Shown: piece by piece, positions 1 through 64,000 of the stretch
Numbering within the stretch: position 1 is the stretch's first letter
Layout: each line of letters begins with the position of its first letter
Assembly: GCA_963844595.1 (NCBI GenBank)
Contig: CAWJOW010000004.1
Location: 480,157-544,156 of the forward strand
Direction: 5' to 3'
Source: an uncultured Gammaproteobacteria bacterium
GTDB lineage: Bacteria > Pseudomonadota > Gammaproteobacteria > Steroidobacterales > Steroidobacteraceae
DNA: 64,000 bases
Made by a program: the position numbers and the translations under genes
The notes under the pieces: model-generated
The model's input: the letters and a program-made list of their open reading frames with translations, nothing else
Told to the model about the DNA's origin: nothing
Database searches by the model: none

Positions 1-177
1 CTGGCGCGCGCCACGCACGAGGATGGCGTCGCCCGGGGCGTCGGTCATTCCGTCACCGTCAAGGCACGAGGAGCGATGATGCGCGGCCGGCAGGCGTGCG
101 CACCGCTATTCTACGGCATCTGTAAGCGAGCGCCTGGGCGCCCGCGGGCCGGGATTGCATGGGCAACGCGGGGCTAA
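1..177 (+). CDS. 3' end of an unidentified upstream ORF running off the window edge (frame +1, stop TAA 175-177)
   Basis: Frame +1 is open from position 1 and has high third-position GC. It also contains an internal GAGGAG (68-73) followed by ATGATG (76-81), which could start a 33-aa peptide [34 protein letters not shown] cannot tell which reading is real. Confidence 0.25.
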
Positions 178-295
178 ATGGGGGCGGTTCGCGTGGCTTG
201 CAATCCAGTCGTGCCTCGACCGGTCTACTGTACGAACCGCGGCCCGTGTACGACTCACGCGCTACAATCAGGGGCTCGCGCGGGAAATCAACGAC

Positions 296-1180
296 ATGCT
301 CACACGTCCCTCGCTCGGCTTCGGCCTCGGCCTGCGCGTCGAGCACTACGAGTCGGTGCTGGCCGACCGACCACCGGTCGATTGGTTCGAGGTGCTGACC
401 GAGAACTACCTGGTGCCGGGCGGCAAGCCGCTCGACTACCTGATGCGCATCCGCGAGCGCTACCCGGTGGCGATGCACGGGGTGTCGCTGTCGATCGGCA
501 GCAGTGCACCCCTCGATCGCGAGTACCTGAGACAGGTCGCCGCGCTCGCCGCGCGGGTGCAGCCGGAATGGATCTCCGATCACCTCTGCTGGACCGGGAT
601 CGCCGGCAGGAACACCCATGACCTGCTGCCGCTGCCGTATACCGAGGCGGCGCTCGAGCACGTCGCCGCGCGCGTGCGCCAGGTGCAGGACATCCTCGGG
701 CGGCGGATCCTGCTCGAGAATGTCTCGAGCTATGTGACGTTCCGCGATTCCGCGCTCACCGAGTGGCAGTTCCTCGCCGGCATTGCCGAGCGCGCCGACT
801 GCCTGATCCTGCTCGACGTCAACAACATCTACGTGAGCGCGGTGAACCACGAGTTCGACCCGTTCGAGTACCTGAACGCAATACCCCCCGCGCGCGTGCA
901 GCAGATCCACCTGGCCGGCCACGAAGATCACGGCAGCTATCTGGTCGACACCCACGACACCGCAGTGTGCGACCCGGTCTGGGAGCTCTATGCGGCCGCA
1001 CTCCGGCGCTGCGGCCCGGTGAGCACCATGATCGAGCGCGACGATCACATCCCGCCGCTCGCGGAGCTCTGCGCCGAGCTCGCGCAGGCACGCGCGGTTG
1101 CACGCCGCGCGCAGGATGCGGTCGCGGGCGAGCGTCACGCCGCGCGGCCCGCGCCGTCCTCCACCGTCGCAGCGCCATGA
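296..1180 (+). CDS. DUF692 / MNIO (multinuclear non-heme iron oxidase, MbnB/BufB/HvfB-like) family protein
   Basis: The translation [18 protein letters not shown]...WFEVLTENY...HGVSLSIGS...ISDHLCW...ENVSSY...[10 protein letters not shown]...IHLAGH...ERDD is the typical UPF0276/DUF692 TIM-barrel motif string. I chose the ATG at 296 because upstream residues of the track ORF are non-homologous. The stop overlaps the next gene start (ATGA). Confidence 0.85.
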
Positions 1181-1959
1181 CGCCGCTCGCGCGTATCCAG
1201 GGCGACTTCCAGGATCACCTGCTGCGCGGCAGCGAGGCGGTCAGGGAGCACGTGCTCGGCACGGCGCGAGTGCCGGTGGAGACACGTCTCGGCATCTACG
1301 CCGGAGCCTACGGCAGCCGCCTCATCGACGCGCTGCGCAGCAACTACCCGGCGCTCGCCGCGCTCCTCGGCGAGGCGGATTTCGAGGCGCTGGGCGCGGA
1401 GTACGTGCGCACGCACGACTCGCCGTTCTTTTCCATCCGCAACTACGGCGACGTACTGGCGGAGTTTCTCACGCAGCACCCAACCTACGCCGAAGTGCCG
1501 GTGCTCTGCGAGCTGGCGCGCTGGGAATGGATGCTCGGTGGCGTGTTCGATGCGGCGGATGCGGCGCCGCTCACCGCCGCGGCGCTCGGGAGCGTCGCCC
1601 CCGGGGACTGGGCGCAACTGCGCTTCGAGTGGCACCCGGGCGTGCGGCGCATCGCGCTCGTCTGGAACGTGCCGCAGCTGTGGCAGGCGCTCACCGACGA
1701 GCGGGAGCGGCCCGAGCTCTCGCTGCTGGCGGAGCCCGTCGAGTGGCTCGCCTGGCGCCAGGAGCTGCGTACCTACTTCCGTTCCCTGTCAAAGAGCGAA
1801 GCGGCGCTCGTCGATGCCGCGCGTGCCGGCGCCTGCTTCGGCGAGCTGTGCGAGCAGCTGCAGGCCGAGCTCGGCGCACAGGCGGCTCCCGCGCGGGCCG
1901 CCGCGCTGCTGCGCGCCTGGGTGGCCGCGGGCCTTATTGTCGCCACGCGCACCGCGTAA
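1177..1959 (+). CDS. DUF2063 domain protein (BufC/HvfC/MbnC-like partner of MNIO enzymes)
   Basis: It is translationally coupled to the DUF692 gene (ATGA overlap). The N-terminus [16 protein letters not shown]...[31 protein letters not shown] is typical of DUF2063 proteins, which are always found next to DUF692. Confidence 0.8.
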
Positions 1960-2037
1960 CGTACAATCGCTCACGCAAACCATCCCGTCCGGCGTCCACG
2001 CCGGCCGCCGCGGCGCGACCGGCGTTGAGGTTCGACC

Positions 2038-3417
2038 ATGTCACCGCTGAGCTACGGCAACGTGCTGGAGATGATCGGCCACACGCCGCTCATGGCTGTC
2101 CGCCATCTGGATACCGGTCCCTGCGAGCTGTTCCTGAAGCTCGAGAACCAGAACCCGGGCGGCTCCATCAAGGACCGCATCGGGCTGTATCTGATCCAGG
2201 CCGCCGAGCGCGCCGGCAGGATCTCCCCCGGCACCATTCTGATCGAGGCCACCGCCGGCAACACCGGGCTGGGACTGGCGCTGGTTGCGGCGCAGAAGGG
2301 CTATCGTCTGGTGCTGGCGATTCCCGACAAGATGAGCCAGGAGAAGATCTTCCACCTGCGGGCGATGGGCGCCGAGGTGGTCATGACCCGCTCGGACGTG
2401 AGCAAGGGGCACCCGGAGTATTACCGCGACGTCGCCGAACGTCTCGCGCGCGAGACGCCGAACTCCTACTTCGTCAACCAGTTCGGCAATCCCGCCAACG
2501 CCCAGGCGCACGAGGAAACCACGGCTCCGGAGATCTGGGAGCAGATGGGCAAGCGGCTCGATACGGTGGTCTGCGGCGCAGGCACCGGCGGCACGCTCAC
2601 CGGGCTGTCGCAGTTCTTCACGCGCACCGCGCCGCATGTGCAAATGGTGCTGGCGGATCCGGTGGGCTCGGGACTGGCGAGCTACGCGACGACCGGCAAG
2701 CTGCCCGCGGCCATGACGCCGTGGCTGGTCGAGGGCATCGGCGGGGATTCCGTGCCGCCGGTCGCCGACTTCTCGCGCGTCAGCAGCACCTACAGCATTG
2801 CGGACGCCGAGTCGTTTCTCGCCTGCCGGGCGCTGCTCGCGAAGGAGGGGGTAATTGCCGGCACTTCCACCGGCACGCTGCTCGCGGCGGCGCTGCGCTA
2901 CTGCCGCGAGCAGCGCCAGCCGAAACGCGTCGTCACGTTCGTGTGCGACAGTGGCAACAAGTACCTCTCGAAGGTCTACAACGATTTCTGGATGCTGGAC
3001 CAGGGCTTCCTCGAGCGCCAGCGTCTCGGCGACCTGCGTGATCTGATCGTGCGGCGCTACGCGGAAGGCAATGCCGTGACGGTCAACTCCACCGAGCAGG
3101 TGCTCGCCGCCTACCGGCGCATGAAGCTCTACGACGTCTCGCAGGTGCCGGTGATGCAGGACGGCCGCATCATCGGCATCGTCGACGAGGAGGACATCCT
3201 TCTGGAGGTGTTCGCCAACCCGCAGCACTTCAGCGAGCCGGTCACCCGGGCGATGGCGAGCCACCTGGAGACCGTGCCGGTCGACGCCGGCGTGGCGCAG
3301 CTTATGGAGATATTCAAGCGCGGCATGGTGGCAATCGTCATGCACGAGAAGGAGTTCCAGGGCATCGTGACGCGCATCGATCTGCTCAACTGGCTGCGGC
3401 GCCGCATGCCCATATGA
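2038..3417 (+). CDS. cystathionine beta-synthase (PLP fold-type II domain plus C-terminal CBS pair)
   Basis: LKLENQNPGGSIKDR (PLP lysine motif), ATAGNTGLGLA and GTGGT are present. The C-terminal roughly 120 aa carry two CBS motifs (VSQVPVMQDGRIIGIVDEEDIL ... GIVTRIDLLNWL). Confidence 0.9.
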   Translation: MSPLSYGNVLEMIGHTPLMAVRHLDTGPCELFLKLENQNPGGSIKDRIGLYLIQAAERAGRISPGTILIEATAGNTGLGLALVAAQKGYRLVLAIPDKMSQEKIFHLRAMGAEVVMTRSDVSKGHPEYYRDVAERLARETPNSYFVNQFGNPANAQAHEETTAPEIWEQMGKRLDTVVCGAGTGGTLTGLSQFFTRTAPHVQMVLADPVGSGLASYATTGKLPAAMTPWLVEGIGGDSVPPVADFSRVSSTYSIADAESFLACRALLAKEGVIAGTSTGTLLAAALRYCREQRQPKRVVTFVCDSGNKYLSKVYNDFWMLDQGFLERQRLGDLRDLIVRRYAEGNAVTVNSTEQVLAAYRRMKLYDVSQVPVMQDGRIIGIVDEEDILLEVFANPQHFSEPVTRAMASHLETVPVDAGVAQLMEIFKRGMVAIVMHEKEFQGIVTRIDLLNWLRRRMPI

Positions 3418-3424
3418 GAAACGC

Positions 3425-4588
3425 ATGACCGACGAGACTGCCGCACATCGCTTTGCCACGCGCGTCATCCACGGCGGCCAGCATCCCGACCCGCTCACGG
3501 GAGCGGTGATGCCGCCGATCTACGCGACCTCGACCTACGTGCAGTCGAGCCCGGGGGTGCACCAGGGCTTTGAGTACTCGCGCACCCGCAACCCGACGCG
3601 CGACGCGCTGCAGGCGGCGGTCACCAACCTCGAAGGCGGCACCGCCGGCTTCGCGTTCGCTTCGGGAATGGCCGCGAGCGCCACGCTCCTCGAGCTCCTC
3701 GATGCCGGCGTGCACATCGTCGCGATGCACGATCTCTATGGCGGCAGCTACCGGCTGTTCGAGAACGTGCGCAGGCGCTCCGCCGGCCATCAGGTCTCAT
3801 TCGTCGATCTGTCGGACCCTGCGGCGCTCGCTGGGGCGCTGCGCCCCGAGACCCGCATGATCTGGGTCGAGACGCCGACCAACCCGCTGCTGAAGCTGGT
3901 CGATCTCGCTGCGGTCGCAGCGCTCGGGCAGCGGCACCGGCTGCTCACCGTGTGCGACAACACGTTCGCGACCCCATTCATCCAGCGCCCGCTCGAGCAC
4001 GGCTTTGACATCGTCGTGCACTCGACCACCAAGTACCTGAACGGCCACTCCGACTCGATCGGCGGCGCGGTGGCGGTGCGCGATGCGGGGCTCGCCGAAC
4101 GCATTGCTTACCTGCAGAACGCCGTCGGCGGCGTGCCGGGACCGTTCGATGCGTTCCTGACGCTGCGCGGCATCAAGACACTCGCGCTGCGCATGGAGCG
4201 GCATTGCGCGAACGCGCTCAGCGTCGCGCAGTTTCTCGAGGGGCACCCGCAGGTCGAGCGGGTGCTCTACCCCGGCCTGCCGAGCCACCCGCAGCACGCG
4301 CTCGCCCGGCGCCAGATGAGCGGCGGCTACGGCGGCATCGTCACCGCGGTGCTGCGCGGCGGGCTCGCCAGCGCGCGTCGCGCACTCGAGCGCTGCCGGT
4401 TATTCGCGCTTGCCGAGAGCTTAGGAGGCGTCGAGAGTCTGATCGAGCACCCGGGCATCATGACGCACGCCTCACTCCCCGAGGCGACCCGCAGGAGCCT
4501 GGGGATCGGCGACGGCCTCATCCGGCTCTCGGTGGGAGTGGAGGACCTCGCGGACCTGGTCGCGGACCTGCGGCACGCGCTCGGCTGA
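3425..4588 (+). CDS. cystathionine gamma-lyase / gamma-synthase family PLP enzyme (Cys/Met metabolism)
   Basis: RVIHGG...PIYATSTY...YSRTRNPTR...HSTTKYLNGHSD (PLP lysine) ...ESLGGVESLIEHP is the canonical motif series of this family. It is adjacent to CBS, which suggests reverse transsulfuration. Confidence 0.85.
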   Translation: MTDETAAHRFATRVIHGGQHPDPLTGAVMPPIYATSTYVQSSPGVHQGFEYSRTRNPTRDALQAAVTNLEGGTAGFAFASGMAASATLLELLDAGVHIVAMHDLYGGSYRLFENVRRRSAGHQVSFVDLSDPAALAGALRPETRMIWVETPTNPLLKLVDLAAVAALGQRHRLLTVCDNTFATPFIQRPLEHGFDIVVHSTTKYLNGHSDSIGGAVAVRDAGLAERIAYLQNAVGGVPGPFDAFLTLRGIKTLALRMERHCANALSVAQFLEGHPQVERVLYPGLPSHPQHALARRQMSGGYGGIVTAVLRGGLASARRALERCRLFALAESLGGVESLIEHPGIMTHASLPEATRRSLGIGDGLIRLSVGVEDLADLVADLRHALG

Positions 4589-4604
4589 GGCGCGCGCGGC
4601 AGAC

Positions 4605-5771
4605 TCAGGGGTGCAGCCCGGCCTGGCTCGTGAGATAGACGGCGTAAGTGCCGAGCCAGTGCCCTCCCTCGTAGTGCTCCCCGGTGACCGCCGGCAACGC
4701 CGCATCGGCGTGACGAGCGGCGGTCGCCAGGAGCGCCGGGATGCGCGGATCGTGTGACGGCAGGCCGTGAGCGATGCCCTCGAGCATCCAGGCGCGACTC
4801 AGGTTCAGTCCATCGATGTGCGCGAGCTTGGGGTCGGCGCGATCGGTGACCACGCCCGGGGACAGCCAGGCGCCAGGGGCACGGGCCGCGGCGGCATGCG
4901 CGGGAATCTGCGGCAGGAAGTCGGTCAGCCAGCGGGCGAAGACGGGCGCGGGGAGCACGCGGCGCATGAAGTCCGCCTCCGCAAGACAGGGCGACAGGAA
5001 ATCCTCGCCCGATGGCTCGTAGGCAAGCGGGCAGTTGCGGTCATGGCGGTAGAAGCGCTGCGCCGCATCGGCGAGCAGCTCGCGCATGCGCGCATCGCCA
5101 CTCACGCCCGCCCAGTCCCACATGAGGCCGAACGAGAATGCCGTCTGATCGTGCTCGCCGATGCGGATCGGATAGTGCAGCTTCGGCAGCCAGCTCTCGA
5201 GTCGGGTCGCCGCTTCCGTCTCGAGCGGCGCGAGCACCTGCGACCATCGATGCGCGTCGGGATCGTCCCAGCGGCGCAGCTCCGCCGCCAGCTGCAGCAG
5301 CCACGCGAGTCCGTAGGGACGCTCGAATGAGGCGCGGCCGGCGCCCTCGAGGTACGCGACTTCGCCGGTGATGTTGGCGGGCGTCAGGCTCTGCCCGACT
5401 TGCGCGCGTGCCTGAGAGGCGAACGGTGCATGCGGGAACAGCCGCAGCAGCCGCACCAGCAGCCAGTGGCCGTGAACGTCCGAGTGCCAGTCGAGACAGC
5501 CGTAGAAGGCCGGTGTCAGCTCGTGCGGCGGCCGGGCGTCGGCGGCGCTGTTGAGTGTGTGACTGATATGGTTGGGATACTCCTGGTGCAGGCACTTGAG
5601 GGCGAGCGCGGCAAAGCGCGCGGCCGCACTCTCGCTGAGCGGTCCGGCGTTGATGGCCGCGGTGAGGGAGGGCGGGGCGGCCTCGGCAGTCGCCGCGCGT
5701 GCGGGCGCTGCCGCGCCGGTATCCAGAGCGATCGCCGTGGAGACGATCATGAGCGCGATGCGGGATTTCAT
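4605..5771 (-). CDS. DUF2891-like secreted protein
   Basis: It has a signal peptide (MKSRIALMIVSTAIAL...ARA) and the motif FYGCLDWHSDVHGHWLL, which I recall for DUF2891. Confidence 0.55.
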   Translation of the reverse strand: MKSRIALMIVSTAIALDTGAAAPARAATAEAAPPSLTAAINAGPLSESAAARFAALALKCLHQEYPNHISHTLNSAADARPPHELTPAFYGCLDWHSDVHGHWLLVRLLRLFPHAPFASQARAQVGQSLTPANITGEVAYLEGAGRASFERPYGLAWLLQLAAELRRWDDPDAHRWSQVLAPLETEAATRLESWLPKLHYPIRIGEHDQTAFSFGLMWDWAGVSGDARMRELLADAAQRFYRHDRNCPLAYEPSGEDFLSPCLAEADFMRRVLPAPVFARWLTDFLPQIPAHAAAARAPGAWLSPGVVTDRADPKLAHIDGLNLSRAWMLEGIAHGLPSHDPRIPALLATAARHADAALPAVTGEHYEGGHWLGTYAVYLTSQAGLHP

Positions 5772-5794
5772 AGGCGCATGTTACCCTCGCCAGC

Positions 5795-6508
5795 GTGCCG
5801 CAGCCTCTGCCCATTCTGCTGGTCCCGGGACTGCTGGCTTCGCCCCGGCTGTTTGAAGCGCAGATTCCCGAGCTGTGGCGCTTCGGTCCGGTGACGATCG
5901 CCGACCACACGCGCGATGACAGCATGACGGCGATCGCGCGGCGCATTCTGGTAGGCGCGCCGCCGCGCTTCGCGCTCGCTGGGCTCTCGATGGGTGGATA
6001 CGTGGCTTTCGAGATCCTCAGGCAGGCGCCGGCGCGCATCGCCAGGCTCGCACTCCTCGATACCACCGCGCGGCCCGATACGCCGGAGCAGCGCGCGGCG
6101 CGCAGCGAGCAGGTCGTGCTGGCGGCCGCGGGTCGTCTCGATGAGGTTGTCGAAGCGCAGTTCCCGCGCCTGGTGCATGCCGAGCATCGCGGCGACGCGC
6201 GCCTGCGGGAGATTGTCCGGCAGATGGCGCAGGAAGTCGGCGCGGAGGCGTTTGCGCGGCAGCAGCAGGCCATCACGGGCCGCGCCGATTCGCGCCCCGG
6301 GCTCGAAGCCATTCATGTGCCGACCCTGGTGCTGGTAGGCGAGGGCGACCAGCTGACCCCTGTCGACCGCGCCGCCGAGATGGCGCAGGCGATCCCGGGC
6401 GCGCGCCTGGTCACGGTGCCCGGGAGCGGACATCTGTCGACGCTCGAGCGGCCCCGCGAGGTCACGCAGGCGCTGGTCGATTGGCTGCGCGATTCGCTGA
6501 AGTCATGA
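5795..6508 (+). CDS. alpha/beta-fold hydrolase
   Basis: ILLVPGLL..., the nucleophile elbow GLSMGG, and C-terminal VPGSGHL are present. The start is GTG, only 23 nt from the divergent gene, so it is uncertain. Confidence 0.7.
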   Translation: MPQPLPILLVPGLLASPRLFEAQIPELWRFGPVTIADHTRDDSMTAIARRILVGAPPRFALAGLSMGGYVAFEILRQAPARIARLALLDTTARPDTPEQRAARSEQVVLAAAGRLDEVVEAQFPRLVHAEHRGDARLREIVRQMAQEVGAEAFARQQQAITGRADSRPGLEAIHVPTLVLVGEGDQLTPVDRAAEMAQAIPGARLVTVPGSGHLSTLERPREVTQALVDWLRDSLKS

Positions 6509-7062
6509 GCTCGGAAGCGCAGTGGACGCTGCTGGTGGCCCATCCCGACACTCCGGGGGAGTTCGTGTGGCGCATCGCCGCCGAGGTGCGGCTCGACGGG
6601 GCGAACTTACTGTGCAGCTACACGCTCTACGGCGACATGACCCACGTACGCGTGCCGGGCGCACAGGCCGGGCGGCGGGCCGACGGCCTGTGGGAGCACA
6701 CCTGCTTCGAGACCTTCGTCGCAGCCGACGGGGTGGCCGGCTACTACGAGTTCAACTTCTCCCCCTCGCTTGACTGGGCGGCTTACCGCTTCGAGGATTA
6801 TCGCCACGCCATGGCCCCGGCGGGCCTCGCGCGCGCACCGGGGCTGCACGTGCGCCGCACCACCGACCGGCTCGAGCTGACCGCGACCCTGCACCTTCAG
6901 GGGCTTGCGGACCTCGCGGAGGCGCGTGCGCTGCGGCTCGGGATCGCGGCGATCGTCGAAGACGACGGCGGAACGCTGTCGTACTGGGCGCTGAAGCACG
7001 CGCCCGGCAATCCCGACTTTCATCATCCCGACGCCTTCGCGCTCGAGCTGGACGCGTCATGA
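6505..7062 (+). CDS. hypothetical protein (DOMON-like / carbohydrate-binding-like fold suspected)
   Basis: It has ATGA overlaps with both neighbours. The motif LWEHTCFETFV...YYEFNFSPSLDWAAYRF resembles DOMON-like domain proteins from memory. Confidence 0.45.
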   Translation: MSSEAQWTLLVAHPDTPGEFVWRIAAEVRLDGANLLCSYTLYGDMTHVRVPGAQAGRRADGLWEHTCFETFVAADGVAGYYEFNFSPSLDWAAYRFEDYRHAMAPAGLARAPGLHVRRTTDRLELTATLHLQGLADLAEARALRLGIAAIVEDDGGTLSYWALKHAPGNPDFHHPDAFALELDAS

Positions 7063-8264
7063 AGTTCGGGATCGACCGGCTGATCGAGGAGCCGGCGCTG
7101 CGCCGGCCGCTCGCAGGCCGGCGGGTCGCGCTGCTCGCACACCCGGCCTCGGTAACGCGGGATCTGACTCATTCCCTGGATGCGCTCGCACGGCTGCCGG
7201 AAGTGCATCTGACGTCGGCCTTCGGACCGCAGCACGGCTTGAAGGGCGATAAGCAATACAACATGGTCGAGTCGGCCGACGAGATCGACCCGGTGTATCG
7301 GATCCCGGTGTACAGCCTTTATGGCGCGGTGCGCCGCCCGACCGCGGCGATGATGGACAGCTTCGACGTGCTGCTCGTCGACCTGCAGGACCTGGGCTGC
7401 CGGATCTATACATTCGTCACGACGCTGCGTTACGTACTCGAGGAAGCCGCGCGTGCCGGCAAGGCCGTGTGGGTGCTCGACCGCCCGAATCCCGCCGGCC
7501 GGCCGGTGGAGGGCCTCACACTGCGGCCGGGCTGGGAGAGCTTCGTCGGCGCGGGCGCCTTGCCCATGCGCCACGGTCTCACCCTGGGGGAGCTCGCGCG
7601 CTGGTTCGTCGCGACGCTGCGCCTCAAGATCGACTGCCAGGTCGTGACCATGGAGGGCTGGCAGCCGCAGATCGCGCCCGGCTACGGCTGGCCGCAGGGC
7701 GAGCGCTCCTGGGTGAACCCGAGCCCGAACGCGCAGAACCAGTCGATGGCGCGCTGCTATGCCGGTTCGGTGATGCTCGAAGGGACGACGCTGTCAGAAG
7801 GCCGCGGCACCACGCGACCGCTCGAGCTCGCCGGCGCACCGGAACTCGACGCGCCGGCGCTCCTCGCGCAGATGCGCGCGCTCGCGCCCGAATGGCTCGC
7901 AGGCTGCCGGCTGCGTCCCTGCTGGTTCGAGCCCACTTTTAACAAGCACACCGGCAAGCTCTGCGCAGGCTTCCAGGTGCATGTCGACGCCGCGGCGGTT
8001 TACGACCACGAGGCGTTTCGGCCCTGGCGGCTGTTCGCGCTCGCTTTCAAGGCGCTGCGTCGCCTGCAACCCGACTATCCCCTGTGGGCGGATTTTCACT
8101 ACGAGTACGAGCGTGACCGGCTGGCGATCGACGTCATCAGCGGCAGCGAACTGCTGCGACAGTGGGTCGACGATCCGGCGGCGACGCCTGCGGACCTTGA
8201 GGCGCTTGCAGGCAGGGACGAGGCGGCGTGGCGGGCGGAGCGCACCGCGCTCCTCTTGTATTAG
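7059..8264 (+). CDS. DUF1343 family protein (NamZ-like exo-beta-N-acetylmuramidase)
   Basis: GIDRL...RVALLAHPASV...FGPQHG...YSLYG...D.LLVDLQD.G.R.YT...LDRPNP...G..PMRHGLT.GELA is the characteristic DUF1343 string. Confidence 0.8.
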   Translation: MKFGIDRLIEEPALRRPLAGRRVALLAHPASVTRDLTHSLDALARLPEVHLTSAFGPQHGLKGDKQYNMVESADEIDPVYRIPVYSLYGAVRRPTAAMMDSFDVLLVDLQDLGCRIYTFVTTLRYVLEEAARAGKAVWVLDRPNPAGRPVEGLTLRPGWESFVGAGALPMRHGLTLGELARWFVATLRLKIDCQVVTMEGWQPQIAPGYGWPQGERSWVNPSPNAQNQSMARCYAGSVMLEGTTLSEGRGTTRPLELAGAPELDAPALLAQMRALAPEWLAGCRLRPCWFEPTFNKHTGKLCAGFQVHVDAAAVYDHEAFRPWRLFALAFKALRRLQPDYPLWADFHYEYERDRLAIDVISGSELLRQWVDDPAATPADLEALAGRDEAAWRAERTALLLY

Positions 8265-8296
8265 CGTGCCCGCACGCCGCGGCGGGAGCGGCGCGG

Positions 8297-8932
8297 CTAC
8301 TTGCGGAGGCAGGTCGCGTAGGGTGGCGGCTCGCCGGGCTGCGGCGCGCACACCCGGATGGGCCCGAGCGCCGCGAGGCGCTTCTCCCAGTAAGCGCGGT
8401 CGATCGCCGGCTTGTGCGGCGAGCCCGAGGCGCGCTCGGCCCACTGCAGGGTGTAGAAGTCCTTCGCGCCCTTCACCGCGAGCATCACCGCGGTCTCGCT
8501 GTAGCCCGACTTGCCCTGTACCCGCCCGCAGCTCGCGATGGTGACGAAGCCATCGTAGCCGTCGACGCTTCGCGGGCCGAGCTCATCCATGGCGAAGGTG
8601 TCCGGGCAGTGCCCCCTGAAGCTCGCCGCCATGCGCACCAGCAGCGCCTGCGGCGTGGCTCCGGCGCTCGTGGCCAGATCGCGTGTTCCCGTGAGCTCCA
8701 GCATCCGCGTCCACTGGTCCGCGCTCTCGCCGTCAGGCACGTGCTCGCGGATGTAGAACGAGCCGTTGTTGTGCTCGTCGGCGATCCTGAACTCCGCGGG
8801 CACGGAATACCGGATCAGCTGGCTGAAGACCGGGACGACCGTCGCCACGCCCGGCGGATCCGCCGCGAGTACCGCGGCAGCCGGCAGCAGGGCGAAGGCG
8901 ATCCGAGCAGCGACACTGGCGACTTGGCGCAT
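8297..8932 (-). CDS. hypothetical secreted protein
   Basis: Starting at MRQVASVAARIAFALLPAAAVLAADPP gives a Sec signal. No family was recognised. It is the last gene of a three-gene minus-strand cluster. Confidence 0.45.
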   Translation of the reverse strand: MRQVASVAARIAFALLPAAAVLAADPPGVATVVPVFSQLIRYSVPAEFRIADEHNNGSFYIREHVPDGESADQWTRMLELTGTRDLATSAGATPQALLVRMAASFRGHCPDTFAMDELGPRSVDGYDGFVTIASCGRVQGKSGYSETAVMLAVKGAKDFYTLQWAERASGSPHKPAIDRAYWEKRLAALGPIRVCAPQPGEPPPYATCLRK

Positions 8933-8990
8933 ATGGCTCAACTCCTGACTCCTGACCGGCGCGGGCACGCGGTAGCCTAGGGTCGTGCCG

Positions 8991-9404
8991 CTAATCTGGC
9001 AATGGAGCCGGCTCGTCCCAGGCGGGATCGGGCATGAGGAATGTGTGGCGTGCGGCCTCGCAGCCTAAGCGCTGCGGCCGATACCAGCGCGCCAGGATCG
9101 ACTTGCCGAGAAGGTCGGGGTTGGCGCGCGCGAAGGTCTCGAAGTCACTCGCCTCCGCACGCAGCATCCGCTCGGAGATCAGCGACAGGAAGGCGAGTGT
9201 GACCGTCAGGTTGAAGGCCTCGGGACGCCCGGCCTTCGCGAGCATGACGCGCAGCGCCCGCGAGCAATGCGTCAGTGACTCGGCAAACTCATGCCGGCGC
9301 AACAGCTCGAAGGCCATGCGCACGTGCTCCCGGTGCGTAAACGCATGCGGGTCGAGCTCGCCGCGCAGGAAGCGCGCCAGGTCGGGCGAATCATCCGGCT
9401 GCAT
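8991..9404 (-). CDS. hypothetical all-helical protein, partner of the upstream RHH gene
   Basis: It is a 137-aa ORF whose start overlaps the upstream gene by 14 nt. No family was recognised. Confidence 0.45.
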
Positions 9405-9648
9405 TGCCGGTCTCGCGCAAGTGGTGCGCGTCCCTGGCGGTGAGATCGAGGCCGTACACCGCGCGCAGTGCCCGGATCTTCTTCAGCGTGACAGCCGAGA
9501 ACGGCGCCTTGCCCTCGAAGGCATGCAGCACCACGCCCTCGAGGAGGTCGCCGAGCGAGAGGTCGAGGTCGGTGGCGAGCGCCTTCAGCACCTTCAGGAG
9601 GCGCGTCTCCAGCCGCACGCCGGTCTGGGTACGGGAGACGCTCTTCAT
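9391..9648 (-). CDS. ribbon-helix-helix-like small DNA-binding protein (putative)
   Basis: The N-terminal pattern [36 protein letters not shown] fits beta-strand/helix/helix of the CopG/Arc type. Direct repeats lie immediately upstream (9657-9682). Confidence 0.45.
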
Positions 9649-9946
9649 GGACTCAATGTTACCAACCTACCAAGTTACCCACAAGCCGGCCCCGCCAACT
9701 CCTCCGTGGGTCGATGAGCTGGTTGACAACCAGACTGGAGGCGCAGGCGACGCATCCGTCTCGGCGCCGGGTACCGGTGGTGGTGGCGGGCGGCCTGGGG
9801 CTCCTCGAGCGCGGCTTGCTGGCGGCCCAACTGGCTGCTCGCCTGGCGACGGGGCACCCGGCATTTCGGGCGTCGGGGCCTCGTGTACAGGGTCCCGGCT
9901 CCCGGCTAACCCACCGCGCGCCGGCTCTGCTCTAATGTGCGGTTGT

Positions 9947-12157
9947 ATGCAGCCCGCACGCGACATCACCGGCTACCGCAGGCACTGGGCCGAGCGCTTC
10001 GGCACGGCCCCGTTCCTGCCCATGTCGCGCGCGGAGATGGAGCTCCTCGGCTGGGACAGCTGTGACGTCATCATCGTCACCGGCGATGCCTACGTCGATC
10101 ACCCGAGTTTCGGCATGGCGATCATCGGACGGGTGCTCGAGGCACAGGGCTTCCGCGTCGGGATGATCGCCCAGCCTGACTGGCACAGCGCTGAAGCTTT
10201 CGCCGCACTCGGCCGACCGAATCTCTTCTTCGGCATCACCGCCGGCAACATGGACTCGATGGTGAATCGCTACACCGCTGAGCGGCGCGTGCGCAGCGAT
10301 GATGCCTACACGCCGGGCGGCGTGGGCGGCAAGCGCCCGGACCGGTCGGTGATCGTGTATGCACAGCGCGCGCGCGAGGCGTTCAAGGACGTGCCGATCG
10401 TCATCGGCGGCATCGAGGCCTCGCTGCGTCGCATCGCGCATTTCGACTACTGGTCCGAGAAGGTGCGCCGCTCGGTGCTGCTCGATGCCAAGGCGGATCT
10501 TCTGGTCTATGGCAACGGCGAGCGACAGATCTGCGAGCTCGCGCACCGTCTCGCGGCCGGCGAGGCGATCTCCGGGATCACCGACCTGCGCGGCACGGTG
10601 TTCGTGCGCCGCGGCGCCCCGGAGGGTTGGATCGAGATCGACTCGACGCACCTCGATGCGCCGGGGCCCCTCAATCCACCCGTCGATCCCTACGCGATGG
10701 CGGAACGCGCACCGAGCGCCGCGGTGCCCGCCGACGCGTCAGGCACTGCGGGAGCGGAGGCTGCGCCACCGGCACCGCCCTGCGCGGGCAGTGTGCCGGG
10801 CGCGCCAGGCGCCGAGCGGGTGGTGCGCTTCGTGCGCCGCGTAAAGAACGCCGATCGCGAGCGCAGCGTGATCCGCATGCCTTCCTGCGAGGCGGTCGCG
10901 GCCGATCCGGTGCTGTACGCACACGCGTCGCGCATCCTGCACCTCGAGTCCAACCCGGGTAACGCGCGCGCACTCGTGCAGCGCCACGGCGACACCGATG
11001 TCTGGCTCAACCCGCCGCCGATCCCGCTCACCACCAAGGAAATGGACTGGGTGTACGAGCGGGCGTACCGGCGAGCGCCGCATCCGTTCTATGGCGAGGC
11101 GAACATCCCCGCCTACAAGATGATCCGCTTCTCGGTCGCGATCCAGCGCGGCTGCTTCGGCGGCTGCACTTTCTGCTCGATCACCGAGCACGAGGGCCGC
11201 ATCATCCAGAGCCGGTCCGAGGATTCGGTGGTGCGCGAGATCGAGACGGTGCGCGATTCCGTGCCCGGATTCACCGGGGTCATCTCCGACCTCGGCGGCC
11301 CGACCGCCAACATGTACCGCCTCGCCTGCAAGAGCCGCGAAATCGAGAGCGCCTGCCGCCGGCCATCGTGCGTGTATCCCGGCATCTGCCCGAATCTCGA
11401 CACCGATCACACACCGCTCATCCGCCTGTACCAGCGGGCGCGCGCACTGCCGGGCATCAGGAAAGTGCTGATCGCTTCCGGCGTGCGCTATGACCTCGCG
11501 ATCGAGTCGCCCGAGTACGTGAAGGAGCTCGCCCAGCACCACACCGGCGGGTACCTCAAGATCGCGCCCGAGGCGCTCGCCGAAGGGCCGCTCTCGAAGA
11601 TGATGAAGCCGGGAGTCGCCGCCTTCGATCGCTTCAAGGCGCTGTTCGACCGTTACTCGAAGGAGGCCGGCAAGGAGCAGTACCTGATTCCGTACTTCAT
11701 CGCCGCGCACCCCGGCACGTCCGACGAGGACATGCTCGAGCTCGCGCTGTGGCTGAAGCGGAACGGTTTTCGGGCCGACCAGGTGCAGGCGTTCCTGCCC
11801 GGGCCGATGGCGACCGCTACCGCCATGTACCACTCGGGCAGGAACCCGTTGCGGCGCATCACGCGTACCAGCGAGGAGGTGCGCGTACCGAAGGGCCTGA
11901 AGATCCGCCGCCTGCACAAGGCGTTCCTGCGCTACCACGACCCCGCCAACTGGCCGGTGCTGCGCGAGGCGCTGCGCCGCATGGGACGCGCCGATCTGAT
12001 CGGCGGCGGCCGCCGGCATCTGATTCCGGCGTGGCAGCCGGCGACCGGGGCCTCCCGTCCGGGGCAGGCGTTGCTGCGGCCGTTCCGCACCCAGCACACC
12101 GGCCTGCCGCGGACGCCGCGCGCACCGCGCAGTCGCGGCCAATCCCGGCGCGGCTGA
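9947..12157 (+). CDS. ygiQ: YgiQ family radical SAM protein (UPF0313)
   Basis: [57 protein letters not shown] and the radical SAM cluster motif [10 protein letters not shown] are present. The start was chosen at the ATG at 9947; an alternative ATG is at 9935. Confidence 0.85.
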
Positions 12158-12194
12158 CGGCCGCCCGCGGGCATGCTGGCGCCCCGGCGCCGCC

Positions 12195-12219
12195 TATATA
12201 CTATACCCCCCACCCTATT
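12195..12219. promoter_or_regulatory. RcnR/DmeR (CsoR-family)-type operator candidate: AT-rich arms around a C6 tract
   Basis: The sequence TATATACTATACCCCCCACCCTATT lies 20-45 nt upstream of the rcnA start and is flanked by GGCGCC-rich inverted repeats (12178-12190 and 12222-12233). It resembles the TACT-G6-N-AGTA type operators recalled for RcnR-like repressors. Confidence 0.4.
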
Positions 12220-12238
12220 CAGGCGCCGGCGCCTTGTC

Positions 12239-13396
12239 ATGACGAATTTCGTCACGCTGCTGCAGCAGGGCAATTCGTGGCTGTTCGTGCCGAGCGCGAT
12301 CCTGCTCGGCGCGCTGCACGGACTCGAGCCCGGGCATTCCAAGACCATGATGGCCGCCTTCATCGTCGCGATCCGCGGGACGCTGGCGCAGGCGGTGCTG
12401 CTCGGGCTCTCCGCCACGGTCTCGCACACCGTCATCGTGTGGCTGATCGCGCTTGGCGGGCTGTATTTCGGCCGGCAATGGAACACGGAGGCGACCGAAC
12501 CTTACTTCCAGGTGGCCTCCGCCGTACTGATCGTGGCCGTGGCCGCCTGGATGCTCTGGCGCACGCGGCAGCTCGCTGCCGAGGAGCGCTCTCATGCGCT
12601 CACCCATGACGCACGCCAGCATGGGCACCATCACGTTCACGAGCCCCACGGCGATGAGCAGGATGTGGGGCGGCAGATCGATACCGGACACGGTGTCGTG
12701 CGGCTGCGGCTCTTCGAGCAGAGGGTGCCGCCGCGGTTCCGCCTGCATTCGGAGAGCGGCCACGAGTGGCCGGCCAACGAGGTGCACGTCGAGACCGAGC
12801 GCGCTGACGGCAGGCGTCAGACGTTCGCGTTTCGCAGGCATGGCGGCTATCTCGAGTCGGTCGAGGTGGTCCCCGAGCCCCATGAGTTCATTGCGCGGCT
12901 GCGCCTCGGGGAACGGCAGCACAGCCATGATTTCGACGTCGAGTTCGTCGAGCATGCACATCGTCATGCGGTCGCTGGCTACGCCGGACTCGATCTGACG
13001 GCGCCCGGCTATCAGGATCCGCACGAGCTGGCGCACGCCAACGACATCCGCCGGCGTTTCGGCAACCGCAACGTCACTACCGGGCAGATCGTGCTATTCG
13101 GGGTCACCGGCGGGCTGATCCCCTGTCCCGCATCGATCACCGTGCTGCTGCTGTGTCTGCAGTTGAAGCGTCTGGTGCTGGGCGCCACTCTGGTGGTGTG
13201 CTTCAGCGTCGGGTTGGCGGTCACCATGGTTACCTCGGGCGCGCTCGCGGCTCTGAGCGTGCAGCATGTCGCGCGGCGTTTCCGCGGCTTTGGCGAGCTT
13301 GCCCGCCGGGCGCCCTACGTATCCGGCGCCGTGATCCTGCTGGTCGGCTTGTATCTTGGCTATCAGGGATTGCAGGGCCTGCACGCGCTGTCGTGA
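12239..13396 (+). CDS. rcnA: nickel/cobalt efflux transporter RcnA family
   Basis: LGALHGLEPGHSKTMMAAF (the signature HxxEPGHSK motif), a central His-rich loop (HDARQHGHHHVHEPHGDEQD...) and C-terminal GGLIPCPASI are present. Confidence 0.8.
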   Translation: MTNFVTLLQQGNSWLFVPSAILLGALHGLEPGHSKTMMAAFIVAIRGTLAQAVLLGLSATVSHTVIVWLIALGGLYFGRQWNTEATEPYFQVASAVLIVAVAAWMLWRTRQLAAEERSHALTHDARQHGHHHVHEPHGDEQDVGRQIDTGHGVVRLRLFEQRVPPRFRLHSESGHEWPANEVHVETERADGRRQTFAFRRHGGYLESVEVVPEPHEFIARLRLGERQHSHDFDVEFVEHAHRHAVAGYAGLDLTAPGYQDPHELAHANDIRRRFGNRNVTTGQIVLFGVTGGLIPCPASITVLLLCLQLKRLVLGATLVVCFSVGLAVTMVTSGALAALSVQHVARRFRGFGELARRAPYVSGAVILLVGLYLGYQGLQGLHALS

Positions 13397-13463
13397 GCGG
13401 CGCGCCGCCCGCCGCCCCGGAGCGCGATTGCGGACGACGCCGGCCCGAGAGTAGGGTGGGCCC

Positions 13464-14921
13464 ATGAGAATGCCGGTGCGCCACGTGCTGACCGCGGTGC
13501 TGTTCACCGGCGCCGCCGCGCTCACGGCACGCACGGCGCAAGTGCCGGCAGTCCCCGCCGGCGCCCCGCCCGCGCCTGCAGGTACCGCAGTGGTCCTCGA
13601 GATCAACGGGGCGATCGGACCTGCCACGGCGCGTTATGTCGTACGCGGGCTCGAGGCGGCGGCCCGCGACGGCGCCCGGGTCGTAGTGCTGGAAATGGAC
13701 ACGCCGGGCGGCCTCGACAGCTCGATGCGCGACATCATCCGCGCGATTCTCGCCTCGCCCGTACCGGTGGTCACTTACGTGGCGCCCTCGGGCGCGCGCG
13801 CGGCGAGCGCCGGCACCTACATTCTCTACGCGAGTCACATCGCGGCCATGGCGCCGGCGACCAATCTCGGTGCCGCTACCCCCGTACAGATCGGCGGCGA
13901 GTCGCAACCGGTTCCCGCAGCACCGCCACTGCCCACGAGCCGCCCGGACCGGCCGCCGCAAAGCGGCAACACGCCGGCCGCAGGTCCGGCGGCGAGCGGC
14001 CCGGGACCGGAGAGCGGCGAGGCGCCGGAAGGTTCGACCGGCAGCGCCATGGAGCGCAAGGTCGTCAACGATGCAGTCGCCTATATCCGCGGGCTGGCGG
14101 AGCTGCGTGGCCGCAACGCCGACTGGGCCGAGCTGGCGGTGCGCGGGGCGGCGAGCCTGCCGGCAAGCGCCGCGCTCCGGCAGCGGGTGATCGAGGTGAT
14201 TGCGCCCGATCTGCCGGCACTGCTCGCGCAGATCGACGGCCGCGTGGTGCGCATCGGCGATCGCACGGTACATCTGGAGACGCGCAACCTCACCACGGTG
14301 GTGATGAAGCCCGACTGGCGCACCCAGCTCCTCGCGGTGATCACCAATCCGACCGTCGCCTACGGGCTGATGCTGATCGGCATCTGGGGACTGCTGCTCG
14401 AGGGGTACAATCCCGGCGCGGTGCTGCCCGGGGTGGCCGGCTCGATCTGCCTGCTGGTCGCGCTGTTCGCCTTCCAGATCCTGTCGGTGAACTACGCGGG
14501 CCTGGCACTCGTGGTGCTCGGCACGGCCATGATCATCGCCGAGTTCTTCTTCCCGACGTATGGCTCGCTGGGCCTGGGGGGGCTGGTTGCGTTCGTCATC
14601 GGCTCGCTCATCCTGTTCGACAGTGACGTGCCCGGCATGAACGTCGCGCGCCCGCTGATCGCAGCGCTCGCCACCGTCGGCGGCCTGCTGATTCTCGCCA
14701 TCGTGTACCTGGCCACCCGCTCGCTGCGCCAGCCGGTCGCCACGGGCCGGGAAGGCATGATCGGGGCTGCGGCCGAGGCAGTCACCGACTTCAACGGCCG
14801 CGGCCAGGTGCGCTACGGCGGGGAGCTGTGGAACGCCCGCAGCAGCGCGGCGCTGCGCGCGGGAGATGCGGCGCGCATCGTCAAGGTGGAAGGTCTAACA
14901 TTGTGGGTCGAGCCGCAGTAA
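13464..14921 (+). CDS. NfeD family membrane-bound ClpP-class serine protease
   Basis: A signal/TM segment is followed by [16 protein letters not shown]...[16 protein letters not shown]...[21 protein letters not shown], then TM helices and a C-terminal OB-like NfeD domain. It lies upstream of a stomatin gene, the classical pairing. Confidence 0.85.
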
Positions 14922-14937
14922 CAAAGCGGGGTTTCGC

Positions 14938-15684
14938 ATGCCGTTTATCATCGCTCTCGTCATCCTGATCCTGGTGCTCCTGTTCAGCTCGCTGCACGTG
15001 CTGAACGAGTACGAGCGCGCCGTGATCTTCCAGCTCGGCCGGTTCGTCGGCATCCGCGGGCCCGGGCTCATCGTCGTCTGGCCGGTCGTGCAGCGCATGC
15101 GCAAAGTGGATCTGCGCGTCATCGTGCTGAGCGTGCCCAAGCAGGACGTGATCACGCGCGATAACGTGTCGGTGAAGGTGAATGCGGTCATCTACTTCCG
15201 CGTCGTCGATCCCGGCAAGGCCATCATCCAGGTGGCGAATGCCTTCGACGCCACCAGCCAAGTGGCGCAGACGACGCTGCGCTCGGTGGTCGGTCAGCAC
15301 GAGATGGACGACCTGCTGTCGCAGCGCGACAAGCTCAACGCCGACCTGCAGCGCATCCTCGACCAGAACACCGAGGCGTGGGGCATCAAGGTGTCGACGG
15401 TCGAGATCAAGGACGTGGATCTCGACGAGACCATGGTGCGGGCGATGGCCAAGCAGGCCGAGGCCGAGCGCACCCGCCGCGCCAAGATCATCAATGCCGA
15501 GGGGGAGAACCAGGCGGCGCAGGCGCTGGTCGAGGCGGCACAGAACCTGGCGCGCCAGCCCGCAGCGATGCAGCTGCGCTACCTGCAGACGCTCGCCGAC
15601 ATCGCCCACGAGCGCACGCAGCTGCTCGTGTTCCCGCTGCCGCTGGATCTGATAAAGCCCCTTCTCGACCGCAAAGGTGAATAG
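14938..15684 (+). CDS. SPFH/band-7 (stomatin/slipin) family protein
   Basis: [16 protein letters not shown]...GPGLIVVWP...[20 protein letters not shown] and the later [17 protein letters not shown] are canonical stomatin motifs. Confidence 0.9.
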
Positions 15685-16063
15685 CCGCCTGACGCTGGCC
15701 GTCGCGGGCGTGCTGCTCGCGCTGGGCGTGGCGCTGGGCGCCATCGGCATGCACGCGATGCGCGGGCGGCTCGCGGGTGAGTACTGGCTGCTGTACCAGA
15801 CGGCGCTCCACTACCAGTTCTACCAGGCGCCGGGGCTGCTGGGTGTGGGGCTCGTGCTGCGCGTGCGCGACGCGCGGCTGCTGCGGCTGGCCGCGGCGCT
15901 CATCACCGCCGGGATCGTGGCGTTCTCCGGGAGTCTCTACGCAGTGGCGCTCGGCGCTCCGCGCGCGCTCGACTGGCTGCCCCCGGTCGGCGGGTTGCTG
16001 CTGGTGGCCGGGTGGCTGGTGTTTGCGCTGGGTGTCTGGCGTCATTGGGAGAGGCAGGAGTGA
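15677..16063 (+). CDS. DUF423 (YgdD-like) small membrane protein
   Basis: It has four predicted TM helices and GAIGMHA...[16 protein letters not shown]...[11 protein letters not shown]. The start is GTG and overlaps the stomatin stop. Confidence 0.7.
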
Positions 16064-16068
16064 ACGAT

Positions 16069-18126
16069 ATGCCAGGAAGGGTCGTTGCGGGCGCGATCGC
16101 GACGCTGACGGTGCTGGCCGCCGCCGGAACCCCCGGGGCGGTAGCGGTACCGGCGGCTTCGAGTCCCACGCACGCGCAGATCGGCGATTTCGGCATCGAT
16201 CTCGCCGCGCGCGACCTGAGCGTCAGGCCGGGCGACGACTTCTACCGGTACGCCAATGGCCACTGGCTCGACACCCACCGCATTCCGCCCGACCGCACGT
16301 CATGGGGCTCATTCCCGGAACTCCAGGAGCGCACCGAAGCGCAGCTGCGCGAGATCATCGAAGCGCTGCCACCCGATGCGCCGTCCGGCAGCATCGAGCA
16401 GAAGGTCGGCGACTACTACCGCGCCTATCTCGACACTGCGGCCATCGAGCAGCGCGGGCTCAAGCCCACGCAGCCGGCGCTCGAGGCAATCGCGGCGGCG
16501 CGCACCCATACGGACCTGGCACGGCTCATGGGCCGGCCCGATCTCGCGATCAAGTCGCCGCTGCGCGTGCTGATTACGCCCGACCAGAAGGACCCGGACC
16601 GCTACATCGTCGTAATCACGCAGAGCGGACTCGGCATGCCCGACCGCGATTACTACCTCAAGGACGACCCCGTGTATGCCGGGTTGCGCGCCAAGTACCA
16701 GGCGCACGTGGCACGGTTGCTCGAGCTCGCCGGCGATAGCGACTCGGCCGACGAGGCGCGCTCGATCGTCGAGCTTGAGACGCAGATCGCGCGGCTCCAC
16801 TGGCCGGCAGCCAAGCGGCGCGAGCGTGATCTGACCTACAACCTCAAGAGCCGCGCGGAGCTCGACCAGCTCGCCCCCGGTTTTGCCTGGACTGATCTGC
16901 TGGCCGCCGACGGGCTGTCCGGCCAACCGCAGTTCGTGGTGCGCGAGCTCGATGCGGTGCAAGGGCTCGAGCGGCTGTTCCTGAGCGTGCCGGTCGAGCG
17001 CTGGCGCCCCTACCTGAGGTATCACTACCTGGTAGGGGTCGCCGACGTGCTGCCGAAGGCGTTCGACGATGAGGTCTTCGACTTCTACGGACGCACCCTC
17101 AACGGCCAGCAGCAGCAGCGCGACCGCTGGAAGCGCGCCGTGGCGGCCGTCGATCGCGATCTGGGCGAGGCGGCCGGCCAGCTGTACGTGCAGCGTTATT
17201 TTCCGCCCGAGTCCAAGCGCAAGATGCTCGAGCTGGTCGAGAACCTGCGCGCCTCCTACCAGGAGCATATCCAGAATCTGCCGTGGATGACGGCGGCGAC
17301 GAAGAGGCTGGCGCTGGAGAAGCTCGCGGCGTTCCACCCGAAGATCGGCTATCCCGACAAGTGGCGTGACTATTCCGCTTTCGAGGTCCTCAAGGGTGAT
17401 GCCTTCGGCAACTCGGTGCGTGCCGCGGTGTTCGAATGGAACCGCCAGACCAAGCGCATGGGTGAGCCCACCGACCGCGGCGAATGGGGCATGACGCCGC
17501 AGACCATCAACGCCTATTACAACCCGACATTCAACGAGGTGGTGTTTCCCGCCGCGATCCTCCAGCCGCCGTTCTTCGATCCGGACGCCGACGCGGCGGT
17601 CAACTACGGCGGCATCGGCGGGGTGATCGGCCACGAGATGGGACACGGGTTCGACGATCAGGGCGCGAAGTCGGACGCGCGCGGGGTACTGCGCACCTGG
17701 TGGCTGCCCGAGGACACCGCGGCCTTCAAGGCGCGCACCGACAGCCTCGCCACGCAGTACGACGGTTACACGGTGCTGCCCGGACTCAACATCAACGGGC
17801 GGCTCACGCTCGGGGAGAACATCGGCGACCTCGGCGGTCTGTCGATCGCGTACGTCGCCTACCACCGCTCGCTCAGGGGCCACAAAGCCCGGGTGCTCGA
17901 CGGCCTGACGGGCGATCAGCGCTACTTCCTGGCCTGGGCGCAGGTGTGGCGCACGCTGACGCGCGATGAGCAGCTGCGCACCCTGGTGATGAGCAATCCG
18001 CACAGTCCGCCGCAGTTCCGTGTCAACGGCGTGGTGCGCAACATCGACGCCTGGTATCAGGCCTTCGACGTCAGGCCCGGTGACAAGCTCTATCTGCCGC
18101 CCGCGGAGCGCGTCCGCATCTGGTGA
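16069..18126 (+). CDS. M13 family zinc metallopeptidase (PepO / endothelin-converting-enzyme-like), secreted
   Basis: A signal peptide, DDFYRYANGHWL, NAYYNPTFNEVVFPAAILQPPFF, the zinc motif VIGHEMGHGFDDQG, GENIGDLGG and C-terminal PPQFRVNG...Y are present. Confidence 0.9.
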   Translation: MPGRVVAGAIATLTVLAAAGTPGAVAVPAASSPTHAQIGDFGIDLAARDLSVRPGDDFYRYANGHWLDTHRIPPDRTSWGSFPELQERTEAQLREIIEALPPDAPSGSIEQKVGDYYRAYLDTAAIEQRGLKPTQPALEAIAAARTHTDLARLMGRPDLAIKSPLRVLITPDQKDPDRYIVVITQSGLGMPDRDYYLKDDPVYAGLRAKYQAHVARLLELAGDSDSADEARSIVELETQIARLHWPAAKRRERDLTYNLKSRAELDQLAPGFAWTDLLAADGLSGQPQFVVRELDAVQGLERLFLSVPVERWRPYLRYHYLVGVADVLPKAFDDEVFDFYGRTLNGQQQQRDRWKRAVAAVDRDLGEAAGQLYVQRYFPPESKRKMLELVENLRASYQEHIQNLPWMTAATKRLALEKLAAFHPKIGYPDKWRDYSAFEVLKGDAFGNSVRAAVFEWNRQTKRMGEPTDRGEWGMTPQTINAYYNPTFNEVVFPAAILQPPFFDPDADAAVNYGGIGGVIGHEMGHGFDDQGAKSDARGVLRTWWLPEDTAAFKARTDSLATQYDGYTVLPGLNINGRLTLGENIGDLGGLSIAYVAYHRSLRGHKARVLDGLTGDQRYFLAWAQVWRTLTRDEQLRTLVMSNPHSPPQFRVNGVVRNIDAWYQAFDVRPGDKLYLPPAERVRIW

Positions 18127-20693
18127 CCCCCGGACTGCCGGTCGAGGCGGCGCTACCCGCACTGCGCGCGGCGCTCGGTGCGCGCGGCTCGGCCGTGCTC
18201 GAGGCGCCTCCGGGCGCCGGCAAGAGTACGGTCGTGCCGCTCGCACTGCTCGGCGAGGACTGGGCGGCGGGCAAGCGGTTCGTCATGCTCGAGCCGCGGC
18301 GCATCGCCGCGCGCGCTGTGGCGCGGCGCATGGCGGCGACCCTCGGTGAGGAGGTCGGCGGCACGGTCGGCTACCGTATGCGGCTTGATACGCGCGTCTC
18401 TCACGGCACGCGCCTCGAGGTCGTTACCCAGGGCGTCCTGACACGCATGCTGCAGCACGACCCGGCGCTCGAGGGGGTCGCGGCGGTGCTCTTCGACGAG
18501 TACCACGAACGCAGCCTCGAGGCGGACCTGGGTCTTGCGCTGTGCCTCGATGCACGCGCCCAGCTCGCGCCGGCTCTCAGGGTCCTCGTCATGTCAGCGA
18601 CGCTCGACGGTGCGGCCGTCGCCCGGCTCCTGGGAGGCGCACCCCTCGTGAGCGTCGCGGGCCAGAGTTTTCCGGTCGAGACGTATTACGCCGGCCGCGG
18701 CGCGCCGCTGCTTCCGGTGAGCGGCCGCGCGGGCGGGGCAGACGCGCCGGAGCAGTTCGTCGCGCGCCTCACGCGGCGCGCACTGCGCGAGGCGCCGGGC
18801 GACGTGCTGGTGTTCCTGCCGGGGGTGCGCGAGATCCGCCGCGTGCAGGCGCTGCTCGAGTCCGGGGCAGAGCCTCTGGCGCCCGACACGCAAGTACTGC
18901 CGCTGTTTGGTGACCTCACGGCCGCCGAGCAGGACGCCGCGCTGGCGCCGGCCGCCTCCGGCGCGCGCAAGATCGTGCTCGCGACCAACATCGCCGAGAC
19001 GAGCCTCACGCTGCCGGGGGTGCGCGTGGTGGTCGATTCGGGGCTGGCGCGCCGCGCGCGCTTCGACCCGGCGACCGGGATGGGGCGCCTCGAGACCGTG
19101 CGCATCTCGCGCGCGTCGGCCGAGCAGCGCCGCGGCCGCGCCGGGCGCCTCACCCCCGGGGTGTGCTATCGCGCCTGGAGCGAAGGTGCACAGGGCTCGC
19201 TCGCGCCGTTCACACCGCCTGAGATTGCGGAAGCCGACCTCGCGCCGCTCGCGCTGGACCTCGCCGAGTGGGGCGTGCGGGATGCGGAGTCGCTCGCGTG
19301 GCTCGATGCGCCGCCTGCGGCGATGCTGGCGCAGGCGCGCGAGCTCCTCATGCGGCTCGGCGCACTCGGCAGCGACGGCCGGGTCACCGCTCGCGGCCGC
19401 GGGATGGCGCGACTGCCGGTGCATCCGCGGCTCGCGCACATGCTGCTCAAAGCCTGCGATCTCGGCACCCTGCCGCTCGCCGCCCGGCTCGCCGCGCTCC
19501 TCTCCGAGCGCGACCTGCTGCGCGGTGGGGGCGGCGCCCGTGATGCGGACCTGCGCACGCGCCTCGAGCTCTTCGAGGAGCGCGGCGCGGCGCACGCCCG
19601 CGGGCGTGCCGACCGCGGGGGACTCGAGCAGGCACGGCGCGTCGCCGCGGATCTCGGGCGGCAGCTCTCCGGGGGAACGCCGCAGCGCGTACCGCGGGAG
19701 AGCGCCGCAGATCCCGGCACGCTGCTGGCATTCGCCTATCCCGACCGGATCGGACGCCGCCGCGCAGGCGGCGAGGGCCGCTTCACGCTCGCCAACGGTC
19801 GCGGCGCGGCGTTCGCCGCCCCGCAATCGCTCGCGCGGAGCGAATTCATCGTGGCCGTCGATGTGGACGACCGCGACCGGGATGCACGCATCCTGCTGGC
19901 AGCGCCTCTCGAGCGCGCGGCGTTGACGGCGCACTTCTCGGAGCGCATCCGGCAGGTCGATGCAGTGGCCTGGAGCGCACGCGAGCAGGCGGTGACTGCG
20001 CGGCGCACGCTCCTCTTCGATCAGCTGGTGCTGGAGGAGCAGCCGCTCGCGGAGCCCGAGCCGCAGGCCGTGCTGCACGCGATGCTCGCCGGCGTCGGCG
20101 AGCTCGGCATCGCGGCACTCCCCTGGGACCGGGACGCCCGTGATCTGCAGGCCCGCGTCGCGTTCCTGCGCGGCGCCGCAGTCGCGGGATCGCAGAGCCG
20201 GGGCGCGTGGCCCGATCTGACCGACGAGGCGCTCGCCGCCACGCTCGACACGTGGCTTGCGCCCTGGCTCGCCGGGGTGACACGCCGCGAGCAGCTGGCG
20301 CGCGTGCCACTGCCAAGGGCACTCGGCGCGCAGCTCAGCTTCGAGCAGCAGCGCGCGCTCGAGCGGGAGGCACCGACGCACCTGACGGTGCCGAGCGGCT
20401 CGCGCATCCGCATCGATTATCAGGGGGATGACGCCCCGGCGGTCGCAGTGCGCCTTCAGGAGGTGTTTGGGCTCGAGGCGAGCCCAAGGCTCGGACCCAA
20501 CCACGTGCCGGTTACGTTCCGGTTGCTCTCGCCGGCGCAGCGTCCGGTGCAGGTGACGCGCGACCTTGCGAGCTTCTGGCGCGGGGCCTACGCCGAGGTG
20601 CGCAGGCAGTTGCGCGGCCGCTATCCCAGGCACTACTGGCCGGAGAATCCGCTCGCCGCGCAGCCGGCACGCGGGGTACCACGCCGCCGCTGA
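18123..20693 (+). CDS. hrpB: ATP-dependent RNA helicase HrpB (DEAH box)
   Basis: Walker A PPGAGKST, DEYHERS, SATLD, TNIAETSLT..V..VVDSG, the QRRGRAGR motif and the long HrpB C-terminal domain are present. Confidence 0.9.
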   Translation: MTPGLPVEAALPALRAALGARGSAVLEAPPGAGKSTVVPLALLGEDWAAGKRFVMLEPRRIAARAVARRMAATLGEEVGGTVGYRMRLDTRVSHGTRLEVVTQGVLTRMLQHDPALEGVAAVLFDEYHERSLEADLGLALCLDARAQLAPALRVLVMSATLDGAAVARLLGGAPLVSVAGQSFPVETYYAGRGAPLLPVSGRAGGADAPEQFVARLTRRALREAPGDVLVFLPGVREIRRVQALLESGAEPLAPDTQVLPLFGDLTAAEQDAALAPAASGARKIVLATNIAETSLTLPGVRVVVDSGLARRARFDPATGMGRLETVRISRASAEQRRGRAGRLTPGVCYRAWSEGAQGSLAPFTPPEIAEADLAPLALDLAEWGVRDAESLAWLDAPPAAMLAQARELLMRLGALGSDGRVTARGRGMARLPVHPRLAHMLLKACDLGTLPLAARLAALLSERDLLRGGGGARDADLRTRLELFEERGAAHARGRADRGGLEQARRVAADLGRQLSGGTPQRVPRESAADPGTLLAFAYPDRIGRRRAGGEGRFTLANGRGAAFAAPQSLARSEFIVAVDVDDRDRDARILLAAPLERAALTAHFSERIRQVDAVAWSAREQAVTARRTLLFDQLVLEEQPLAEPEPQAVLHAMLAGVGELGIAALPWDRDARDLQARVAFLRGAAVAGSQSRGAWPDLTDEALAATLDTWLAPWLAGVTRREQLARVPLPRALGAQLSFEQQRALEREAPTHLTVPSGSRIRIDYQGDDAPAVAVRLQEVFGLEASPRLGPNHVPVTFRLLSPAQRPVQVTRDLASFWRGAYAEVRRQLRGRYPRHYWPENPLAAQPARGVPRRR

Positions 20694-20724
20694 CGGCGCG
20701 CCGCGGTCGGGTACACTCGGTCCA

Positions 20725-21345
20725 ATGGTTCCGGCACTCACCGCACTCGAGACGCTGCGCGAAGGCAACCGGCGCTTCGTCGAGGACCTGCGATCGGGCG
20801 GCAGCGGCGCCGGGCGGCGCCGCGCGCTGCCCCGCGGCCAGGACCCGCTCGCCATCGTGCTCGGCTGCTCCGACGCGCGCGTGCCGGCCGAGATCGTGTT
20901 CGATCAGGGACTCGGCGACCTGTTCGTGATCCGCGTCGCAGGCAATATCGTCGCGCCGTCGCAGATCGGCAGTGTGGAGTTCGCGGCCGAGGCCTTCGGC
21001 ACGCGCCTCGTTGTGGTACTCGGGCATTCCAACTGCGGCGCAATTCACGCGACGCTCGAGCAGCTGCGCCGTCCCTCGCAGGACCAGTCGAGCAACCTGC
21101 GCTCGATCGTCAACCGTATCCGGCCGGCGGTCGAGGGCCTGCTCGATCGCGCCGAGGCGCTCGACCCGCAGACTCTGGTGAGCCGAGCCGTACGCGCCAA
21201 CATCCGCATCTCCGCCGATCACCTGAGGCACGGCTCGGAGGTGCTCGAGCAGGCGATCGAGCGCGACGGCTTGCTGGTCGTGGGCGCCGAGTACTCGCTC
21301 GACAGCGGCGTGGTGGACTTCTTCGACGGCGTGCCGCCGGGCTGA
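20725..21345 (+). CDS. beta-class carbonic anhydrase
   Basis: LLEGN-type N-terminus (LETLREGNRRF), CSDARVP, FVIRVAGN and GHSNCGA zinc-ligand motifs are present. The start was chosen at the ATG at 20725. Confidence 0.85.
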   Translation: MVPALTALETLREGNRRFVEDLRSGGSGAGRRRALPRGQDPLAIVLGCSDARVPAEIVFDQGLGDLFVIRVAGNIVAPSQIGSVEFAAEAFGTRLVVVLGHSNCGAIHATLEQLRRPSQDQSSNLRSIVNRIRPAVEGLLDRAEALDPQTLVSRAVRANIRISADHLRHGSEVLEQAIERDGLLVVGAEYSLDSGVVDFFDGVPPG

Positions 21346-21368
21346 TCGGGCCGGCAGGCAAAAGAACG

Positions 21369-21403
21369 CCCGGTGCGGTGGCTGCCGCCGACGCCGCACC
21401 GGG
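21369..21403. terminator. stem-loop between convergent genes (possible bidirectional terminator)
   Basis: CCCGGTGCGG (21369-21378) pairs with CCGCACCGGG (21394-21403). On the minus strand it is followed by CGTTCTTTTG. A second perfect hairpin, ACCGATCGA-g-TCGATCGGT (21448-21466), sits directly after the peptide gene stop. Confidence 0.45.
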
Positions 21404-21485
21404 CTGATTTGCGCGCCCGAGCGTCCCGGCGCGCCTCTTCATCAACGACCGATCGAGTCGATCGGTTTACATCCCTTGAATCGGT

Positions 21486-21764
21486 CTACTTGCCGGCGTC
21501 AGCCTTCATCTTCGTGTGCGCGGCCTGGCAGTCGCTGCGGGTCATTTCGAGGAAGCCCTTGCCCTTGCAGGAGTTCTGTCCCTTGCAGGAGTTGTGGGCG
21601 CTCTTGCAGGCCGACTGTCCCTTGCACTGGTTCACGCCGTGACAGTGGATGGTTGCCGGAGCCGCAGCCGGCTCATCGGCCGCCGCGGCCGTGCCGATGA
21701 AGCCGGCGCCGAAGAGTATGGCAGCCGCTGTCGCGAGGGCCACACCGGAGGTTTGCTTACGCAT
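21486..21764 (-). CDS. small secreted Cys-rich NxCKG-repeat protein: candidate bufferin-type (BufA2 / 6-Cys-like) RiPP metallophore precursor
   Basis: The 92-aa product is MRKQTSGVALATAAAILFGAGFIGTAAAA|DEPAAAPATIHCHGVNQCKGQSACKSAHNSCKGQNSCKGKGFLEMTRSDCQAAHTKMKADAGK. It has a Sec signal with an AxA site and 6 Cys in repeated N-x-C-K-G context. A GAGGA RBS lies 8 nt upstream of the ATG at 21764, and the gene is immediately downstream of DoxX. Confidence 0.7.
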   Translation of the reverse strand: MRKQTSGVALATAAAILFGAGFIGTAAAADEPAAAPATIHCHGVNQCKGQSACKSAHNSCKGQNSCKGKGFLEMTRSDCQAAHTKMKADAGK

Positions 21765-21847
21765 TTGGATAGTCCTCAATGAAGTGGAATGGTTATTACC
21801 GGGCATCCACCCGGTCAGATGAGGAGACCGGGCGCGCCGCTATTTTC

Positions 21848-22345
21848 TTACGTCGGCGCGTTTTCCGCACCCGGAACTTGGCCGGGCGACCTCCCTGACC
21901 GGAGGAACCAGCGCTGCAGCCAGTGGTCGACCGACAGCAGCCCGGGGCCCGCGATCGCGAGCCACAGGAACAGTGCCAGGTACTCGAACTCGTCGAAGCC
22001 GAGCAGCGTCTCGAGGGAGTCGACATCGGCCCACTTGGCCGAGCGGATTGCCACGATCATGGTGATACCGAGGGCGCCGGCCGAGACGCGCGTCAGCAGT
22101 CCGATCAGCAGGAACAGCCCCCCGAAGAACTCGATTCCTGACACCAGGGGAGCCAGCACGTGGGGCAGGGGGATGCCCCAGCCGATGAAGTTCTGGACCA
22201 CGGTCGGCAGGTCGCTGAGCTTGCCCCAGCCGCTCCACAGGAATACCCAGCCCACGGTGATGCGGGCGACGAGCGGTGCGAGCCAGCCCAGGTAACCGGC
22301 GACTCGCCGCGGCCAGTCGATCAGCCATTGCACGACGTATCTCAC
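21848..22345 (-). CDS. DoxX family membrane protein
   Basis: LAPLVARITVGWVFLWSGWGKL....GIPLPHVLAPLVSGIEFFGGLFLLIGLLTR is the DoxX signature with four TM helices. The start was assigned to the GTG at 22345, preceded by AGGAG with a 5-nt spacer. The longer track ORF runs antisense into the sigma gene. Confidence 0.8.
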   Translation of the reverse strand: MRYVVQWLIDWPRRVAGYLGWLAPLVARITVGWVFLWSGWGKLSDLPTVVQNFIGWGIPLPHVLAPLVSGIEFFGGLFLLIGLLTRVSAGALGITMIVAIRSAKWADVDSLETLLGFDEFEYLALFLWLAIAGPGLLSVDHWLQRWFLRSGRSPGQVPGAENAPT

Positions 22346-22457
22346 GAGAACTCCTGCTAATTGTGGACGTGGGCAGTCGAGCGAGCAGACCGGGCAGCTG
22401 GCCGCCTTATTGCCCGGCGGGCGCAGGCCCCGTGCGTATAATCGCCGCGGACCCGCC

Positions 22458-23039
22458 ATGCGCAATTCTCCGTCGCCATCCCCGGTCTCCTCCATCAGTG
22501 AGCGGCTCCGCGGACCGGATGCGCGCTCCGCCATGACCGAGCTGTTCGAGCCGCTGCGCCCGGACCTGCTGCGCTTCGCCCAGTGGCTGGCACGCGACCG
22601 GTCGATCGCCGAAGACATCGTGCAGGAGGCGCTGCTGCGGGCGTGGCGGTCGCGGGATGCCCTGAAGGACCCGGCGGCTGCGCGCGCCTGGCTGCTGACC
22701 ATCGTCAGGCGCGAGCACGCGCGGCTCTACGAACGCAAGCGCCTGGAGCTGGTCGCCCTCGATGATGCTCTTGAGACACCCGACAAAGCCCTGTCCGTGG
22801 AACCCGACGACGGGCTCCTCACGCTGCGGTACGCTATCATGAAGCTGCCGCTCGAGTACCGCGAGCCGCTGGTGCTGCAGGTCCTTGGCGGCTTCTCCAC
22901 GGAGGAGATCGCGCGGGAGCTCAAGCTGTCGCCGACCGCGGTGCTGACCCGCCTGTTCCGCGCCCGCAACAAACTGCGGGTCATCTGCGGCACAGCGCCA
23001 ATGCCCGGGGCCGCCGCCACGAGCGAGGAGCCGGCGTGA
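22458..23039 (+). CDS. ECF (group IV) RNA polymerase sigma-70 factor
   Basis: Region 2 (DIVQEALLRAW) and region 4 (EYREPLVLQVLGGFSTEEIARELKLSPTAVLTRLFRARNKL) are present. An alternative start is the ATG at 22533. TATAAT at 22436-22441 lies just upstream. Confidence 0.85.
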   Translation: MRNSPSPSPVSSISERLRGPDARSAMTELFEPLRPDLLRFAQWLARDRSIAEDIVQEALLRAWRSRDALKDPAAARAWLLTIVRREHARLYERKRLELVALDDALETPDKALSVEPDDGLLTLRYAIMKLPLEYREPLVLQVLGGFSTEEIARELKLSPTAVLTRLFRARNKLRVICGTAPMPGAAATSEEPA

Positions 23040-23713
23040 TCTGCGAAGATGCCCGACTGCTGATCGGGGCCACTCCCGCTGACGTGCCGGGCGAGCTCGC
23101 CGCGCACCTCGAGGGATGCGAGCAGTGCGGCGCGCTGCAGCGCGAGATTCGCAGCTTCGAGGCTGATCTGCGCCGTGCCCTGCAGGCACCGCCGGACATG
23201 AGCCGCTTCCTCAGCCGGCGGCGGCCGCCGGTCTGGCGCGGCTGGGCGCTGGCCGCGAGCGTCGTGCTCGTTACCTGCGCGGCACTCGCCGTGTGGTTGT
23301 TGGTTCCGGGCCAGACGCTGGCACACCAGGTGGTGGTGCACGTCGAGGGCGAGCCGCAGAGCTGGCTGGCCACCGAGCAGCTGAGCGCCGCGGGTATCCA
23401 ACAGGTGCTGGACAGATCCGGCGTCCGGCTCGATCTCACCTCCGGGCGCATCGTCTATGCGCAGAGCTGCTGGTTCCGTGGCCACTATGTGCCGCACCTG
23501 GTGCTGCAGACCGCCCGCGGGCCGGCCACAGTGATGCTGCTGCGACACGAGTCGGTGATGCGCCGCGAAGCCTTCAGCGAAGCGGGTATGACCGGCATCA
23601 TCGTGCCCGCTCAGCGCGGCAGCATCGCGCTGCTCACCCGCGGGGGTGGGGACCTCAGCGCTCTCGCCGGCGAGATGCAGCGCGATACGCACTGGATGCC
23701 CGAACCGCACTGA
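23036..23713 (+). CDS. anti-sigma factor (DUF3379-like; N-terminal zinc-binding anti-sigma domain, one TM)
   Basis: It has a GTGA overlap with the sigma gene. The N-terminus C..A..L......P.EL..HL..C..C is ZAS-like, followed by a TM segment (WALAASVVLVTCAALAVWLL) and a periplasmic domain. Confidence 0.65.
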   Translation: MICEDARLLIGATPADVPGELAAHLEGCEQCGALQREIRSFEADLRRALQAPPDMSRFLSRRRPPVWRGWALAASVVLVTCAALAVWLLVPGQTLAHQVVVHVEGEPQSWLATEQLSAAGIQQVLDRSGVRLDLTSGRIVYAQSCWFRGHYVPHLVLQTARGPATVMLLRHESVMRREAFSEAGMTGIIVPAQRGSIALLTRGGGDLSALAGEMQRDTHWMPEPH

Positions 23714-23735
23714 GGGCGCGCGCCCCGGGGTTGCC

Positions 23736-24380
23736 ATGTACCTGCCCGCTGACTTCAAGGAAACGAGCCTTCCGGTCCTGCACGCTCTGATAGGCGCGCA
23801 CCCGCTCGCGACGCTGGTGGCGGCGACCGCGGACGGGCTGGTTGCGAATCACATTCCGCTGCTGCTCGATGCGAGCGGGGAGCGCGCGGCGCTGCACGGC
23901 CACATCGCGCGCGCCAACCCGCTGTGGCAGCAGCTCGCGGACGGCAGCGAGGTGCTTGCCGTCTTCCACGGACCGGAGCATTACATCTCGCCGCGCTGGT
24001 ATCCCTCGAAGCGCGAGCATGGCCAGGTGGTGCCCACCTGGAATTACGCCGTGGTACACGCTCGCGGTGCGCTCAGCTGGCATCACGATGAGGCGTGGCT
24101 GCGGCAGCTCCTCGAGGCGCTCACCAGCCGTCACGAGAGCCGCTTTGCCGAACCCTGGCACGTGTCGGACGCTCCCCCCGAGTACCTGAGCAAGATGCTG
24201 GGCGCCATCGTCGGATTCGATATTCAGCTGCGCGAGCTGACCGGCAAGTGGAAGGCAAGTCAGAACCGCAGCGACGCCGACGTGCAGGGCGTGATCGCGG
24301 GACTGGCCGCCCTCGATGATGCGCCGGCGCGCGCCATGCGGACGCTGGTCGAGGAGTGCCGCAGCATGCGCCGCGGCTGA
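23736..24380 (+). CDS. FMN-binding negative transcriptional regulator (PaiB family)
   Basis: MYLPADFKE......LI..HPLATLV.....L.ANHIPLLL...G.L.GH.ARANP.W.......L..F.GP..YISP.WY and later WKASQNR are present. Confidence 0.8.
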   Translation: MYLPADFKETSLPVLHALIGAHPLATLVAATADGLVANHIPLLLDASGERAALHGHIARANPLWQQLADGSEVLAVFHGPEHYISPRWYPSKREHGQVVPTWNYAVVHARGALSWHHDEAWLRQLLEALTSRHESRFAEPWHVSDAPPEYLSKMLGAIVGFDIQLRELTGKWKASQNRSDADVQGVIAGLAALDDAPARAMRTLVEECRSMRRG

Positions 24381-24414
24381 CGGCGGGACCCGTCCGCGCG
24401 CAACGACACAGGAT

Positions 24415-24743
24415 TGGGCCCGGTAGGATTCGAACCTACGACCAAGGGATTCACTTCGCCCCGGCGTTTCCGCCGGGAGTGGACTATCTCTTCACCCGCG
24501 CACGCGCCCTGGATCGGCGCACCGTGCGTGTGGGTGCGGGATGCTCGTCAGCCTGTCATTAAGGGCACTCGAGCCCTCAGGTAGTCTCTGCACCTTCCGC
24601 CGGTGTACCGGCGGCTCGGCTCAGGGTTGCCATGGGATGCCCTCCCGAAGGTTTCCCTGAATTCATCCCGTCCACTCCGCGCGTTTCCGCGCGAAGGCAC
24701 CTTATCGATGAGTCCCCTGCACTAACCGCTGTGCTACAGGCCC
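24415..24743 (-). tRNA. tRNA-Ile2 (anticodon CAU, lysidine type) gene interrupted by a group I intron; exons 24708-24743 and 24415-24451
   Basis: Joined exons give GGGCCTGTAGCACAGCGGTTAGTGCAGGGGACTCAT|AATCCCTTGGTCGTAGGTTCGAATCCTACCGGGCCCA. This is a perfect cloverleaf: 7-bp acceptor with one G-U, D arm GCAC/GTGC, anticodon stem GGGGA/TCCCT, loop CTCATAA, T arm GTAGG/CCTAC with TTCGAAT. G1-C72 excludes an initiator. The overall sequence closely resembles E. coli ileX as I recall it. No CCA is encoded. Confidence 0.85.
24452..24707 (-). ncRNA. group I intron (IC3-like, Azoarcus tRNA-Ile intron type), 256 nt, no ORF
   Basis: It is inserted after anticodon position 36 (CAU|A). The internal guide GUG can pair with exon CAU, giving a U-G wobble at the splice site. 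A P2-like hairpin CGCGCG-GAAA-CGCGCG is present, together with the conserved strings AUGGCAAC, GAGCC and GAAGGUGCAGAGACUA (Azoarcus has GAAGGUGUAGAGACUA). The last nucleotide is G (24452). The 3' part is extended and ends in a CCGGCG-GAAA-CGCCGG hairpin. Confidence 0.8.
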
Positions 24744-24754
24744 AACCGCGCGCG

Positions 24755-24760
24755 ATTGTA
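24755..24760 (-). promoter_or_regulatory. candidate -10 box (TACAAT) for the tRNA gene
   Basis: TACAAT lies on the minus strand 12 nt upstream of the tRNA 5' end. The -35 is weak (CTGGTG). Confidence 0.35.
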
Positions 24761-24978
24761 ACAGCCTGCTGCGCACTCACCAGCCGGAAGGTGGCGTTGT
24801 GCGCCGGCGCAGAGCGTGGGCTTGGAATCGGCCGGCTGTCCGGGCAGGCCGCAAGGGCGACGGCCGCGGTGACGAGCGCCATCGTGATCACGAGCGACTT
24901 CATGGCAGGCTCCCTCTTGCCATCGCTGTCGATGTCGCTAGCATGACTCTCCTGCGGCGCAAATGCCAAGGAGAGAAC

Positions 24979-25590
24979 ATGAAGCTCTACTACATGCCCG
25001 GCGCATGCGCGCTGGCGTGCAACATCGCGCTCCGTGAGGCCGGACTCAGGTTCGAGCTTGTCAAAGTCGACCGCAAAACCCGGCGCGCCGCGGACGGCCT
25101 CGACTACAACGAGGTCAACTCCAAGGGCTACGTGCCCGCGCTCACTCTCGACAACGGCGAGGTCCTCACCGAGAACCTCGCCGTGCTGCAATACATCGCC
25201 GACCGAAATCCGGCCGCGAAGCTCGCGCCAGCGGCGGGCACGATAGAGCGCTACCGCCTGGAGGAATGGCTGAGCTTCATCAATTCCGAGTTGCACAAGG
25301 CGGGCTACACGCCGCTGTTTCGCCAGGACGCCCCCGAGGCCGCCAAGGACTACGCACGCAAGACTCTGACCGGTCGACTCGACTGGCTGGAGCGTTCGTG
25401 GGGCTCCAGGTCCTTTCTTTTGGGCGAGCAGTTCACCGTCGCCGACGCCTACCTGTGGGTGGTGCTCGGCTGGGGCACACATGTCGACATGGACGTAGCC
25501 CGCTGGCCGCAGCTGAAGCGTTTCCACGAGCGTGTCGCGGCACGCCCCACCGTCATCGAGGCACTCAAGTCCGAGGCCCGGGCCGGATAG
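24979..25590 (+). CDS. glutathione S-transferase (beta class, GstA-like)
   Basis: MKLYYMPGACALACNIALREAGL.FELVKVD...........Y.EVN.KGYVPAL.LDNGEVLTEN.A.LQYIAD is close to E. coli Gst. An AAGGAG RBS is present. Confidence 0.9.
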   Translation: MKLYYMPGACALACNIALREAGLRFELVKVDRKTRRAADGLDYNEVNSKGYVPALTLDNGEVLTENLAVLQYIADRNPAAKLAPAAGTIERYRLEEWLSFINSELHKAGYTPLFRQDAPEAAKDYARKTLTGRLDWLERSWGSRSFLLGEQFTVADAYLWVVLGWGTHVDMDVARWPQLKRFHERVAARPTVIEALKSEARAG

Positions 25591-25687
25591 ACTATACCCG
25601 GGCCGGGATGCGGACGTCGCCGGTGACCGCCGGCGGTTTGCGCTGTTACCATCTGCAGCGTGCAGGGTTTGCACGTGAGAGGACGCA

Positions 25688-25900
25688 ATGGCTACCAAAC
25701 TCAACAAACAACTCAAGCGCGAGATCGACGTGGATGGCAAGCCCTACATGGTCACGCTCTCGCCGGAGGGACTGAAGCTCACGGAGAAGGGTAAACGGCT
25801 GGGACAGGAGCACAGCTGGAAGGAGCTGCTCGGCGTCGCGCCCTCAGCCGCCACCTCGGCTCCAGGCCCCTCCGGCAGCGGGTTCGGCGGACCCGGCTGA
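25688..25900 (+). CDS. small hypothetical protein (70 aa)
   Basis: It has an ATG start and a Lys-rich N-terminal half with a Gly/Ser/Pro tail. No family was recognised. Confidence 0.35.
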   Translation: MATKLNKQLKREIDVDGKPYMVTLSPEGLKLTEKGKRLGQEHSWKELLGVAPSAATSAPGPSGSGFGGPG

Positions 25901-25923
25901 GGCGCAGGCGCCCACGGTGCGCC

Positions 25924-26175
25924 GTGACTGAGGAGAGTCTGCGCGAGCGGCTGTCGCGGGTGCGCGAGCGGCTGAGCGCTGCTGCCCTCGACCGCGAGTC
26001 GCACAAGCTGTTCGCCGCCGTAATCCGCGACATTGAGATCGCGCTCGGCTCAGGCACCGCGGCTGCCCAGGCGCCGCGGCTGGAGTCGCTGGCGGCGAAG
26101 TTCGAGGCAAGTCATCCGCAGCTGGCGGAGACGATGCGAGAGCTCAACGACGCACTGGTCAAAGCCGGTATCTAG
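25924..26175 (+). CDS. small helical hypothetical protein (DUF4404-like)
   Basis: It is an 83-aa ORF (GTG start) with LRERL..VRERL... and ...FEASHPQLAETMRELNDALVKAGI, resembling DUF4404 from memory. Confidence 0.4.
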   Translation: MTEESLRERLSRVRERLSAAALDRESHKLFAAVIRDIEIALGSGTAAAQAPRLESLAAKFEASHPQLAETMRELNDALVKAGI

Positions 26176-26209
26176 TTAATTGGCGGAAACGGCCCGCGGC
26201 CGCGTTCGC

Positions 26210-28390
<2,181 letters not shown>

Positions 28391-28507
28391 GTGTCCGGGA
28401 GAGGTATGGGGTGGCTGTCCCCTATGTGCTGGCCCAAATCGGGCGACACAAGAGGCTCAAAGGCAAAGCGCGCGATTTTATTTGACAAACCTGAAAATAC
28501 CAAATCT

Positions 28508-30325
28508 TTACTCAAGCTCCCGCGCCTCCTTGCGGGCCAGTTTTGTCATAAGTCTTTGAAATTCATTGATTTCATCTGTTGAAAGACTACCCGACCGGCT
28601 CTTGGCCTCCAGGGCCTCCAGCCGACGTCCCGCCGCCTGGTCAGCGAGCTTCACCAGGGCCGCACGCAGCTCCCCGGCCGCGGCCCCGGCATCTGTAATG
28701 ACTGTCTCGCGCGCGAGGAGTTTCTGCAGCGACTCCTCGCCTTCCCGGCCGGCCCAGCGCTGCACGACCTGCGCGGCAAGCTGCGCGGGACGCTCGCGCA
28801 GCTCGTCGAGCAGCTTCCTGAGCAGATCGACCCCAGGCTCATCGGTCTCATCGAGGCCGGCGCGCTCCACCGGGCTCACTTCGGCCGCGATGGCCGGAAA
28901 GTGCACCAGCCGCACGATTGCCTGACGCACGAGGCTCCCGCGCCCGGCGTCACCCCGCGCGCGGGCACCGGCGCGTGCGCGCGCCGCCGCAACCTCGCGC
29001 GCGGCCGCCGGCGGTGCGCCGTGCTCGGCCGCCCACAGCTCCTCGAGGCGCCGGGGGGCAAGCCCCACCACCGCCGCCAGCCGCTCGAGAAGCAGCTCGC
29101 GGTATACCCCCTCTGGGACTTTTGCCAGGAGTGGTCGCGCAGCGGCTGCAAAGCGTGCACGACCGTCGGCGTGCGACAGATCGCTTTGCTCGGAGAGCTC
29201 GCGCACCAGGTACTCCGACAGCGGCAGTGCGCCCTCGAGGCGCGCTTCGAACGCCGCGCGTCCCTCTTCGCCCACCAGAGTGTCCGGATCGTGTCCTTCG
29301 GGCAGGAATAGAAAGCGGATCTCGCGTCCGTCGCGCGCTTCCGGCAGCGCCTGTTGCAGCGCGCGCCACGCGGCCGCGCGTCCCGCACGATCGCCGTCGA
29401 AGGCGAACACCACCGCAGCAACCAGCCGGAAGATGCGGCGGAAATGTTCGGGCGTGGTGGCCGTGCCGAGAGTTGCCACTGCGTAATCGATGCCCGCCTG
29501 ATGCAGCCGCACCGTGTCCATGTAGCCTTCGACGATCAGCAGGCTCTTCAGGTTGGAACGTGCGCGGCGCACTTCGTACAGACCGTAGAGCTCGCGCCCC
29601 TTGTGAAACAACACCGTCTCGGGAGAATTCAGGTACTTGGGCTCGCCCGCGTCGATGACGCGGCCGCCGAAAGCGATGACGCGCCCGCGGCTATCGCGGA
29701 TCGGGAACATGATGCGGTCGCGGAAGCGATCGTAGTAGCGTTCGGCGGTTTGTCCCTGGCCTCGCTCGCGCTCGACGATCAGCCCGGCGTCGGCGAGACG
29801 CCTGCGGTCGACGTCGGTCTCGCCGCAGCGCCGCAGCACGTCGTTCCAGGAGTTGGGCGCATACCCTAAGCCAAAGCGCGCGATCGTCTCGGGCGTGAGT
29901 CCCCGACGCACGAGGTAGTCTCGCGCCCGCGGCTCCCGCTCGAGGAGCTGCCCGTAGTGACGCGCCACTTGTGCCATGAGCGCATACAGCGGCTCATCGG
30001 CGCGGACCGCGCCGGCTTCGGCGCCGCCTTCGCGCGGCACTTCGAGACCCAGGCGCGAGGCGAGCTCTTCGACGGCCTCCGGGAAGCTCATGTGATCATG
30101 GTCCATGAGGAAGCCGAGCACCGTGCCGTGCTTGCCGCAGCCGAAGCAGTGGTAGAACTGTTTGTCGGGGCTCACCCAGAAGGACGGGGTTTTCTCGGCG
30201 TGGAACGGGCAGCACGCCTTGTACTCGCGCCCGGATTTCTTCAGCGGTACGCGCGCGCCGATCACCTCGACGATATCGGCGCGGGCGATCAGCTCGTCGA
30301 TGAAACTCTGGGGAATGCGTCCCAA
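28508..30325 (-). CDS. dnaG: DNA primase DnaG
   Basis: The zinc-finger region CPFHAEKTPSFWVSPDKQFYHCFGCGKHG and the TOPRIM region (LIVEGYMDTV...FDGDRAGR) are present. Confidence 0.95.
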   Translation of the reverse strand: MGRIPQSFIDELIARADIVEVIGARVPLKKSGREYKACCPFHAEKTPSFWVSPDKQFYHCFGCGKHGTVLGFLMDHDHMSFPEAVEELASRLGLEVPREGGAEAGAVRADEPLYALMAQVARHYGQLLEREPRARDYLVRRGLTPETIARFGLGYAPNSWNDVLRRCGETDVDRRRLADAGLIVERERGQGQTAERYYDRFRDRIMFPIRDSRGRVIAFGGRVIDAGEPKYLNSPETVLFHKGRELYGLYEVRRARSNLKSLLIVEGYMDTVRLHQAGIDYAVATLGTATTPEHFRRIFRLVAAVVFAFDGDRAGRAAAWRALQQALPEARDGREIRFLFLPEGHDPDTLVGEEGRAAFEARLEGALPLSEYLVRELSEQSDLSHADGRARFAAAARPLLAKVPEGVYRELLLERLAAVVGLAPRRLEELWAAEHGAPPAAAREVAAARARAGARARGDAGRGSLVRQAIVRLVHFPAIAAEVSPVERAGLDETDEPGVDLLRKLLDELRERPAQLAAQVVQRWAGREGEESLQKLLARETVITDAGAAAGELRAALVKLADQAAGRRLEALEAKSRSGSLSTDEINEFQRLMTKLARKEARELE

Positions 30326-30346
30326 GCCGGCCGCACCGCGTGCTTG

Positions 30347-30790
30347 TCAGCCGAGCTTCTGCTTGATCCGCGCGCTGACCGCGCCCAGGTCGGCGCGCCC
30401 CTGCGCCTTCGGTTTGACCGCGGCCATGACCTTGCCCATGTCCTTGATGGAGGTGGCGCCGGTCGCGGCGATGCTCTCGTTGATGAGGGCTTCGAGCTCC
30501 GCCTCGCCGAGCTGCGCCGGCAGATAGCCCTGCACCACGCCGATTTCGGCGGTCTCCTTCGCGACCAGGTCGGCGCGCCCGCCGCTCTGGAAAAGAGCGA
30601 TGGCCTCGCGGCGCTGCTTGATCATTTTCTCGAGGACCGCGAGCACCTGACCGTCGTCGAGCATGATGCGCTCGTCGACCTCGCGCTGTTTGATGGCGGC
30701 GAGGATCAGCCGGATGGTTCCGAGTCGGTCCTTGTCACCGGCCCGCATCGCACTCTTCATGTCCTCGGTGATGCGATCCCTGAGCGCCAT
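30347..30790 (-). CDS. GatB/YqeY domain-containing protein
   Basis: L.DRI.EDMK.AMRAGDK.RL.TIRL.LAAIKQ.EVD.. is typical YqeY, and the position between rpsU and dnaG fits. Confidence 0.85.
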   Translation of the reverse strand: MALRDRITEDMKSAMRAGDKDRLGTIRLILAAIKQREVDERIMLDDGQVLAVLEKMIKQRREAIALFQSGGRADLVAKETAEIGVVQGYLPAQLGEAELEALINESIAATGATSIKDMGKVMAAVKPKAQGRADLGAVSARIKQKLG

Positions 30791-30814
30791 GCGCCGTGGC
30801 CGAGCGGCGGGAGG

Positions 30815-31024
30815 TCAGCGGGAGCTGCGCATGCCGTCCCGCGACACGCGCTTCATGTGGCGCTTGATCGCGGCGGCCTTCTTTCGCTTGCGCTCCTGCG
30901 TCGGCTTCTCGTAGAACTCGCGCCGGCGCAGCTCGGTGAGAATGCCGGCCTTCTCGCAGGCGCGCTTGAAGCGCCGCAGGGCGGCATCGAAATACTCGTT
31001 CTCACGCACTCGAACGCTCGGCAT
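30815..31024 (-). CDS. rpsU: 30S ribosomal protein S21
   Basis: [55 protein letters not shown] is the near-universal S21 sequence. Confidence 0.95.
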
Positions 31025-31210
31025 CGAAACCTCAAGCCACTGACTGGAAAGGAAATCTGCCCCGGCTCCGCAGGACGTGCGCGTCGGGCAGCCAAGCGGG
31101 GGCGGGGGATTCTAATGGACCCCGGAGGCAAAGGCAAAAGCCCCAGGGCCGTCGAATCTCACGACGTTACTCCTTAATTCAGAGGTTACCCGCCGCCGAC
31201 CTTGACTCCA

Positions 31211-31226
31211 TACCAACCGGTTGGTA
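31211..31226. promoter_or_regulatory. perfect 16-bp palindrome TACCAACCGGTTGGTA, probable TetR operator overlapping a promoter
   Basis: The palindrome lies between TTGACT (31202-31207) and TACGGT (31225-31230), with a 17-nt spacer. The tetR ATG at 31237 is only 6 nt after the -10, which implies a leaderless or near-leaderless mRNA. Confidence 0.55.
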
Positions 31227-31236
31227 CGGTTACGCA

Positions 31237-31881
31237 ATGAATCCATCCCCCGGCGAGCCGTCACCGTCGGGCGGCGCACGCAGGAAGCTTCTCGATGCCG
31301 CCGTATCGGTCATCCGCCAGCGAGGCTATGCGGCGACGTCGGTCGACGAGCTGTGTGCCACGGCCGGCGTAACCAAGGGTGCGTTCTTCCACCACTTCGC
31401 GACCAAGGATTCACTGGCCGTCGCGGCCGCGGGCTATTTCTCGGACATGAGCGACACGCTTTTCGCTGGCGCTTCCTACCACGGATTCGACGATCCGCTC
31501 GACCGCGTCCTCGGCTATGTCGACTTTCGCAAGGTACTGCTGCGCGGCGAAGTTGCGGAGTTCACCTGCCTGCACGGCACGATGATCCAGGAGGTGTACG
31601 GGACTCACCCTGACATTCGACGTGCGTGCGATGCGGGTTTCGACAGTCATGCCGCCAGACTCGAATCTGACATAGCCGCGGCGATGAAGCGCTATCGCAT
31701 CCGCGCGCGATGGACGGCCGAGAGCCTCGCGCTGCATATGCTGGCTGTTCTACAGGGCGCGTTCATCCTGGCGAAGGCAAAGGGCAGCGCCGCGGTCGCG
31801 GAAGCGAGCATCGAACACCTGCGTCGCTACATCGAATTGCTGTTCCGTCGTCCGAGGACCAGAGCTAGACGGAAGAACTGA
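31237..31881 (+). CDS. TetR/AcrR family transcriptional regulator
   Basis: The N-terminal HTH is RRKLLDAAVSVIRQRGYAATSVDELCATAGVTKGAFFHHFATKD. Confidence 0.85.
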   Translation: MNPSPGEPSPSGGARRKLLDAAVSVIRQRGYAATSVDELCATAGVTKGAFFHHFATKDSLAVAAAGYFSDMSDTLFAGASYHGFDDPLDRVLGYVDFRKVLLRGEVAEFTCLHGTMIQEVYGTHPDIRRACDAGFDSHAARLESDIAAAMKRYRIRARWTAESLALHMLAVLQGAFILAKAKGSAAVAEASIEHLRRYIELLFRRPRTRARRKN

Positions 31882-31926
31882 CTGTGCCGGACATCGCTCA
31901 CTTGTAGTGTTGGGAGAGAAATCGTC

Positions 31927-32400
31927 ATGAGCTCAATTTCGCGCCGGACGCTGCTCGAAGCAGGAGCCTGCGCGCTGGCGGCATCGGCGGGACTCCCGGC
32001 ACTTTCCAGTGCCGAGGCAGGCACAGGACTGAATCAGCGAAACGAAGAGATCATCCGGAAATACTATGCGTTGTGGTCGCAGCAAAATGACTGGCGCCCG
32101 GTCGACATGCTGCTGACGGATGACTTCACTTTTACGAGCCCGGTTGACGCCCGCATCAGCAAGAGCGCCTTCAAGACCGGCTGCTGGGACACACAGCATG
32201 CACTCATCGCAGGGCACGATCTGGAACGCGTTTTCGTAATTGGCGACCAGGCGTTTGTCAGATATGTGTGCCGGACTAAGAACGGCAAATCCTTCAGGAA
32301 CGTGGAGTATCTCCAACTGAAAGACAAAAAGATCGAGGCCATCGAATGTTATTTCGGCGGGTCCGGCTATCCGTCCGCGGCGAACAAGGTGCAGAAGTAA
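31927..32400 (+). CDS. Tat-signal SnoaL-like / NTF2-fold protein
   Basis: A twin-arginine motif SRRTLLEAGA...A is followed by NEEIIRKYYALW......D.LLTDDFTFTSP, typical of SnoaL-like polyketide-cyclase-fold domains. Local GC is lower. Confidence 0.6.
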   Translation: MSSISRRTLLEAGACALAASAGLPALSSAEAGTGLNQRNEEIIRKYYALWSQQNDWRPVDMLLTDDFTFTSPVDARISKSAFKTGCWDTQHALIAGHDLERVFVIGDQAFVRYVCRTKNGKSFRNVEYLQLKDKKIEAIECYFGGSGYPSAANKVQK

Positions 32401-32439
32401 GCGGCGTTAGTCGCCCCTTCCTTTTTACTAACCTGACGA

Positions 32440-33057
32440 ATGCGTACCGCACGCACTTTGACGAGTCTGAGGACCACGACCGCTGTATCTGAGGCCGGTC
32501 AGTCTCGTGCAGCCAGGGCAGCTCCGACCTTTGGCAAGGGGCGGCGCCCGAGGCCGCGTCAGGTGCAGTCTCAGGCGCAGGTCGCCTCATGGCCTCTCGA
32601 TCTGGACCGCGATGCTTCCCGGAATGAGGCAGACGTTCTCGGTGACGTGAAACGGAATCTGCTTGTCGCCGAGCGCGGTCGCCGGCTCTACCTGCTCAAG
32701 CCGGAAAAAATAGACTATGTCGAGGCACATGGGAACTACGTGAAGCTCGGCGTGGCCGGCAACGAGTACATCAAGCGCGATACGATCAAACGCCTGTCGA
32801 TCACCCTGGCGGGCAGCGGTTTTTTCCGCATAGCGCGCTCGGTCTTGATCAACATCGCGGCTGTGCTTTACGTCGAGCGCGTCGGCCAGGGTGTCTTTGC
32901 GTTTACCCTGACTTCCGGGGGCTGCATGCGATCCGGCGCACGCTACCGGAAGGACATACTTCAGGTGTTGCCGCTGACAAAAGTGTCGCCTCGATCCTCG
33001 AGATCCACCGAACGAGTTGTCCCGCAGACTGCGGCGCAACTGCACGGGGATGGCTGA
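32440..33057 (+). CDS. LytTR DNA-binding domain protein lacking a recognisable receiver domain (possibly truncated or degenerate)
   Basis: The C-terminal two-thirds, L.PEKIDYVEAHGNYVKL......YIKRDTIKRLSITLAGSGFFRIARSVLINI..V, is a LytTR domain. The N-terminal 70 aa are low-complexity Arg/Ala/Thr. An in-frame GTG at 32647 is an alternative start. Confidence 0.5.
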   Translation: MRTARTLTSLRTTTAVSEAGQSRAARAAPTFGKGRRPRPRQVQSQAQVASWPLDLDRDASRNEADVLGDVKRNLLVAERGRRLYLLKPEKIDYVEAHGNYVKLGVAGNEYIKRDTIKRLSITLAGSGFFRIARSVLINIAAVLYVERVGQGVFAFTLTSGGCMRSGARYRKDILQVLPLTKVSPRSSRSTERVVPQTAAQLHGDG

Positions 33058-33524
33058 GCGTTCGAACAGATTTTGCGGCTCCCTTCTGACCGAGTTCAGG
33101 TGACGGCTCTCACCGGAGACTGTCTCCGGTGTAGATAGGACCTCGCACGGTCCAACAGCAAAGACCTTGCGGCAGCAGCGCTGCCGCAGCGCACCTGTTT
33201 TCGTCCGTTGTTCGAATGACACGCAGCACACCCGTGTGCAGCGCGCGTCGCCGTTTTGTGCGTCCGTCGTGCGGTGTCGCGAGGGTCATGCGCCGTTATC
33301 TGGTGGTCACCGTAACTCTCAATTTCCCACCAGCAATGAGGTTCGTTGTGACGATGACTAACGCTCGTCACAGCTGGGAATGTCACGGTCACATTCCCGC
33401 CACACCCCGATGCGTTGTCCTTATCCTTTTATGCAGGTGATGCAGTTCGCGAACGTCGGTCTGCCGGGACTTCGGAGCTGACCGCGGGTCGTGTGGCGAA
33501 GCTACAACGCAGGGGGATGCATCG

Positions 33525-36500
33525 ATGGCGAACAGACGCAGCTTGCAACAGGCGGTGCGCTTCGCGCTCGCGGCCGTGACGGCCGCAGCCGGGGTCTCCA
33601 CGGTTCATGGCCAGGAAGCAACGGCACAGGCGCAGGCGCAAGAGAACCAGCCTGCCGCCGCTCCGCTGCAGGAGGTGGTGGTCACCGGATCACGCCTGTT
33701 GAACCCGAACGCGACCTCGATCAGCCCGATCACGACGATCTCGGCGGTCGACGTGCAGACCACGGGTCTGACGCGCGTTGAGGACATTCTCAACAACCTG
33801 CCGATGGTCTTCGCCGGCATGAACTCGACCACCTCCAACGGTGCCGACGGCACCGCGACGGTCGACCTGCGCGGCCTCGGCAACCAGCGCACGCTCACCC
33901 TCGTTAACGGCCTGCGCTTAGGTCCCGGCTCGGGAGTGGGTGGCCGCAACTACTCGGACATCAACCAGATCCCGACCGCCCTCATCGAGCGCGTCGACAT
34001 CCTCACCGGCGGCGCTTCTTCCGTGTACGGCGCGGACGCGGTAGCCGGTGTCGTGAACTTCATCCTCAAGACACATTTCGAAGGCATCGAGGTCGACGCC
34101 GGTTATCACTTCAACGAGCACAACCAGAACAATCCCGACGGCGTGCAGCAGATTGTGAGTGACTCGGGCTTTCCGCTGCCGTCCAGCACCGTCGACACCG
34201 CCTTCGGCAAGAGCGCCTCGATCATCGCGGGCTCGAACTTCAACGACAACAAGGGCAACGTTACCAGCTACATCACCTACGACAACCAGGGCGCAGCGCT
34301 GCAGAGCAAGTACGACTACAGCGCCTGCTCACTCACCGCGGCCACCGCCTCGACTCTCACCTGCGGCGGCTCGGGCACGTCCGCCAAGAACGGCGCGGGC
34401 GGTGAGTTCCTCGGCTACTCCGCCAAGGGCGTGAAGTTCCTCGACAACACCGTCGACGGGACGAACAACGTGTTCCGCCCCTTCACTGCCAGCGACCTCT
34501 ACAACTACGGGCCGCTGAACTACTACCAGACGCCGAACGAGCGCTGGACGGCGGGCACGTTCCTCAACTACGACGTCAACTCGCACGTGACGTTCTACAG
34601 CCAATTCATGTTCATGCGGAACACGAGCACTGCGCAGGTCGCGCCGAGCGGCTCCTTCGGGCAGCCGGCGTTCATCGCGTGCGCCGATCCGCTGCTGAAC
34701 ACGTCCGAGAAGGCGGCGGTCTGCAGCGGGGCGAACCAGGCGCTGCAGGGCAATCCGACCGAGAATTTCAACGGGGTGAACTACCCGGGCCTCAACCTCT
34801 ACGTCCTGCGGCGCAACGTCGAGGGAGGCAACCGCATTGAGGACTTCATCACCGATTCGGCGCGCGAAGTGGCCGGCATCAAGGGCAGCATCAACGACGA
34901 GTGGACCTTCGACGTCTCCGCCCTGCACAGCACGGTGGACACGCAGGTACAGAACGTCAACTACCTGGCCAATGCGAACATCCAGCAGGCGCTGAACGTG
35001 TTGCCGAGCGCGACCGGCCCCGTGTGCGGCGGTCCGAACAACCCGCTCGGCGTCGGCCCGCTGGTCACGCCGGGAACAGCGTTCTCGCCGAACTCGGCTT
35101 GCGTGCCGTACAACATCTGGAAATCCGGCGGCGTCACGCCGGAGGCTCTCGCCTACCTCTCGATCCCGGTACAGGCGCAGGCGACGGTCAGCGAGTACGA
35201 CACCACCGGATCGATCACGGGCGATCTCGGCAAGTACGGCTTGAAGAGCCCGATGGCCGACGACGGCCTGCAGCTGAACATCGGTGCCGAGTGGCGCGAG
35301 GACAGCACTGTCTACGCGCCGGACTACGTCTCGCAGCAGGGTCTCGCCGCGGGTGGCGGCGGTGCGACGGCAGCGGTTCAAGGCGCGTTCACGGTGAGCG
35401 AGCTCTTCACCGAGGTGCGCCTGCCGCTTGCACAACACCAGCCGTTCGCGGAAGACCTGTCGATCGAGAGCGGGTATCGATACTCGAAGTACAGCGAGGG
35501 GTTCAGCACCAACACGTACAAGATCGGGCTCGAGTGGGCGCCGACGCAGGACGCCCGCGTGCGCGGCAGCTTCAACCGTGCGGTGCGCGCGCCCAACATC
35601 GGCGAGCTGTACACCCCGACGACCGTGGCCCTGGACGGCTCGGTCGATCCGTGCGCGGCTGGGCTGGCTGCGGGTTCGACCACCGTGCTCACCAACGGTA
35701 CGACACTCGCGCAGTGCGAGCGTTCCGGGGTGTCACAGGCCGAATTCGGCCACATCAGCCCGAACCCGGCCAACCAGTACAACGGCCTGGCCGGCGGCAA
35801 TCCGAATCTGGTGCCCGAGATCGCCAATACCTACACGTTCGGCCTCGTGCTGACGCCCCGGGTCGTGCCGAACCTGCAGCTGTCATTCGACTACTTTCAT
35901 ATCGACATCAAGAACGTGATCGCCAATCTCGGCGGCAACACCATCCTGCTCGAATGTCTGGCCACGGGTGCGTTGTGCGACGACGTGCACCGTGACCCCA
36001 ACAACGGCTCGCTGTGGCTCTCGACCCTCGGCTACGTGACCGACACCGAGGTGAACGAGGGTGAGCTCGAGACCCAGGGCGTGGACGTCAAGGGCAGCTA
36101 TCGCGTGCCCCTGTCCTCGCTCGGCTCGGTGCTGATCGGGCTCGAAGGCACGTACCTGAAGGACCTGGTGACGACCCCGGTACCGGGCGGCGTGCTCGGC
36201 TCCTACGACTGCACGGGGTTCTTCGGTGCCACCTGCGGCGGCGGCAACCCGACCTGGCGTCACGTGATGAACATCACCTGGTCGACCCCGTGGGACGGAC
36301 TCGACATCAACCTGCGCTGGCGGTACTTCGGTTCGGACAGATCCGAGCAGCTGAGCCCGAGCCCCTTCCTCCAGGGATCGCCGTTCCTGCCGCTCTCGCA
36401 CATCTCGGCCTACAACTACTTCGACCTGACCACGACCTTCAACCTCTACAAGAACGTGAGACTCGAGCTCGGCGTCAACAACATCATGGACAAGGACCCA

Positions 36501-36638
36501 CCGCTCGCGGAGGGGGGCGACTGCACGACCGGCAGTGGCGGGGACAACGCCGGTGCGAACTGCAACGGCAACACTTTCCCGGGCGTCTACGACTCGCTCG
36601 GCCGCTATCTGTTCGCGCACATCTCGGCGCAGTTCTAG
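33525..36638 (+). CDS. TonB-dependent outer-membrane receptor (large, about 1037 aa)
   Basis: A signal peptide is followed by a plug (LQEVVVTGSRL...; VDLRGLG..RTL.L.NG.R), a long beta-barrel and the terminal aromatic residue (...HISAQF). Confidence 0.9.
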   Translation: MANRRSLQQAVRFALAAVTAAAGVSTVHGQEATAQAQAQENQPAAAPLQEVVVTGSRLLNPNATSISPITTISAVDVQTTGLTRVEDILNNLPMVFAGMNSTTSNGADGTATVDLRGLGNQRTLTLVNGLRLGPGSGVGGRNYSDINQIPTALIERVDILTGGASSVYGADAVAGVVNFILKTHFEGIEVDAGYHFNEHNQNNPDGVQQIVSDSGFPLPSSTVDTAFGKSASIIAGSNFNDNKGNVTSYITYDNQGAALQSKYDYSACSLTAATASTLTCGGSGTSAKNGAGGEFLGYSAKGVKFLDNTVDGTNNVFRPFTASDLYNYGPLNYYQTPNERWTAGTFLNYDVNSHVTFYSQFMFMRNTSTAQVAPSGSFGQPAFIACADPLLNTSEKAAVCSGANQALQGNPTENFNGVNYPGLNLYVLRRNVEGGNRIEDFITDSAREVAGIKGSINDEWTFDVSALHSTVDTQVQNVNYLANANIQQALNVLPSATGPVCGGPNNPLGVGPLVTPGTAFSPNSACVPYNIWKSGGVTPEALAYLSIPVQAQATVSEYDTTGSITGDLGKYGLKSPMADDGLQLNIGAEWREDSTVYAPDYVSQQGLAAGGGGATAAVQGAFTVSELFTEVRLPLAQHQPFAEDLSIESGYRYSKYSEGFSTNTYKIGLEWAPTQDARVRGSFNRAVRAPNIGELYTPTTVALDGSVDPCAAGLAAGSTTVLTNGTTLAQCERSGVSQAEFGHISPNPANQYNGLAGGNPNLVPEIANTYTFGLVLTPRVVPNLQLSFDYFHIDIKNVIANLGGNTILLECLATGALCDDVHRDPNNGSLWLSTLGYVTDTEVNEGELETQGVDVKGSYRVPLSSLGSVLIGLEGTYLKDLVTTPVPGGVLGSYDCTGFFGATCGGGNPTWRHVMNITWSTPWDGLDINLRWRYFGSDRSEQLSPSPFLQGSPFLPLSHISAYNYFDLTTTFNLYKNVRLELGVNNIMDKDPPLAEGGDCTTGSGGDNAGANCNGNTFPGVYDSLGRYLFAHISAQF

Positions 36639-36668
36639 CCGTCAACTCGAGCCCGTCAGCGAGCGCCG

Positions 36669-37601
36669 GTGTCGACTCTACTCAAGGAACGGAGCCGTAC
36701 CCTGCCGGACGCGCCGGAAACCGGGGCTTGCCTGCAAGCCCCGTTCTCCGGTCGCTACATCAATCTGGACGCGAGCACCCAGCGCCGCGCGCGACTCGAG
36801 CAGCAGCTGCACGCGCTCGGCCTCGCACATGCCTACGCCCGCTTTGCCGCAGTCGACGGCATGCGCATGAGCGGCGCTCCCGGAGCGATCTCGCGCCGCG
36901 AACACGGATGTTTCGCCTCCCATGCGCGGTTGGTCCGGGAAGCCTGCTCCGGGTCGGCGCATCTCCATGTGCTGGAGGACGACGCGCTGCTGTCACCGGA
37001 GTTCCTGCCCGTGATGCGCGGTGCCATCGACGAGGGCGTGCTCGATGAGTTCGATCTCCTGTTCACGGACGTTTTCGTCCCCTGGGATCCACTGCAGATC
37101 GCCTCGTTGGAATGGGCACGACGCAGACATATCTGCGTAGATCCGGACAGTGGCCGCGAATCGCTCACCGGCGCGAGTATCTTCAACCTGCACGGCAAGC
37201 GTCTGGCGTGCACCAGCTCGTATTTCGTTGCACGTCGATCACTCGACCGCGTGGCCGGATTGCTCGAGAGCGCACTCGCTGCAGGACCCGCGGAACCGGT
37301 CGACCTGACACTGCGCGAGCTCGTGGATAAGGGCACGCTGAAGGCCGCCTGCATTGTCCCCTTCGTCACCTCGGTGGCGCTCGAGGAGGCGACCGGATCA
37401 ACCATTCACGGCGAGTTGCTCGGACCGGAACTGTCTCGCCTGGCCTGCAGCGTCGTTCGACACGCCTACTTTGTGCGCCCTGACTGGGGAGCGATCGAGA
37501 GCGTCCTGGAAAGATACTTTCCGCCGCAGGAACGCACGCCGCGGCAGAGGGTCGTGGACCGGATGATGCAGTTCCTGATCGGCAATGCGCGGCCCTTCTA
37601 G
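36669..37601 (+). CDS. glycosyltransferase family 25-like protein
   Basis: YINLDASTQRRARLEQQLHALGL...RF.AVDG...........ISRREHGCFASH..L.......HLHVLEDDA matches the GT25 (LPS beta-1,4-galactosyltransferase-like) N-terminal pattern. The start is GTG. Confidence 0.55.
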   Translation: MSTLLKERSRTLPDAPETGACLQAPFSGRYINLDASTQRRARLEQQLHALGLAHAYARFAAVDGMRMSGAPGAISRREHGCFASHARLVREACSGSAHLHVLEDDALLSPEFLPVMRGAIDEGVLDEFDLLFTDVFVPWDPLQIASLEWARRRHICVDPDSGRESLTGASIFNLHGKRLACTSSYFVARRSLDRVAGLLESALAAGPAEPVDLTLRELVDKGTLKAACIVPFVTSVALEEATGSTIHGELLGPELSRLACSVVRHAYFVRPDWGAIESVLERYFPPQERTPRQRVVDRMMQFLIGNARPF

Positions 37602-37613
37602 CCGATTGTCGAT

Positions 37614-38645
37614 ATGAACCTGGCTGACCGAATAGCGCAATATCGCACGGTCCTCAAGGTTCGCGATCCCGCGACCCGTGGTGAGATCGCCTTGAGCGGC
37701 GCCGCAGATTGCGCCGCCCGGGTCGTCGGCTGCCCGCAGCGCTTCGTGCTCAGCGACGATCTTACGAGGCTATGCGCCGAGCTGGCCTACTCGAGGGGCG
37801 CGCGCGAGCTGGCCTGTGCCGACCTGCTGCACGTGCCGGCCGAGCGCTTGTGGGTAGAGTGGTGCAACGCTCCCTGGGAGAGCGCCCTGCAGCAGTATGG
37901 GCTCCCGACGGACGCCTCACAGTCTCTCGGGCGCCGCGGGGCATTCATCCAGGCATCAGCGGACGGGCGCCGCGGAGCCGTACGCACGTTCTGGACCTTC
38001 GGGGAGCAGGAGGTGCTCGCGAGCAGCATGGAGGCGTACTTTGACTTCGACACGCCGGAAGGCGAAGAACCCGCGGCACCCGACGGCCACGCGGGGAGCG
38101 GATTTCGTGTCTACGACGCAATGCGCCAGAGGCAGGACATCCTGGGCAGGTGTGTGCGCTTCCGCTACGAGCGCACATGGGCCGAGTACTACCGGGCCGC
38201 TATCCTGACCCCCACGGAGAGTCAGGCGCTCATGCATCACGTGTTGGGCACCGTTGCGCTGGACCTGCCCCTGCTGCTTGCGTTCCTGCTGCTGCTGGGT
38301 TCCCGCGCCAGCCTGCCACGAGAGGTGCAGACGCTCGAGCAGCTGAACCGGGCACGTCGAAAGCGCGGCAGGGCCCCGTTGCTCGATTACATCAAGGTTC
38401 ACGCCCCCATCGTGGCGGGATACGCGCCGGGCGACCGCCCGGATTCTCCGGGCGCCAGGCGCGGCCCGCGCCTGCATCATGTCCGCGGACATCTCGTGCG
38501 CCGCGGCAGTCAGCTGTTCTGGCGGGTTCCGCACCTGCGCGGCAGCGCTCGCCTCGGCGCCGTGCGGGCCCGTACGGTCACCTGGACCTTCGACGGCCCC
38601 GTTGGCAGCAGACATCCTCAATTAAGGCCGCAGATCGGCGCCTGA
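37614..38645 (+). CDS. hypothetical protein (343 aa), no family recognised
   Basis: It starts with ATG 13 nt after the GT25 stop. It has a central hydrophobic segment (VALDLPLLLAFLLLLG) and a highly basic C-terminal region with HHVRGHLVRRGSQLFWRVPHLRG. Confidence 0.5.
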   Translation: MNLADRIAQYRTVLKVRDPATRGEIALSGAADCAARVVGCPQRFVLSDDLTRLCAELAYSRGARELACADLLHVPAERLWVEWCNAPWESALQQYGLPTDASQSLGRRGAFIQASADGRRGAVRTFWTFGEQEVLASSMEAYFDFDTPEGEEPAAPDGHAGSGFRVYDAMRQRQDILGRCVRFRYERTWAEYYRAAILTPTESQALMHHVLGTVALDLPLLLAFLLLLGSRASLPREVQTLEQLNRARRKRGRAPLLDYIKVHAPIVAGYAPGDRPDSPGARRGPRLHHVRGHLVRRGSQLFWRVPHLRGSARLGAVRARTVTWTFDGPVGSRHPQLRPQIGA

Positions 38646-38717
38646 TCGTCAGCCACGTCGATTTCGGGCACCCTCGTTCGTCGGGTGAATAGCTCGAGCT
38701 CGAGCCTGGAGGCCCAC

Positions 38718-39440
38718 ATGAGAAGGTTGCGACCCCTATGGGTTCTTTTGCTGCTCGCTTTGCCTGGGCTGGCTGACGCCCAGGAGAATAAGCCCACGCC
38801 GTACCCGGCGATGGCGCCTCTCGAGCAATACCTGAGCGCCGATGCGCAGGCTGAGATCGCGCTGGCGCGCAGCGCAGCGCCGGCGTCGATATCCGGGAAT
38901 GCCGAAGTGCTCGTGCTCGGTAGGCACGGCTATCAAACCGCGGTCAGGGGAACGAATGGTTTCGTGTGTTTCGTCGAGCGTTCCTGGACCGCCGGTTTCG
39001 ACGATGATGACAATTTCTGGAATCCGAAGATCCGCGCACCCAACTGCTTCAACCCGCCCGCTGTCGGCAGCGTGCTGCCGCAGTACTTGAAGCGTACCGA
39101 GTGGGTGTTGGCCGGCATCGGCAAGGCGCAGATGATCGAAAAGGCACGCGCCGCCACGGCGAGCCACAGCTTCACCGCCCCGGAGGCAGGCTCGTTCTCT
39201 TTCATGCTGTCGAAGGAGGGCTATCTGGGCGACCAGCCCGCCGGCCCCTGGCTACCGCACGTGATGTTCTTTGTGCCGCACGGGCAGGCCGCGGCCTGGG
39301 GCGCGGGATTCAAGGCCTCGCCCGTCATCGGCGCCGACGGCCTGCCGTTCGAGCCGACCGTGCTCTTCATCCCGGTGCCCCGCTGGTCGGACGGCTCGCC
39401 CGCTCCGTCGCCGGCAGCCGGGCACCGGCATAGCACGTAA
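38718..39440 (+). CDS. hypothetical secreted protein
   Basis: The signal peptide is MRRLRPLWVLLLLALPGLADA, and a GGAGG RBS lies at 38708-38712. No family was recognised. Confidence 0.55.
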   Translation: MRRLRPLWVLLLLALPGLADAQENKPTPYPAMAPLEQYLSADAQAEIALARSAAPASISGNAEVLVLGRHGYQTAVRGTNGFVCFVERSWTAGFDDDDNFWNPKIRAPNCFNPPAVGSVLPQYLKRTEWVLAGIGKAQMIEKARAATASHSFTAPEAGSFSFMLSKEGYLGDQPAGPWLPHVMFFVPHGQAAAWGAGFKASPVIGADGLPFEPTVLFIPVPRWSDGSPAPSPAAGHRHST

Positions 39441-39452
39441 GCGCCATCCCCT

Positions 39453-41318
39453 TTACGGTGCGATGCCGTAGGAGCGCGCGCGTGCGGCGATGCGAGGGTC
39501 AAGAGCGTTCGCGGCTGCGATGTCGGCCTGGCCCGGACCGGTCAGGCCCTTGTGCAATCGCGCCAGTCCCCGACCGTACAAGGACCAGGCGGCTTTGGGC
39601 TGGCTGCGCAGCGCCGCGTCGTAGTCCGCGATCGCCTTGTCGTAGTTGCCCTGCCGCAGATACACGAGGCCGCGGCTGTCGAGGAAGGCTGGGGTGTCGG
39701 GTCTCCTCCTCAGGGCGGCGTTGCAGTCTGAAAGCGCCAGGTCGAGTGACTCTCCGCTCAGCGCCCGAGCCCAGCAGCGTCCATTGAGTACCGCGGGTGT
39801 ACTCATGTCGTCGGGCGGATGCGAATCGATCCACTTTGAGTATTGAACGACCGCGGCAGCTGCCTGTCCCACGGAACCGTAAAGCTCGCCAATCCGGATA
39901 TGCTGCTGGGCTTCATTCGGCAGCGCGCGATCCGCAGCGTCGAGGTCCGCCACAATCAGGTCGGCGGCATCGTGGCGTCCCGCGCGCAGGGTGGCGCGCG
40001 CGATCAAAGCGTCGGCGTCGTCAGGCTTGAGCTTGATCGCCTGATCGAAGTCGGCGAGCGCCAGGTCCGCCTGCCTGTTGTGCCAGTACGCCATGCCGCG
40101 CTCGTAGAAATTTTGCGGGTCGGTGGGTGCCAACTGGCAGGCCCGCGTGAGATCGGCGATCGCACTCTGATAGTCGTGCCGCGCTGTCGAGGCCGTGCCG
40201 CGTCTGGCATAGCCGGCCGCATCGGTGGGCTGATCGAGCCGGGCGTTCGTGTCGGGCGGCGCAGGTTCCGCTGGCGGTGACGCCTCGGGCTCTCCTCCTG
40301 CGGGGGTGGTGCCCTGGTCGCTGGCAGCGGCCGGCTGAGATGGTGCACTCCTGGCCGTGAGATCGAACACCGGGCCGCCGTTGTACGTGAAGTAGAGCCT
40401 CTTCTGGCTAGTGGCAACGTAGATGCGGTGCGAGAGGAAGAAGTCGGCGCCGATCAGCATGTCCGCTTGTGCCAGGTCAACATCGCCGAATCTGAGCTGC
40501 GCGTTCTGGATCTCCTCATCGCCGATCTTGAAGCTGTTGAAGCGGGCGATCCAGCTTCCTGTTGTCCCGTGTCCCAGGCCCCACACCGACCCGCCCGGCT
40601 TGACGCCAGCGCTCTCGGGCGTCACGCCGGCCTCTTTTGCGGCGTGGAGCGTCAGCAGCGACGTCGGCGAGCCGGTGTCGAACAGCACAATGATCTTCTT
40701 CCCGTTGAGATAGGCGACCGATCGGGTGTGGGGCCGCCAGGCGGTGGCGAACTCGATGTCGATCGCCGAGTACGGCTTGTGTGCGGCGGCAGCCCAATAC
40801 GCGAGAGGTATGTCTTTACCACAGTCCTTGGGTGTCACCAGGCGGATGACCCCATTCGCAAGGTCGTATTCGACATCCGCGACGCGGAATACGTTCTGAC
40901 CGATGAGACCCGCGGCATCCCCGAAGGCGCTGCCGGCGACGACGAATTCAACATTCTTGAACGGCACACCGAAGAGCGTAAAGGTCCTCGCCCGAGCCAG
41001 TTCGCCGCGCTCGATGCCTCCGACTCCCTGTACGGCGATTTGACCGTGATAGCTCGGATCCACCACCAGACCGTACTCCGCGACAACCGCTGGCGTGATG
41101 ACGCTGAAAAACGAGCCACTGTCCGCGAGGAACAGGGCATCGCGACCGTTGATCTGCGCGTGCACCATCGGCCTGAGGCCGCTCATCGTGACCGGGATGT
41201 CCGGCCAGCGCTTGATGCTGCATTGCCCGGCCGCGGCGGAGGAGGTTGCGAGCATCAGCAGGGCGAGAAGGCCAGGCACCGCCGTCGCGTATCCTGCCGG
41301 GCCGCCTTTGGCTGACAC
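39453..41318 (-). CDS. secreted tandem retropepsin-like aspartic protease fused to C-terminal TPR repeats
   Basis: There are two retropepsin-like modules with catalytic-type motifs ([12 protein letters not shown] and [12 protein letters not shown]; each followed by (L/M)IG(Q/A)(N/D)(V/F)F(R/L) flap/closing motifs). A Pro/Ala linker follows, then at least 6 TPR-like repeats (YERGMAYW..., ALIARATLR..., [11 protein letters not shown]). The start was set at the GTG at 41318 to give a signal peptide and avoid overlap with tsaD, and is uncertain. Confidence 0.6.
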
Positions 41319-41469
41319 GGACTTGCCGCGAGCGTTACGGTCAGGGTTGTCGACCTCGCTCAAGTGCCCCCGAGGATGCCGTTTGGGGTTGCGACTATAC
41401 CTCTCGCCGGGGAGACGTCGGTATCTGCGGCGACCGCCTGCCGTCGACTGCGTTAGAGTCTCCGCTGCA

Positions 41470-42516
41470 ATGCGTGTGCTTGCCATCGAATCCTCCTGTG
41501 ACGAGAGCGCCGCTGCCGTGCTGGATGCGGATGCGGGGCTGCTCTCGCACGAGCTCTACAGCCAGGTGCCGCTGCATCGGGAGTTCGGGGGCGTCGTCCC
41601 CGAGCTCGCCTCGCGCGATCACGTGCGGCGGCTCCTGCCGCTGGTGCGCCGCGCTCTCGCCGGGTCGGGCACGCACGGACCTGACCTCGCCGGTATCGCC
41701 TATACCGCGGGCCCCGGGCTCATCGGCGCTCTGCTCACGGGAGCCGCGCTCGCACGGAGCCTCGCCTACGGGTGGCGCGTGCCCGCGATCGGCGTGCATC
41801 ACCTGGAAGGGCACCTGCTGGCGCCGCTGCTCGAGTCCGATCCACCGCCGTTCCCGCATGTCGCACTGCTGGTTTCGGGCGGCCACACCCTGCTTATGGA
41901 CGTATCCGGAGTCGGCGCCTATCGCGTGCTCGGCGAGACCCGCGACGATGCGGCGGGCGAGGCGTTCGACAAGACCGCGAAACTTCTCGGTCTCCCGTAC
42001 CCCGGCGGCCCGCAGCTCGCGGCGCTCGCCGAATGCGGCCGGCCCGGGGCCTTGAGCTTTCCGCGACCCATGCTCGACCGGCCGGGACTCGAGTTCAGCT
42101 TCTCGGGCCTGAAGACCGCCGTGATGCTCGCAGCGCGCGCGCAGCCGCTCACCGACGCACGGCGCGCCGACCTGGCGCATGCGGTGCAGGAGGCGATCGT
42201 GGCCACGCTCACCGTCAAGGCGTTGCGGGCGCTCGATGATACCGGGCACGACACGCTGGTCGTCTCCGGCGGCGTCGGCGCCAACCGCGAGCTGCGTGCG
42301 CGGCTCGCAGGTGCCGCGGGGGCCCGTGGTGCGCGCGTGTACTATCCGCGGGTTGAATTCTGCACCGACAACGCCGCCATGATCGCCGTCGCGGGATTGG
42401 CGCGCCTCAAGGCAGGCCAGCACGACGGGCTTGCGATCGAGGCGCGTGCCCGCTGGCCGCTCGCCTCGCTCGCCCCGCTCCGGGGCCCCGTCGCCGGCGC
42501 GCTCCTCCCGTCATGA
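41470..42516 (+). CDS. tsaD: tRNA N6-adenosine threonylcarbamoyltransferase TsaD
   Basis: [17 protein letters not shown]....... [14 protein letters not shown]....P...........D..GIAYT.GPGL.GALL.G is the canonical Kae1/TsaD sequence. Confidence 0.95.
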
Positions 42517-42935
42517 GCGAGACACCGACGGGGCGCGGCCGCGAGGCGGGCGATCGCATCTTTCTGCACGGCCTGACGGCCGAATGCATCATCGGTTTCA
42601 TCGACTGGGAACGGCGCGTCAGGCAGACGGTGGTCGTCGACCTGGAGATGCCGGTCGATTGCCGGCGCGCGGCGCTCACCGACGATGTGGCCGATACCCT
42701 CGACTACAAGAAAGTGGCGAAACGGGTGCTCGCGTTCATCGAGGGCTCGGAGTTCAAGCTGGTCGAGACACTCGCCGAGCGCCTCGCGCTCCTGGTGCTC
42801 GCGGACTTCGGCGTCGAGTGGGTGCGCGTCTCGCTCAACAAGCCGGGCGCGATCCGCAACTCGCGCGATGTGGGCGTCGTGATCGAGCGCACGCGCGCCG
42901 AGCTCGCGGTTGCAGCCGCCGCCGCCCGGAGCTGA
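42513..42935 (+). CDS. folB: dihydroneopterin aldolase
   Basis: DRIFLHGL...CIIG..DWER...Q.VVVDLEM........D...DTLDYK.V......F.E.S.F.L.ETLAE is present. It has an ATGA overlap with tsaD. Confidence 0.85.
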
Positions 42936-42937
42936 GC

Positions 42938-43423
42938 ATGCCCGCGGTCTATGTCGCCGCCGGCAGCAATGTCGAGCCCGAGCGTCATCTGGCGCTCGCG
43001 GTGGCCGAGCTCGCGCGTGAGTTTCCGGGCGCGCGCTCCTCGCCCTGGTACCGCAACCGCGCGGTGGGCTTCGAAGGCGCGGACTTCATCAACCTGGTGG
43101 TCGGTTTCGCGACGACGCTGCCGGTACGCGCGGTACTCGAGCGGCTGCACGCGATCGAGGCACGCTGCGGACGCGAGAGGGATGCGCCACGCTGGGCACC
43201 GCGCGCGATGGACCTGGACGTGCTGCTGTACGGCGGGCTGGTGTGCGATGAGCCGGGCCTCAGGCTGCCGCGTCCCGACCTGCTGAAGCGCGCCTACATG
43301 CTGGGACCGCTGGCGGCACTCGCCCCGGAGGTGATGCATCCGACGGCGCACCTCGCGATCGGCGAGCTCTGGCAGCGTTTCGATCGCGCGGCGCACCCGC
43401 TCGAGCCCGTGCCGGCCGCCTGA
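42938..43423 (+). CDS. folK: 2-amino-4-hydroxy-6-hydroxymethyldihydropteridine diphosphokinase
   Basis: VYVA.GSN..PE..L..A...L.......S..Y...A.G......F.N.VV....TL....L...L..IE...GR.R...RW.PR..DLD.LLYG is the HPPK signature. Confidence 0.85.
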   Translation: MPAVYVAAGSNVEPERHLALAVAELAREFPGARSSPWYRNRAVGFEGADFINLVVGFATTLPVRAVLERLHAIEARCGRERDAPRWAPRAMDLDVLLYGGLVCDEPGLRLPRPDLLKRAYMLGPLAALAPEVMHPTAHLAIGELWQRFDRAAHPLEPVPAA

Positions 43424-43426
43424 GGG

Positions 43427-44215
43427 CTACCACCCGATGCTGCGCCCGCCATCGACCGCCAGCACCTGGCCCGTGACGTACGGCGCCTCGGCGGCGAAGA
43501 ACAGGCAGGCGCGCGCCACATCGAGCGGCGTACCCGCGCGCTGCAACGCGGTGCGCGCCGCGATCTTGTCCTGGAGCGCAGGATCCAGCCCATCCTCGGG
43601 CCACATGACCGGTCCCGGGGCCACGGCATTGACGCGCACCAGCGGCCCGAGCTCGCGCGCCAGCACCTTGGTGAGCATGATGAGTCCGGCCTTGGCGACG
43701 CTATACACCGGGTAGCGGCCGAGGGGTCGCACGCCGTGGATGTCGGCAAGATTAATAATGAGTCCCTGACGCTCGCGGAGCGCGGCGGCGGCCGCCTGGG
43801 CGAGAAACAGCGGCGCCTTGAGATTCGTGCCGATCAGGTCGTCCCAGTCCATCTCGGTAATGTCGCCGAGCGGCGTTGGATAGAAAGTGGAGGCGTTGTT
43901 CACCAGGATGTCGAGCCCGCCCCAGGCCTGCGCGGCGCGGTCGATCAGCGCGCCGAGCTGCGAGACCTGCAGCAGGTCGCACTCGGCGACCTTCGCCGTT
44001 CCCGGCCGTGCGGCATTCAGCTCCCCGGCCAGTTGCGCTGCATCCTCGGCGGAGCTGCGATAGTGCAGCACGAGGTTGGCGCCGGCCTCGTGCAGCACGC
44101 GCGCGATGGTCGCGCCTACCCGGCGTGCCGCGCCGGTCACGAGCGCGGTCTTGCCCTGGAGGATGCTCGCCTGGGGCAGGGAGTTACAGCCGGGATCGGG
44201 TGTCGGAGGTTGCAT
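43427..44215 (-). CDS. pteridine reductase (SDR family, FolM/PTR1-like)
   Basis: The Rossmann motif is KTALVTGAARRVGATIA. NNAS, Y..AK (YSVAKAGL) and the C-terminal VTGQVLAVDGG are present, and the gene is adjacent to folBK. Confidence 0.75.
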   Translation of the reverse strand: MQPPTPDPGCNSLPQASILQGKTALVTGAARRVGATIARVLHEAGANLVLHYRSSAEDAAQLAGELNAARPGTAKVAECDLLQVSQLGALIDRAAQAWGGLDILVNNASTFYPTPLGDITEMDWDDLIGTNLKAPLFLAQAAAAALRERQGLIINLADIHGVRPLGRYPVYSVAKAGLIMLTKVLARELGPLVRVNAVAPGPVMWPEDGLDPALQDKIAARTALQRAGTPLDVARACLFFAAEAPYVTGQVLAVDGGRSIGW

Positions 44216-44226
44216 GGAGGGCGATT

Positions 44227-45411
44227 ATGACTCCATCGGCGCCGCGCTCAATCCTGCCGCCGCTGTCGCCCGATGAGGTGGCGCACTCGGCACGCGTGGC
44301 GGAGCTCATCCGTGCCCAGGTCACGGCCGCGGGCGGCTGGCTCTCCTTCGAGCGGTTCATGGAGCTCGCGCTTTACGCCCCGGGGCTCGGCTACTACAGC
44401 GCCGGCAGCACCAAGTTCGGTCCAGGCGGCGACTTCGTCACGGCCCCGGAGATGTCGGACCTCTTCAGCCGTTGCCTCGCGCGGCAGTGCGCCGAGGTTC
44501 TCGCCCAGACGGGCGGCGAGATCCTCGAGCTCGGCGCCGGCACAGGCCGCATGGCGGCGGTGATCCTCACGGAGCTCGCCGCTCGCGACGCGCTCCCGCA
44601 GCGCTATGCCATTCTCGAGGTAAGCGCCGATCTGGCCGCGCGCCAGCGTGCCCGCCTGGCGGCCCTCCCGCCGGCGCTGCGCGCGCGCCTCGAATGGCTC
44701 GAGCGGCTGCCCGAACGGCGGCTCGACGGTGTGATCCTCGCCAACGAGGTGTTGGATGCGTTGCCATTCCGGCGCTTCGCCCTTGCCGACGGAGGGCTGC
44801 ACGAGGTCGGCGTGGCGATGACCGCGGGCGGGGGGTTGCGCGACGCTCCCGCAGCGCCCGATCCCGAGCTGGCGCGGGCGCTGTCTCAGCTCACGAGCCA
44901 GGTCTCATTGCCCGCCGCGGGCTATCTTTCGGAGGCGTGCCTGCGCGTCTCCCCTTGGATCGCCTCGCTCGGCGAGTGCCTCGCGCGCGGTGTCGTACTG
45001 CTCTGCGACTATGGCCTGCCGCGCGTGCACTATTATCACCGCGAGCGCCGCACCGGCACACTGCGCTGCCACTTCAGACAGCGCGCCCATGACGACCCGT
45101 ATCTCAACCTCGGACTCCAGGACATCACTGCGTGGGTTGATTTCACCCGGGTGGCGGAGGCCGCGACAGCGGCAAATCTCACCGTCGCGGGCTTCGTGAC
45201 CCAGATGGCATTCCTGCTCGGCCTCGGCCTGCCGGAGATGGTGGCTGAAGCGGCGCCGGGCAGCGCGCTTTACGTGCGGCTCGCCGGCGAGGCGCGCCGG
45301 CTGCTGATGCCCGGGGAAATGGGCGAGGCGTTCAAGGTGATGGAGCTCAGCCGCGCCTTCGACGCGCCTCTCTCGGGCTTCGCGTTGCAGGACCTGCGCG
45401 GCTCGCTCTGA
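44227..45411 (+). CDS. class I SAM-dependent methyltransferase, MidA/NDUFAF7 (DUF185) family
   Basis: I.F..FM..ALY.P..GYYS.....FG..GDF.TAPE.S.LF......Q........ILE.GAG.G.....IL is present, and later ANE..DA.P. Confidence 0.8.
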   Translation: MTPSAPRSILPPLSPDEVAHSARVAELIRAQVTAAGGWLSFERFMELALYAPGLGYYSAGSTKFGPGGDFVTAPEMSDLFSRCLARQCAEVLAQTGGEILELGAGTGRMAAVILTELAARDALPQRYAILEVSADLAARQRARLAALPPALRARLEWLERLPERRLDGVILANEVLDALPFRRFALADGGLHEVGVAMTAGGGLRDAPAAPDPELARALSQLTSQVSLPAAGYLSEACLRVSPWIASLGECLARGVVLLCDYGLPRVHYYHRERRTGTLRCHFRQRAHDDPYLNLGLQDITAWVDFTRVAEAATAANLTVAGFVTQMAFLLGLGLPEMVAEAAPGSALYVRLAGEARRLLMPGEMGEAFKVMELSRAFDAPLSGFALQDLRGSL

Positions 45412-45423
45412 GGCCCGGACGTC

Positions 45424-46284
45424 TCAGTAGCCTGCGACGTGCAGCAGCTCCACGGCCGCCGCGGCGAACAGACAGTAGATGCCGAACACGTACCAGCGGC
45501 CGCCTTCCAGCCAGCGGCTGAGCCAGCGCAGCGCCACCAGGCCCGCACCGAATGCAACCAGCGCTCCGAGCACGCTCTGCCAGGCAGCACCGGCGATGCC
45601 GGCCGAGTCCATCCCTCCCGAGTGAAGCAGGCGCAGCGCCTCGCGGGCCACTACCGGTGGCGTCAACACCACGGCCAGCGCGAAGCTGAAAGCCTCGGCC
45701 TGCCGTCGCGAGACTCCGAGCAGCAGGCCCGTCGATATCGTGGCGCCCGAGCGCGAGAATCCCCTGAACGGCAGACACAGTCCCTGCACGGCGCCGATCA
45801 CGCTCGCCTGTCCGACGCGCAGCGTGTCGTCCCCGGGCGGCGCCGGCCGGCGCGCGGCGATCAGGCCCGCGGCCACGATCAGGATGCCGGCGACCGCGAG
45901 CGCCGGAGCGATGATCTCCAGGCGTCCGAACAGCTCCTCGATCTCGGCGTGCGGGTGACCGGCGAGCGCCGTCTTCGCGATGCCGAGCCAAATGCCTTCG
46001 TAGACCACTGCGGTCAGTACCGTGGCCACAATGACCCGCGCGGCGAAGCCGCGGAACGCAGCGAGGCTCTGGAAGTAAGTCGCGCGCCACTGCGGCCAGA
46101 AATACACGATCACCGCGATCATGGTGCCGGTGTGCAGCATCACGAGCAGCAGGGTCATCGGGGGCGAGCTCGGGTCGAGGCCGAGGAGCTTCTCGGCAAT
46201 GATCACGTGGGCCGAGCTCGAGACCGGCAGCAGCTCCGCCAGTCCCTGCACGATGGCAAGGACGATGGTGTTGAGAGTGGACAT
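45424..46284 (-). CDS. uppP: undecaprenyl-diphosphate phosphatase
   Basis: AIVQGLAELLPVSSSAHVII and PFRGFSRSGATI are BacA/UppP signatures, and the protein is multi-TM. Confidence 0.9.
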   Translation of the reverse strand: MSTLNTIVLAIVQGLAELLPVSSSAHVIIAEKLLGLDPSSPPMTLLLVMLHTGTMIAVIVYFWPQWRATYFQSLAAFRGFAARVIVATVLTAVVYEGIWLGIAKTALAGHPHAEIEELFGRLEIIAPALAVAGILIVAAGLIAARRPAPPGDDTLRVGQASVIGAVQGLCLPFRGFSRSGATISTGLLLGVSRRQAEAFSFALAVVLTPPVVAREALRLLHSGGMDSAGIAGAAWQSVLGALVAFGAGLVALRWLSRWLEGGRWYVFGIYCLFAAAAVELLHVAGY

Positions 46285-46293
46285 CGGGCGATT

Positions 46294-47520
46294 CTACTGG
46301 ACGGACGGCCGCAGCGCTTCGAGCGCGGCCAGCCGCCGGCGGTGCAGCTCCGCGCCGATGGCGGGGCCCGCGAGCCCGCGTCGCTCCTCTTCCTTGAGCT
46401 GCACGGCTGACGCCGTCGCGAGCGCCGCGCGCAGGTAGCCGGACTGCGGATAGGGCGCGGCCTCCAGACCGGTGCGCCCGCGCGCATCCGCTTCGCAGGC
46501 GAGGAGCAGCTCCGCGAACCGCTCCGGGCGCCGGAACGCGTCGGCATCCTCGAGGAGCTTCAGTGTCGTTGCGGCCCTGAGCTCGAGCGCGCGATGCACG
46601 AGCGTGTGAGTGCGGGCGGCGAGGATCGCGAGATCACGATACGCGCCCGGCACTTTGAGCCTCGAGGCGAGCGCTTCGATCAGCGGCACGCCGGCCTCCT
46701 CGTGACCGTGGTGGCTCGGCCACCGTTCGCGCGGCGTGCGTGCCTTGCCGAGATCGTGGATGAGGGCGGCGAAGCGCACCGCGGTCGAGGCTCCCGTGCG
46801 TGCCGCGTAGCGCACCGCCAGCATGGCGTGCACCCCGGTGTCGACCTCCGGGTGCCAGCGCGGCGGCTGCGGAATGCCGAACAGCGCATCGACCTCCGGG
46901 AAGATCACGGCGAGTGCGCCGCAGCTGCGCAGCGTCTCGAAATAGACCTCCGGGTGTGCTTCCCCGAGCGCCCGCTCGGTCTCCTGCCAGACGCGCTCGG
47001 GCACGAGCGCGCTCACTTCGCCCGAAGCGGTCATGCGGCGCAGCAGCGCGAGCGTCTCCCCGGCCACCTGGAAGCCGAGGTCGGCAAAGCGCGCCGCGAA
47101 GCGCGCGACGCGCAGGATCCGCACCGGGTCCTCGGTAAAAGCCTCCGAGACGTGACGCAGGACGCGGGCGGCGAGATCGGCGTGGCCGCCGTACGGGTCG
47201 ATGAGCTCACCGCTGTCGCTCTCGGCCATGGCGTTGATCGTCAGGTCGCGGCGCTTCAGGTCGTCCTCAAGCGTCACATCGGGCGAGAACTGCGTGCTGA
47301 AGCCGCGGTAGCCGGGACCGGTCTTCCTCTCCAGGCGGGCGAGTGCGTATTCCTCGCGCGTCTGCGGGTGCAGGAACACCGGGAACTCGCGCCCAACTGC
47401 CAGGAAACCAGCACGCTCGAGCTCGCCGGGCTCGGCGCCGACCACTACCCAGTCGCGCTCGCGCACCGGCAGTCCCAACAGGCGGTCCCGAACTGCGCCA
47501 CCGACCAAGTAGACTCGCAT
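46294..47520 (-). CDS. cca: multifunctional CCA-adding enzyme (nucleotidyltransferase plus HD domain)
   Basis: MRVYLVGGAVRDRLLG.P..ERDWVVVG, FPVFLHP.T.EEYALAR.ERK.G.GY.GF and HD-domain HDLGK are present. The start was set at MRVYLVGG (47520). Confidence 0.9.
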   Translation of the reverse strand: MRVYLVGGAVRDRLLGLPVRERDWVVVGAEPGELERAGFLAVGREFPVFLHPQTREEYALARLERKTGPGYRGFSTQFSPDVTLEDDLKRRDLTINAMAESDSGELIDPYGGHADLAARVLRHVSEAFTEDPVRILRVARFAARFADLGFQVAGETLALLRRMTASGEVSALVPERVWQETERALGEAHPEVYFETLRSCGALAVIFPEVDALFGIPQPPRWHPEVDTGVHAMLAVRYAARTGASTAVRFAALIHDLGKARTPRERWPSHHGHEEAGVPLIEALASRLKVPGAYRDLAILAARTHTLVHRALELRAATTLKLLEDADAFRRPERFAELLLACEADARGRTGLEAAPYPQSGYLRAALATASAVQLKEEERRGLAGPAIGAELHRRRLAALEALRPSVQ

Positions 47521-47527
47521 GGTGCGC

Positions 47528-48700
47528 ATGTTAACCGAGAGCTGCCGCAGCCAGCGCCCTGCGGCCGGCTTCGAGCGCCCGGGGCGCGCGGTTGTTGGCA
47601 GCCGCGCGGGCACCGCGCTTCCCGGCCGCGCGCTACTGCTGCTCATTGCCTGCGCGTTCTTGCCGGCCTGCGGCACTCTTTACGTGATGCAGGCGGCCAC
47701 CGGCCAGTGGCAGGTGCTGCGCGCGCGCGTGCCCATCGACAAGGTGATCGCCGATCCGGCTACGTCGCCGGAGCTGCGTAGCCGTCTCGAGGAGGTGCGT
47801 CAGGCGCGGGCCTTCGCGGTCAGCGACCTCGGTCTGCCTTCCAACAGGAGCTATACGACCTACGCCGATATCGGGCGGCCCTACGTGGTGTGGAACGTGG
47901 TGGCGGCCCCGGAGTTCTCGGTGGAGCCCGAGCGCTGGTGCTTTCCGGTGGTCGGCTGTGTCGCTTACCGCGGCTACTTCAGCGAGCTGCGCGCCCGCCA
48001 CTTCGCGTACCGCCTCGAGCAGCGCGGCGCCGACGTCGTGGTCGAGGGCGTGCCGGCGTACTCGACGCTCGGCAAGTTTGCCGACCCGGTGCTCTCGAGC
48101 ATGCTGCGCTACGGCGAGGACGACCTGGTGGCGACCATCTTCCATGAGCTCGCCCACCAGTTGCTCTACGTGCGCAACGACTCGGAGTTCAACGAGGCAT
48201 TTGCCACGACCGTCGAGGACGTCGGACTCGAGCGCTGGCTGAAGGCCCGCGGTGCGCCCGAGCGCATGCGCGAATTCCGCGCGGAAGAGGCGCAAACCGC
48301 AGCCCTCATCGAGCTACTGACGGGCGCCCGCAGCCGCCTGGCGGCACTCTATGCCTCGGGCCGGACGCCGGACGAGATGCGCACCGGCAAGGCGCGGATC
48401 CTCGCGAGCCTGGCCGCGGACATCCAGGCGCAGGAGCTGCGCCAGGGGCTGCGTTACCCGGTCTACGACGAGTGGATCATGACGGGACTCAACAACGCGC
48501 AGCTCGCCTCGGTCGCCACCTACTACGAGTGCGTGCCCGGTTTCCGGCGGCTGCTCGCAGCGGAGGGCGGGGATCTCACGCGCTTCTACGCCGCGGTACG
48601 GCGCCTGGCGCGCGAACCGCGCGCCGCGCGCCACGCCCACCTCTGCGAGAGCGACGCGCCGCCGCCGGTGGCGCAGCGGCGCGAGCCGGGTGCGCGCTGA
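47528..48700 (+). CDS. putative lipoprotein zinc aminopeptidase (PF10023-like)
   Basis: A lipobox LPAC is present, then Y...D.G.PY.VWNV.AAPE.S.....WCFP..GCV.YRGYF....A.......G.DV...GV.AYSTLG.F.DP, the HELAHQ zinc motif and NEAFAT. The start is uncertain (47519 or 47528). Confidence 0.7.
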   Translation: MLTESCRSQRPAAGFERPGRAVVGSRAGTALPGRALLLLIACAFLPACGTLYVMQAATGQWQVLRARVPIDKVIADPATSPELRSRLEEVRQARAFAVSDLGLPSNRSYTTYADIGRPYVVWNVVAAPEFSVEPERWCFPVVGCVAYRGYFSELRARHFAYRLEQRGADVVVEGVPAYSTLGKFADPVLSSMLRYGEDDLVATIFHELAHQLLYVRNDSEFNEAFATTVEDVGLERWLKARGAPERMREFRAEEAQTAALIELLTGARSRLAALYASGRTPDEMRTGKARILASLAADIQAQELRQGLRYPVYDEWIMTGLNNAQLASVATYYECVPGFRRLLAAEGGDLTRFYAAVRRLAREPRAARHAHLCESDAPPPVAQRREPGAR

Positions 48701-48746
48701 TACGCGGCGCTCGTGCCGGGGCAGCGTTGCGCGGTCCGCTCTGGTC

Positions 48747-49721
48747 TCAGGTGTCCGCCGCGCGCTCGACCTCCTCGCTCCGGCGCAGCGCATCGAGCTG
48801 CGCCTGCAGGTCATCGTCGCCGAGGTAGGCCGGCAGCACCGCGAGCATGCCCTGCGGCTGTATCCCCAGGCGCGCGCAGCCGTCCTCACGGCATACGCAG
48901 TCGACGCCGAGCGAGCGGAAGTTGTCGAGCGAGAACGGCTTGCCGGGCAGCAGTCCCATGAGCAACCCCTGCAGCCAGCCGGCCGCATCCGGCAGCGGAA
49001 TGATCCGGCAGGGCAGCCGCGCGACGCGTGCCGTGAGCCGCACGATGTTCGCGAGTGTCATGACGTCCGGTCCGCACAGCTCGTAGGTGGCGCCGACGCT
49101 GCCGCGCTCGGCCAGCGCGTGCACGAACGCTGCGGCGACATCGTCCACGTGCACCGGTGCGAAACGCGCGCCGGCACGTGCGAGCGGCAGCAGCCCGGCC
49201 GTACGGCGCAGCAGGGCCGCGAATCGGTTGGTGAGCGAGTCCCGCGCGCCGAAGATCACACTCGGGCGGAAGATCGTCACGCCGGGATGCGGGCTTCCGG
49301 GGTGCGACGGCGCGGCGCGCAGCAGCGCCTCGGCCGCGCCCTTGGTGCGCAGATACTGGCTGGGGGCGTGCGGGTCGGCGCCCAGCGCGCTCATGTGCAG
49401 GATGCGCGCCACCCCGGCGGCGCGCGCCGCGGCCAGCACCTTCGCCGCGAGCTCGGTGTGCACTGCCTGAAAGCTCGCGCCGCGGCGCGGGTTCAGGATG
49501 CCGACGAGGTTGATCACTGCGTCGCAGCCGGCGAACAGCCGGCCGAGCGCCGTGAGGTCGTGCACGTTAGCGACCCGCAGCTCGACGGTATCCAGCACCC
49601 GCAGCCGCAGCGCGCGCGCGAGATTGCGCGTCGGCACGCGCACCCAGTGGCCGGCGAGTGCCAGGCGGGTGACGAGCTCCGTACCGACGAAACCCGTTCC
49701 ACCGAGGACGCAGATGTTCAC
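48747..49721 (-). CDS. NAD(P)H-binding SDR-like protein (complex I NDUFA9-like / NmrA-like)
   Basis: The N-terminal Rossmann motif is MNICVLGGTGFVGTELV, the length is about 320 aa, and there is an FRPSVIFG motif. Confidence 0.7.
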   Translation of the reverse strand: MNICVLGGTGFVGTELVTRLALAGHWVRVPTRNLARALRLRVLDTVELRVANVHDLTALGRLFAGCDAVINLVGILNPRRGASFQAVHTELAAKVLAAARAAGVARILHMSALGADPHAPSQYLRTKGAAEALLRAAPSHPGSPHPGVTIFRPSVIFGARDSLTNRFAALLRRTAGLLPLARAGARFAPVHVDDVAAAFVHALAERGSVGATYELCGPDVMTLANIVRLTARVARLPCRIIPLPDAAGWLQGLLMGLLPGKPFSLDNFRSLGVDCVCREDGCARLGIQPQGMLAVLPAYLGDDDLQAQLDALRRSEEVERAADT

Positions 49722-49758
49722 GCAGCTGCCCTTGCCTGAAGCGCGCGGAGCGACCGGC

Positions 49759-50868
49759 TCAGTGGCTTTTCTGCGCCGTGCCGGTACCGCCCGGCGCAGC
49801 GAGCACCGCCGTCACTTTGAGCGGTTTGCCGTCGCGCATCAGCCCGATCTCGACCGCCTGGCCGACGCGCATCAGGCCGATCGCGTTGCGCAGGTCGGTG
49901 TTGGACTTGACCGCCTGGCCGTTCACCGCGGTAATGACGTCGCCGTTGCGCACCCCGGCCTTGTCGGCCGCGGAGCCCGGCAGCACCTGCGAGACCAGCG
50001 CGCCGACGGGATTCGCAAGGCCGAGGGAATGGGCGATCTCGCGGGTGACGGCGTACATGCTGATGCCGAGCTGACCGCGCTCGACCGAGCCGTAGCGGAT
50101 CAGCTGCTCCATCACGCTATGTGCCATGTTCACCGGGATCGCGAAACCGATGCCGATATTGCCGCCGGTGCGTGACAGGATCGCGGTGTTGATGCCGATC
50201 AGCTCGCCGCGCAGGTTGACGAGCGCCCCCCCGGAGTTGCCCGGGTTGATAGAGGCGTCGGTCTGGATGAAGTCCTCGTAGCCGTCGGGATTGATACCGG
50301 TGCGCGACAGCCCACTGATGATCCCGGAGGTGACCGTGTGCTGCAGGCCGAAGGGATTGCCGATGGCCACGACGAAATCCCCGACCTCGGCCTTGGTGGA
50401 ATCCCCGAGCGCGATCTGCGACAGGCCGTCGGCGGTGACCTTGAGGACCGCCACGTCGGAGGGCTGGTCGCTCCCGACCACCTCGGCCTTGAGATCACGG
50501 CCATCCTGCAGCGTCACGGTGATCTCGCTGGCGTTCTCCACGACGTGGGCATTCGTAACGATGTAGCCGCGCCTGGCGTCGAAAATCACCCCCGAGCCGG
50601 CGCTCTGGAAGGAGCGATCCTGCGGGGCAGTGTCGGGGGGCACTTCGAAGAAGCGCCGGAAGAATGGATCATCGAGCAGCGGATTGCTCGGGCCGCGCTC
50701 GTGAATGGTGCCGCGGGTGGCAATGTTCACCACCGCCGGCGAGACTTTCTTGATCATCGGCGCAAGCGACGGGAGCGGCGTGCCGCCCACCGCCGGAGGA
50801 ATGCCCGCCAGGGCGGGCGCAGCCGCCACGATCGCGGTCAGGGTGAGGGCAAGAACTGCGCGCTTCAT
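49759..50868 (-). CDS. S1C (DegS/AlgW-like) periplasmic serine endopeptidase with one PDZ domain
   Basis: A signal peptide is followed by GSGVIFD..GYIVTNAHVV, DVAVLKV, TDASINPGNSGGALVN (catalytic Ser) and a single PDZ (VSQVLPGSAADKAGVRNGDVITAVNG). Confidence 0.85.
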   Translation of the reverse strand: MKRAVLALTLTAIVAAAPALAGIPPAVGGTPLPSLAPMIKKVSPAVVNIATRGTIHERGPSNPLLDDPFFRRFFEVPPDTAPQDRSFQSAGSGVIFDARRGYIVTNAHVVENASEITVTLQDGRDLKAEVVGSDQPSDVAVLKVTADGLSQIALGDSTKAEVGDFVVAIGNPFGLQHTVTSGIISGLSRTGINPDGYEDFIQTDASINPGNSGGALVNLRGELIGINTAILSRTGGNIGIGFAIPVNMAHSVMEQLIRYGSVERGQLGISMYAVTREIAHSLGLANPVGALVSQVLPGSAADKAGVRNGDVITAVNGQAVKSNTDLRNAIGLMRVGQAVEIGLMRDGKPLKVTAVLAAPGGTGTAQKSH

Positions 50869-50930
50869 GCCCGGGCCATTCTAGCCCCCACGGGCGGCGG
50901 TTGAGCGCGATCTCCGCGATGCGAGAGACA

Positions 50931-50964
50931 CAAAAGCACCCCGGCGGCGCGGGGCGCCACCGGG
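50931..50964 (-). terminator. rho-independent terminator downstream of hsp20
   Basis: On the minus strand an 11-bp GC stem, CCCCGGTGGCG/CGCCGCCGGGG, is followed by TGCTTTTG. Confidence 0.6.
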
Positions 50965-50982
50965 GGTTGCCGGCCTGCGTGC

Positions 50983-51417
50983 TCAGGCCGCCTGGACGTT
51001 GATCTTCCGAGGCTGCTCCTGCGGGCGCTTGGGAATGCTGATTTCCAGCACACCGTTCGCATGTGTCGCCTTGATCGCCTCGGCGTCCGCGCTCTCGGGC
51101 AGGCTGAAGCGGCGCAGGAAGGTGCCGCGTGCGCGCTCGAGGCGCTCGAAGCCGTCGCTCGAGGTGCTCTTCTCCGAGCGGCGCTCGCCGCGGAGGGTCA
51201 GCACGCCCTTGTCGGCCGTGATCTCGATGTCCTTCCCCTCGACGCCCGGCAGATCGGCAGCGACCACGAAGCGCTCTGCCTCCTCGCGGACGTCGACGTG
51301 CGGGATCCAGCTGACGCTCGCGGACTGCTCGCTGTCAGCGTTGAGGCCGAAGGCGCGATCGACGTGCTGGTGCAGCCGGTCGAAGAGCGCCCAGGGCTCG
51401 TAACGAACGATGGTCAT
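50983..51417 (-). CDS. Hsp20/alpha-crystallin family small heat-shock protein
   Basis: W.P.VD..E....F.V.ADLPGV...DI.I......L.L.GER.........R.ER..G.F.R.F.LP......I.A...NGVLEI..PK is present. A GAGGAG RBS precedes the ATG at 51417. Confidence 0.9.
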   Translation of the reverse strand: MTIVRYEPWALFDRLHQHVDRAFGLNADSEQSASVSWIPHVDVREEAERFVVAADLPGVEGKDIEITADKGVLTLRGERRSEKSTSSDGFERLERARGTFLRRFSLPESADAEAIKATHANGVLEISIPKRPQEQPRKINVQAA

Positions 51418-51485
51418 GATGCTCTCCTCAGAAGTTAAGTCGTAAAAGACAGCTAAAAATGTTTGCGCTGCTGCGCTGTCCAGTG

Positions 51486-51514
51486 ATCTGTGGTTGGCGC
51501 AGCGCGCTTTCAAG
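51486..51514 (-). promoter_or_regulatory. sigma-32 (RpoH)-type heat-shock promoter for hsp20
   Basis: The minus strand reads CTTGAAA-14 nt-CCACAGAT, against the recalled consensus CTTGAAA-N13-15-CCCCATNT. It lies about 70 nt upstream of the start codon. Confidence 0.6.
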
Positions 51515-51679
51515 AGCGCCACTGCTTTTAGGTGAAGCGCGTGTTGGATTCGGCGGCGGCGCACTCAGCCCGCGGGGCGCGCCCGGCCAGCTCAGGCTCG
51601 AGGCCGCCTTCCATCAAGAATCGGGCCAGCAGGGCTGGCTCCTGTGCGTAGAGCTGTGCAAAACCTGTGTTCGACCTGG

Positions 51680-51695
51680 GCACAATATATTGGGG
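51680..51695. promoter_or_regulatory. NrdR-box-like element
   Basis: GCACAATATATTGGGG matches about 13/16 positions of the recalled NrdR consensus acaCwAtATaTwGtgt. It is far (about 370 nt) from the nrdJ start. Confidence 0.3.
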
Positions 51696-51818
51696 TTGGG
51701 CCGGGCCACGGCAAGAGGGGGAAGGGCGCATAAATTATCGGGTACATCACAGCGGATAATGTCGTAATGCACTGAAATATATTAATAAAAATGATTAGAC
51801 AAAATGTGGTCCCGAATC

Positions 51819-51847
51819 TTGACGACTTTATGAACGCTCATTAGGCT
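51819..51847 (+). promoter_or_regulatory. candidate sigma-70 promoter for nrdJab
   Basis: TTGACG-17 nt-TAGGCT sits at the end of an AT-rich stretch, immediately upstream of the palindromic box. Confidence 0.35.
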
Positions 51848-51857
51848 CTTGACCCCG

Positions 51858-51873
51858 ACACAAGATCTTGTGT
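51858..51873. promoter_or_regulatory. perfect 16-bp palindrome ACACAAGATCTTGTGT, NrdR-box-like operator
   Basis: The ACAC....GTGT arms match the NrdR box consensus. The position just downstream of the candidate -10 suits a repressor. It is upstream of a ribonucleotide reductase operon. Confidence 0.5.
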
Positions 51874-52063
51874 TCGCGCACAGCGATCTAAGGTCCGCAG
51901 TCGGGGGGAGGTTTCAGGGTTCCTGCACTGTCGAAGCGGAGAAACGACAGGCAGGCAAACCGGCCAGGCTCGCGGCTCCTTTGAGCGCCCGCATCAGGCT
52001 GGCATTCCCTGGAATCCGTTCAACTCAGGCGTCGAAAGAACGTAGTTGGAGCGCCGCGGATTC

Positions 52064-54211
52064 ATGAACACCGCCGTGAAAATCGACCCCAAGGACATCG
52101 ATGCCATTCCTTTCCAGGAAGCGTCGCTCGATATCTGGGACAAGAAGTATCGGCTGACCGCGAAGGACGGTACGCCCCTCGACAAGACGATGGACGATAC
52201 CTACAAGCGCGTCGCGCGGGCGCTCGCCGACGTCGAGCACGAGGACGTGCGCGAGCAGTGGTACGAGAGATTTCTGTGGGCGTTGCGCCGCGGTGCCATC
52301 CCCGCGGGGCGCGTGACTTCGAATGCGGGCGCGCTCGAGCACAAGCCCGCGACCTCGACGATCAACTGCACCGTGTCGGGCACGATCCACGACTCGATGG
52401 ACGACATCCTGAAGAAGGTCCACGAAGCGGGACTGACGCTCAAGGCCGGCTGCGGCATCGGTTATGAGCACTCGACGCTGCGGCCGCGCGGGGCGTACGT
52501 GTCAGGCGCGGGTGCCTACACCTCGGGCCCGCTGTCCTTCATGGATATTTTCGACAAGATGTGCTTCACCGTGTCGTCCGCCGGCGGCCGCCGCGGCGCA
52601 CAGATGGGCACCTTCGATGTCGGCCATCCGGATGTCATGGAGTTCATCCGCGCCAAGCGCGAGAACGGCCGGCTGCGGCAGTTCAACCTGTCGCTGCTGA
52701 TCACCGACGAGTTCATGCGCGCGGTGCGCGAGGACCGTGAGTGGCAGCTCGCTTTCCCGCTGACGCAGCGCGAATACGCGGCGGACAAGCCCGATCTGGC
52801 CGACCCGAAGAAGTTCGTGTGGCGCGAGTGGCCGGTGCACGAAGGCTACGTCGTGAACGACGAGGGCCTGGTCGCCTGCAAGATCTACAAGACGCTGCCG
52901 GCGCGGCGCATGTGGGACGTGATCATGACGTCGACATACGACTTCGCCGAGCCGGGGTTCATCCTCATCGACCGCGTCAACGAGATGAACAACAACTGGT
53001 GGTGCGAGAATATCCGCGCCACTAACCCATGCGGCGAGCAGCCGCTTCCGCCCTACGGCTCCTGCCTGCTGGGCTCGGTGAACCTGACGCGCTTCGTGCG
53101 CCATCCGTTCACCGATTTCGCGGAATTCGACTGGAACGAGTACCGCGAGGTCGTGAAGGTCTTCACGCGCATGCTCGACAACGTGGTCGAGGTGAACGGG
53201 CTGCCGCTCGCGAAGCAGCGCGAGGAGATCCTGCGCAAGCGCCGCCACGGCATGGGCTTCCTCGGACTCGGCAGCACCATGACGCTGCTGCGCATGAAGT
53301 ACGGCTCGGCCGAGGCGGTGCAGTTCACCGAGGACGTGGCGCGCGAGATGGCGATCTCGGGCTGGCAGGCGGCGCTCGAGCTGGCGCGCGAGAAGGGGCC
53401 GGCGCCGATCATGAACGAGGAGTTCACGGTCACGAAGGAAATGCTGCGCAAGCGCCCGGAGATGGCGCGCGACGGCTGGAAGCCGGGCGCGAAGATCGCC
53501 GGGCGCCTGCTGCATGCGAAGTACAGCCGCTACATGCAGCGCATCGCGCAGGTGGCGCCGGAACTGGTGCACGAGCTCGCCGAGAGCGGCGCCCGCTTCA
53601 CTCACCACACCTCGATCGCGCCCACGGGCACCATCTCGCTGTCGCTTGCCAACAATGCGTCGAATGGCATCGAGCCGTCGTTCGCGCATCACTATTTCAG
53701 GAACGTGATCCGGCCAGGGAAGAAGTCCAAGGAGAAAGTCGGCGTCTATTCCTTCGAGCTGCTCGCTTACCGCGAGCTGGTCAATCCCAACGCCCAGCCT
53801 GGAGCCACCACCGATGCTGAGAGACTGCCCGAGTATTTCATTGCATCCGATGACGTCACCCCCAAGGAGCATGTCGAAGTGCAGGCTGCGGCCCAGAAGT
53901 GGGTCGATTCATCGATTTCTAAGACGGCGAACGTGCCTACGGATTTCCCCTACGAGAAGTTCAAGGACATCTATCTGTATGCGCACGAGCAGGGACTGAA
54001 GGGCTGCACCACGTTCCGCTTCAATCCGGAGGCCTTCCAGGGCGTGCTGGTCAAGGAGCAGGACCTGAAGAACACGGTCTACAAGTTCACGCTGGAGGAC
54101 GGCTCGGTGGTCGAGGCGCGCGGCGACGAGGAGATCGACTACGACGGCGAGCTGCACACCGCCGCGAATCTCTACGACAGTTTGAAAGAGGGTTACTTCG
54201 GCAGGTACTGA
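52064..54211 (+). CDS. nrdJ: adenosylcobalamin-dependent (class II) ribonucleotide reductase, large N-terminal piece (NrdJa)
   Basis: WDKKYRL......P.D....DT..RVA.AL, NCTVSG.I.DSMD.I, LK.G.G.GY..S.LRP.GA.V.G.G..SGPLSFM and NPCGEQPLPPYGSCLLGS.NL are class II RNR motifs. The protein stops before the C-terminal Cys pair, which is carried by the next ORF. Confidence 0.9.
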   Translation: MNTAVKIDPKDIDAIPFQEASLDIWDKKYRLTAKDGTPLDKTMDDTYKRVARALADVEHEDVREQWYERFLWALRRGAIPAGRVTSNAGALEHKPATSTINCTVSGTIHDSMDDILKKVHEAGLTLKAGCGIGYEHSTLRPRGAYVSGAGAYTSGPLSFMDIFDKMCFTVSSAGGRRGAQMGTFDVGHPDVMEFIRAKRENGRLRQFNLSLLITDEFMRAVREDREWQLAFPLTQREYAADKPDLADPKKFVWREWPVHEGYVVNDEGLVACKIYKTLPARRMWDVIMTSTYDFAEPGFILIDRVNEMNNNWWCENIRATNPCGEQPLPPYGSCLLGSVNLTRFVRHPFTDFAEFDWNEYREVVKVFTRMLDNVVEVNGLPLAKQREEILRKRRHGMGFLGLGSTMTLLRMKYGSAEAVQFTEDVAREMAISGWQAALELAREKGPAPIMNEEFTVTKEMLRKRPEMARDGWKPGAKIAGRLLHAKYSRYMQRIAQVAPELVHELAESGARFTHHTSIAPTGTISLSLANNASNGIEPSFAHHYFRNVIRPGKKSKEKVGVYSFELLAYRELVNPNAQPGATTDAERLPEYFIASDDVTPKEHVEVQAAAQKWVDSSISKTANVPTDFPYEKFKDIYLYAHEQGLKGCTTFRFNPEAFQGVLVKEQDLKNTVYKFTLEDGSVVEARGDEEIDYDGELHTAANLYDSLKEGYFGRY

Positions 54212-54228
54212 GACCTTAAGGCAGCGTC

Positions 54229-55011
54229 ATGAGCATCAAGATCGAACGCAAGATCGTCAAATACTCCGTGCAGAAACCGGAGGACAAGCCGGCCGTAAAG
54301 CCGGCGGAAGCGAAGGCCGCCGACACGCCGCCGGCCGAGGCGCGCGCCGCCGCGGCGTTCCAGGCCGTGGCGGGCGAGTCCGTGCTGGTGCGCGACAAGC
54401 ACGGCCGCACCGCCAAAGTCATCCGCATGCACGAGAAGGTCGAGCGTCCGGAAGTGCTGATCGGCTCGACCTACAAGATCAAGACGCCGATCTCGGATCA
54501 CGCGATGTACGTCACCATCAACGACATCGTGCTGAACGAGGGCACCGAGTACGAGCAGCGCCGGCCGTTCGAGATCTTCATCAACTCGAAGAATCTCGAT
54601 CACTTCCAGTGGATCGTGGCGCTGACGCGCATCATCTCCGCGGTCTTCAGGAAGGGCGGCGACGTCACTTTCCTGGTGGACGAGCTCAAAGCGGTGTTCG
54701 ATCCGCGCGGCGGCTACTGGCAGCCGGGCGGCAAGTTCATGCCCTCGATCATCGCCGAGCTCGGCTACGTGATCGAGAAACACCTGCAGGCCATCGGCCT
54801 GATCAGAAAGCAGCAGCTCGACAGCCACCAGCAGAAGCTGGTGGACGAGAAGCGCGCCGAATACGAGGCGCGCGCGAAGCAGACGGACGCCTTCGCCAAG
54901 ACGCACTTCCCGGAAGGCGCGCAGCTCTGCGGGCGCTGCAGCACCGCAGCGGTGGTGATGATGGACGGCTGCATGACCTGCCTGAACTGCGGCGATTCGA
55001 AGTGTGGCTGA
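54229..55011 (+). CDS. class II ribonucleotide reductase C-terminal piece (NrdJb)
   Basis: RPEVLIGSTYKIKTP...HAMYVTINDIVLN..T.......PFEIFINSKN..HFQWIVALTRIIS.VFR.GGD..FLV.ELK.VFDP.GGY is present, with a C-terminal Cys cluster CGRCSTAAVVMMDGCMTCLNCGDSKCG. The split arrangement is as recalled for Pseudomonas aeruginosa nrdJa/nrdJb. Confidence 0.85.
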   Translation: MSIKIERKIVKYSVQKPEDKPAVKPAEAKAADTPPAEARAAAAFQAVAGESVLVRDKHGRTAKVIRMHEKVERPEVLIGSTYKIKTPISDHAMYVTINDIVLNEGTEYEQRRPFEIFINSKNLDHFQWIVALTRIISAVFRKGGDVTFLVDELKAVFDPRGGYWQPGGKFMPSIIAELGYVIEKHLQAIGLIRKQQLDSHQQKLVDEKRAEYEARAKQTDAFAKTHFPEGAQLCGRCSTAAVVMMDGCMTCLNCGDSKCG

Positions 55012-55057
55012 GTAAAGACGAGCAACGCGAACTGACGGACTTTGAGAGCGTTCTCAC

Positions 55058-55091
55058 GAGGCAGCCGCCCGGCTGCCTCGCTTTCTTTGCC
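55058..55091 (+). terminator. rho-independent terminator after nrdJb
   Basis: GAGGCAGCC-gccc-GGCTGCCTC is followed by GCTTTCTTTGCC. Confidence 0.6.
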
Positions 55092-55101
55092 GGTGCGAGC
55101 C

Positions 55102-56139
55102 TCAATCGAGCGTGGATGCGAGCTCGACGCTCCGCGGCGCGGCCAGTCCGCCGAACTCCCGGTCGACCGCCTCGAGTCGCCGGCGCGCCTCCGGGCGCTC
55201 GCCGCGGGCAGCGAGCACCTGCACTGCGTCCAGTTGTTGCGTGAGGCGGCGGTCGGTGCCCGCGCGGCATGCAGCGAGCTTCGCCGGATTCTGCGCTGCC
55301 GGCGCCCCGAGTGCCTCGAGTGCGCGCGCCAGCGCGGCGCCGCTCGCCGCTTCGTGGGTGGTCCAGGGCGTGATCCGCTGCACGACACTGAACACACACC
55401 ACCGGCGCATCGACTCGAGGCTCGCCGCGTCCATGCTGAGGTGCAGCGTATCGCGCTCGCCGGTCACGTAGACGAGGCGGCTGCTTTCCTGGAAGCGCAG
55501 GAACAGCTCCCGCGGCGGCAGCGCCGGCTCCCCCGACCCGATGGGGTCGCTGCCGGCATTGAGCAGCGCGCCGCGGAACAGGTCCGGGTAGCCGAGCGCA
55601 AGCCGCAGCGCGATGCGCGACCCACCCGAGAATCCGCCGACGAACACCCGCGCCGGGTCCACTTTGAAGCGCTGCATGACGTTGTAGGCGGCCAGCAGCG
55701 CCAGTGCCTCGCGGCGCCCGTCCGCCGCGTCGTTACCCGAGCGCGCGGCGCTCACGAAGATCATCCCGGCGCGATCCAGCCCGTCGCGCCAGCCCTCGGG
55801 GAGCCGCGCGTCATCCCAGGGCGATACGAAGACCAGAAGTCCGTAGCCCGCCGCGGGCGAGCCGGGCGGCACCTCGAGCGCGAATTTCTCGGCGGCGAGG
55901 TCGACCGGACGCCCCGAGAGCGAAGCTCCGGCCGCCGCCAGGCGCCGCTGCAGCTCGACGTCAGCCAACGGCGTCAGCATGCGGCGCGCGAGCTCGGCGT
56001 TGCCGGCGAGCGGGGTGTAAGCGCTGAACACGACCTCCCGCGGACCCGGGGCGCCCGCAGTCTGTCCGGTCGCGACGCCGAGCCAGGCGCCTGCCGCAAG
56101 GATTGCCGGCACACCGCACAAAAGCCGTTTGGACAGCAT
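55102..56139 (-). CDS. secreted alpha/beta-hydrolase-like protein (esterase-type GFSGG motif)
   Basis: The signal peptide is MLSKRLLCGVPAILAAGAWLGVATG. LLVFVSPWD and the nucleophile-elbow-like VGGFSGGSRIAL are present. The start was set at the ATG at 56139, which has no clear SD. Confidence 0.55.
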   Translation of the reverse strand: MLSKRLLCGVPAILAAGAWLGVATGQTAGAPGPREVVFSAYTPLAGNAELARRMLTPLADVELQRRLAAAGASLSGRPVDLAAEKFALEVPPGSPAAGYGLLVFVSPWDDARLPEGWRDGLDRAGMIFVSAARSGNDAADGRREALALLAAYNVMQRFKVDPARVFVGGFSGGSRIALRLALGYPDLFRGALLNAGSDPIGSGEPALPPRELFLRFQESSRLVYVTGERDTLHLSMDAASLESMRRWCVFSVVQRITPWTTHEAASGAALARALEALGAPAAQNPAKLAACRAGTDRRLTQQLDAVQVLAARGERPEARRRLEAVDREFGGLAAPRSVELASTLD

Positions 56140-56207
56140 GAGGGACGATTGTGCCACTTGCCCGCGGAGGTCAATTCGCTGACGATCGAAGCTTCGCGGC
56201 AGCCGCC

Positions 56208-56237
56208 AATAAAAAAAGACCCCGCGTGTGCGGGGTC
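56208..56237 (-). terminator. orphan rho-independent terminator (minus strand)
   Basis: On the minus strand GACCCCGC-acac-GCGGGGTC is followed by TTTTTTTATT. No annotated minus-strand CDS lies upstream of it; the next gene to the right is on the plus strand. Confidence 0.7.
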
Positions 56238-56386
56238 GGTCGCTTGCTTGTGTGGAGGAGCGTCTTCTCTTTGTTATCCGGTTATCGTGCGGTATCCGAC
56301 GAAGCTCCCGACCTGGTCGGATCCGCACTGTTTTTCGGTGTTCCCGCTGGCGTTGTCTGTTCCCTCGCGGCGCGTGCCGCAGCTGC
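56211..56386 (-). ncRNA. candidate sigma-54-dependent small RNA (about 175 nt)
   Basis: It is bounded by a near-consensus -24/-12 promoter and the orphan terminator. Predicted hairpins are GCGGC-acgc-GCCGC and a 13-bp stem GUGCGGAUCCGAC...GUCGGAUaCCGCAC. An apparently unpaired GCUCCUCCACAC (anti-SD-like) lies just before the terminator. The small ORFs here have implausible composition. Confidence 0.35.
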
Positions 56387-56396
56387 CTGAGATATG

Positions 56397-56412
56397 AGCA
56401 ACCCGCATGCCA
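56397..56412 (-). promoter_or_regulatory. sigma-54 (RpoN) -24/-12 promoter candidate
   Basis: The minus strand reads TGGCATGCGGGTTGCT, against the consensus TGGCAC-N5-TTGCW. The GG and GC are correctly spaced. Confidence 0.45.
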
Positions 56413-56669
56413 ACCGCCGTGCGCACGCGTCGGATGCGACATCTTGTCGATGACGGTGCACGTAAGTGTGATGCAGCGCACATTGCAGACGCCGCGCGGC
56501 GGCGCCGACGGCGCCGATCACGGGCCCGGGATCACTGCAATCCGCGCGTCGGGAGGTCCGATGTCAAGATATCCGACGCAATGGGCCGGAACTCCGTCAC
56601 GCACCGGGAGGGTCTCTGGCATACAAGTGTTTGAGCCTGAATGAGAAACCAGGGTATCGAGGGGTGTAA

Positions 56670-58766
56670 ATGAAGCCGACACCCCTGGTGGCGAGGCGCC
56701 TCGCTCCGCTGCATCTGCTGGTGCTGCTCGCCGGTGCCCTGTGGCTGTTCACGGGCGCGAGCTCATTCGCCGCCGACAATCCGATGCCCCTGCCGCCGGA
56801 GCTCGAGCCCGACGTGCAGTTCTGGATCCGTGTTTACACGCAGATCGACAGCAACTCAGGCTACCTGCACGACCAGTACAACCTGCGCGTCGTGTACGAC
56901 ACGCTGCACTTTTCGCCGGATTCGTCGCCCGCCGAACGGCAGCGCCAGGTCGACGCCGCGCGCGATCGCTACAGCGCCGCGCTCCGCAGGATCGCCGATG
57001 CCGGCTCGGCCCCGCTTTCGCCGCAGGACCAGCCTGTCCGCGATCTGTGGGGCGACGGCGCCACACCCGCGCGGCTGCGCGAGGCGGTCGATGACATCCG
57101 CTTCCAGCTCGGTCAGTCGGACCGCTTCCGCGCGGGGCTGATCCGCTCGGGCGCCTGGGAGACGCACATCGAGGAGGTGCTCGCCAATCTCGGGCTGCCC
57201 GCGGAGCTCGCGGTGCTGCCGCACGTCGAGTCCTCGTTCAACCCGTTCGCCCGCTCCAAGGTCGGCGCGGCGGGTCTGTGGCAGTTCATGCGCTCCACCG
57301 GCCGGCGCTACATGCGCATCGACAGTTCAGTCGACGACCGCCTCGATCCGTTCCTCTCCACCGAAGCGGCGGCGCAGCTGCTCGCCTACAACTACCGGGT
57401 GCTCGGCACCTGGCCGCTGGCGCTGACCGCCTACAACCATGGCAGCGCCGGCGTGCTGCGCGCCAAGGAGCAGCTCGGCACGGACGACATCGTGCGCATT
57501 GTGCGCAACTACACCAGCCGCACGTTCGGGTTCGCGTCGCGCAATTTCTACGTCTCGTTCCTCGCCGCGCTCGAGATCGATCGCAATCCGGAGAAGTACT
57601 TCGGACCCCTGCAGCGCGAGAGCGAAGCGAAGTTCCAGGAAGTGAGCGTGCCGGGCTATGTGTCGATCAAGTCTCTCGAGCAGGCCCTCGACGTCGACCC
57701 GGCGAAGCTCCGCGCTCTGAATCCCGCGCTGCTGCGCCCGGTGTGGGAGGGACGGCTGCGGGTGCCGCGCGCCTACCGGCTGCGCCTGCCGGACGGCGGC
57801 CAGCACTGGACCACCGAGCTCCTGGCGCAGCGGCTCAAGCCCGCGGAGCTCTTCGCCGGCCAGCCGACGCCGCCGCACTACCGCGTACAGCGCGGCGACA
57901 CCCTGGAGCTGCTTGCCGAGCACTTCGGCGTGCCGATCGAGCAGCTCGCGCGCCTCAACGGCCTGCGCACCAGCGCGCGGCTGCGGCCCGGCCGCTCGCT
58001 CGTGCTGCCCGAGACCGCACCGGTCACGCTCGCAGCGAACCCCGCGCCGGCGCCGGGGGCGAGCTTGCCGGAGACCGCCGCACCGCCGGTACGCATTGCC
58101 ACCACTGGCGGGCGCGCCCTGGCCGCCGCGCCACTTGCAGGGGCCGTGACGCCCGAGGAGGCGCAGCGCGAGAGCGCCGAGGATGCCGCTGCCGCCGAGG
58201 CGACCGGGGAGATCGTGACGGTGACCGCCTCGCGGCACGGCGCGGCGGGCCCCCAGCCGGTGTCGGCCGCACAGGCGGAGGCGCTCGCCCCGGGAGTGGG
58301 ACCTGCGGTCGAAACACAGCAGAGCGCCGATCCGACCGACTACAGCGTCGCACACGATGACACGATCCGGGTTGCGACCGACGAGACACTCGGCCACTAC
58401 GCCGACTGGCTGGGAGTGAGCGCGGCGCGGCTGCGTGCGCTCAATCACATGAGCTTCCGCAAGCCGGTGCTGGTTGGCCACCGCATCGGGCTGGATTTCC
58501 GCAACGTGCCGCGCGAGACCTTCGAGCAGCGCCGCAGGAACTATCACCGCGAGCTGCAGGCGAGCTACTTCGCCGCTCACCGCATCGTCGGCACCGAGGT
58601 GTATATCGCGCGCAGCGGCGATTCGCTCTGGACGCTCACGCAGCACACCGCCGCGCTCCCCGAGTGGCTGCTGCAGCAGTACAACCCGGACATCGACTTC
58701 GCCTCGCTCCACCCCGGAACGCAGATCGTGATTCCGCGCGTCGCCGAGGTGAGCGGCGGTGGCTGA
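56670..58766 (+). CDS. MltD-like membrane-bound lytic murein transglycosylase with SLT domain and three LysM domains
   Basis: It has a signal peptide. The SLT catalytic region is LPHVESSFNPFARSKVGAAGLWQFM....R.Y......D.R.DP..ST.AAA..L (catalytic Glu in VES). LysM repeats are present (YRVQRGDTLELLAEHFGV...LNGL; YIARSGDSLWTLTQ...). Confidence 0.85.
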   Translation: MKPTPLVARRLAPLHLLVLLAGALWLFTGASSFAADNPMPLPPELEPDVQFWIRVYTQIDSNSGYLHDQYNLRVVYDTLHFSPDSSPAERQRQVDAARDRYSAALRRIADAGSAPLSPQDQPVRDLWGDGATPARLREAVDDIRFQLGQSDRFRAGLIRSGAWETHIEEVLANLGLPAELAVLPHVESSFNPFARSKVGAAGLWQFMRSTGRRYMRIDSSVDDRLDPFLSTEAAAQLLAYNYRVLGTWPLALTAYNHGSAGVLRAKEQLGTDDIVRIVRNYTSRTFGFASRNFYVSFLAALEIDRNPEKYFGPLQRESEAKFQEVSVPGYVSIKSLEQALDVDPAKLRALNPALLRPVWEGRLRVPRAYRLRLPDGGQHWTTELLAQRLKPAELFAGQPTPPHYRVQRGDTLELLAEHFGVPIEQLARLNGLRTSARLRPGRSLVLPETAPVTLAANPAPAPGASLPETAAPPVRIATTGGRALAAAPLAGAVTPEEAQRESAEDAAAAEATGEIVTVTASRHGAAGPQPVSAAQAEALAPGVGPAVETQQSADPTDYSVAHDDTIRVATDETLGHYADWLGVSAARLRALNHMSFRKPVLVGHRIGLDFRNVPRETFEQRRRNYHRELQASYFAAHRIVGTEVYIARSGDSLWTLTQHTAALPEWLLQQYNPDIDFASLHPGTQIVIPRVAEVSGGG

Positions 58767-58849
58767 GGCGCTGTGATGTGCGTACCTGCGCGCGGCGTGC
58801 GGCTGTGTCTATAATCCTCGCGCCGCTTGCGCCGACGAACGCGAAACGT

Positions 58850-59428
58850 ATGACATTCAGGACCTTGGCCACGCTGCTGGTGCTCGCCTGCAGGGCGGCG
58901 GCTGCCCACGCCGACGCGATGCCGCAGGCGCCGCCGCAAGCCCAGGCTCTGGCGCAGCCGGCCGTGCCGCAGCCGACCATGTTCGCGACCGGCAGCTCCC
59001 TGCCGGTGGTCGATCGCGTAGTGGTGAAGAAGTCCGAGCGGCGGCTCTATCTCATGGGCGGCGGCAACATCGTACGTTCCTACCACGTGTCGCTGGGCCT
59101 CAACCCGATCGGTCAGAAGGAGCGCTCCGGCGATTTCCGCACTCCCGAGGGCAGCTACCGGCTCGAGCAGCGCAACGAGCGCAGTGATTACTTCCTCTCG
59201 ATCAAGGTGTCGTATCCCAACGAGACCGACCTGAGACGCGCGCGCACGCATCGCTGGGACAGCGGCGGCTCGATCATGATTCACGGCGAGCCCAACTTCC
59301 TGAAACACGACCCGGACTACTATCTGCACAACGACTGGACCGACGGCTGCATCGCGGTCTCGAACGCCGACATGCTCGAGATCTGGATGCTGGTCCCCGA
59401 CGGCGTGCCGATCGACATCCTGCCGTGA
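58850..59428 (+). CDS. L,D-transpeptidase (YkuD) family protein, YafK-like
   Basis: A signal peptide is followed by V.KS.R.L.L.......Y.V.LG..P.G.K...GD..TPEG.Y........S.Y..S...SYPN..D and the catalytic IMIHG......DWTDGCIAVSN motif (His...Cys). Confidence 0.8.
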   Translation: MTFRTLATLLVLACRAAAAHADAMPQAPPQAQALAQPAVPQPTMFATGSSLPVVDRVVVKKSERRLYLMGGGNIVRSYHVSLGLNPIGQKERSGDFRTPEGSYRLEQRNERSDYFLSIKVSYPNETDLRRARTHRWDSGGSIMIHGEPNFLKHDPDYYLHNDWTDGCIAVSNADMLEIWMLVPDGVPIDILP

Positions 59429-59492
59429 GGCGGATGCCGCGCCGACCGGCCGGATCCGCGCCGCACTGTTCCCTGAACCCGTCTATTCCCCG

Positions 59493-60887
59493 TTGAGCCA
59501 AGTGAGCAGCAGCTTCGATGTCTCCGAGTTCGTGGATGCCCGCGTCGGCCCGCGCGGCAGCCTCGAGAACCTCTCGCAGACCGAGATCGACAAACTCCTC
59601 GATACCGGTCAGGGAGGCCTGTATCCGCTGTTCCGCCGCTGCGCGCTCGCGGTACTGAACTCCGGCGCCCCGACCGACAACGCCAAGGAGATCTTCGACC
59701 GCTACCGCAGCTTCGAGGTGCGCATCGTGCGCCACCCGTGGGGGGTGAAGCTCGAGATGAAGAACGCGCCGGCGGCCGCGTTCGTCGACGGTCAGATGAT
59801 CCGCGGCATCAAGGAGCACCTGTTCGCGGTGCTGCGCGATGTGGTGTTCATCGCCAACGAGATCGTCGCCAGCGGCCGTTTCGATCTCACCGACTCGGCC
59901 TCGATCACCAACGCGGTGTTCCACATGCTGCGCAACGCGCGGCTGCTCGATCACAAGTCACGCCCCAACCTGGTCGTTTGCTGGGGCGGACATTCGATCG
60001 ACGCGCAGGAGTACCAATACACCAAGAACGTCGGCTACGAGCTCGGCCTGCGCGGCATGGATGTGTGCACCGGCTGCGGCCCCGGCGCCATGAAGGGACC
60101 GATGAAGGGCGCGACCATCGGCCATGCCAAGCAGCGCATCGAGCACGGCCGCTACATAGGCATCAGCGAGCCCGGCATCATCGCCGCCGAGCCCCCCAAC
60201 CCGATCGTGACGCAGCTCGCGATCCTGCCGGACATCGAGAAGCGGCTCGAAGCTTTCGTCCGCCTGGCTCACGGCATCGTGGTATTCCCGGGTGGCGCCG
60301 GTACGGCCGAGGAGATCCTGTACCTCACCGGCATCCTGCTCGACCCGGCAAACCGCGAGCAGCCGTTCCCGATCGTGCTCACCGGGCCGGGCTCGGCCGC
60401 CGGGTATTTCGAGCAGATCGGGCGCTTCATCGGGGCGACGCTCGGGGAAGAGGCGCTGCGGCGCTTCACCGTCATCGTCGACGATCCGCCGGAGGTGGCA
60501 AGGCGCATGGTGCGCGGCATGGACGCGGTGCGCGAATTCCGCCGCCGGCGCAGCGACTCCTACAACTTCAACTGGCTGCTGTCGATCCGGCCGGAGTTCC
60601 AGCTGCCCTTCGAGGTGACGCATCAGTCGATGCGCAAGCTGAACCTCGGGCGCGATCAGCCCGTGCACCAGCTGGCCGCCAATCTGCGGCGCGCGTTCTC
60701 GGGCGTGGTCACCGGTAACGTCAAGGAGTACGGCATCCAGGCGATCGAGCGCCACGGCCCGTACGAGCTCGCCGGCGAACGCAAGCTCATGGAGCTGCTC
60801 GATGAGTTGCTGGCCGCGTTCGTCGCTCAGCGGCGCATGCGGCTGCCTGGCAGCGTCTATAAGCCCGTCTACCGGCTGGTGGCGTAG
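59493..60887 (+). CDS. ppnN: nucleotide 5'-monophosphate nucleosidase PpnN (YgdH, LOG family)
   Basis: It is colinear with E. coli PpnN as recalled: LYPLFRRCALAVLNSG..TDN.KE; VVCWGGHSI...EY.Y...VG..LGLR....CTGCGPGAM.GPMKGA..GHA.QR; PDIEKRLEAFVR.AHGI..FPGG.GTAEE.LY. The C-terminus is FVAQ.RM.LPGS.Y.P.Y. The start is TTG at 59493 or GTG at 59502. Confidence 0.9.
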   Translation: MSQVSSSFDVSEFVDARVGPRGSLENLSQTEIDKLLDTGQGGLYPLFRRCALAVLNSGAPTDNAKEIFDRYRSFEVRIVRHPWGVKLEMKNAPAAAFVDGQMIRGIKEHLFAVLRDVVFIANEIVASGRFDLTDSASITNAVFHMLRNARLLDHKSRPNLVVCWGGHSIDAQEYQYTKNVGYELGLRGMDVCTGCGPGAMKGPMKGATIGHAKQRIEHGRYIGISEPGIIAAEPPNPIVTQLAILPDIEKRLEAFVRLAHGIVVFPGGAGTAEEILYLTGILLDPANREQPFPIVLTGPGSAAGYFEQIGRFIGATLGEEALRRFTVIVDDPPEVARRMVRGMDAVREFRRRRSDSYNFNWLLSIRPEFQLPFEVTHQSMRKLNLGRDQPVHQLAANLRRAFSGVVTGNVKEYGIQAIERHGPYELAGERKLMELLDELLAAFVAQRRMRLPGSVYKPVYRLVA

Positions 60888-61073
60888 ATGCCGCGAGCCG
60901 CGCCGCGTTCCCTTACATAACGCTCTGCGCGCCGCACACTTTGCACACGCGGCCCGAGAGCTGCGTCATAAGGGTGGCCGTGCGTATGCGAGCGGCGACA
61001 TGCTTGTGAACCAGTTCCTGCGGCGGCGATGCCGAACGCCGTACGCTGGCGATCACAGCATCAGGAGCTTGCG

Positions 61074-61331
61074 ATGAGCTCATCGAACAGAGGGCGAGAC
61101 GAGGTGCCCGGCGATCACGAGCCGCCACCGGCCGGTAGCCCGCCGGGAGGCGCGGACGCCTACGCGAACTGGCTGGACCGGATGCAGCGCGCACGCGCGC
61201 GACAGGCGGCGATCACGCGCAACCTCTACACCTGGTCGAACTACAAGAACTGGGCGGATCAGGTCCGCGATTCCTGGGCTGCGACCGACGCCACGGCGAA
61301 GAACGGCGTCGGCAAGCCACCTAAGAAGTAA
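61074..61331 (+). CDS. small hypothetical protein (85 aa)
   Basis: The ATG is preceded by CAGGAG (61061-61066). The N-terminus is Pro/Gly-rich and the C-terminal helix is Trp-rich (YTWSNYKNWADQVRDSW). No family was recognised. Confidence 0.45.
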   Translation: MSSSNRGRDEVPGDHEPPPAGSPPGGADAYANWLDRMQRARARQAAITRNLYTWSNYKNWADQVRDSWAATDATAKNGVGKPPKK

Positions 61332-61365
61332 AAGTCCCCGAGCACCCCTCGACGATCCACGGTCC

Positions 61366-62265
61366 CTAGGCGCTCGCCAGGACCGCGGGCACCGTGCTTT
61401 CCGATCGAGTCTCGCCGGTGCTGCCTGCAGGCGCAGTGCCGGCGGCTGCCGCCGGCTCCGGGGTGGCGCTGCCGGCCGCGGGTACGGCTGCTGGCGGGGT
61501 GACAGCCTGCCCCGGCACAGCCGGGGCGCCGGGAGGCTGCGGTCCCTCGGGAGCCGGTGCAACCGGAGTGCCGATACCTGCTCCGGCAGCGCTCGCGGCG
61601 GCGTTCCGGGCAGGTTTCGGCGCGGCCAGCCACGCGACCAGTGGCGCCCACTGCTCCACGTCCTCGCGCGCGACGTAGCTCTTCATCTCGTGGATGCCGA
61701 CGCCGAGCTCGGCGGCGCGCGCGTAGTTCTGCGAATCGCGGATCGTGGCGACGATCGGTATCCCGAGTGTGTGCAGGAAGCGGATCAGCGCCTGGTAGGT
61801 GAGGGTATTGCGGCGGATGCGGTTGGCGATCACGCCGATGCGATCTTCCTCGCGGCGAATCTTCGCGACCAGCAACAGGTCGCGGATGCAGCGCGAACAG
61901 GTGTGGATGTCGATATCCGAAGGCAGCACCGGCACGATGATTTTGTCGGCGGCGCGCGTCATTTCCGGCAGCTGGCTCGGCTCGAGCGCCGCCGGCGTGT
62001 CCACTATGACGTGGGTTGCAGACTGGGGCAGGCGCAATTGGAACGTACGTGTCGTGCGGATGTCTGTCCTCTCGTAAGCAGCAATCGCCTCAATCGGTGC
62101 CTGCGGCGGCTTGCGCTTTCTGACCCAGCGAAGGGAGGACCCCTGCGGATCGTAGTCCATGACCACCGGCGAGTGCCCGCGCGAGGCGAAATAGCTCGCC
62201 AGGTTGATCGCGATCGTCGTCTTGCCCGATCCGCCCTTAGGATTCAGGACGACGATGCGTTGCAT
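61366..62265 (-). CDS. ParA/MinD-like P-loop ATPase with Pro/Ala-rich C-terminal tail
   Basis: The deviant Walker A is VLNPKGGSGKTTIAINLA. Walker A' DYDPQGS and Walker B VIVDTPA are present. The last 90 or so aa are low-complexity P/A/G. Confidence 0.8.
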   Translation of the reverse strand: MQRIVVLNPKGGSGKTTIAINLASYFASRGHSPVVMDYDPQGSSLRWVRKRKPPQAPIEAIAAYERTDIRTTRTFQLRLPQSATHVIVDTPAALEPSQLPEMTRAADKIIVPVLPSDIDIHTCSRCIRDLLLVAKIRREEDRIGVIANRIRRNTLTYQALIRFLHTLGIPIVATIRDSQNYARAAELGVGIHEMKSYVAREDVEQWAPLVAWLAAPKPARNAAASAAGAGIGTPVAPAPEGPQPPGAPAVPGQAVTPPAAVPAAGSATPEPAAAAGTAPAGSTGETRSESTVPAVLASA

Positions 62266-62403
62266 GGCGGCGTGATTCTGTCATGTTCCCGGAACGAACA
62301 TCGCGCCCAAGCCTACGTGCCGCTCCCTGCTGCTGCAAGCCGACGCGCGAGGTGTGAGCACGCGCACGCCGCGCGTGCGCGCGGCTGACGTAGAGTGCCG
62401 GCA

Positions 62404-62595
62404 ATGGAAGTCCTGCTGCTTCTCTGGGACGAGCTCGACGATCTGACGCACGCCTGTCGGCACGTGGCGACGTCAGCTGCAGTCGAGGCGCTGGCACGCG
62501 CGGCGCCCATTGTGACCGCGGCCTCGGCTGCGCTCCTCGCCGGCACGGCGAGCTTCTGGGGCATGTATCGCCAGCTGCTGCGCCTGGTGGCCTGA
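62404..62595 (+). CDS. small hypothetical protein (63 aa), possibly membrane-associated
   Basis: The ORF is MEVLLLLWDELDD... with a hydrophobic C-terminal half. Support is weak and it may not be coding. Confidence 0.25.
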   Translation: MEVLLLLWDELDDLTHACRHVATSAAVEALARAAPIVTAASAALLAGTASFWGMYRQLLRLVA

Positions 62596-62658
62596 GGCCG
62601 GCGACTGACGGTCCGCGCGGGTCTGCGCCGGCCTGACCGGCGCCCGTGCCACGCAACC

Positions 62659-62687
62659 CTTGAAAATTCCCCGCTGATTCCCCAGAT
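62659..62687 (+). promoter_or_regulatory. sigma-32 (RpoH)-type heat-shock promoter for htpG
   Basis: CTTGAAA-14 nt-CCCCAGAT lies 42 nt upstream of the htpG ATG and is a very close match to the recalled consensus. Confidence 0.7.
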
Positions 62688-62728
62688 CGCTCGCCTTGGA
62701 GCCTTGTTGGGCGGCGGAGCGGGCGGGC

Positions 62729-64000
62729 ATGACAGCACAAGAGAACCCCACGGGCACGGGCGGGAGCGAGGCGGCACCGGTCAGTGACGGCGGCCGCGAG
62801 ACCCAGGGCTTCCAGGCCGAGGTGCGCGAGCTGCTGCGGCTCGTGATCCACTCCCTGTACAGCCACAGGGAAATCTTCCTGCGCGAGCTCATCTCCAACG
62901 CCTCGGACGCCTGCGACCGGCTGCGGTTCGCGGCGCTCGCCGACAGCGCACTGCTGGCCGAGGATCCCGAGCTCGGTATCCGCATCGATGCCGACCCCGC
63001 AGCCGGCACCGTCACCATTACCGACAACGGCATCGGCATGACGCGCGAGGAGGCGGTCGCGAATCTCGGCACCATCGCGCGCTCGGGCACGGCGGAGTTC
63101 TTCCGCTCGCTCTCCGGAGACGAGCAGAAGGCTTCCGCTCTCATCGGGCAGTTCGGCGTGGGCTTCTATTCCGCTTTCATTGTCGCCGAGCGGGTCGAGG
63201 TCCGCTCGCGCCGGGCCGGGACACCGCCCGAGGCCGCGGTGCTGTGGGAATCGCGCGGCGAGGGCGAGTTCACGGTGCAGACGCAAACCCGGACTGCCCG
63301 CGGCACGCAGGTGACGCTGCATCTGAAGAGCGACGCGCGTGAGTTCGCGGACGCGCTGCGGCTGCGCAGTCTCATCCGCCGCTACTCCGACCACATCGGC
63401 TTCCCCGTGCGTATGCGCAAAGAGGGCGAGGCCTCGCTCGAACTCGAGGTGGTGAATCAGGCGAAGGCCCTGTGGACGCTGCCGCGCGCACAGATCTCCG
63501 ACGAGGAGTACCGCCAGTTCTATCAGTACCTGGCGCACGACTCCGCCGATCCTCTCGCCTGGAGCCATAACAAGGTCGAGGGCAAGCGCGAGTACACGAG
63601 TCTCCTCTACCTGCCGGCGCGCGCGCCGTTCGACCTGTGGCAGCGCGAGGCGCCGCGCGGCGTCAAGCTCTACGTCCGGCGCGTATTCATCATGGACGAC
63701 GCCGAGCAGTTCCTGCCGCCGTACCTGCGCTTCGTCAAAGGCGTGGTCGACTCGGGCGATCTGCCGCTGAACGTCTCGCGCGAGCTCCTGCAGCAGGACC
63801 CGGAGGTCGAGGCGATCAGGAGCGGCCTCACGCGCCGGGTGCTCGACCTGCTCGGTCGGCTCGCCAAGGACGAGCCGGAGAGGTACGCGACCTTCTGGAA
63901 GGAGTTCGGCACGGTGCTGAAGGAGGGTACGGGCCAGGACTTCGCCAACCAGGCGGCGCTGCTGCCGCTGCTGCGTTTTGCGAGCACCCACAACGCCGAC
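62729..64000 (+). CDS. htpG: molecular chaperone HtpG (Hsp90), 5' partial (continues beyond the window)
   Basis: [82 protein letters not shown] and LPLNVSRE are present. The frame is open to position 64000. It is not in the ORF track because no stop is reached. Confidence 0.95.

Follow-up and report, generated by a model that had tools for sequence, protein, structure and literature searches.

Repeated loss of the adjacent precursor gene from a bufferin maturase locus in Steroidobacteraceae and probable maturation of a distal BufA2 in trans

The maturase genes bufB and bufC of the soil Steroidobacteraceae genome studied here have lost the precursor gene that adjoins them in most congeners, and their products probably act on a paralogous BufA2 peptide whose gene lies on the other strand at a distance of 19.5 kb from bufC. 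We consider it likely that a bufferin-2 system (BufA2, BufB, BufC and DoxX) is spread here over two loci, held together as one ECF-sigma regulon, with maturation in trans. BufB and BufC most likely modify the distal peptide because both loci share a putative stress-sigma-factor promoter motif. The parts are those of an ordinary bufferin-2 system, with no new chemistry and no new kind of system; it is their organisation and history that are new. The genome is a 3.8-Mb metagenome-assembled genome (MAG), 96% complete, of which a stretch of 64,000 nucleotides (the window, to which all coordinates refer) was analysed. A maturase and a precursor acting in trans over about 20 kb had been the first alternative put forward in a first-pass annotation of the window, and it is favoured by the comparative evidence, which comprises the deletion history, selection, the retention of the distal precursor where the proximal one is lost, and the motif common to both loci.

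The gene identities were established from profile matches. bufB (296–1180, plus strand) encodes an MNIO-family bufferin maturase. It matched the Pfam family MbnB_TglH_ChrH (PF05114) at 2e-114 and reached equivalog level for BufB, with 394.4 bits in the NCBIfam model MNIO_BufB (NF050167, cut-off 310). Its scores in the methanobactin MbnB model TIGR04159 (58.8 bits, cut-off 325) and in the HvfB model NF003818 (275 bits, cut-off 360) stayed below the thresholds. It is the single MNIO gene of the whole genome. bufC (1177–1959, plus strand), the ATG of which overlaps the stop codon of bufB by 4 nt (ATGA), encodes the DUF2063 partner protein (PF09836, 63 bits, cut-off 27.2). BufC fell below the NCBIfam HvfC equivalog cut-off (49.6 vs 142), and a PDB sequence search with it gave no match. 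The peptide encoded at 21486–21764 (minus strand) is BufA2, with 89.6 bits in model NF050166 (cut-off 60). Given these matches above the cut-offs, the first-pass annotation was correct in naming an MNIO and DUF2063 pair and a BufA2-like peptide.

Distal bufA2 encodes the sole bufferin precursor of the genome, composed of a Sec signal peptide and a core with six cysteines, and the canonical place of a precursor beside its maturases is empty. Matches to the DUF2282 precursor class were absent from the genome, and a regular-expression scan of its six-frame translations for EGKCG and CKG repeats yielded no EGKCG peptide and this one BufA2 only. The six cysteines and all CKG motifs of BufA2 are invariant across 62 homologues. 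The core comprises 39 residues (Cys1–Cys6), with 21 of the 39 columns invariant in all 62 sequences, and that of the distal peptide shares a median identity of 77% with the proximal paralogues. Proximal and distal BufA2 exhibited different signal-peptide signatures and constitute two orthogroups. Since the BufA2 of this genome has the distal type of signal peptide, it is not a transposed proximal copy. On the same strand, upstream of bufA2, lies doxX (bufD-like, 21848–22345, minus strand, GTG start). Divergent from doxX are the genes of an ECF sigma factor (22533–23039, plus strand, 168 aa from the ATG at 22533) and of a DUF3379 anti-sigma factor (23036–23713, plus strand; PF11859, 78.5 bits). 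The latter carries one predicted membrane segment and an HxxxCxxC motif (HLEGCEQC) of the zinc-binding anti-sigma (ZAS) type; it gave no match to NrsF (DUF1109, PF06532).

Comparison with congeners showed how the arrangement arose. About 45 species-level Steroidobacteraceae genomes share a conserved block consisting of a uvrA-like gene (minus strand), bufA2 where present, bufB, bufC, the genes for CBS and for a cystathionine gamma-lyase/synthase (CGL), and a DUF2891 gene (minus strand). In some 70% of the congeners bufA2 precedes bufB by about 85 nt. The spacing between the ATG codons of uvrA and bufB was bimodal, 557–897 nt in 31 loci with bufA2 (about 82 aa) and 181–254 nt in 14 loci without it, this genome included. 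In an alignment of 11 congener loci, the ribosome-binding site, bufA2 and a hairpin are missing as one clean gap of some 330 nt, and the motif described below and a TACAAT box have stayed in place. The lost hairpin is GC-rich with a T-run and separates bufA2 from bufB in the other congeners. The split reported in the first-pass annotation is thus real, but it arose secondarily: the canonical upstream bufA2 is present in most congeners and was deleted here.

This deletion was not a single event. On a tree built from the flanking housekeeping proteins (the N-terminus of UvrA, CBS and CGL), the state without the proximal gene appeared in one clade of 11 species to which this genome belongs (SH-aLRT 94), in a pair and in a singleton. 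At least three changes are needed on this tree, and two of them are forced by strongly supported branches. In buf loci of other families the precursor is almost always found directly upstream; the absence of the proximal bufA2 therefore reflects losses. The distance between motif and bufB differs among the three lineages (50–84, 133–137 and 71 nt), which fits independent deletions.

A survey of 121 genomes of the genus, 70 of them with this type of bufB, located the remaining precursors. Another BufA2 was encoded elsewhere in 18 of the 20 genomes without a proximal bufA2, compared to 26 of the 50 with one (Fisher p = 0.003). The two genomes in which no BufA2 was found are assembly gaps: in the first, the contig begins exactly at the bufA2-type promoter next to doxX, and the second is an assembly of 79% completeness from which the whole sigma locus is absent. 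When a second bufA2 lay on the same contig, it was located 17–36 kb downstream on the opposite strand (10 of 10 cases). The 16 further distal loci fetched from genomes that lack proximal bufA2 all exhibited the same order, hrpB, carbonic anhydrase, then bufA2 preceded by doxX on one strand, and divergently the sigma and anti-sigma genes. Genomes with the proximal copy only have kept carbonic anhydrase, doxX, sigma and anti-sigma genes, with no space for bufA2. Three configurations hence exist in the genus (proximal only, both, distal only), and the doxX–sigma module is always apart from bufBC, with doxX and the ECF sigma/DUF3379 pair at a distance of 17–44 kb. On balance, we lean towards regarding the genus as a natural relocation series of a RiPP precursor gene. 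The proximal copy would have been lost at least two to three times, always with the distal copy kept, and the BufB/BufC pair would serve a paralogous precursor of another operon. The functional unit would then be the ECF-sigma regulon and not the cluster, and bufferin regulons would have DUF3379 as their anti-sigma factor.

The two loci have a bipartite motif in common. GCAAT-N15-CCGGTCT gave five exact matches on both strands of the genome, compared to 0.6 expected from shuffles. A first, strict pattern (GCAATCC-N-GGTCTA) had matched the bufB site only, and an alignment of doxX–sigma intergenic regions then showed which positions are degenerate. One match (GCAATCC-N13-CCGGTCT, 200–226, plus strand) lies 69 nt 5′ of the bufB ATG. 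Another (GCAATAA-N13-CCGGTCT, 22387–22413, minus strand) is upstream of doxX, and a third (GCAATTC-N13-CCGGTCT, 22462–22488, plus strand) is upstream of the sigma gene, where it would allow for autoregulation. Directly upstream of distal bufA2 a variant was found, GTAAG-N15-CCGGTCT (21825–21851, minus strand). This GTAAC/GTAAG variant preceded distal bufA2 in each of the 16 distal loci fetched from genomes that lack the proximal copy, and it also precedes third-copy bufA2 genes in relatives.

Conservation of the motif was high. At the buf loci of Steroidobacteraceae it was exact in 41 of 49 and within one mismatch in 45 of 49, placed before bufA2 where bufA2 exists and otherwise before bufB. 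It was also kept at the sigma and doxX positions in every relative checked. Between motif and start codon of bufB, the TACAAT box (263–268, plus strand) resembles a sigma-70 −10 element, and the sequence TACAATC is nearly invariant. The fixed spacing and the two conserved halves of the bipartite motif fit an ECF-type promoter, in which the halves would act as −35 and −10 elements and depend on the sigma factor; this assignment is drawn from sequence comparison. The presence of this one motif 5′ of the buf operons as well as the sigma gene is what would be expected for a regulon of the SigF/NrsF type. The sigma/anti-sigma system resembles a SigF/NrsF-type copper-stress regulon in its working, but is not a member of that group. 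As to the other genomic matches, the fourth was located about 45 nt before a gene for a secreted DsbA-like thioredoxin-fold protein on another contig. The fifth lies inside an SOD-like coding region and was taken as a chance match.

The following sequence of events would account for these observations. Deletion of the proximal bufA2 with its ribosome-binding site and hairpin has brought the candidate ECF promoter directly before bufB. The anti-sigma factor would release the sigma factor upon a signal for which the analogy to SigF/NrsF of Caulobacter suggests metal or envelope stress, and the freed sigma factor would transcribe its own gene, doxX–bufA2 and bufBC. BufB and BufC would convert the central cysteines of distal BufA2 into 5-thiooxazoles in the cytoplasm, and the modified peptide would be exported by Sec to chelate copper in the periplasm. 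In published work, BufB and BufC were sufficient for the modification, and the core peptide, not the signal peptide, was involved in recognition (PMC11626156). Adjacency of the precursor is a typical trait of the cluster which the chemistry does not need. Equal substrate quality of proximal and distal BufA2 is assumed. RNA matches consisted only of short metatranscriptome contigs from relatives.

The maturase genes remained under selection after the loss. In 14 of 14 genomes without the proximal gene, bufB (276–296 aa) and bufC (257–266 aa) had their full length. The conserved His/Asp/Glu motifs of BufB (HGxS, SDH, LEN, DxNN, HxAGH, DTH, ERD) were intact. Pairwise Nei–Gojobori estimates in the 11-species clade (dS about 0.6) gave a dN/dS of 0.19 for bufB, compared to 0.20 in genomes with the precursor retained, and of 0.35 for bufC, compared to 0.33. 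CBS as a control gave 0.11 and 0.15 in the same two groups. Since the dN/dS values are equal and the genes are intact, selection on bufBC was not relaxed. We therefore regard it as quite unlikely that the pair is a remnant which lost its function along with the precursor, leaving distal BufA2 unmodified or working without modification. The missing adjacent precursor, the weak Shine–Dalgarno sequence left before bufB by the deletion, and the possibility, left open in the literature, that orphan precursors carry no modification (PMC12452194) would be in line with a remnant. Against it stand, besides the intact genes and their dN/dS, the retained promoter motif and the fact that Buf2 genomes without an MNIO numbered 0 of 864 among public complete genomes (PMC12452194).

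Maturation of distal BufA2 in trans has also to be weighed against a different and unrecognised substrate of BufB and BufC, with distal BufA2 unrelated to the pair. About 4000 public MNIOs have no recognised adjacent precursor (PMC12452194), and an ORF of 33 aa with two cysteines is indeed present before bufB (76–177). The intergenic region that holds it is bordered upstream by the 5′ end of the UvrA-like gene (1–48, minus strand, 1948 aa, ATG at 48), divergent from bufB. This gene was the sole neighbour in the 12 kb of DNA fetched from upstream of the window, and the intergenic positions 49–295 contained no precursor. The absence of a precursor beside the pair, stated in the first-pass annotation, was thus borne out and extends to the DNA just 5′ of the window. 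The 33-aa ORF was rejected as a hidden precursor, being absent even in the closest (94%-identical) relative. All other ORFs of at least 20 aa in the 247-nt gap lacked conservation, again even in that relative, and no small ORF is conserved in the uvrA–bufB gap of the genomes without proximal bufA2. BufB is of equivalog level, and the gene immediately upstream of its orthologue in relatives encodes a BufA2 with 77% core identity to the distal peptide. The lack of DUF2282 and EGKCG peptides in the genome and the correlation of proximal loss with distal presence likewise speak against another substrate, which we consider very unlikely.

Downstream of bufC, the genes for CBS (2038–3417) and CGL (3425–4588) follow directly, as had been noted in the initial reading and confirmed by the coordinates; a convergent DUF2891 gene comes next. 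A coupling of bufBC to these genes, for cysteine supply or sulfur metabolism, in place of the peptide, is highly improbable. The bufBC–CBS–CGL adjacency was indeed present in all of the about 45 congeners with sequence, and the stretch between bufC and CBS showed no strong terminator; read-through from bufC into CBS may occur. However, the adjacency is limited to the genus, CBS being found beside buf genes in 0 of 37 loci of other families. A sigma-70-like promoter match (1940–1967) precedes CBS and the ECF motif is absent there. The uvrA-like, CBS, CGL and DUF2891 genes give the impression of a syntenic housekeeping block in which the buf operon lies by chance, and six cysteines per peptide need no dedicated supply. 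We treat the adjacency as synteny and not as function, and the earlier suggestion of a cysteine-supply link found no support.

An assembly or binning artefact was rejected as practically inconceivable, even for a MAG, since contigs of independent soil metagenomes (three studies) run unbroken across the precursor-less uvrA/bufB junction and the same state recurs in independent MAGs of species level, 14 to 20 in number.

The nearest known counterpart of the system is that of Caulobacter vibrioides (Leprevost et al. 2024, PMC11626156; Kohler et al. 2012, PMC3511200), with which it shares a BufA2-type, Sec-exported precursor with six cysteines, an MNIO of the BufB type and a DUF2063 partner, BufC. 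SigF/NrsF of Caulobacter is encoded beside buf1ABCD and governs buf1 as well as buf2ABC, which lies far from it, under stress by copper or heavy metals (PMC11626156, PMC3511200). Here, too, buf genes at two loci appear to be controlled by an ECF sigma factor whose gene lies at one of them, with DoxX at one locus only. There are also differences. In Caulobacter each maturase pair has its own adjacent precursor, whereas here the single pair has none and the sole precursor lies with doxX and the sigma gene. The anti-sigma factor of Caulobacter is NrsF (DUF1109), here it is a DUF3379 protein with HxxxCxxC. The Haemophilus HvfA/HvfB/HvfC/HvfX system (oxazolin/EGKCG, PMC11252979) similarly combines an MNIO, a DUF2063 partner, a DoxX-family protein and a Cys-containing secreted copper-binding protein. 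The present pair differs from it by the subthreshold score of BufB in the HvfB model and by the absence of an EGKCG-repeat peptide.

Precursors separated from their maturases are known as well. In a 2025 MNIO survey, sigma/anti-sigma (NrsF) genes were seen in clusters of Buf1, though not in those of Buf2, and sizeable fractions of Buf1 and Buf2 precursors were unlinked to MNIO genes, for which modification by an MNIO encoded elsewhere was suggested (PMC12452194). With split or orphan precursors and one ECF sigma factor over two buf loci already described (PMC12452194, PMC11626156, PMC3511200), the split is less unusual than the first-pass annotation made it. That survey offered no evolutionary or regulatory evidence for individual orphan precursors; in the present case the loss could be placed on a tree, was recurrent, left selection unrelaxed and was tied to a shared motif. 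RiPP mining based on adjacency would call this maturase pair precursor-less and its peptide an orphan. By comparison of relatives, the case supplies evidence that such pairs can function as one unit via a shared sigma-factor promoter, and sister species offer a test system of one enzyme pair with two natural paralogous substrates.

The data also concern the DUF3379 family, for which the searchable literature yielded only one unrelated mention. A homologue search with the anti-sigma factor returned proteins of the same genus only. A Pfam scan at class level detected DUF3379 in 25 of 199 genera sampled. Apart from this genus, 17 of 24 DUF3379-bearing genomes also contained an MNIO, and in 6 of those genomes the two were no more than about 6 kb apart, a DUF2282 (Buf1) precursor usually lying in between. 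In one further genome the DUF2282 precursor adjoins the sigma gene and the MNIO is on another contig. The DUF3379 anti-sigma family may thereby gain a functional context in metal or envelope stress and bufferin control, as suggested by gene neighbourhood: the DUF3379/ECF pair was found beside buf genes in at least 7 of the 24 other gammaproteobacterial genera sampled.

In genomes that retain proximal bufA2, the precursor gene directly 5' of the maturase gene bufB, the stretch separating the two genes contains a conserved GC-rich hairpin (GCGGGCCGGGCG...CGCCCGGCCCGC) and, behind it, a T-run (e.g. positions 2771-2823 of locus L005; columns ~1125-1170 of A1, our alignment of buf loci). The hairpin probably serves as an attenuator, setting the ratio of precursor to enzyme. 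From G000, the genome of the window, it disappeared along with proximal bufA2.

Conserved sigma-70 -10-like boxes were observed beside two of the ECF-type motifs, one before the motif of the sigma gene (GCGTATAATC, window 22434-22443), the other after that of bufB (TACAATC, window 263-268). Both may be basal promoters adjoining the ECF promoters. A fourth exact copy of GCAAT-N15-CCGGTCT was detected outside the window, on the minus strand of G000 contig C2 (429683-429709); its wider sequence context reads GTGCAAT...CCGGTCTTACAGTA. This copy precedes, by ~45 nt, a gene for a secreted, CPGC-containing DsbA-like protein of 217 aa (Pfam Thioredoxin_4). The gene is a possible further member of the regulon, and such a membership would bear on the Cys1-Cys6 disulfide of the bufferin.

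As to the anti-sigma factor, pairs of DUF3379 and ECF sigma genes directly adjoin genes for a DUF2282 (Buf1-type) precursor and BufB/BufC in other gammaproteobacterial genera (loci L134, L135, L138, L145 and L150); at L150, all of these genes are on the same strand. This arrangement suggests that DUF3379 is, besides NrsF, a second anti-sigma family associated with bufferins.

Across the genus, the buf operon keeps as its divergent neighbour a minus-strand, double-length UvrA-like gene (window 1-48 and upstream; 6202-12048 of locus L004). The N-terminal 300 aa of its 1948-aa product match three further internal segments at 32-40% identity.

A second BufB-type MNIO (HMM span 783-789 nt) was found in congeners whose genomes give no BufA2 match (G024, G049, G053, G066, G072, G082, G087, G095, G102, G115 and G131), where it presumably has a precursor of another type; it is absent from G000. 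In two further congeners, G002 and G019, both single-contig genomes of low completeness, bufB appears as three frame-shifted fragments; indel errors in long reads may account for this, or the genes may be true pseudogenes.

In the clade of 11 species that lacks the proximal gene, distal BufA2 carries 6-7 additional residues (ADAP-xAxxA; residues ~28-37, window region 21650-21690), placed after the region of signal-peptide cleavage and before Cys1. This insertion is missing from the distal copies of other lineages. Some congeners possess a third, stand-alone BufA2 gene (L022, L023, L024 and L120) with no buf, doxX or sigma neighbours at these loci. A GTAAC/GCAAG-type motif variant precedes it by ~100 nt at L023, L024 and L120, and a weaker match with two mismatches lies 5' of the gene at L022.

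Follow-up and report, generated by a model that had tools for sequence, protein, structure and literature searches.

Among the peptides modified by MNIO enzymes, bufferins currently make up the largest group, and a published survey of MNIO systems raised the question whether precursor genes without a neighbouring maturase gene are modified in trans or not at all. The DNA studied here poses this question directly: in the window, by which we mean the whole 64-kb stretch that was analysed, a bufferin precursor gene lies beside doxX and a pair of regulatory genes, and the nearest maturase genes lie elsewhere. We consider it probable that the window holds a split bufferin-2 system, in which two loci belong to one ECF sigma regulon and the BufA2 precursor is matured in trans.

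The first locus (locus A, 21.4-23.7 kb) consists of doxX and bufA2 with a divergent ECF sigma factor gene and a gene for a DUF3379 membrane anti-sigma factor. The four genes that an initial annotation had placed here (peptide, DoxX, ECF sigma and anti-sigma) are all present, and two further elements lie with them:

21359..21466, minus strand: three stem-loops 3' of the bufA2 stop codon (RNA fold -80.3 kcal/mol, z = -3.85)
21486..21764, minus strand: bufA2, BufA2-family bufferin precursor, 92 aa, assigned by NF050166, its homologues and its Cys pattern
21848..22345, minus strand: doxX, DoxX-family membrane protein (BufD/HvfX-like; Pfam DoxX), 165 aa, GTG start
22437..22442, plus strand: TATAAT, a sigma-70-type -10 box ahead of the sigma gene, 15 nt before the sigma ATG
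22458..23039, plus strand: ECF sigma factor, 193 aa (Sigma70_r2 51 bits, Sigma70_r4_2 50 bits)
23036..23713, plus strand: membrane anti-sigma factor of the DUF3379 family (PF11859, 78.5 bits against a cut-off of 33.2)

What kind of peptide does bufA2 encode? The NCBIfam equivalog model NF050166 (Cu_RiPP_BufA2) scores it at 90.2 bits (cut-off 60, E 7.3e-26), over model positions 1-78 of 79; a BufA2 model is missing from Pfam, and the assignment rests on this NCBIfam model. A Pfam scan of the peptide (E<=1) gave no match to DUF2282 and returned just a sub-threshold DUF7640 (17.2 bits against 28.1), in agreement with the initial annotation, which had proposed a six-Cys, BufA2-class bufferin precursor outside the DUF2282 type. 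By inspection, the N-terminus has the form of a Sec-type signal peptide (MRKQ, a 20-residue hydrophobic stretch, then AAA-AD), a region that is conserved in the homologue alignment, and the mature part, predicted at 63 aa, contains the six Cys (positions 41, 47, 53, 60, 66 and 79) with the motifs NQCKG, SACKS, NSCKG and NSCKG. The peptide has 887 homologues at E<=1e-3, and in an alignment of 38 sequences the five N-proximal Cys (C41-C66) and the four CK motifs (CKG/CKS) are invariant and the sixth, C79, is at least 90% conserved; because of these homologues and (near-)invariant columns we regard bufA2 as a real gene and not a chance ORF. Judged by its sequence, the window peptide is an ordinary BufA2-family (Buf_6/12Cys) bufferin precursor of a known family. 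Peptides linked to DoxX have the same six-Cys/CK core motifs as those linked to an MNIO, and this nearly identical core, together with the NF050166 score, rules out the new or "variant" precursor class that had also been suggested.

As had been noted before, doxX lies upstream of bufA2 on the same strand and bufA2 is the terminal gene of the operon. The neighbours of bufA2 are doxX on one side and a convergent carbonic anhydrase gene on the other, and the bufA2-doxX unit is divergent from the sigma and anti-sigma genes. DoxX reaches 73.1 bits with Pfam DoxX (cut-off 23.6) and 66.5 bits with the HvfX equivalog NF050144, which is under that model's cut-off of 80; its GTG start, with AGGAG ahead of it, is conserved across 21 orthologous loci. 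The last of the stem-loops behind bufA2 (21368-21404) is GC-rich and is followed by the U tract GUUCUUUUG, and the stem-loops form an intrinsic-terminator-like end of the unit. A simple sigma-70/terminator scanner gave nothing useful around the bufA2 locus, and when the bufA2 5' leader was folded as a consensus, four pairs were invariant and none showed covariation.

The divergent genes encode a regulatory pair. The sigma factor scores 65 bits with TIGR02937, over the cut-off; its orthologues share the start ATGCGCAAT, and the indels between them keep the reading frame. TATAAT(C) is conserved in 21 aligned intergenic regions and lies 14-26 nt before the sigma ATG in 21 of 22 loci checked, being absent in the remaining one (L016); no Shine-Dalgarno sequence is evident ahead of the ATG. 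The anti-sigma start overlaps the sigma stop codon (GTGA). The N-terminus of the anti-sigma factor carries the zinc-type anti-sigma motif Cys3/His24-x3-Cys28-x2-Cys31, followed by one predicted TM helix (approximately residues 67-90) and a periplasmic domain, and across 43 sequences C3, H24, C28, C31, H102, C145, H150, H154 and H171 are invariant. The AlphaFold model (pLDDT 72.7) has three cytoplasmic helices, the TM helix and a 6-stranded sheet; compared by fold with the PDB it has no significant match (best E 0.29), and by sequence there is a weak likeness to the RsiW anti-sigma domain (E 0.28); neither comparison points to a ligand. A Pfam scan of the protein returned DUF3379 alone, with no match to the multi-pass NrsF (PF06532). 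Among the matches listed, all homologues are close relatives with at least 56% identity, and a literature search on DUF3379 turned up a single paper, on an unrelated subject. The features of the two proteins are those of an ECF sigma factor with a zinc-type (ZAS-like) transmembrane anti-sigma factor.

Where, then, is the maturase? A sweep of the window with a home-made HMM found an MNIO gene, and with it the second locus (locus B, 0.3-2.0 kb):

296..1180, plus strand: bufB, MNIO (DUF692) bufferin maturase (NF050167 MNIO_BufB equivalog, PF05114)
1177..1959, plus strand: bufC, DUF2063/PME-type-1 partner of the MNIO (PF09836, 63 bits against a cut-off of 27.2)

BufB scores 394.4 bits with NF050167 (cut-off 310) and 381.8 bits with PF05114, and the bufC start overlaps the bufB stop codon. 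This is the MNIO/DUF2063 pair nearest to bufA2, 19.5 kb away in the same window. The earlier statement that no maturase lies alongside the peptide gene is therefore right as to adjacency but not as to absence, since the pair at 296-1959 has no precursor and stands behind the same motif as locus A (see below). Measured against the canonical bufA-bufB-bufC(D) cluster, a BufB-type MNIO and a DUF2063 protein are present and the precursor does not adjoin them; the suspicion of a differently wired system was sound, as the arrangement differs from the textbook bufABC(D) operon.

The region 49-295 upstream of bufB is intergenic and contains no BufA2 ORF, and another MAG from the same species (L087) has the same arrangement, with bufB likewise lacking a precursor and bufC called as 260 aa. 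The window MNIO falls in a clade of 10, of which all members with enough upstream DNA lack a precursor, and the MNIOs of this clade have been kept intact at 80-87% identity. The window MNIO comes from a clade whose own precursor gene was lost, and locus B is a bufB-bufC operon whose precursor gene disappeared in this lineage. The stretch from bufC to the cbs gene downstream gave no clear terminator with a simple scanner.

We surveyed the loci of the best 80 of 566 BufA2 matches. MNIO and DUF2063 genes lie directly downstream of BufA2 in approximately 46 of these 80, so the expectation that homologues of the peptide occur with such genes was not refuted, and 22 of the 80, mostly from Steroidobacteraceae, have the DUF3379/ECF/DoxX/BufA2 module. 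The DoxX-linked peptides group in a separate clade without any MNIO-linked member, and in most of the surveyed loci they are accompanied by the DUF3379 anti-sigma factor. In three loci (L037, L063 and L084) the ECF-DUF3379 pair adjoins a complete (DoxX) BufA2-MNIO-DUF2063 cluster, and two contigs carry both the module and a bufA2-bufB-bufC operon, at distances of 22 and 34 kb and oriented to each other as the two loci of the window are.

Could BufB and BufC serve another precursor, a BufA1/DUF2282 peptide or a second BufA2 encoded outside the 64-kb window, with the window peptide a secondary substrate or none at all? Genomes can hold up to four Buf2 and five Buf1 precursor genes (PMC12452194), several related genomes have two BufA2 loci, and our analysis covers 64 kb of the genome. 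However, the second BufA2 of relatives is always immediately upstream of bufB, the position that is empty in the window, and 'hmmsearch --max', run over the window, returned a single BufA2 and no other BufA2 ORF. Moreover, the five genomes with BufA2 closest to the query (L007, L008, L010, L019 and L020) show one BufA2 match each among the best 80 of 566; they include a long-read MAG with a 1.6-Mb contig. We therefore hold another precursor to be unlikely.

The two loci appear to be connected by a bipartite motif, GCAAT-N15-CCGGTCT, which has exactly three matches in the 64-kb window against 0.25 expected, a number that none of 100 shuffles reached. A degenerate fourth copy was also found:

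200..226, plus strand: ECF-type promoter-like motif before bufB, ending 69 nt before the bufB ATG
21825..21851, minus strand: degenerate copy, GTAAG-N15-CCGGTCT, between doxX and bufA2; the -35 part overlaps the doxX stop
22387..22413, minus strand: ECF-type promoter-like motif before doxX, with 41 nt between motif and GTG
22462..22488, plus strand: third match to the motif, within codons 2-11 of the sigma ORF

The position of the doxX-proximal motif is conserved in 22 module loci. When the spacers between doxX and bufA2 of 22 module loci are aligned, they share the block G[TC][AG]A[CG]-N15-CCGGTCT, and the degenerate copy may be a candidate promoter of bufA2 itself. In 23 orthologues the sigma-gene copy does not vary, not even at synonymous sites; its place inside the ORF rules out a role as a simple autoregulatory promoter. 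A downstream sigma start, which would turn this copy into an ordinary promoter, was considered and rejected, as there is no conserved in-frame start and the stretch behaves as coding. Across related loci we counted 114 instances of the motif. Of these, 54 stand ahead of bufA2-bufB and 9 immediately ahead of bufB, in 63 related loci altogether; a further 22 lie ahead of doxX, and 23 belong to the sigma gene. In one relative the putative motif regulon includes DsbA-like, thioredoxin and EF-hand proteins.

Is this motif a sigma promoter? It might instead serve as an operator for a different DNA-binding regulator, or be a repeat peculiar to the lineage, in which case the loci would be co-regulated otherwise or not at all. 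One copy does sit within the sigma coding sequence, and the bufB-type copies have extra flanking conservation with an imperfect inverted repeat, ATCCAGTAG...CTACTGGAT (L090, L091 and L100). Such a role nevertheless strikes us as improbable: the motif is bipartite with a fixed 15-nt spacer, it lies as far ahead of three or four units as a promoter would, and it is confined to lineages with the ECF/DUF3379 pair, being absent from the BufA2 loci of Legionella, Cellvibrionaceae and Methylobacter, which lack the ECF/DUF3379 module. In addition, it aligns in sequence and spacing with the -35 and -10 parts of the Neisseria sigmaE consensus (GTMAGBWTT-12/13-CGTCTAAH), and sigmaE controls the Neisseria DoxX/MNIO/DUF2063 operon (PMC2893595).

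How does the arrangement compare with known systems? One close system is that of Caulobacter vibrioides, with buf2ABC (CCNA_02999-03001), buf1ABCD and SigF/NrsF (Leprevost et al. 2024, PMC11626156). It shares with the window a six-Cys, Sec-exported BufA2-type precursor, an MNIO BufB and a DUF2063 BufC, an ECF sigma factor encoded apart from at least one operon, and presumed 5-thiooxazoles on the four central Cys with periplasmic copper buffering. In contrast to Caulobacter, where buf2 is without doxX, the window precursor is separated from bufBC and paired with doxX, bufBC stands without a precursor gene, and the anti-sigma factor is a single-pass DUF3379 protein with a zinc-type motif and without an NrsF match in the Pfam scan. 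A second comparison is with the sigmaE-MseR operon of Neisseria (NMB2140-2145) and the RpoE2/HrsE regulon of H. influenzae with its doxX-hvfABC cluster (PMC2893595, PMC7907618, PMC11252979). These systems likewise combine an ECF sigma factor and a zinc-motif (H-x3-C-x2-C) anti-sigma factor with a set of DoxX, Cys-rich secreted precursor, MNIO and DUF2063 protein, their promoter consensus (GTAAG...CGTCTAA) resembles the window motif in sequence and spacing, and in Haemophilus, as in the window, regulator and cluster are at separate loci. However, their precursors are not of the six-Cys BufA2 type but are described in the literature as oxazolin/gonophorin peptides with EGKCG repeats. The anti-sigma factors of these systems are short (67 aa in Haemophilus) and lack the transmembrane and periplasmic part of the DUF3379 type, and in both organisms the precursor adjoins the maturase, unlike in the window.

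Stand-alone Buf2 precursors are already in the literature: the MNIO survey (Leprevost et al. 2025, PMC12452194) reported precursors unlinked to an MNIO in genomes that have an MNIO and a PME-type-1 gene, as is the case in the window, and its authors proposed that an enzyme from another place in the genome modifies them. The survey took MNIO genes as its starting point, with five genes to either side, and reported sigma/anti-sigma genes in Buf1 and not in Buf2 clusters (PMC12452194). The conserved DoxX-BufA2-ECF-DUF3379 module, the precursor-less bufBC operons and the common promoter motif are not described there.

We assign loci A and B to one system because bufBC has no precursor, the window has a single BufA2 ORF and the motif is common to both, and also because of the likeness to Neisseria sigmaE, the three clusters in which regulators and complete bufferin operon adjoin, and the contigs with 22- and 34-kb spacing. 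Maturation of BufA2 in trans by BufB and BufC is suggested by the unchanged core motifs of the DoxX-linked peptides and the intact state of the precursor-less bufB clade; two published findings point the same way, since none of 864 complete genomes with Buf_6/12Cys lacks an MNIO (PMC12452194), and bufferin 1 requires BufB and BufC, and not DoxX, for modification and function (PMC11626156).

The functional steps of such a system we infer from the gene content and motifs together with the published Caulobacter, Neisseria and Haemophilus work. Envelope stress, most likely copper or oxidative/thiol stress by analogy, would inactivate the DUF3379 anti-sigma factor, and the freed sigma factor would start transcription at GCAAT-N15-CCGGTCT before bufBC and doxX and at the degenerate copy before bufA2. 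In the cytoplasm, BufB and BufC would turn the four central Cys of the BufA2 pre-peptide into 5-thiooxazoles; Sec would then export the peptide and the signal peptide would be removed. Cys-I and Cys-VI would form a disulfide and mature BufA2 would buffer periplasmic Cu, with DoxX acting as an accessory membrane redox protein.

Alternatively, the DoxX-linked BufA2 might stay unmodified, as a plain disulfide- or thiol-rich periplasmic protein that works with DoxX, and bufBC would serve another substrate or none. The survey allows that stand-alone precursors "are not modified" (PMC12452194), the separate, MNIO-free clade of the DoxX-linked peptides fits with this, and since DoxX is dispensable for bufferin 1 modification (PMC11626156), the tight linkage might mean a different job. 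We nonetheless find this quite doubtful, as the four central C-K motifs, the sites of modification in Buf2, do not vary within the DoxX-linked clade and are near-identical to those of MNIO-linked peptides, the bufBC of the lineage has no other visible substrate yet is conserved intact, and the bufBC and doxX-bufA2 units both stand behind the same promoter-like motif.

Where relatives still have a bufA2 beside bufB, the role of the DoxX-linked paralogue could be a different one. The DoxX-linked BufA2 may be a functionally specialised paralogue, more than a precursor that has changed place, and act as a periplasmic partner of DoxX and/or of the anti-sigma periplasmic domain, in a feedback circuit that includes the motif in the sigma ORF. 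This speculative reading, to which we give little weight, draws on the fact that the DoxX-linked BufA2 never adjoins the maturase, travels with DoxX in the surveyed loci and apparently has its own promoter copy. Metal-loaded or oxidised bufferin might then feed back on the sensor, or DoxX might redox-cycle the thiooxazole thiols; such a feedback circuit, if true, has not been described for any bufferin system.

In conclusion, the split bufferin-2 system that we favour extends existing knowledge and overturns none of it. With one precursor-less maturase pair and one maturase-less precursor behind the same candidate ECF promoter, the window is a natural test case for modification in trans, and the promoter motif can be used to find more members of the regulon. 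The DUF3379 family would gain its first functional context, as the membrane anti-sigma factor of a bufferin/DoxX regulon, and Buf2 systems can, on this evidence, have dedicated ECF regulators that neighbourhood surveys centred on MNIO genes have missed.

Judged by its sequence, the 92-aa Cys-rich peptide encoded in the window is a regular BufA2. The four-gene layout that the initial annotation had described around it was recovered throughout, including the Sec-type, Cys-rich nature of the peptide and the hairpins after its stop codon:

21486–21764, minus strand: bufA2, 92-aa ORF (coordinates checked)
21848–22345, minus strand: doxX, GTG start, 165 aa, directly upstream of bufA2 on the same strand
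22458–23039, plus strand: ECF sigma factor gene, divergent from doxX-bufA2
23036–23713, plus strand: anti-sigma factor gene, its start overlapping the sigma stop codon

The N-terminus of the peptide is Sec-type (MRKQ, then hydrophobic residues, then AAA|AD); the 63-aa core has Cys at 41, 47, 53, 60, 66 and 79, the four central ones in the motifs NQCKG, SACKS, NSCKG and NSCKG. It matches the NCBIfam equivalog "BufA2 family periplasmic bufferin-type metallophore" end-to-end with 90.2 bits (curated cut-off 60), and an alignment of 38 sequences shows no variation in the five N-proximal Cys or in CKGQSACK/CKGQNSCKG, and at least 90% conservation of the sixth Cys. This match and the conserved core rule out the variant or new precursor class that had been considered. 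Pfam, which has no model for the BufA2 family, returned only a sub-threshold DUF7640 hit for the peptide and no DUF2282 (BufA1) match, in line with the earlier remark that the DUF2282 pattern is missing; a large protein collection holds 887 relatives. Three stem-loops lie 3' of the stop codon, the last GC-rich with a U tract (fold z = -3.85). The DoxX protein matches Pfam DoxX, its HvfX equivalog score of 66.5 bits being under the cut-off of 80. The anti-sigma factor is a DUF3379 protein (78.5 bits) with an invariant zinc-type anti-sigma motif at the N-terminus (C3...H24-x3-C28-x2-C31), a single TM helix and a periplasmic domain in which H102, C145, H150, H154 and H171 are invariant; its predicted structure gave no informative structural match.

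Where is the maturase? None adjoins bufA2, as had been claimed, but the window does contain one, 19.5 kb away and on the opposite strand. HMMs from seed proteins, verified against Pfam and NCBIfam and run on every ORF, in six frames, of the window and the fetched loci, identified the pair bufBC:

296–1180, plus strand: bufB, MNIO (NF050167 MNIO_BufB 394.4 bits, cut-off 310; PF05114 381.8 bits)
1177–1959, plus strand: bufC, DUF2063 partner (PF09836 63 bits), its start overlapping the MNIO stop codon

Upstream of bufB, 49–295 is intergenic and a divergent gene begins at about position 48. No second BufA2 turned up in the window in a sensitive HMM search that covered all ORFs down to 25 aa. The precursor-less pair recurs in a second assembly of the same species (L087), whose gene caller predicted no precursor. 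Downstream of bufC on the same strand, after a 78-nt gap with no clear terminator, are a cystathionine beta-synthase-like gene (PALP and CBS domains, 2038–3417) and a cystathionine gamma-lyase-type gene (Cys_Met_Meta_PP, 3425–4588). Both are also found 3' of bufC in L087 and in 56–68 other loci; most Steroidobacteraceae-type bufB-bufC loci have them. They may link cysteine/sulfide metabolism to the Cys-rich peptide or may be mere synteny.

The two distant gene sets share a promoter-like element. When the DNA between doxX and the sigma gene is aligned over 21 orthologous loci, a conserved bipartite motif stands out, GCAAT-N15-CCGGTCT; the 64-kb window has exactly three matches to it at up to one mismatch (0.25 expected; three copies in 0 of 100 shuffles). 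A degenerate fourth copy is conserved in loci that carry the four-gene module:

200–226, plus strand: motif copy, its end 69 nt before the bufB ATG
22387–22413, minus strand: motif copy, 41 nt from the doxX GTG
22462–22488, plus strand: motif copy at the 5' end of the sigma gene
21825–21851, minus strand: degenerate copy GTAAG-N15-CCGGTCT in the doxX-bufA2 spacer

Counted without the final T (GCAAT-N15-CCGGTC), the motif has 114 instances over all fetched loci: 54 before bufA2-bufB operons, 9 directly before bufB, 22 before doxX, 23 at the sigma gene, and six unassigned or ahead of other genes. BufA2 loci of Legionella, Cellvibrionaceae and Methylobacter have neither the ECF/DUF3379 pair nor the motif. 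In sequence and spacing the motif matches the Neisseria sigmaE consensus (-35 GTMAGBWTT, 12–13 nt, -10 CGTCTAAH), and Neisseria sigmaE drives the DoxX/precursor/MNIO/DUF2063 operon of that genus (PMC2893595). We infer that the motif belongs to the window's own ECF sigma factor. The degenerate copy, whose -35 part overlaps the doxX stop codon, probably gives the bufA2 precursor its own promoter. Just 3' of it, the bufA2 leader contains a conserved CCGGG...CCCGG hairpin (21798–21816, minus strand), the first arm of which could also pair with CCGGTC of the -10 element; the 17 sequences compared show no change at any of the four consensus pairs, and covariation thus speaks neither for nor against RNA structure. 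Copies of the bufB and bufA2-bufB class have additional conserved flanks, GCAATCCAGT...CCGGTCTACTGTA/GGA (L090 947–985, L091 5922–5960, L100 3988–4026), which in several loci form an inverted repeat, ATCCAGTAG-N-CTACTGGAT, across the spacer. This repeat, only partial in the window (200–235), may act as operator for another regulator.

The sigma-side copy lies within codons 2–11 of the sigma ORF (MRNSPSPSPVSS). The ORF start ATGCGCAAT is conserved, downstream indels are in frame, and no in-frame start codon further downstream is conserved. Synonymous sites of this copy are invariant in 23 orthologues, including that of an AAT codon in a genome whose GC3 is about 85%. Of the 22 loci checked, 21 have a conserved TATAAT 14–26 nt before the sigma ATG (22437–22442, plus strand, in the window), and therefore a housekeeping-type promoter seems to drive the sigma gene, with a leader that appears very short and lacks a Shine-Dalgarno sequence. 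The internal motif may serve an anti-sigma-only transcript, or an elongation block or roadblock (negative feedback).

How did the maturase pair come to stand without a precursor? A metagenome scan with the window MNIO gave 80 close relatives (69–87% identity), most with bufA2 directly upstream and the motif about 150–190 nt before bufA2. Ten of the 80, together with the same-species contigs L087 and L088, have no bufA2 despite enough upstream DNA; in most bufA2-less loci the motif is 62–68 nt before bufB. The MNIO tree puts the window's enzyme in a ten-member clade nested among precursor-linked enzymes, and no member for which 450 nt or more of upstream sequence is available has a precursor. 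This pattern indicates that the operon lost its own precursor once and that the maturase pair was afterwards kept intact. Such retention would be hard to explain unless the substrate is encoded elsewhere, and the DoxX-linked BufA2, behind the same motif, is the only visible candidate. Two metagenome loci (L132 3001–3030, L147 5614–5649) have only 10–12-residue BufA2-like fragments upstream of an intact bufB, which may be what is left of a precursor gene in decay, and thus intermediates of such a loss.

One genome per species was scanned with the BufA2 alignment, and among the best 80 loci of 566 confirmed relatives, 22 have the DUF3379 <- ECF <-> DoxX -> BufA2 module, about 46 have BufA2-MNIO-DUF2063 and about 12 have neither. 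The MAGs that carry these 22 are in every case labelled Steroidobacteraceae or just Gammaproteobacteria/Proteobacteria. Beyond bufA2 the module usually has a beta-carbonic anhydrase gene in convergent orientation (Pro_CA, 132 bits; about 20725–21345, plus strand, in the window), kept in that place in about 20 module loci with a terminator hairpin between both genes; the arrangement is probably mere synteny. On two contigs (L041/L058 and L009/L025) both types of locus are present, 22 and 34 kb apart, and they are oriented to each other as in the window. Neighbour-joining groups the DoxX-linked peptides in a single clade (22 DoxX-linked, 5 alone, 1 with doxX downstream) without MNIO-linked members; the six-Cys/CK core motifs of DoxX-linked and MNIO-linked peptides are near-identical. 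In L037, L063 and L084, ECF-DUF3379 stands next to a complete (DoxX) BufA2-MNIO-DUF2063 cluster, and these unsplit clusters tie all parts into one system. BufA2 and DoxX without a maturase also occur outside the Steroidobacteraceae-type module, in reversed order (BufA2 then DoxX), in L030, L040, L062 and a Reyranella MAG (L079 9323–10775), the last with a divergent ECF sigma and no DUF3379 detected.

Sizeable proportions of Buf1 and Buf2 precursors are known to lack linkage to an MNIO gene, and modification by an enzyme encoded elsewhere or no modification are both possible; complete genomes with a Buf_6/12Cys gene and no MNIO number 0 of 864, and sigma and anti-sigma (NrsF) genes were found in Buf1 clusters and were absent from Buf2 clusters (PMC12452194). 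That survey covered five genes either side of MNIO genes (PMC12452194) and therefore could not see the module. Caulobacter and Haemophilus already provide cases of ECF control of such clusters, also at a distance; new here are the conserved DoxX-BufA2-ECF-DUF3379 module, the precursor-less bufBC operons and the common promoter motif that joins them.

Beside the gene identities, split layout, shared motif and conserved precursor core reported here, we place functional steps inferred from work on Caulobacter, Neisseria and Haemophilus (PMC11626156, PMC2893595, PMC7907618, PMC13097082). Envelope stress, for instance copper or oxidative/thiol stress, would free the sigma factor from the DUF3379 anti-sigma factor, and bufBC, doxX and bufA2 would be transcribed. 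BufB and BufC would convert the four central Cys to 5-thiooxazoles, the peptide would be exported via Sec, and in the periplasm the outer Cys pair would form a disulfide and the peptide would bind Cu. The regulon may be larger in one relative: L037, a gammaproteobacterial MAG in which the ECF-DUF3379 pair is contiguous with DoxX-BufA2-MNIO-DUF2063, has five motif copies (6297+, 14688+, 17156+, 18215- and 18978+; region 14688–19400). One precedes a 105-aa ORF without a Pfam match, and extra copies ahead of genes for a DsbA-like protein, a secreted thioredoxin and a secreted EF-hand protein (Pfam-checked) suggest, and fit, a wider periplasmic thiol/metal stress regulon.

Follow-up and report, generated by a model that had tools for sequence, protein, structure and literature searches.

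The window (the whole stretch of 64,000 nucleotides that was analyzed) contains, on its minus strand at positions 24415-24743, a tRNA(CAU) gene in which a group I intron of 256 nt (24452-24707) is inserted between tRNA nucleotides 36 and 37. The precursor reads GGGCCUGUAGCACAGCGGUUAGUGCAGGGGACUCAU, followed by the 256 nt of the intron and by AAUCCCUUGGUCGUAGGUUCGAAUCCUACCGGGCCCA. The 5' exon (24708-24743, minus strand) comprises tRNA nucleotides 1-36 and ends with C34-A35-U36; it is conserved in 19 homologous loci among the matches listed, all of which end with ...GGACTCAT. The intron starts with CGAUAAGGUGCC and ends with ...GAAGUG, its last nucleotide being the omega-G at 24452, and it was assigned by an Rfam search, a test of splice registers, covariation and translation. 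The 3' exon (24415-24451, minus strand) comprises tRNA nucleotides 37-73 and reads AAUCCCUUGGUCG...GGGCCCA, as seen from the sequence, the ARAGORN fold and the homologues. The CCA end is not encoded in the tRNA of the window or in that of locus L078, but it is encoded in most relatives among the matches listed. A six-frame translation of the 256-nt intron did not reveal any ORF of useful size.

Excision of 24452-24707 yields a product of 73 nt, which ARAGORN folds into a canonical cloverleaf with the anticodon CAT. The Rfam model RF00028 (Intron_gpI) matched positions 24460-24720 on the minus strand with 62.9 bits (E=1.3e-13), compared to a gathering score of 50 bits, and the match extended over model positions 1-253 of 253. 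It was the only Rfam family detected in the whole 64-kb window. The preliminary description of the locus had predicted a tRNA(CAU) cloverleaf after removal of exactly this segment, a G as the last intron nucleotide and the lack of a homing endonuclease ORF, and it had named a search with the Rfam model as a check. All three predictions hold, the coordinates are exact to the nucleotide, the splice register that gives the terminal G is unique, and the Rfam match is significant.

The register of splicing was analyzed separately. With default settings, ARAGORN found no tRNA in the 64-kb window. When introns were allowed, it reported the same 256-nt gap two bases upstream and called the gene tRNA-Gln(CUG). 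For the placement of the intron the ARAGORN calls were replaced by a test for a register with U(-1) and omega-G. Eight registers with a 256-nt intron were tested, and only 36/37 resulted in U(-1) together with G(omega); the same register results in the anticodon CAU. A tRNA-Gln(CUG) with the intron after nucleotide 34 is extremely improbable. It has C(-1)/G(omega), and the intron option of ARAGORN yields Gln(ctg) i(36,256) not only for the window, but also for about 13 homologues. However, this register offers neither a U-G wobble nor a pairing partner for GGUG, the invariant guide, the combination U(-1)/G(omega) is given by 36/37 only, and the tRNA body is identical to E. coli tRNA-Gln at 47-49 of 70 positions, versus 55-57 of 73 positions for E. 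coli ileX. In addition, a mis-registration by ARAGORN of exactly this kind has been described and corrected before (Williams 2020, 10.1101/2020.01.27.920355).

The anticodon CAU does not by itself distinguish tRNA-Ile2 from elongator tRNA-Met, and therefore the body of the tRNA and the gene neighborhood were compared with E. coli. The best full-length match of the spliced sequence in all E. coli genomes was an annotated tRNA-Ile (82% over 73/73 nucleotides). An ungapped comparison with ileX of E. coli K-12, which encodes tRNA-Ile(CAU), revealed 57 identities in 73 positions, an equal length of the D-loop and an identical segment ACUCAUAAUC...CUUGGUCG. The values for the K-12 genes metT/metU and glnV/glnX were 50/72 and 47/70, respectively. 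The acceptor stem has the pairs C4-G69 and C5-G68, as in ileX, whereas metT has U4-A69 and A5-U68; the two C-G pairs are presumably determinants for TilS. The spliced tRNA has a G1-C72 pair, and thus it is not an initiator tRNA. Upstream of the gene and on the same strand is rpoD (26210-28390, minus strand, identified with Pfam), and a GST gene (24799-25590, plus strand, identified with Pfam) is situated between the two. This order parallels dnaG-rpoD-mug(-)-ileX in the annotation of E. coli K-12, and a split tRNA gene adjoins rpoD in 11 of the 19 homologous loci among the matches listed.

An elongator tRNA-Met is thus an unlikely host of the intron. ARAGORN labels the spliced product tRNA-Met(cat), and the 50 identities with metT are not negligible; yet ileX is closer in sequence and D-loop length, the best annotated match in E. 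coli is a tRNA-Ile, the acceptor stem pairs and the position beside rpoD are those of ileX, and the exons agree with the Ile2 loci that carry an intron of the Azoarcus type. Based on the similarity (78%, versus 69% for Met), the synteny and the acceptor stem pairs, we conclude that the host should be a tRNA-Ile2 and the positional counterpart of ileX. The codon AUA occurs twice among the 2,045 codons of five confident genes in the window; it is rare but present, and therefore the tRNA is still needed.

Homologous introns were searched with the 16-mer GAAGGTGNAGAGACTA, which covers J6/7-P7, in one genome per GTDB species. At least 120 loci in many phyla were found, most of which are introns in tRNA genes, i.e., those for Leu-UAA, Arg-CCU/UCU, Thr, Asn, Phe and fMet/Met, and at site 3 of tRNA(CAU). 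The matches listed include 19 tRNA(CAU) genes that are split at 36/37. In all 19 of these Ile2 loci the 5' exon ends with U, and wherever the 3' splice site was mapped (18 homologous loci) the intron ends with G. Fourteen of the listed matches are from Gammaproteobacteria and could be aligned in full length with the precursor of the window at 67-90% identity. They belong to Steroidobacteraceae, Rhodanobacteraceae, Lysobacter daejeonensis, Woeseiaceae and several MAGs, and all 14 retain the junctions ...GGACUCAU|...G|AAUCC.

The closest locus among the matches listed was L085 from a Steroidobacteraceae MAG, with 78% nucleotide identity over 5.4 kb, 92.5% amino acid identity of RpoD and 90% identity of the intron. 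L078 was also among the closest (RpoD 90% at the amino acid level, intron 89%). The similarity to these two loci places the host, as far as it can be read from the sequence, near the Steroidobacteraceae, probably as a high-GC gammaproteobacterium. In the syntenic loci the identity of the intron roughly follows that of RpoD. The syntenic position and this parallel suggest that the intron has been inherited mostly vertically within the Gammaproteobacteria.

For the analysis of the ribozyme structure the intron of the window was aligned with 13 complete gammaproteobacterial homologues from the matches listed, resulting in an alignment of 14 sequences. An explicit group I topology was used, which comprised P2, P3, P4, P5, P6, P6a, the pseudoknotted P7, a helix between P7 and P3' (termed P7.1 below), P8, P9.0 and P9. 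A structure derived with RNAalifold alone was rejected, because it lacked the P3/P7 pseudoknot; GCC of P6 was wrongly paired with GGC, and AGGUG was wrongly paired with a segment of P7.

All elements are on the minus strand. P1 (24698-24710) is formed by C34-A35-U36 of the exon together with intron nucleotide C1 (24710-24707) and the guide G7-G8-U9-G10 (24701-24698), with a GAUAA loop, as read from the sequence. The internal guide is GGUG at intron positions 7-10, and U36 and G8 form a wobble pair at the 5' splice site. The preliminary description had proposed that a guide GUG pairs with the exon CAU and that a U-G wobble is formed; this pairing is confirmed, and the guide is invariant in the 14 sequences. 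Extensions of P1 of variable length occur in L107, L105 and L041, and the pairing is retained in them. P2 (24676-24695) carries a GAAA tetraloop L2 (24687-24684), and all of its eight pairs have compensatory changes. The 5' strand of P3, CGGGAUG (24664-24670), pairs over 7 bp with the 3' strand CAUCCCG (24537-24543), which was located with the covariation alignment; it is 100% paired in the 14 sequences. The P4-P5-P6/P6a domain spans 24592-24660, with P4 at 24660-55/24626-21, P5 at 24651-24630, P6 at 24620-18/24594-92 and P6a at 24614-24597. P4, P5 and P6 are paired without any variation in sequence, and P6a has four compensatory pairs. P5 is a simple hairpin without P5abc, in a small, ORF-less intron of 256 nt. 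The guanosine-binding helix P7, which is pseudoknotted with P3, consists of GACUA (24582-24586) and UAGUC (24482-24486) and is 100% paired; its 3' strand, located with the covariation alignment, is preceded by J8/7 with the sequence GAAGAGA. P7.1 (24552-24581) has the sequence CCUG-A-GGGC-UCGAGU-GCCC-UUAAUGA-CAGG and is present in all 14 gammaproteobacterial homologues. It is followed, after the 3' strand of P3, by an extended P8 of 44 nt (24493-24536), which has compensatory changes and a local folding energy of -24.4 kcal/mol. The 3' part (24452-24480) contains P9.0 (24480-79 with 24454-53), P9 with an invariant GAAA loop (24477-24460, six compensatory pairs) and the omega-G at 24452. The P9.0 pair just before the omega-G (alignment columns 303/331) varies between AU, GU and GC. 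For P10 no convincing conservation was found; a possible pairing of G2-A3-U4 with A38-U39-C40 exists in the window only.

In the 14 sequences, 98.4% of the cells of this explicit structure contain standard pairs, and all helices including the P3-P7 core can be drawn, as the preliminary description had expected for a true group I intron. Double-sided changes were found in 27 of the 66 pairs. None of 500 column shuffles reached the observed values, and pairing dropped to 36-44% in a control in which the 3' partners were slid by 1-3 columns. Compensatory changes are plentiful in P2, P6a, P8 and P9. P3, P4, P6 and P7 do not vary and are paired in every sequence; the support for P3, P4 and P7 therefore comes from pairing and from the Rfam model, and not from covariation within the family. 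Also invariant are the guide GGUG, the GAAA of L9 and the terminal G, and L2 is always of the type G-N-N-A.

These results bear on the question of whether the intron is still active. It could be a decayed relic that has lost self-splicing, in which case the gene would be a pseudogene or would depend on a protein cofactor. The lack of a homing endonuclease would fit to such a relic, and so would the low demand for the tRNA that follows from the very low frequency of AUA (2/2,045 codons in five genes). However, all core elements are intact, compensatory changes keep the peripheral helices paired across 14 species, the guide, P7, L9 GAAA and the omega-G are invariant, the exons are conserved and AUA codons are still in use. 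Furthermore, there are other genomes in which no gene for tRNA-Ile2 apart from the split one was found (PMC8450103). Decay is thus very unlikely, and from the conservation we infer that the intron would be self-splicing. Taken together, the locus is best described as a split tRNA-Ile2(CAU) gene with an ORF-less group I intron at 36/37, which is the rpoD-linked counterpart of ileX in a gammaproteobacterial host, and we assign a probability of about 0.9 to this reading.

A scheme for splicing can be proposed, in which the elements are derived from sequence and covariation and the chemistry is adopted by analogy from the pre-tRNA-Ile of Azoarcus (PMC13168695, PMC3984707). In P1, C34-A35-U36 and C1 would pair with GGUG, including the U36-G8 wobble. 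An exogenous guanosine bound in the P7 pocket (GACUA/UAGUC) would attack after U36. Then G256, positioned by P9.0, would occupy this pocket in its turn, and an attack by the 5' exon after G256 would follow. The exons would be ligated to the 73-nt tRNA, and the intron would be released. CCA addition would follow splicing; it would be needed because the gene lacks an encoded CCA end. TilS would probably also convert C34 to lysidine only after splicing, because in the unspliced RNA C34 is predicted to pair with G10 in P1, there is no anticodon loop, and a lysidine at this position would be unable to pair with G. The preliminary description had stated that splicing and the action of TilS must be ordered, which is reasonable.

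That tRNA-Ile2 genes can harbor group I introns has been known since 1992. The preliminary description had regarded introns of this kind as rare outside of cyanobacteria and a few proteobacteria. This view is outdated, because a survey of about 80,000 genomes has mapped 5,292 tRNA genes with group I introns, which fall into 21 settings (Williams, bioRxiv 2020, 10.1101/2020.01.27.920355), and one scan in the present study already yielded at least 120 loci. One of the four classical settings is Ile2.5Ug, in which the intron of tRNA-Ile2 follows loop nucleotide 5 and the splice sites have U(-1) as well as G(omega) (10.1101/2020.01.27.920355). The window has a tRNA-Ile2(CAU) host, an insertion at 36/37 and U(-1)/G(omega), and the homologues have the same junction. 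The intron is therefore a further representative of a class that is common and has been known for a long time. Genomes that seem to lack tRNA-Ile2 owing to a group I intron, e.g., those of Acidovorax and Burkholderia, have been discussed in the tRNAscan-SE 2.0 paper (PMC8450103), and there, as in the window, standard tRNA finders miss the split gene. A P7.1-type hairpin like that of the window is also present in the Burkholderiales loci L038, L047 and L052. The Burkholderiales introns in tRNA-Ile2 differ in that they are from Betaproteobacteria and not from Gammaproteobacteria, and they reach 61-73 bits with a profile built from the family of the window.

The best-studied point of reference is the intron in the pre-tRNA-Ile of Azoarcus, and the similarities are extensive. 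Both introns have the same host tRNA, the insertion after U36, the CAU/GUG pairing with the U-G wobble, the omega-G, no ORF, and GAAA in L2 as well as in L9. The P7 strands GACUA/UAGUC are identical in Azoarcus (seed alignment of Williams) and the window, J6/7 is nearly identical (GAAGGUGNAGAGACUA), and the strings GUGCC, AUGGCAAC and GAGCC occur in both.

The two introns differ in several other elements. Between GACUA of P7 and CAUCCCG of P3' there are 38 nt in the window, including a hairpin of 30 nt, and only GAC in Azoarcus. P8 has a length of 44 nt in the window and of 23 nt in Azoarcus. In Azoarcus, L2 docks into P8/P8a with the CCUAAG/UAUGG receptor, and L9 docks into P5/P5a (PMC4333387). 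In P8 of the window (CACCCACACGCACGG...CGUGCGCGGGUG) neither of the receptor strings CCUAAG and UAUGG was found; several relatives carry CCCUAAC/GAGGG in P8. J3/4-P4 is AAUUCAGGG in the window and AAAUUCGGCG in Azoarcus, and J8/7 is GAAGAGA in the window and GAAGGCA in Azoarcus. As the preliminary description had stated, the intron is about 50 nt longer than the Azoarcus ribozyme of about 205 nt (256 versus 205 nt, a surplus of 51 nt). The additional nucleotides had been attributed to the P9 side, but they are actually located in the hairpin between P7 and P3' (about 35 nt including a linker) and in the longer P8 (about 21 nt); P2, P5 and P6 are slightly shorter than in Azoarcus, and P9 has essentially the same size.

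The profile of the window family gave the same picture. Its own members scored 178-218 bits, and P7.1-bearing introns of other tRNAs as well as the Burkholderiales introns in tRNA-Ile2 scored 57-73 bits over the full length. The Azoarcus intron reached 24.7 bits, and only its 5' half was matched (profile positions 10-126); downstream of P7 the window cannot be aligned with Azoarcus. The earlier designation "Azoarcus-like" is thus correct for the host tRNA, the insertion site and the core strings, but not for the peripheral architecture, i.e., P7.1, the long P8, the lack of the P8 receptor and the restriction of the profile match to the 5' half. By its predicted structure, the ribozyme of the window is of a widespread P7.1-bearing architecture, which is also found in other tRNAs and in phage genes such as psbA of S-PM2, and not of the Azoarcus IC3 type.

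The hairpin P7.1 was compared in more distant introns. In the window it has the form CCUG-A-GGGC...GCCC-UUAAUGA-CAGG...GAGCAUCCCG, i.e., a single hairpin with a (U)AAU(R)A bulge, which is followed by AGCRYCC as P3'. Compensatory changes occur in the distal stem among the gammaproteobacterial homologues. The basal stem covaries between lineages (CUGG/CCAG, GGGUG/CACCC and GCGGGG/CCCCGC), while the (U)AAU(R)A motif on the 3' strand is constant. A helix between P7 and P3' is annotated in the seed alignment of Williams for introns of the settings Leu.1Ug, Lys.2Ug, Asn.4Ug and Phe.2Ug (10.1101/2020.01.27.920355). The respective seeds Mga42.Leu.1Ug, Dba165.Lys.2Ug, Pam37.Asn.4Ug and Mba55.Phe.2Ug resemble the window in having this helix with a (U)AAUAA motif on the 3' strand, after which P3' AGCG(U/C)CC and AUGA(G/U)AUAGUCC follow; they differ in their host tRNAs and in the insertion positions within the anticodon loop. 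We infer that P7.1 is a stabilizing peripheral element of the P3-P8 domain.

Two further patterns were considered for this region and do not fit. Introns of subgroup IA2 contain P7.1 and P7.2 joined by G-U-A (PMC3428280). In the intron of the window there is just a single hairpin, and the GUA linker is lacking, so that the IA2 pattern is not present. An IA2-like pattern does occur in other fetched loci, e.g., in Asn(GUU) introns such as L067 and L005. The internal loop of P7.1 was also inspected for a kink-turn or box C/D-like fold, and this idea was dropped, because neither the 3-nt bulge nor the register of the tandem G-A pairs fits. The internal loop has the sequence CUGA / UGAUGA in several relatives and UUAAUGA in the window.

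The fetched loci fall into two architectures downstream of AGAGACUA, either a direct connection GAC-P3' or a hairpin between P7 and P3'. The direct type, which has a P8 with CCUAAG/UAUGG, was found in Azoarcus and in the Ile2 loci L003 and L116. The P7.1 type was found in the window and in 16 other Ile2 loci, and thus in 17 of the 19 Ile2 loci among the matches listed. Three of these are the Burkholderiales loci L038, L047 and L052, and both types occur within the Burkholderiales. When the J3/4 length was tabulated against the architecture with a regular expression, the noise prevented a general separation of the types, and the table was used only for individual Ile2 sequences.

Introns with the same 16-mer are also present in phages. 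In IMG/VR at least 120 matches were obtained; among the 120 listed, 100 show an architecture other than the direct one, and split tRNAs number only about 17. The introns on these phage contigs matched the profile of the window family from P3 to P9 with 58-91 bits, the best listed ones with 75-91 bits. The viral contig L136 contains, beside a tRNA-Glu, a tRNA(CAU) in which a P7.1-type intron of 231 nt occupies the same position. In GenBank phages, positions 87-156 of the intron match the psbA intron of cyanophage S-PM2 and a terminase intron of Vibrio phage 11895-B1. The S-PM2 intron has nearly the same P7.1 (CCUGAGGGAUAUAGUUCCCUUAAUAACAGG), it shares CGGAUGAAUU (P3-J3/4), AGCGUCCGA (P3') and GAUGAUAUAGUCC (J8/7-P7') with the window, and downstream of P7 it is collinear with the window and identical at 72 of 97 positions. 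It differs in that it resides in a protein-coding phage gene, is AT-rich and has no clear P2 hairpin and only a short P8; F-CphI, a free-standing endonuclease, is associated with it.

The 5' part of the intron is identical to Azoarcus at 93 of 115 positions and to S-PM2 at 73 of 100 positions. Together with the similarity of the 3' part to S-PM2, this could suggest a mosaic intron with a 5' part near Azoarcus and a 3' part near S-PM2. However, the 5' part has a J3/4-P4 signature that is not that of Azoarcus, and GC-rich stems inflate the raw identity in this region. With regard to the host gene, tRNA-Ile2 may have been colonized more than once, or a single lineage may have acquired or lost P7.1. 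It is tentatively proposed, at somewhat less than even odds, that the 36/37 site of tRNA-Ile2 in Proteobacteria is held by two ribozyme lineages, namely the IC3 type of Azoarcus and a P7.1 type, the nearest relatives of which outside tRNA-Ile2 are introns of other tRNAs, of phage genes and of phage tRNAs. If this is true, a site that is set by little more than CAU/GUG would have been subject to repeated colonization or replacement, possibly by phage-borne introns, and the model ribozyme of Azoarcus would be atypical of its own class.

The results have consequences for genome annotation and for the comparative analysis of ribozymes. Standard finders overlook or mislabel the gene (with ARAGORN no tRNA or a tRNA-Gln(CUG) is reported), and thus the genome would seem to lack the essential decoder of AUA. 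Most of the sampled tRNA-Ile2 introns among the matches listed are built unlike that of Azoarcus, and they share P7.1 with phage introns. They constitute a natural set of variants for the study of the substitution of peripheral elements, and they offer a lead on the movement of ORF-less introns between sites.

The split tRNA-Ile2(CAU) gene of the window lies in a gene neighbourhood that is also present in Escherichia coli. In both cases rpoD is followed by one gene on the opposite strand and then by tRNA-Ile2 on the rpoD strand, and thus the rpoD-GST-tRNA arrangement at 24415-28390 has the same layout as rpoD-mug-ileX of E. coli K-12 (L122, 3211000-3216500; L numbers denote the fetched loci). 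Among the matches listed, the split tRNA adjoined rpoD in 11 of the 19 homologous loci, and these 11 include the Polynucleobacter locus L003, the intron of which is Azoarcus-type, i.e., P3' directly follows P7 and GAC.

Two features in the direct vicinity of the window intron were also considered. First, an ORF of 387 codons on the minus strand (24577-25740) overlaps the intron and is antisense to the GST gene. No Pfam family matched it, and since such ORFs often arise by chance in DNA of 68-70% GC, it most likely has no other origin. Second, a possible -10 element, TACAAT (24755-24760, minus strand), precedes the 5' end of the mature tRNA by 11 nt. It is not accompanied by a convincing -35 element, and the scan for promoters gave no prediction on the minus strand.

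Introns of a different structure were found in further bacterial tRNA genes. On seven genome contigs (L067, L005, L096, L053, L093, L108, and L111) two hairpins joined by a G-U-A linker are located 3' of P7, e.g., GAGCGAGAGCUC-GUA-CUUCGGCG... This double hairpin is found in introns of tRNA-Asn(GUU) and of some Phe, Asp, and Thr genes, in Elusimicrobia, Eubacteriales, and Patescibacteria. Two hairpins joined by G-U-A after P7 have been described as diagnostic for subgroup IA2 (PMC3428280), and, therefore, IC3 is not the only subgroup among the introns of bacterial tRNA genes.

In two loci the core was present twice. In a Lachnospiraceae MAG (L057, 4139-4465, plus strand) the copies are in direct orientation at a distance of 311 nt, and the sequence downstream of them is identical. 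In L016 one copy is on the plus strand (5651) and the other on the minus strand (6134), at a distance of about 480 nt. These pairs could represent tandem or neighbouring split genes. The core string was also found on MAG contigs that are archaeal by binning only, i.e., Pacearchaeota, Woesearchaeota, and Methanosarcinaceae (L012, L049, L051, and L075). L012 is a tRNA-Asn(GUU) gene split at site 2; a similar Pacearchaeota case has been suspected to be mis-binned (Williams 2020, 10.1101/2020.01.27.920355).

The IC3-type core string GAAGGTGNAGAGACTA was very common on viral contigs, with at least 120 matches (L124-L243), and about 100 of those listed are outside recognisable tRNAs. A recurrent family (L143, L191, L209, L163, L184, L221, L146, L133, L225, and others) shares flanks that are nearly identical, which suggests that one conserved phage gene may host these introns. 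According to a 2014 review, all phage introns observed until then were in genes that encode proteins. The IMG/VR contig IMGVR_UViG_3300028914_001983 (L136, about 8260-9260), viral by database label, carries a tRNA(CAU) with a 231-nt group I intron after U36, which is P7.1-type, i.e., it has a hairpin between P7 and P3' as in the window, and scores below the Rfam gathering score. An intact tRNA-Glu is located about 500 nt upstream. On a further viral contig (L155, about 770-1250) an Azoarcus-type intron of 205 nt, ending in ...CACAAACCGG followed by AAUCC, interrupts an unusual tRNA-like sequence of 86 nt, which has the anticodon CAU and a long extra arm.

Without the intron option, ARAGORN did not detect the split tRNA-Ile2 gene. 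With this option, the wrong register was systematically assigned to the introns, both in the window (24350-24800, minus strand) and in L004, L028, L030, L038, L041, L042, L052, L068, L078, L089, L103, L105-L107, and L120, and the genes were labelled tRNA-Gln(CUG), Gln(UUG), or Arg(CCG). Genomes with a split tRNA-Ile2 that are annotated automatically will thus seem to lack the AUA decoder or to contain a spurious tRNA.
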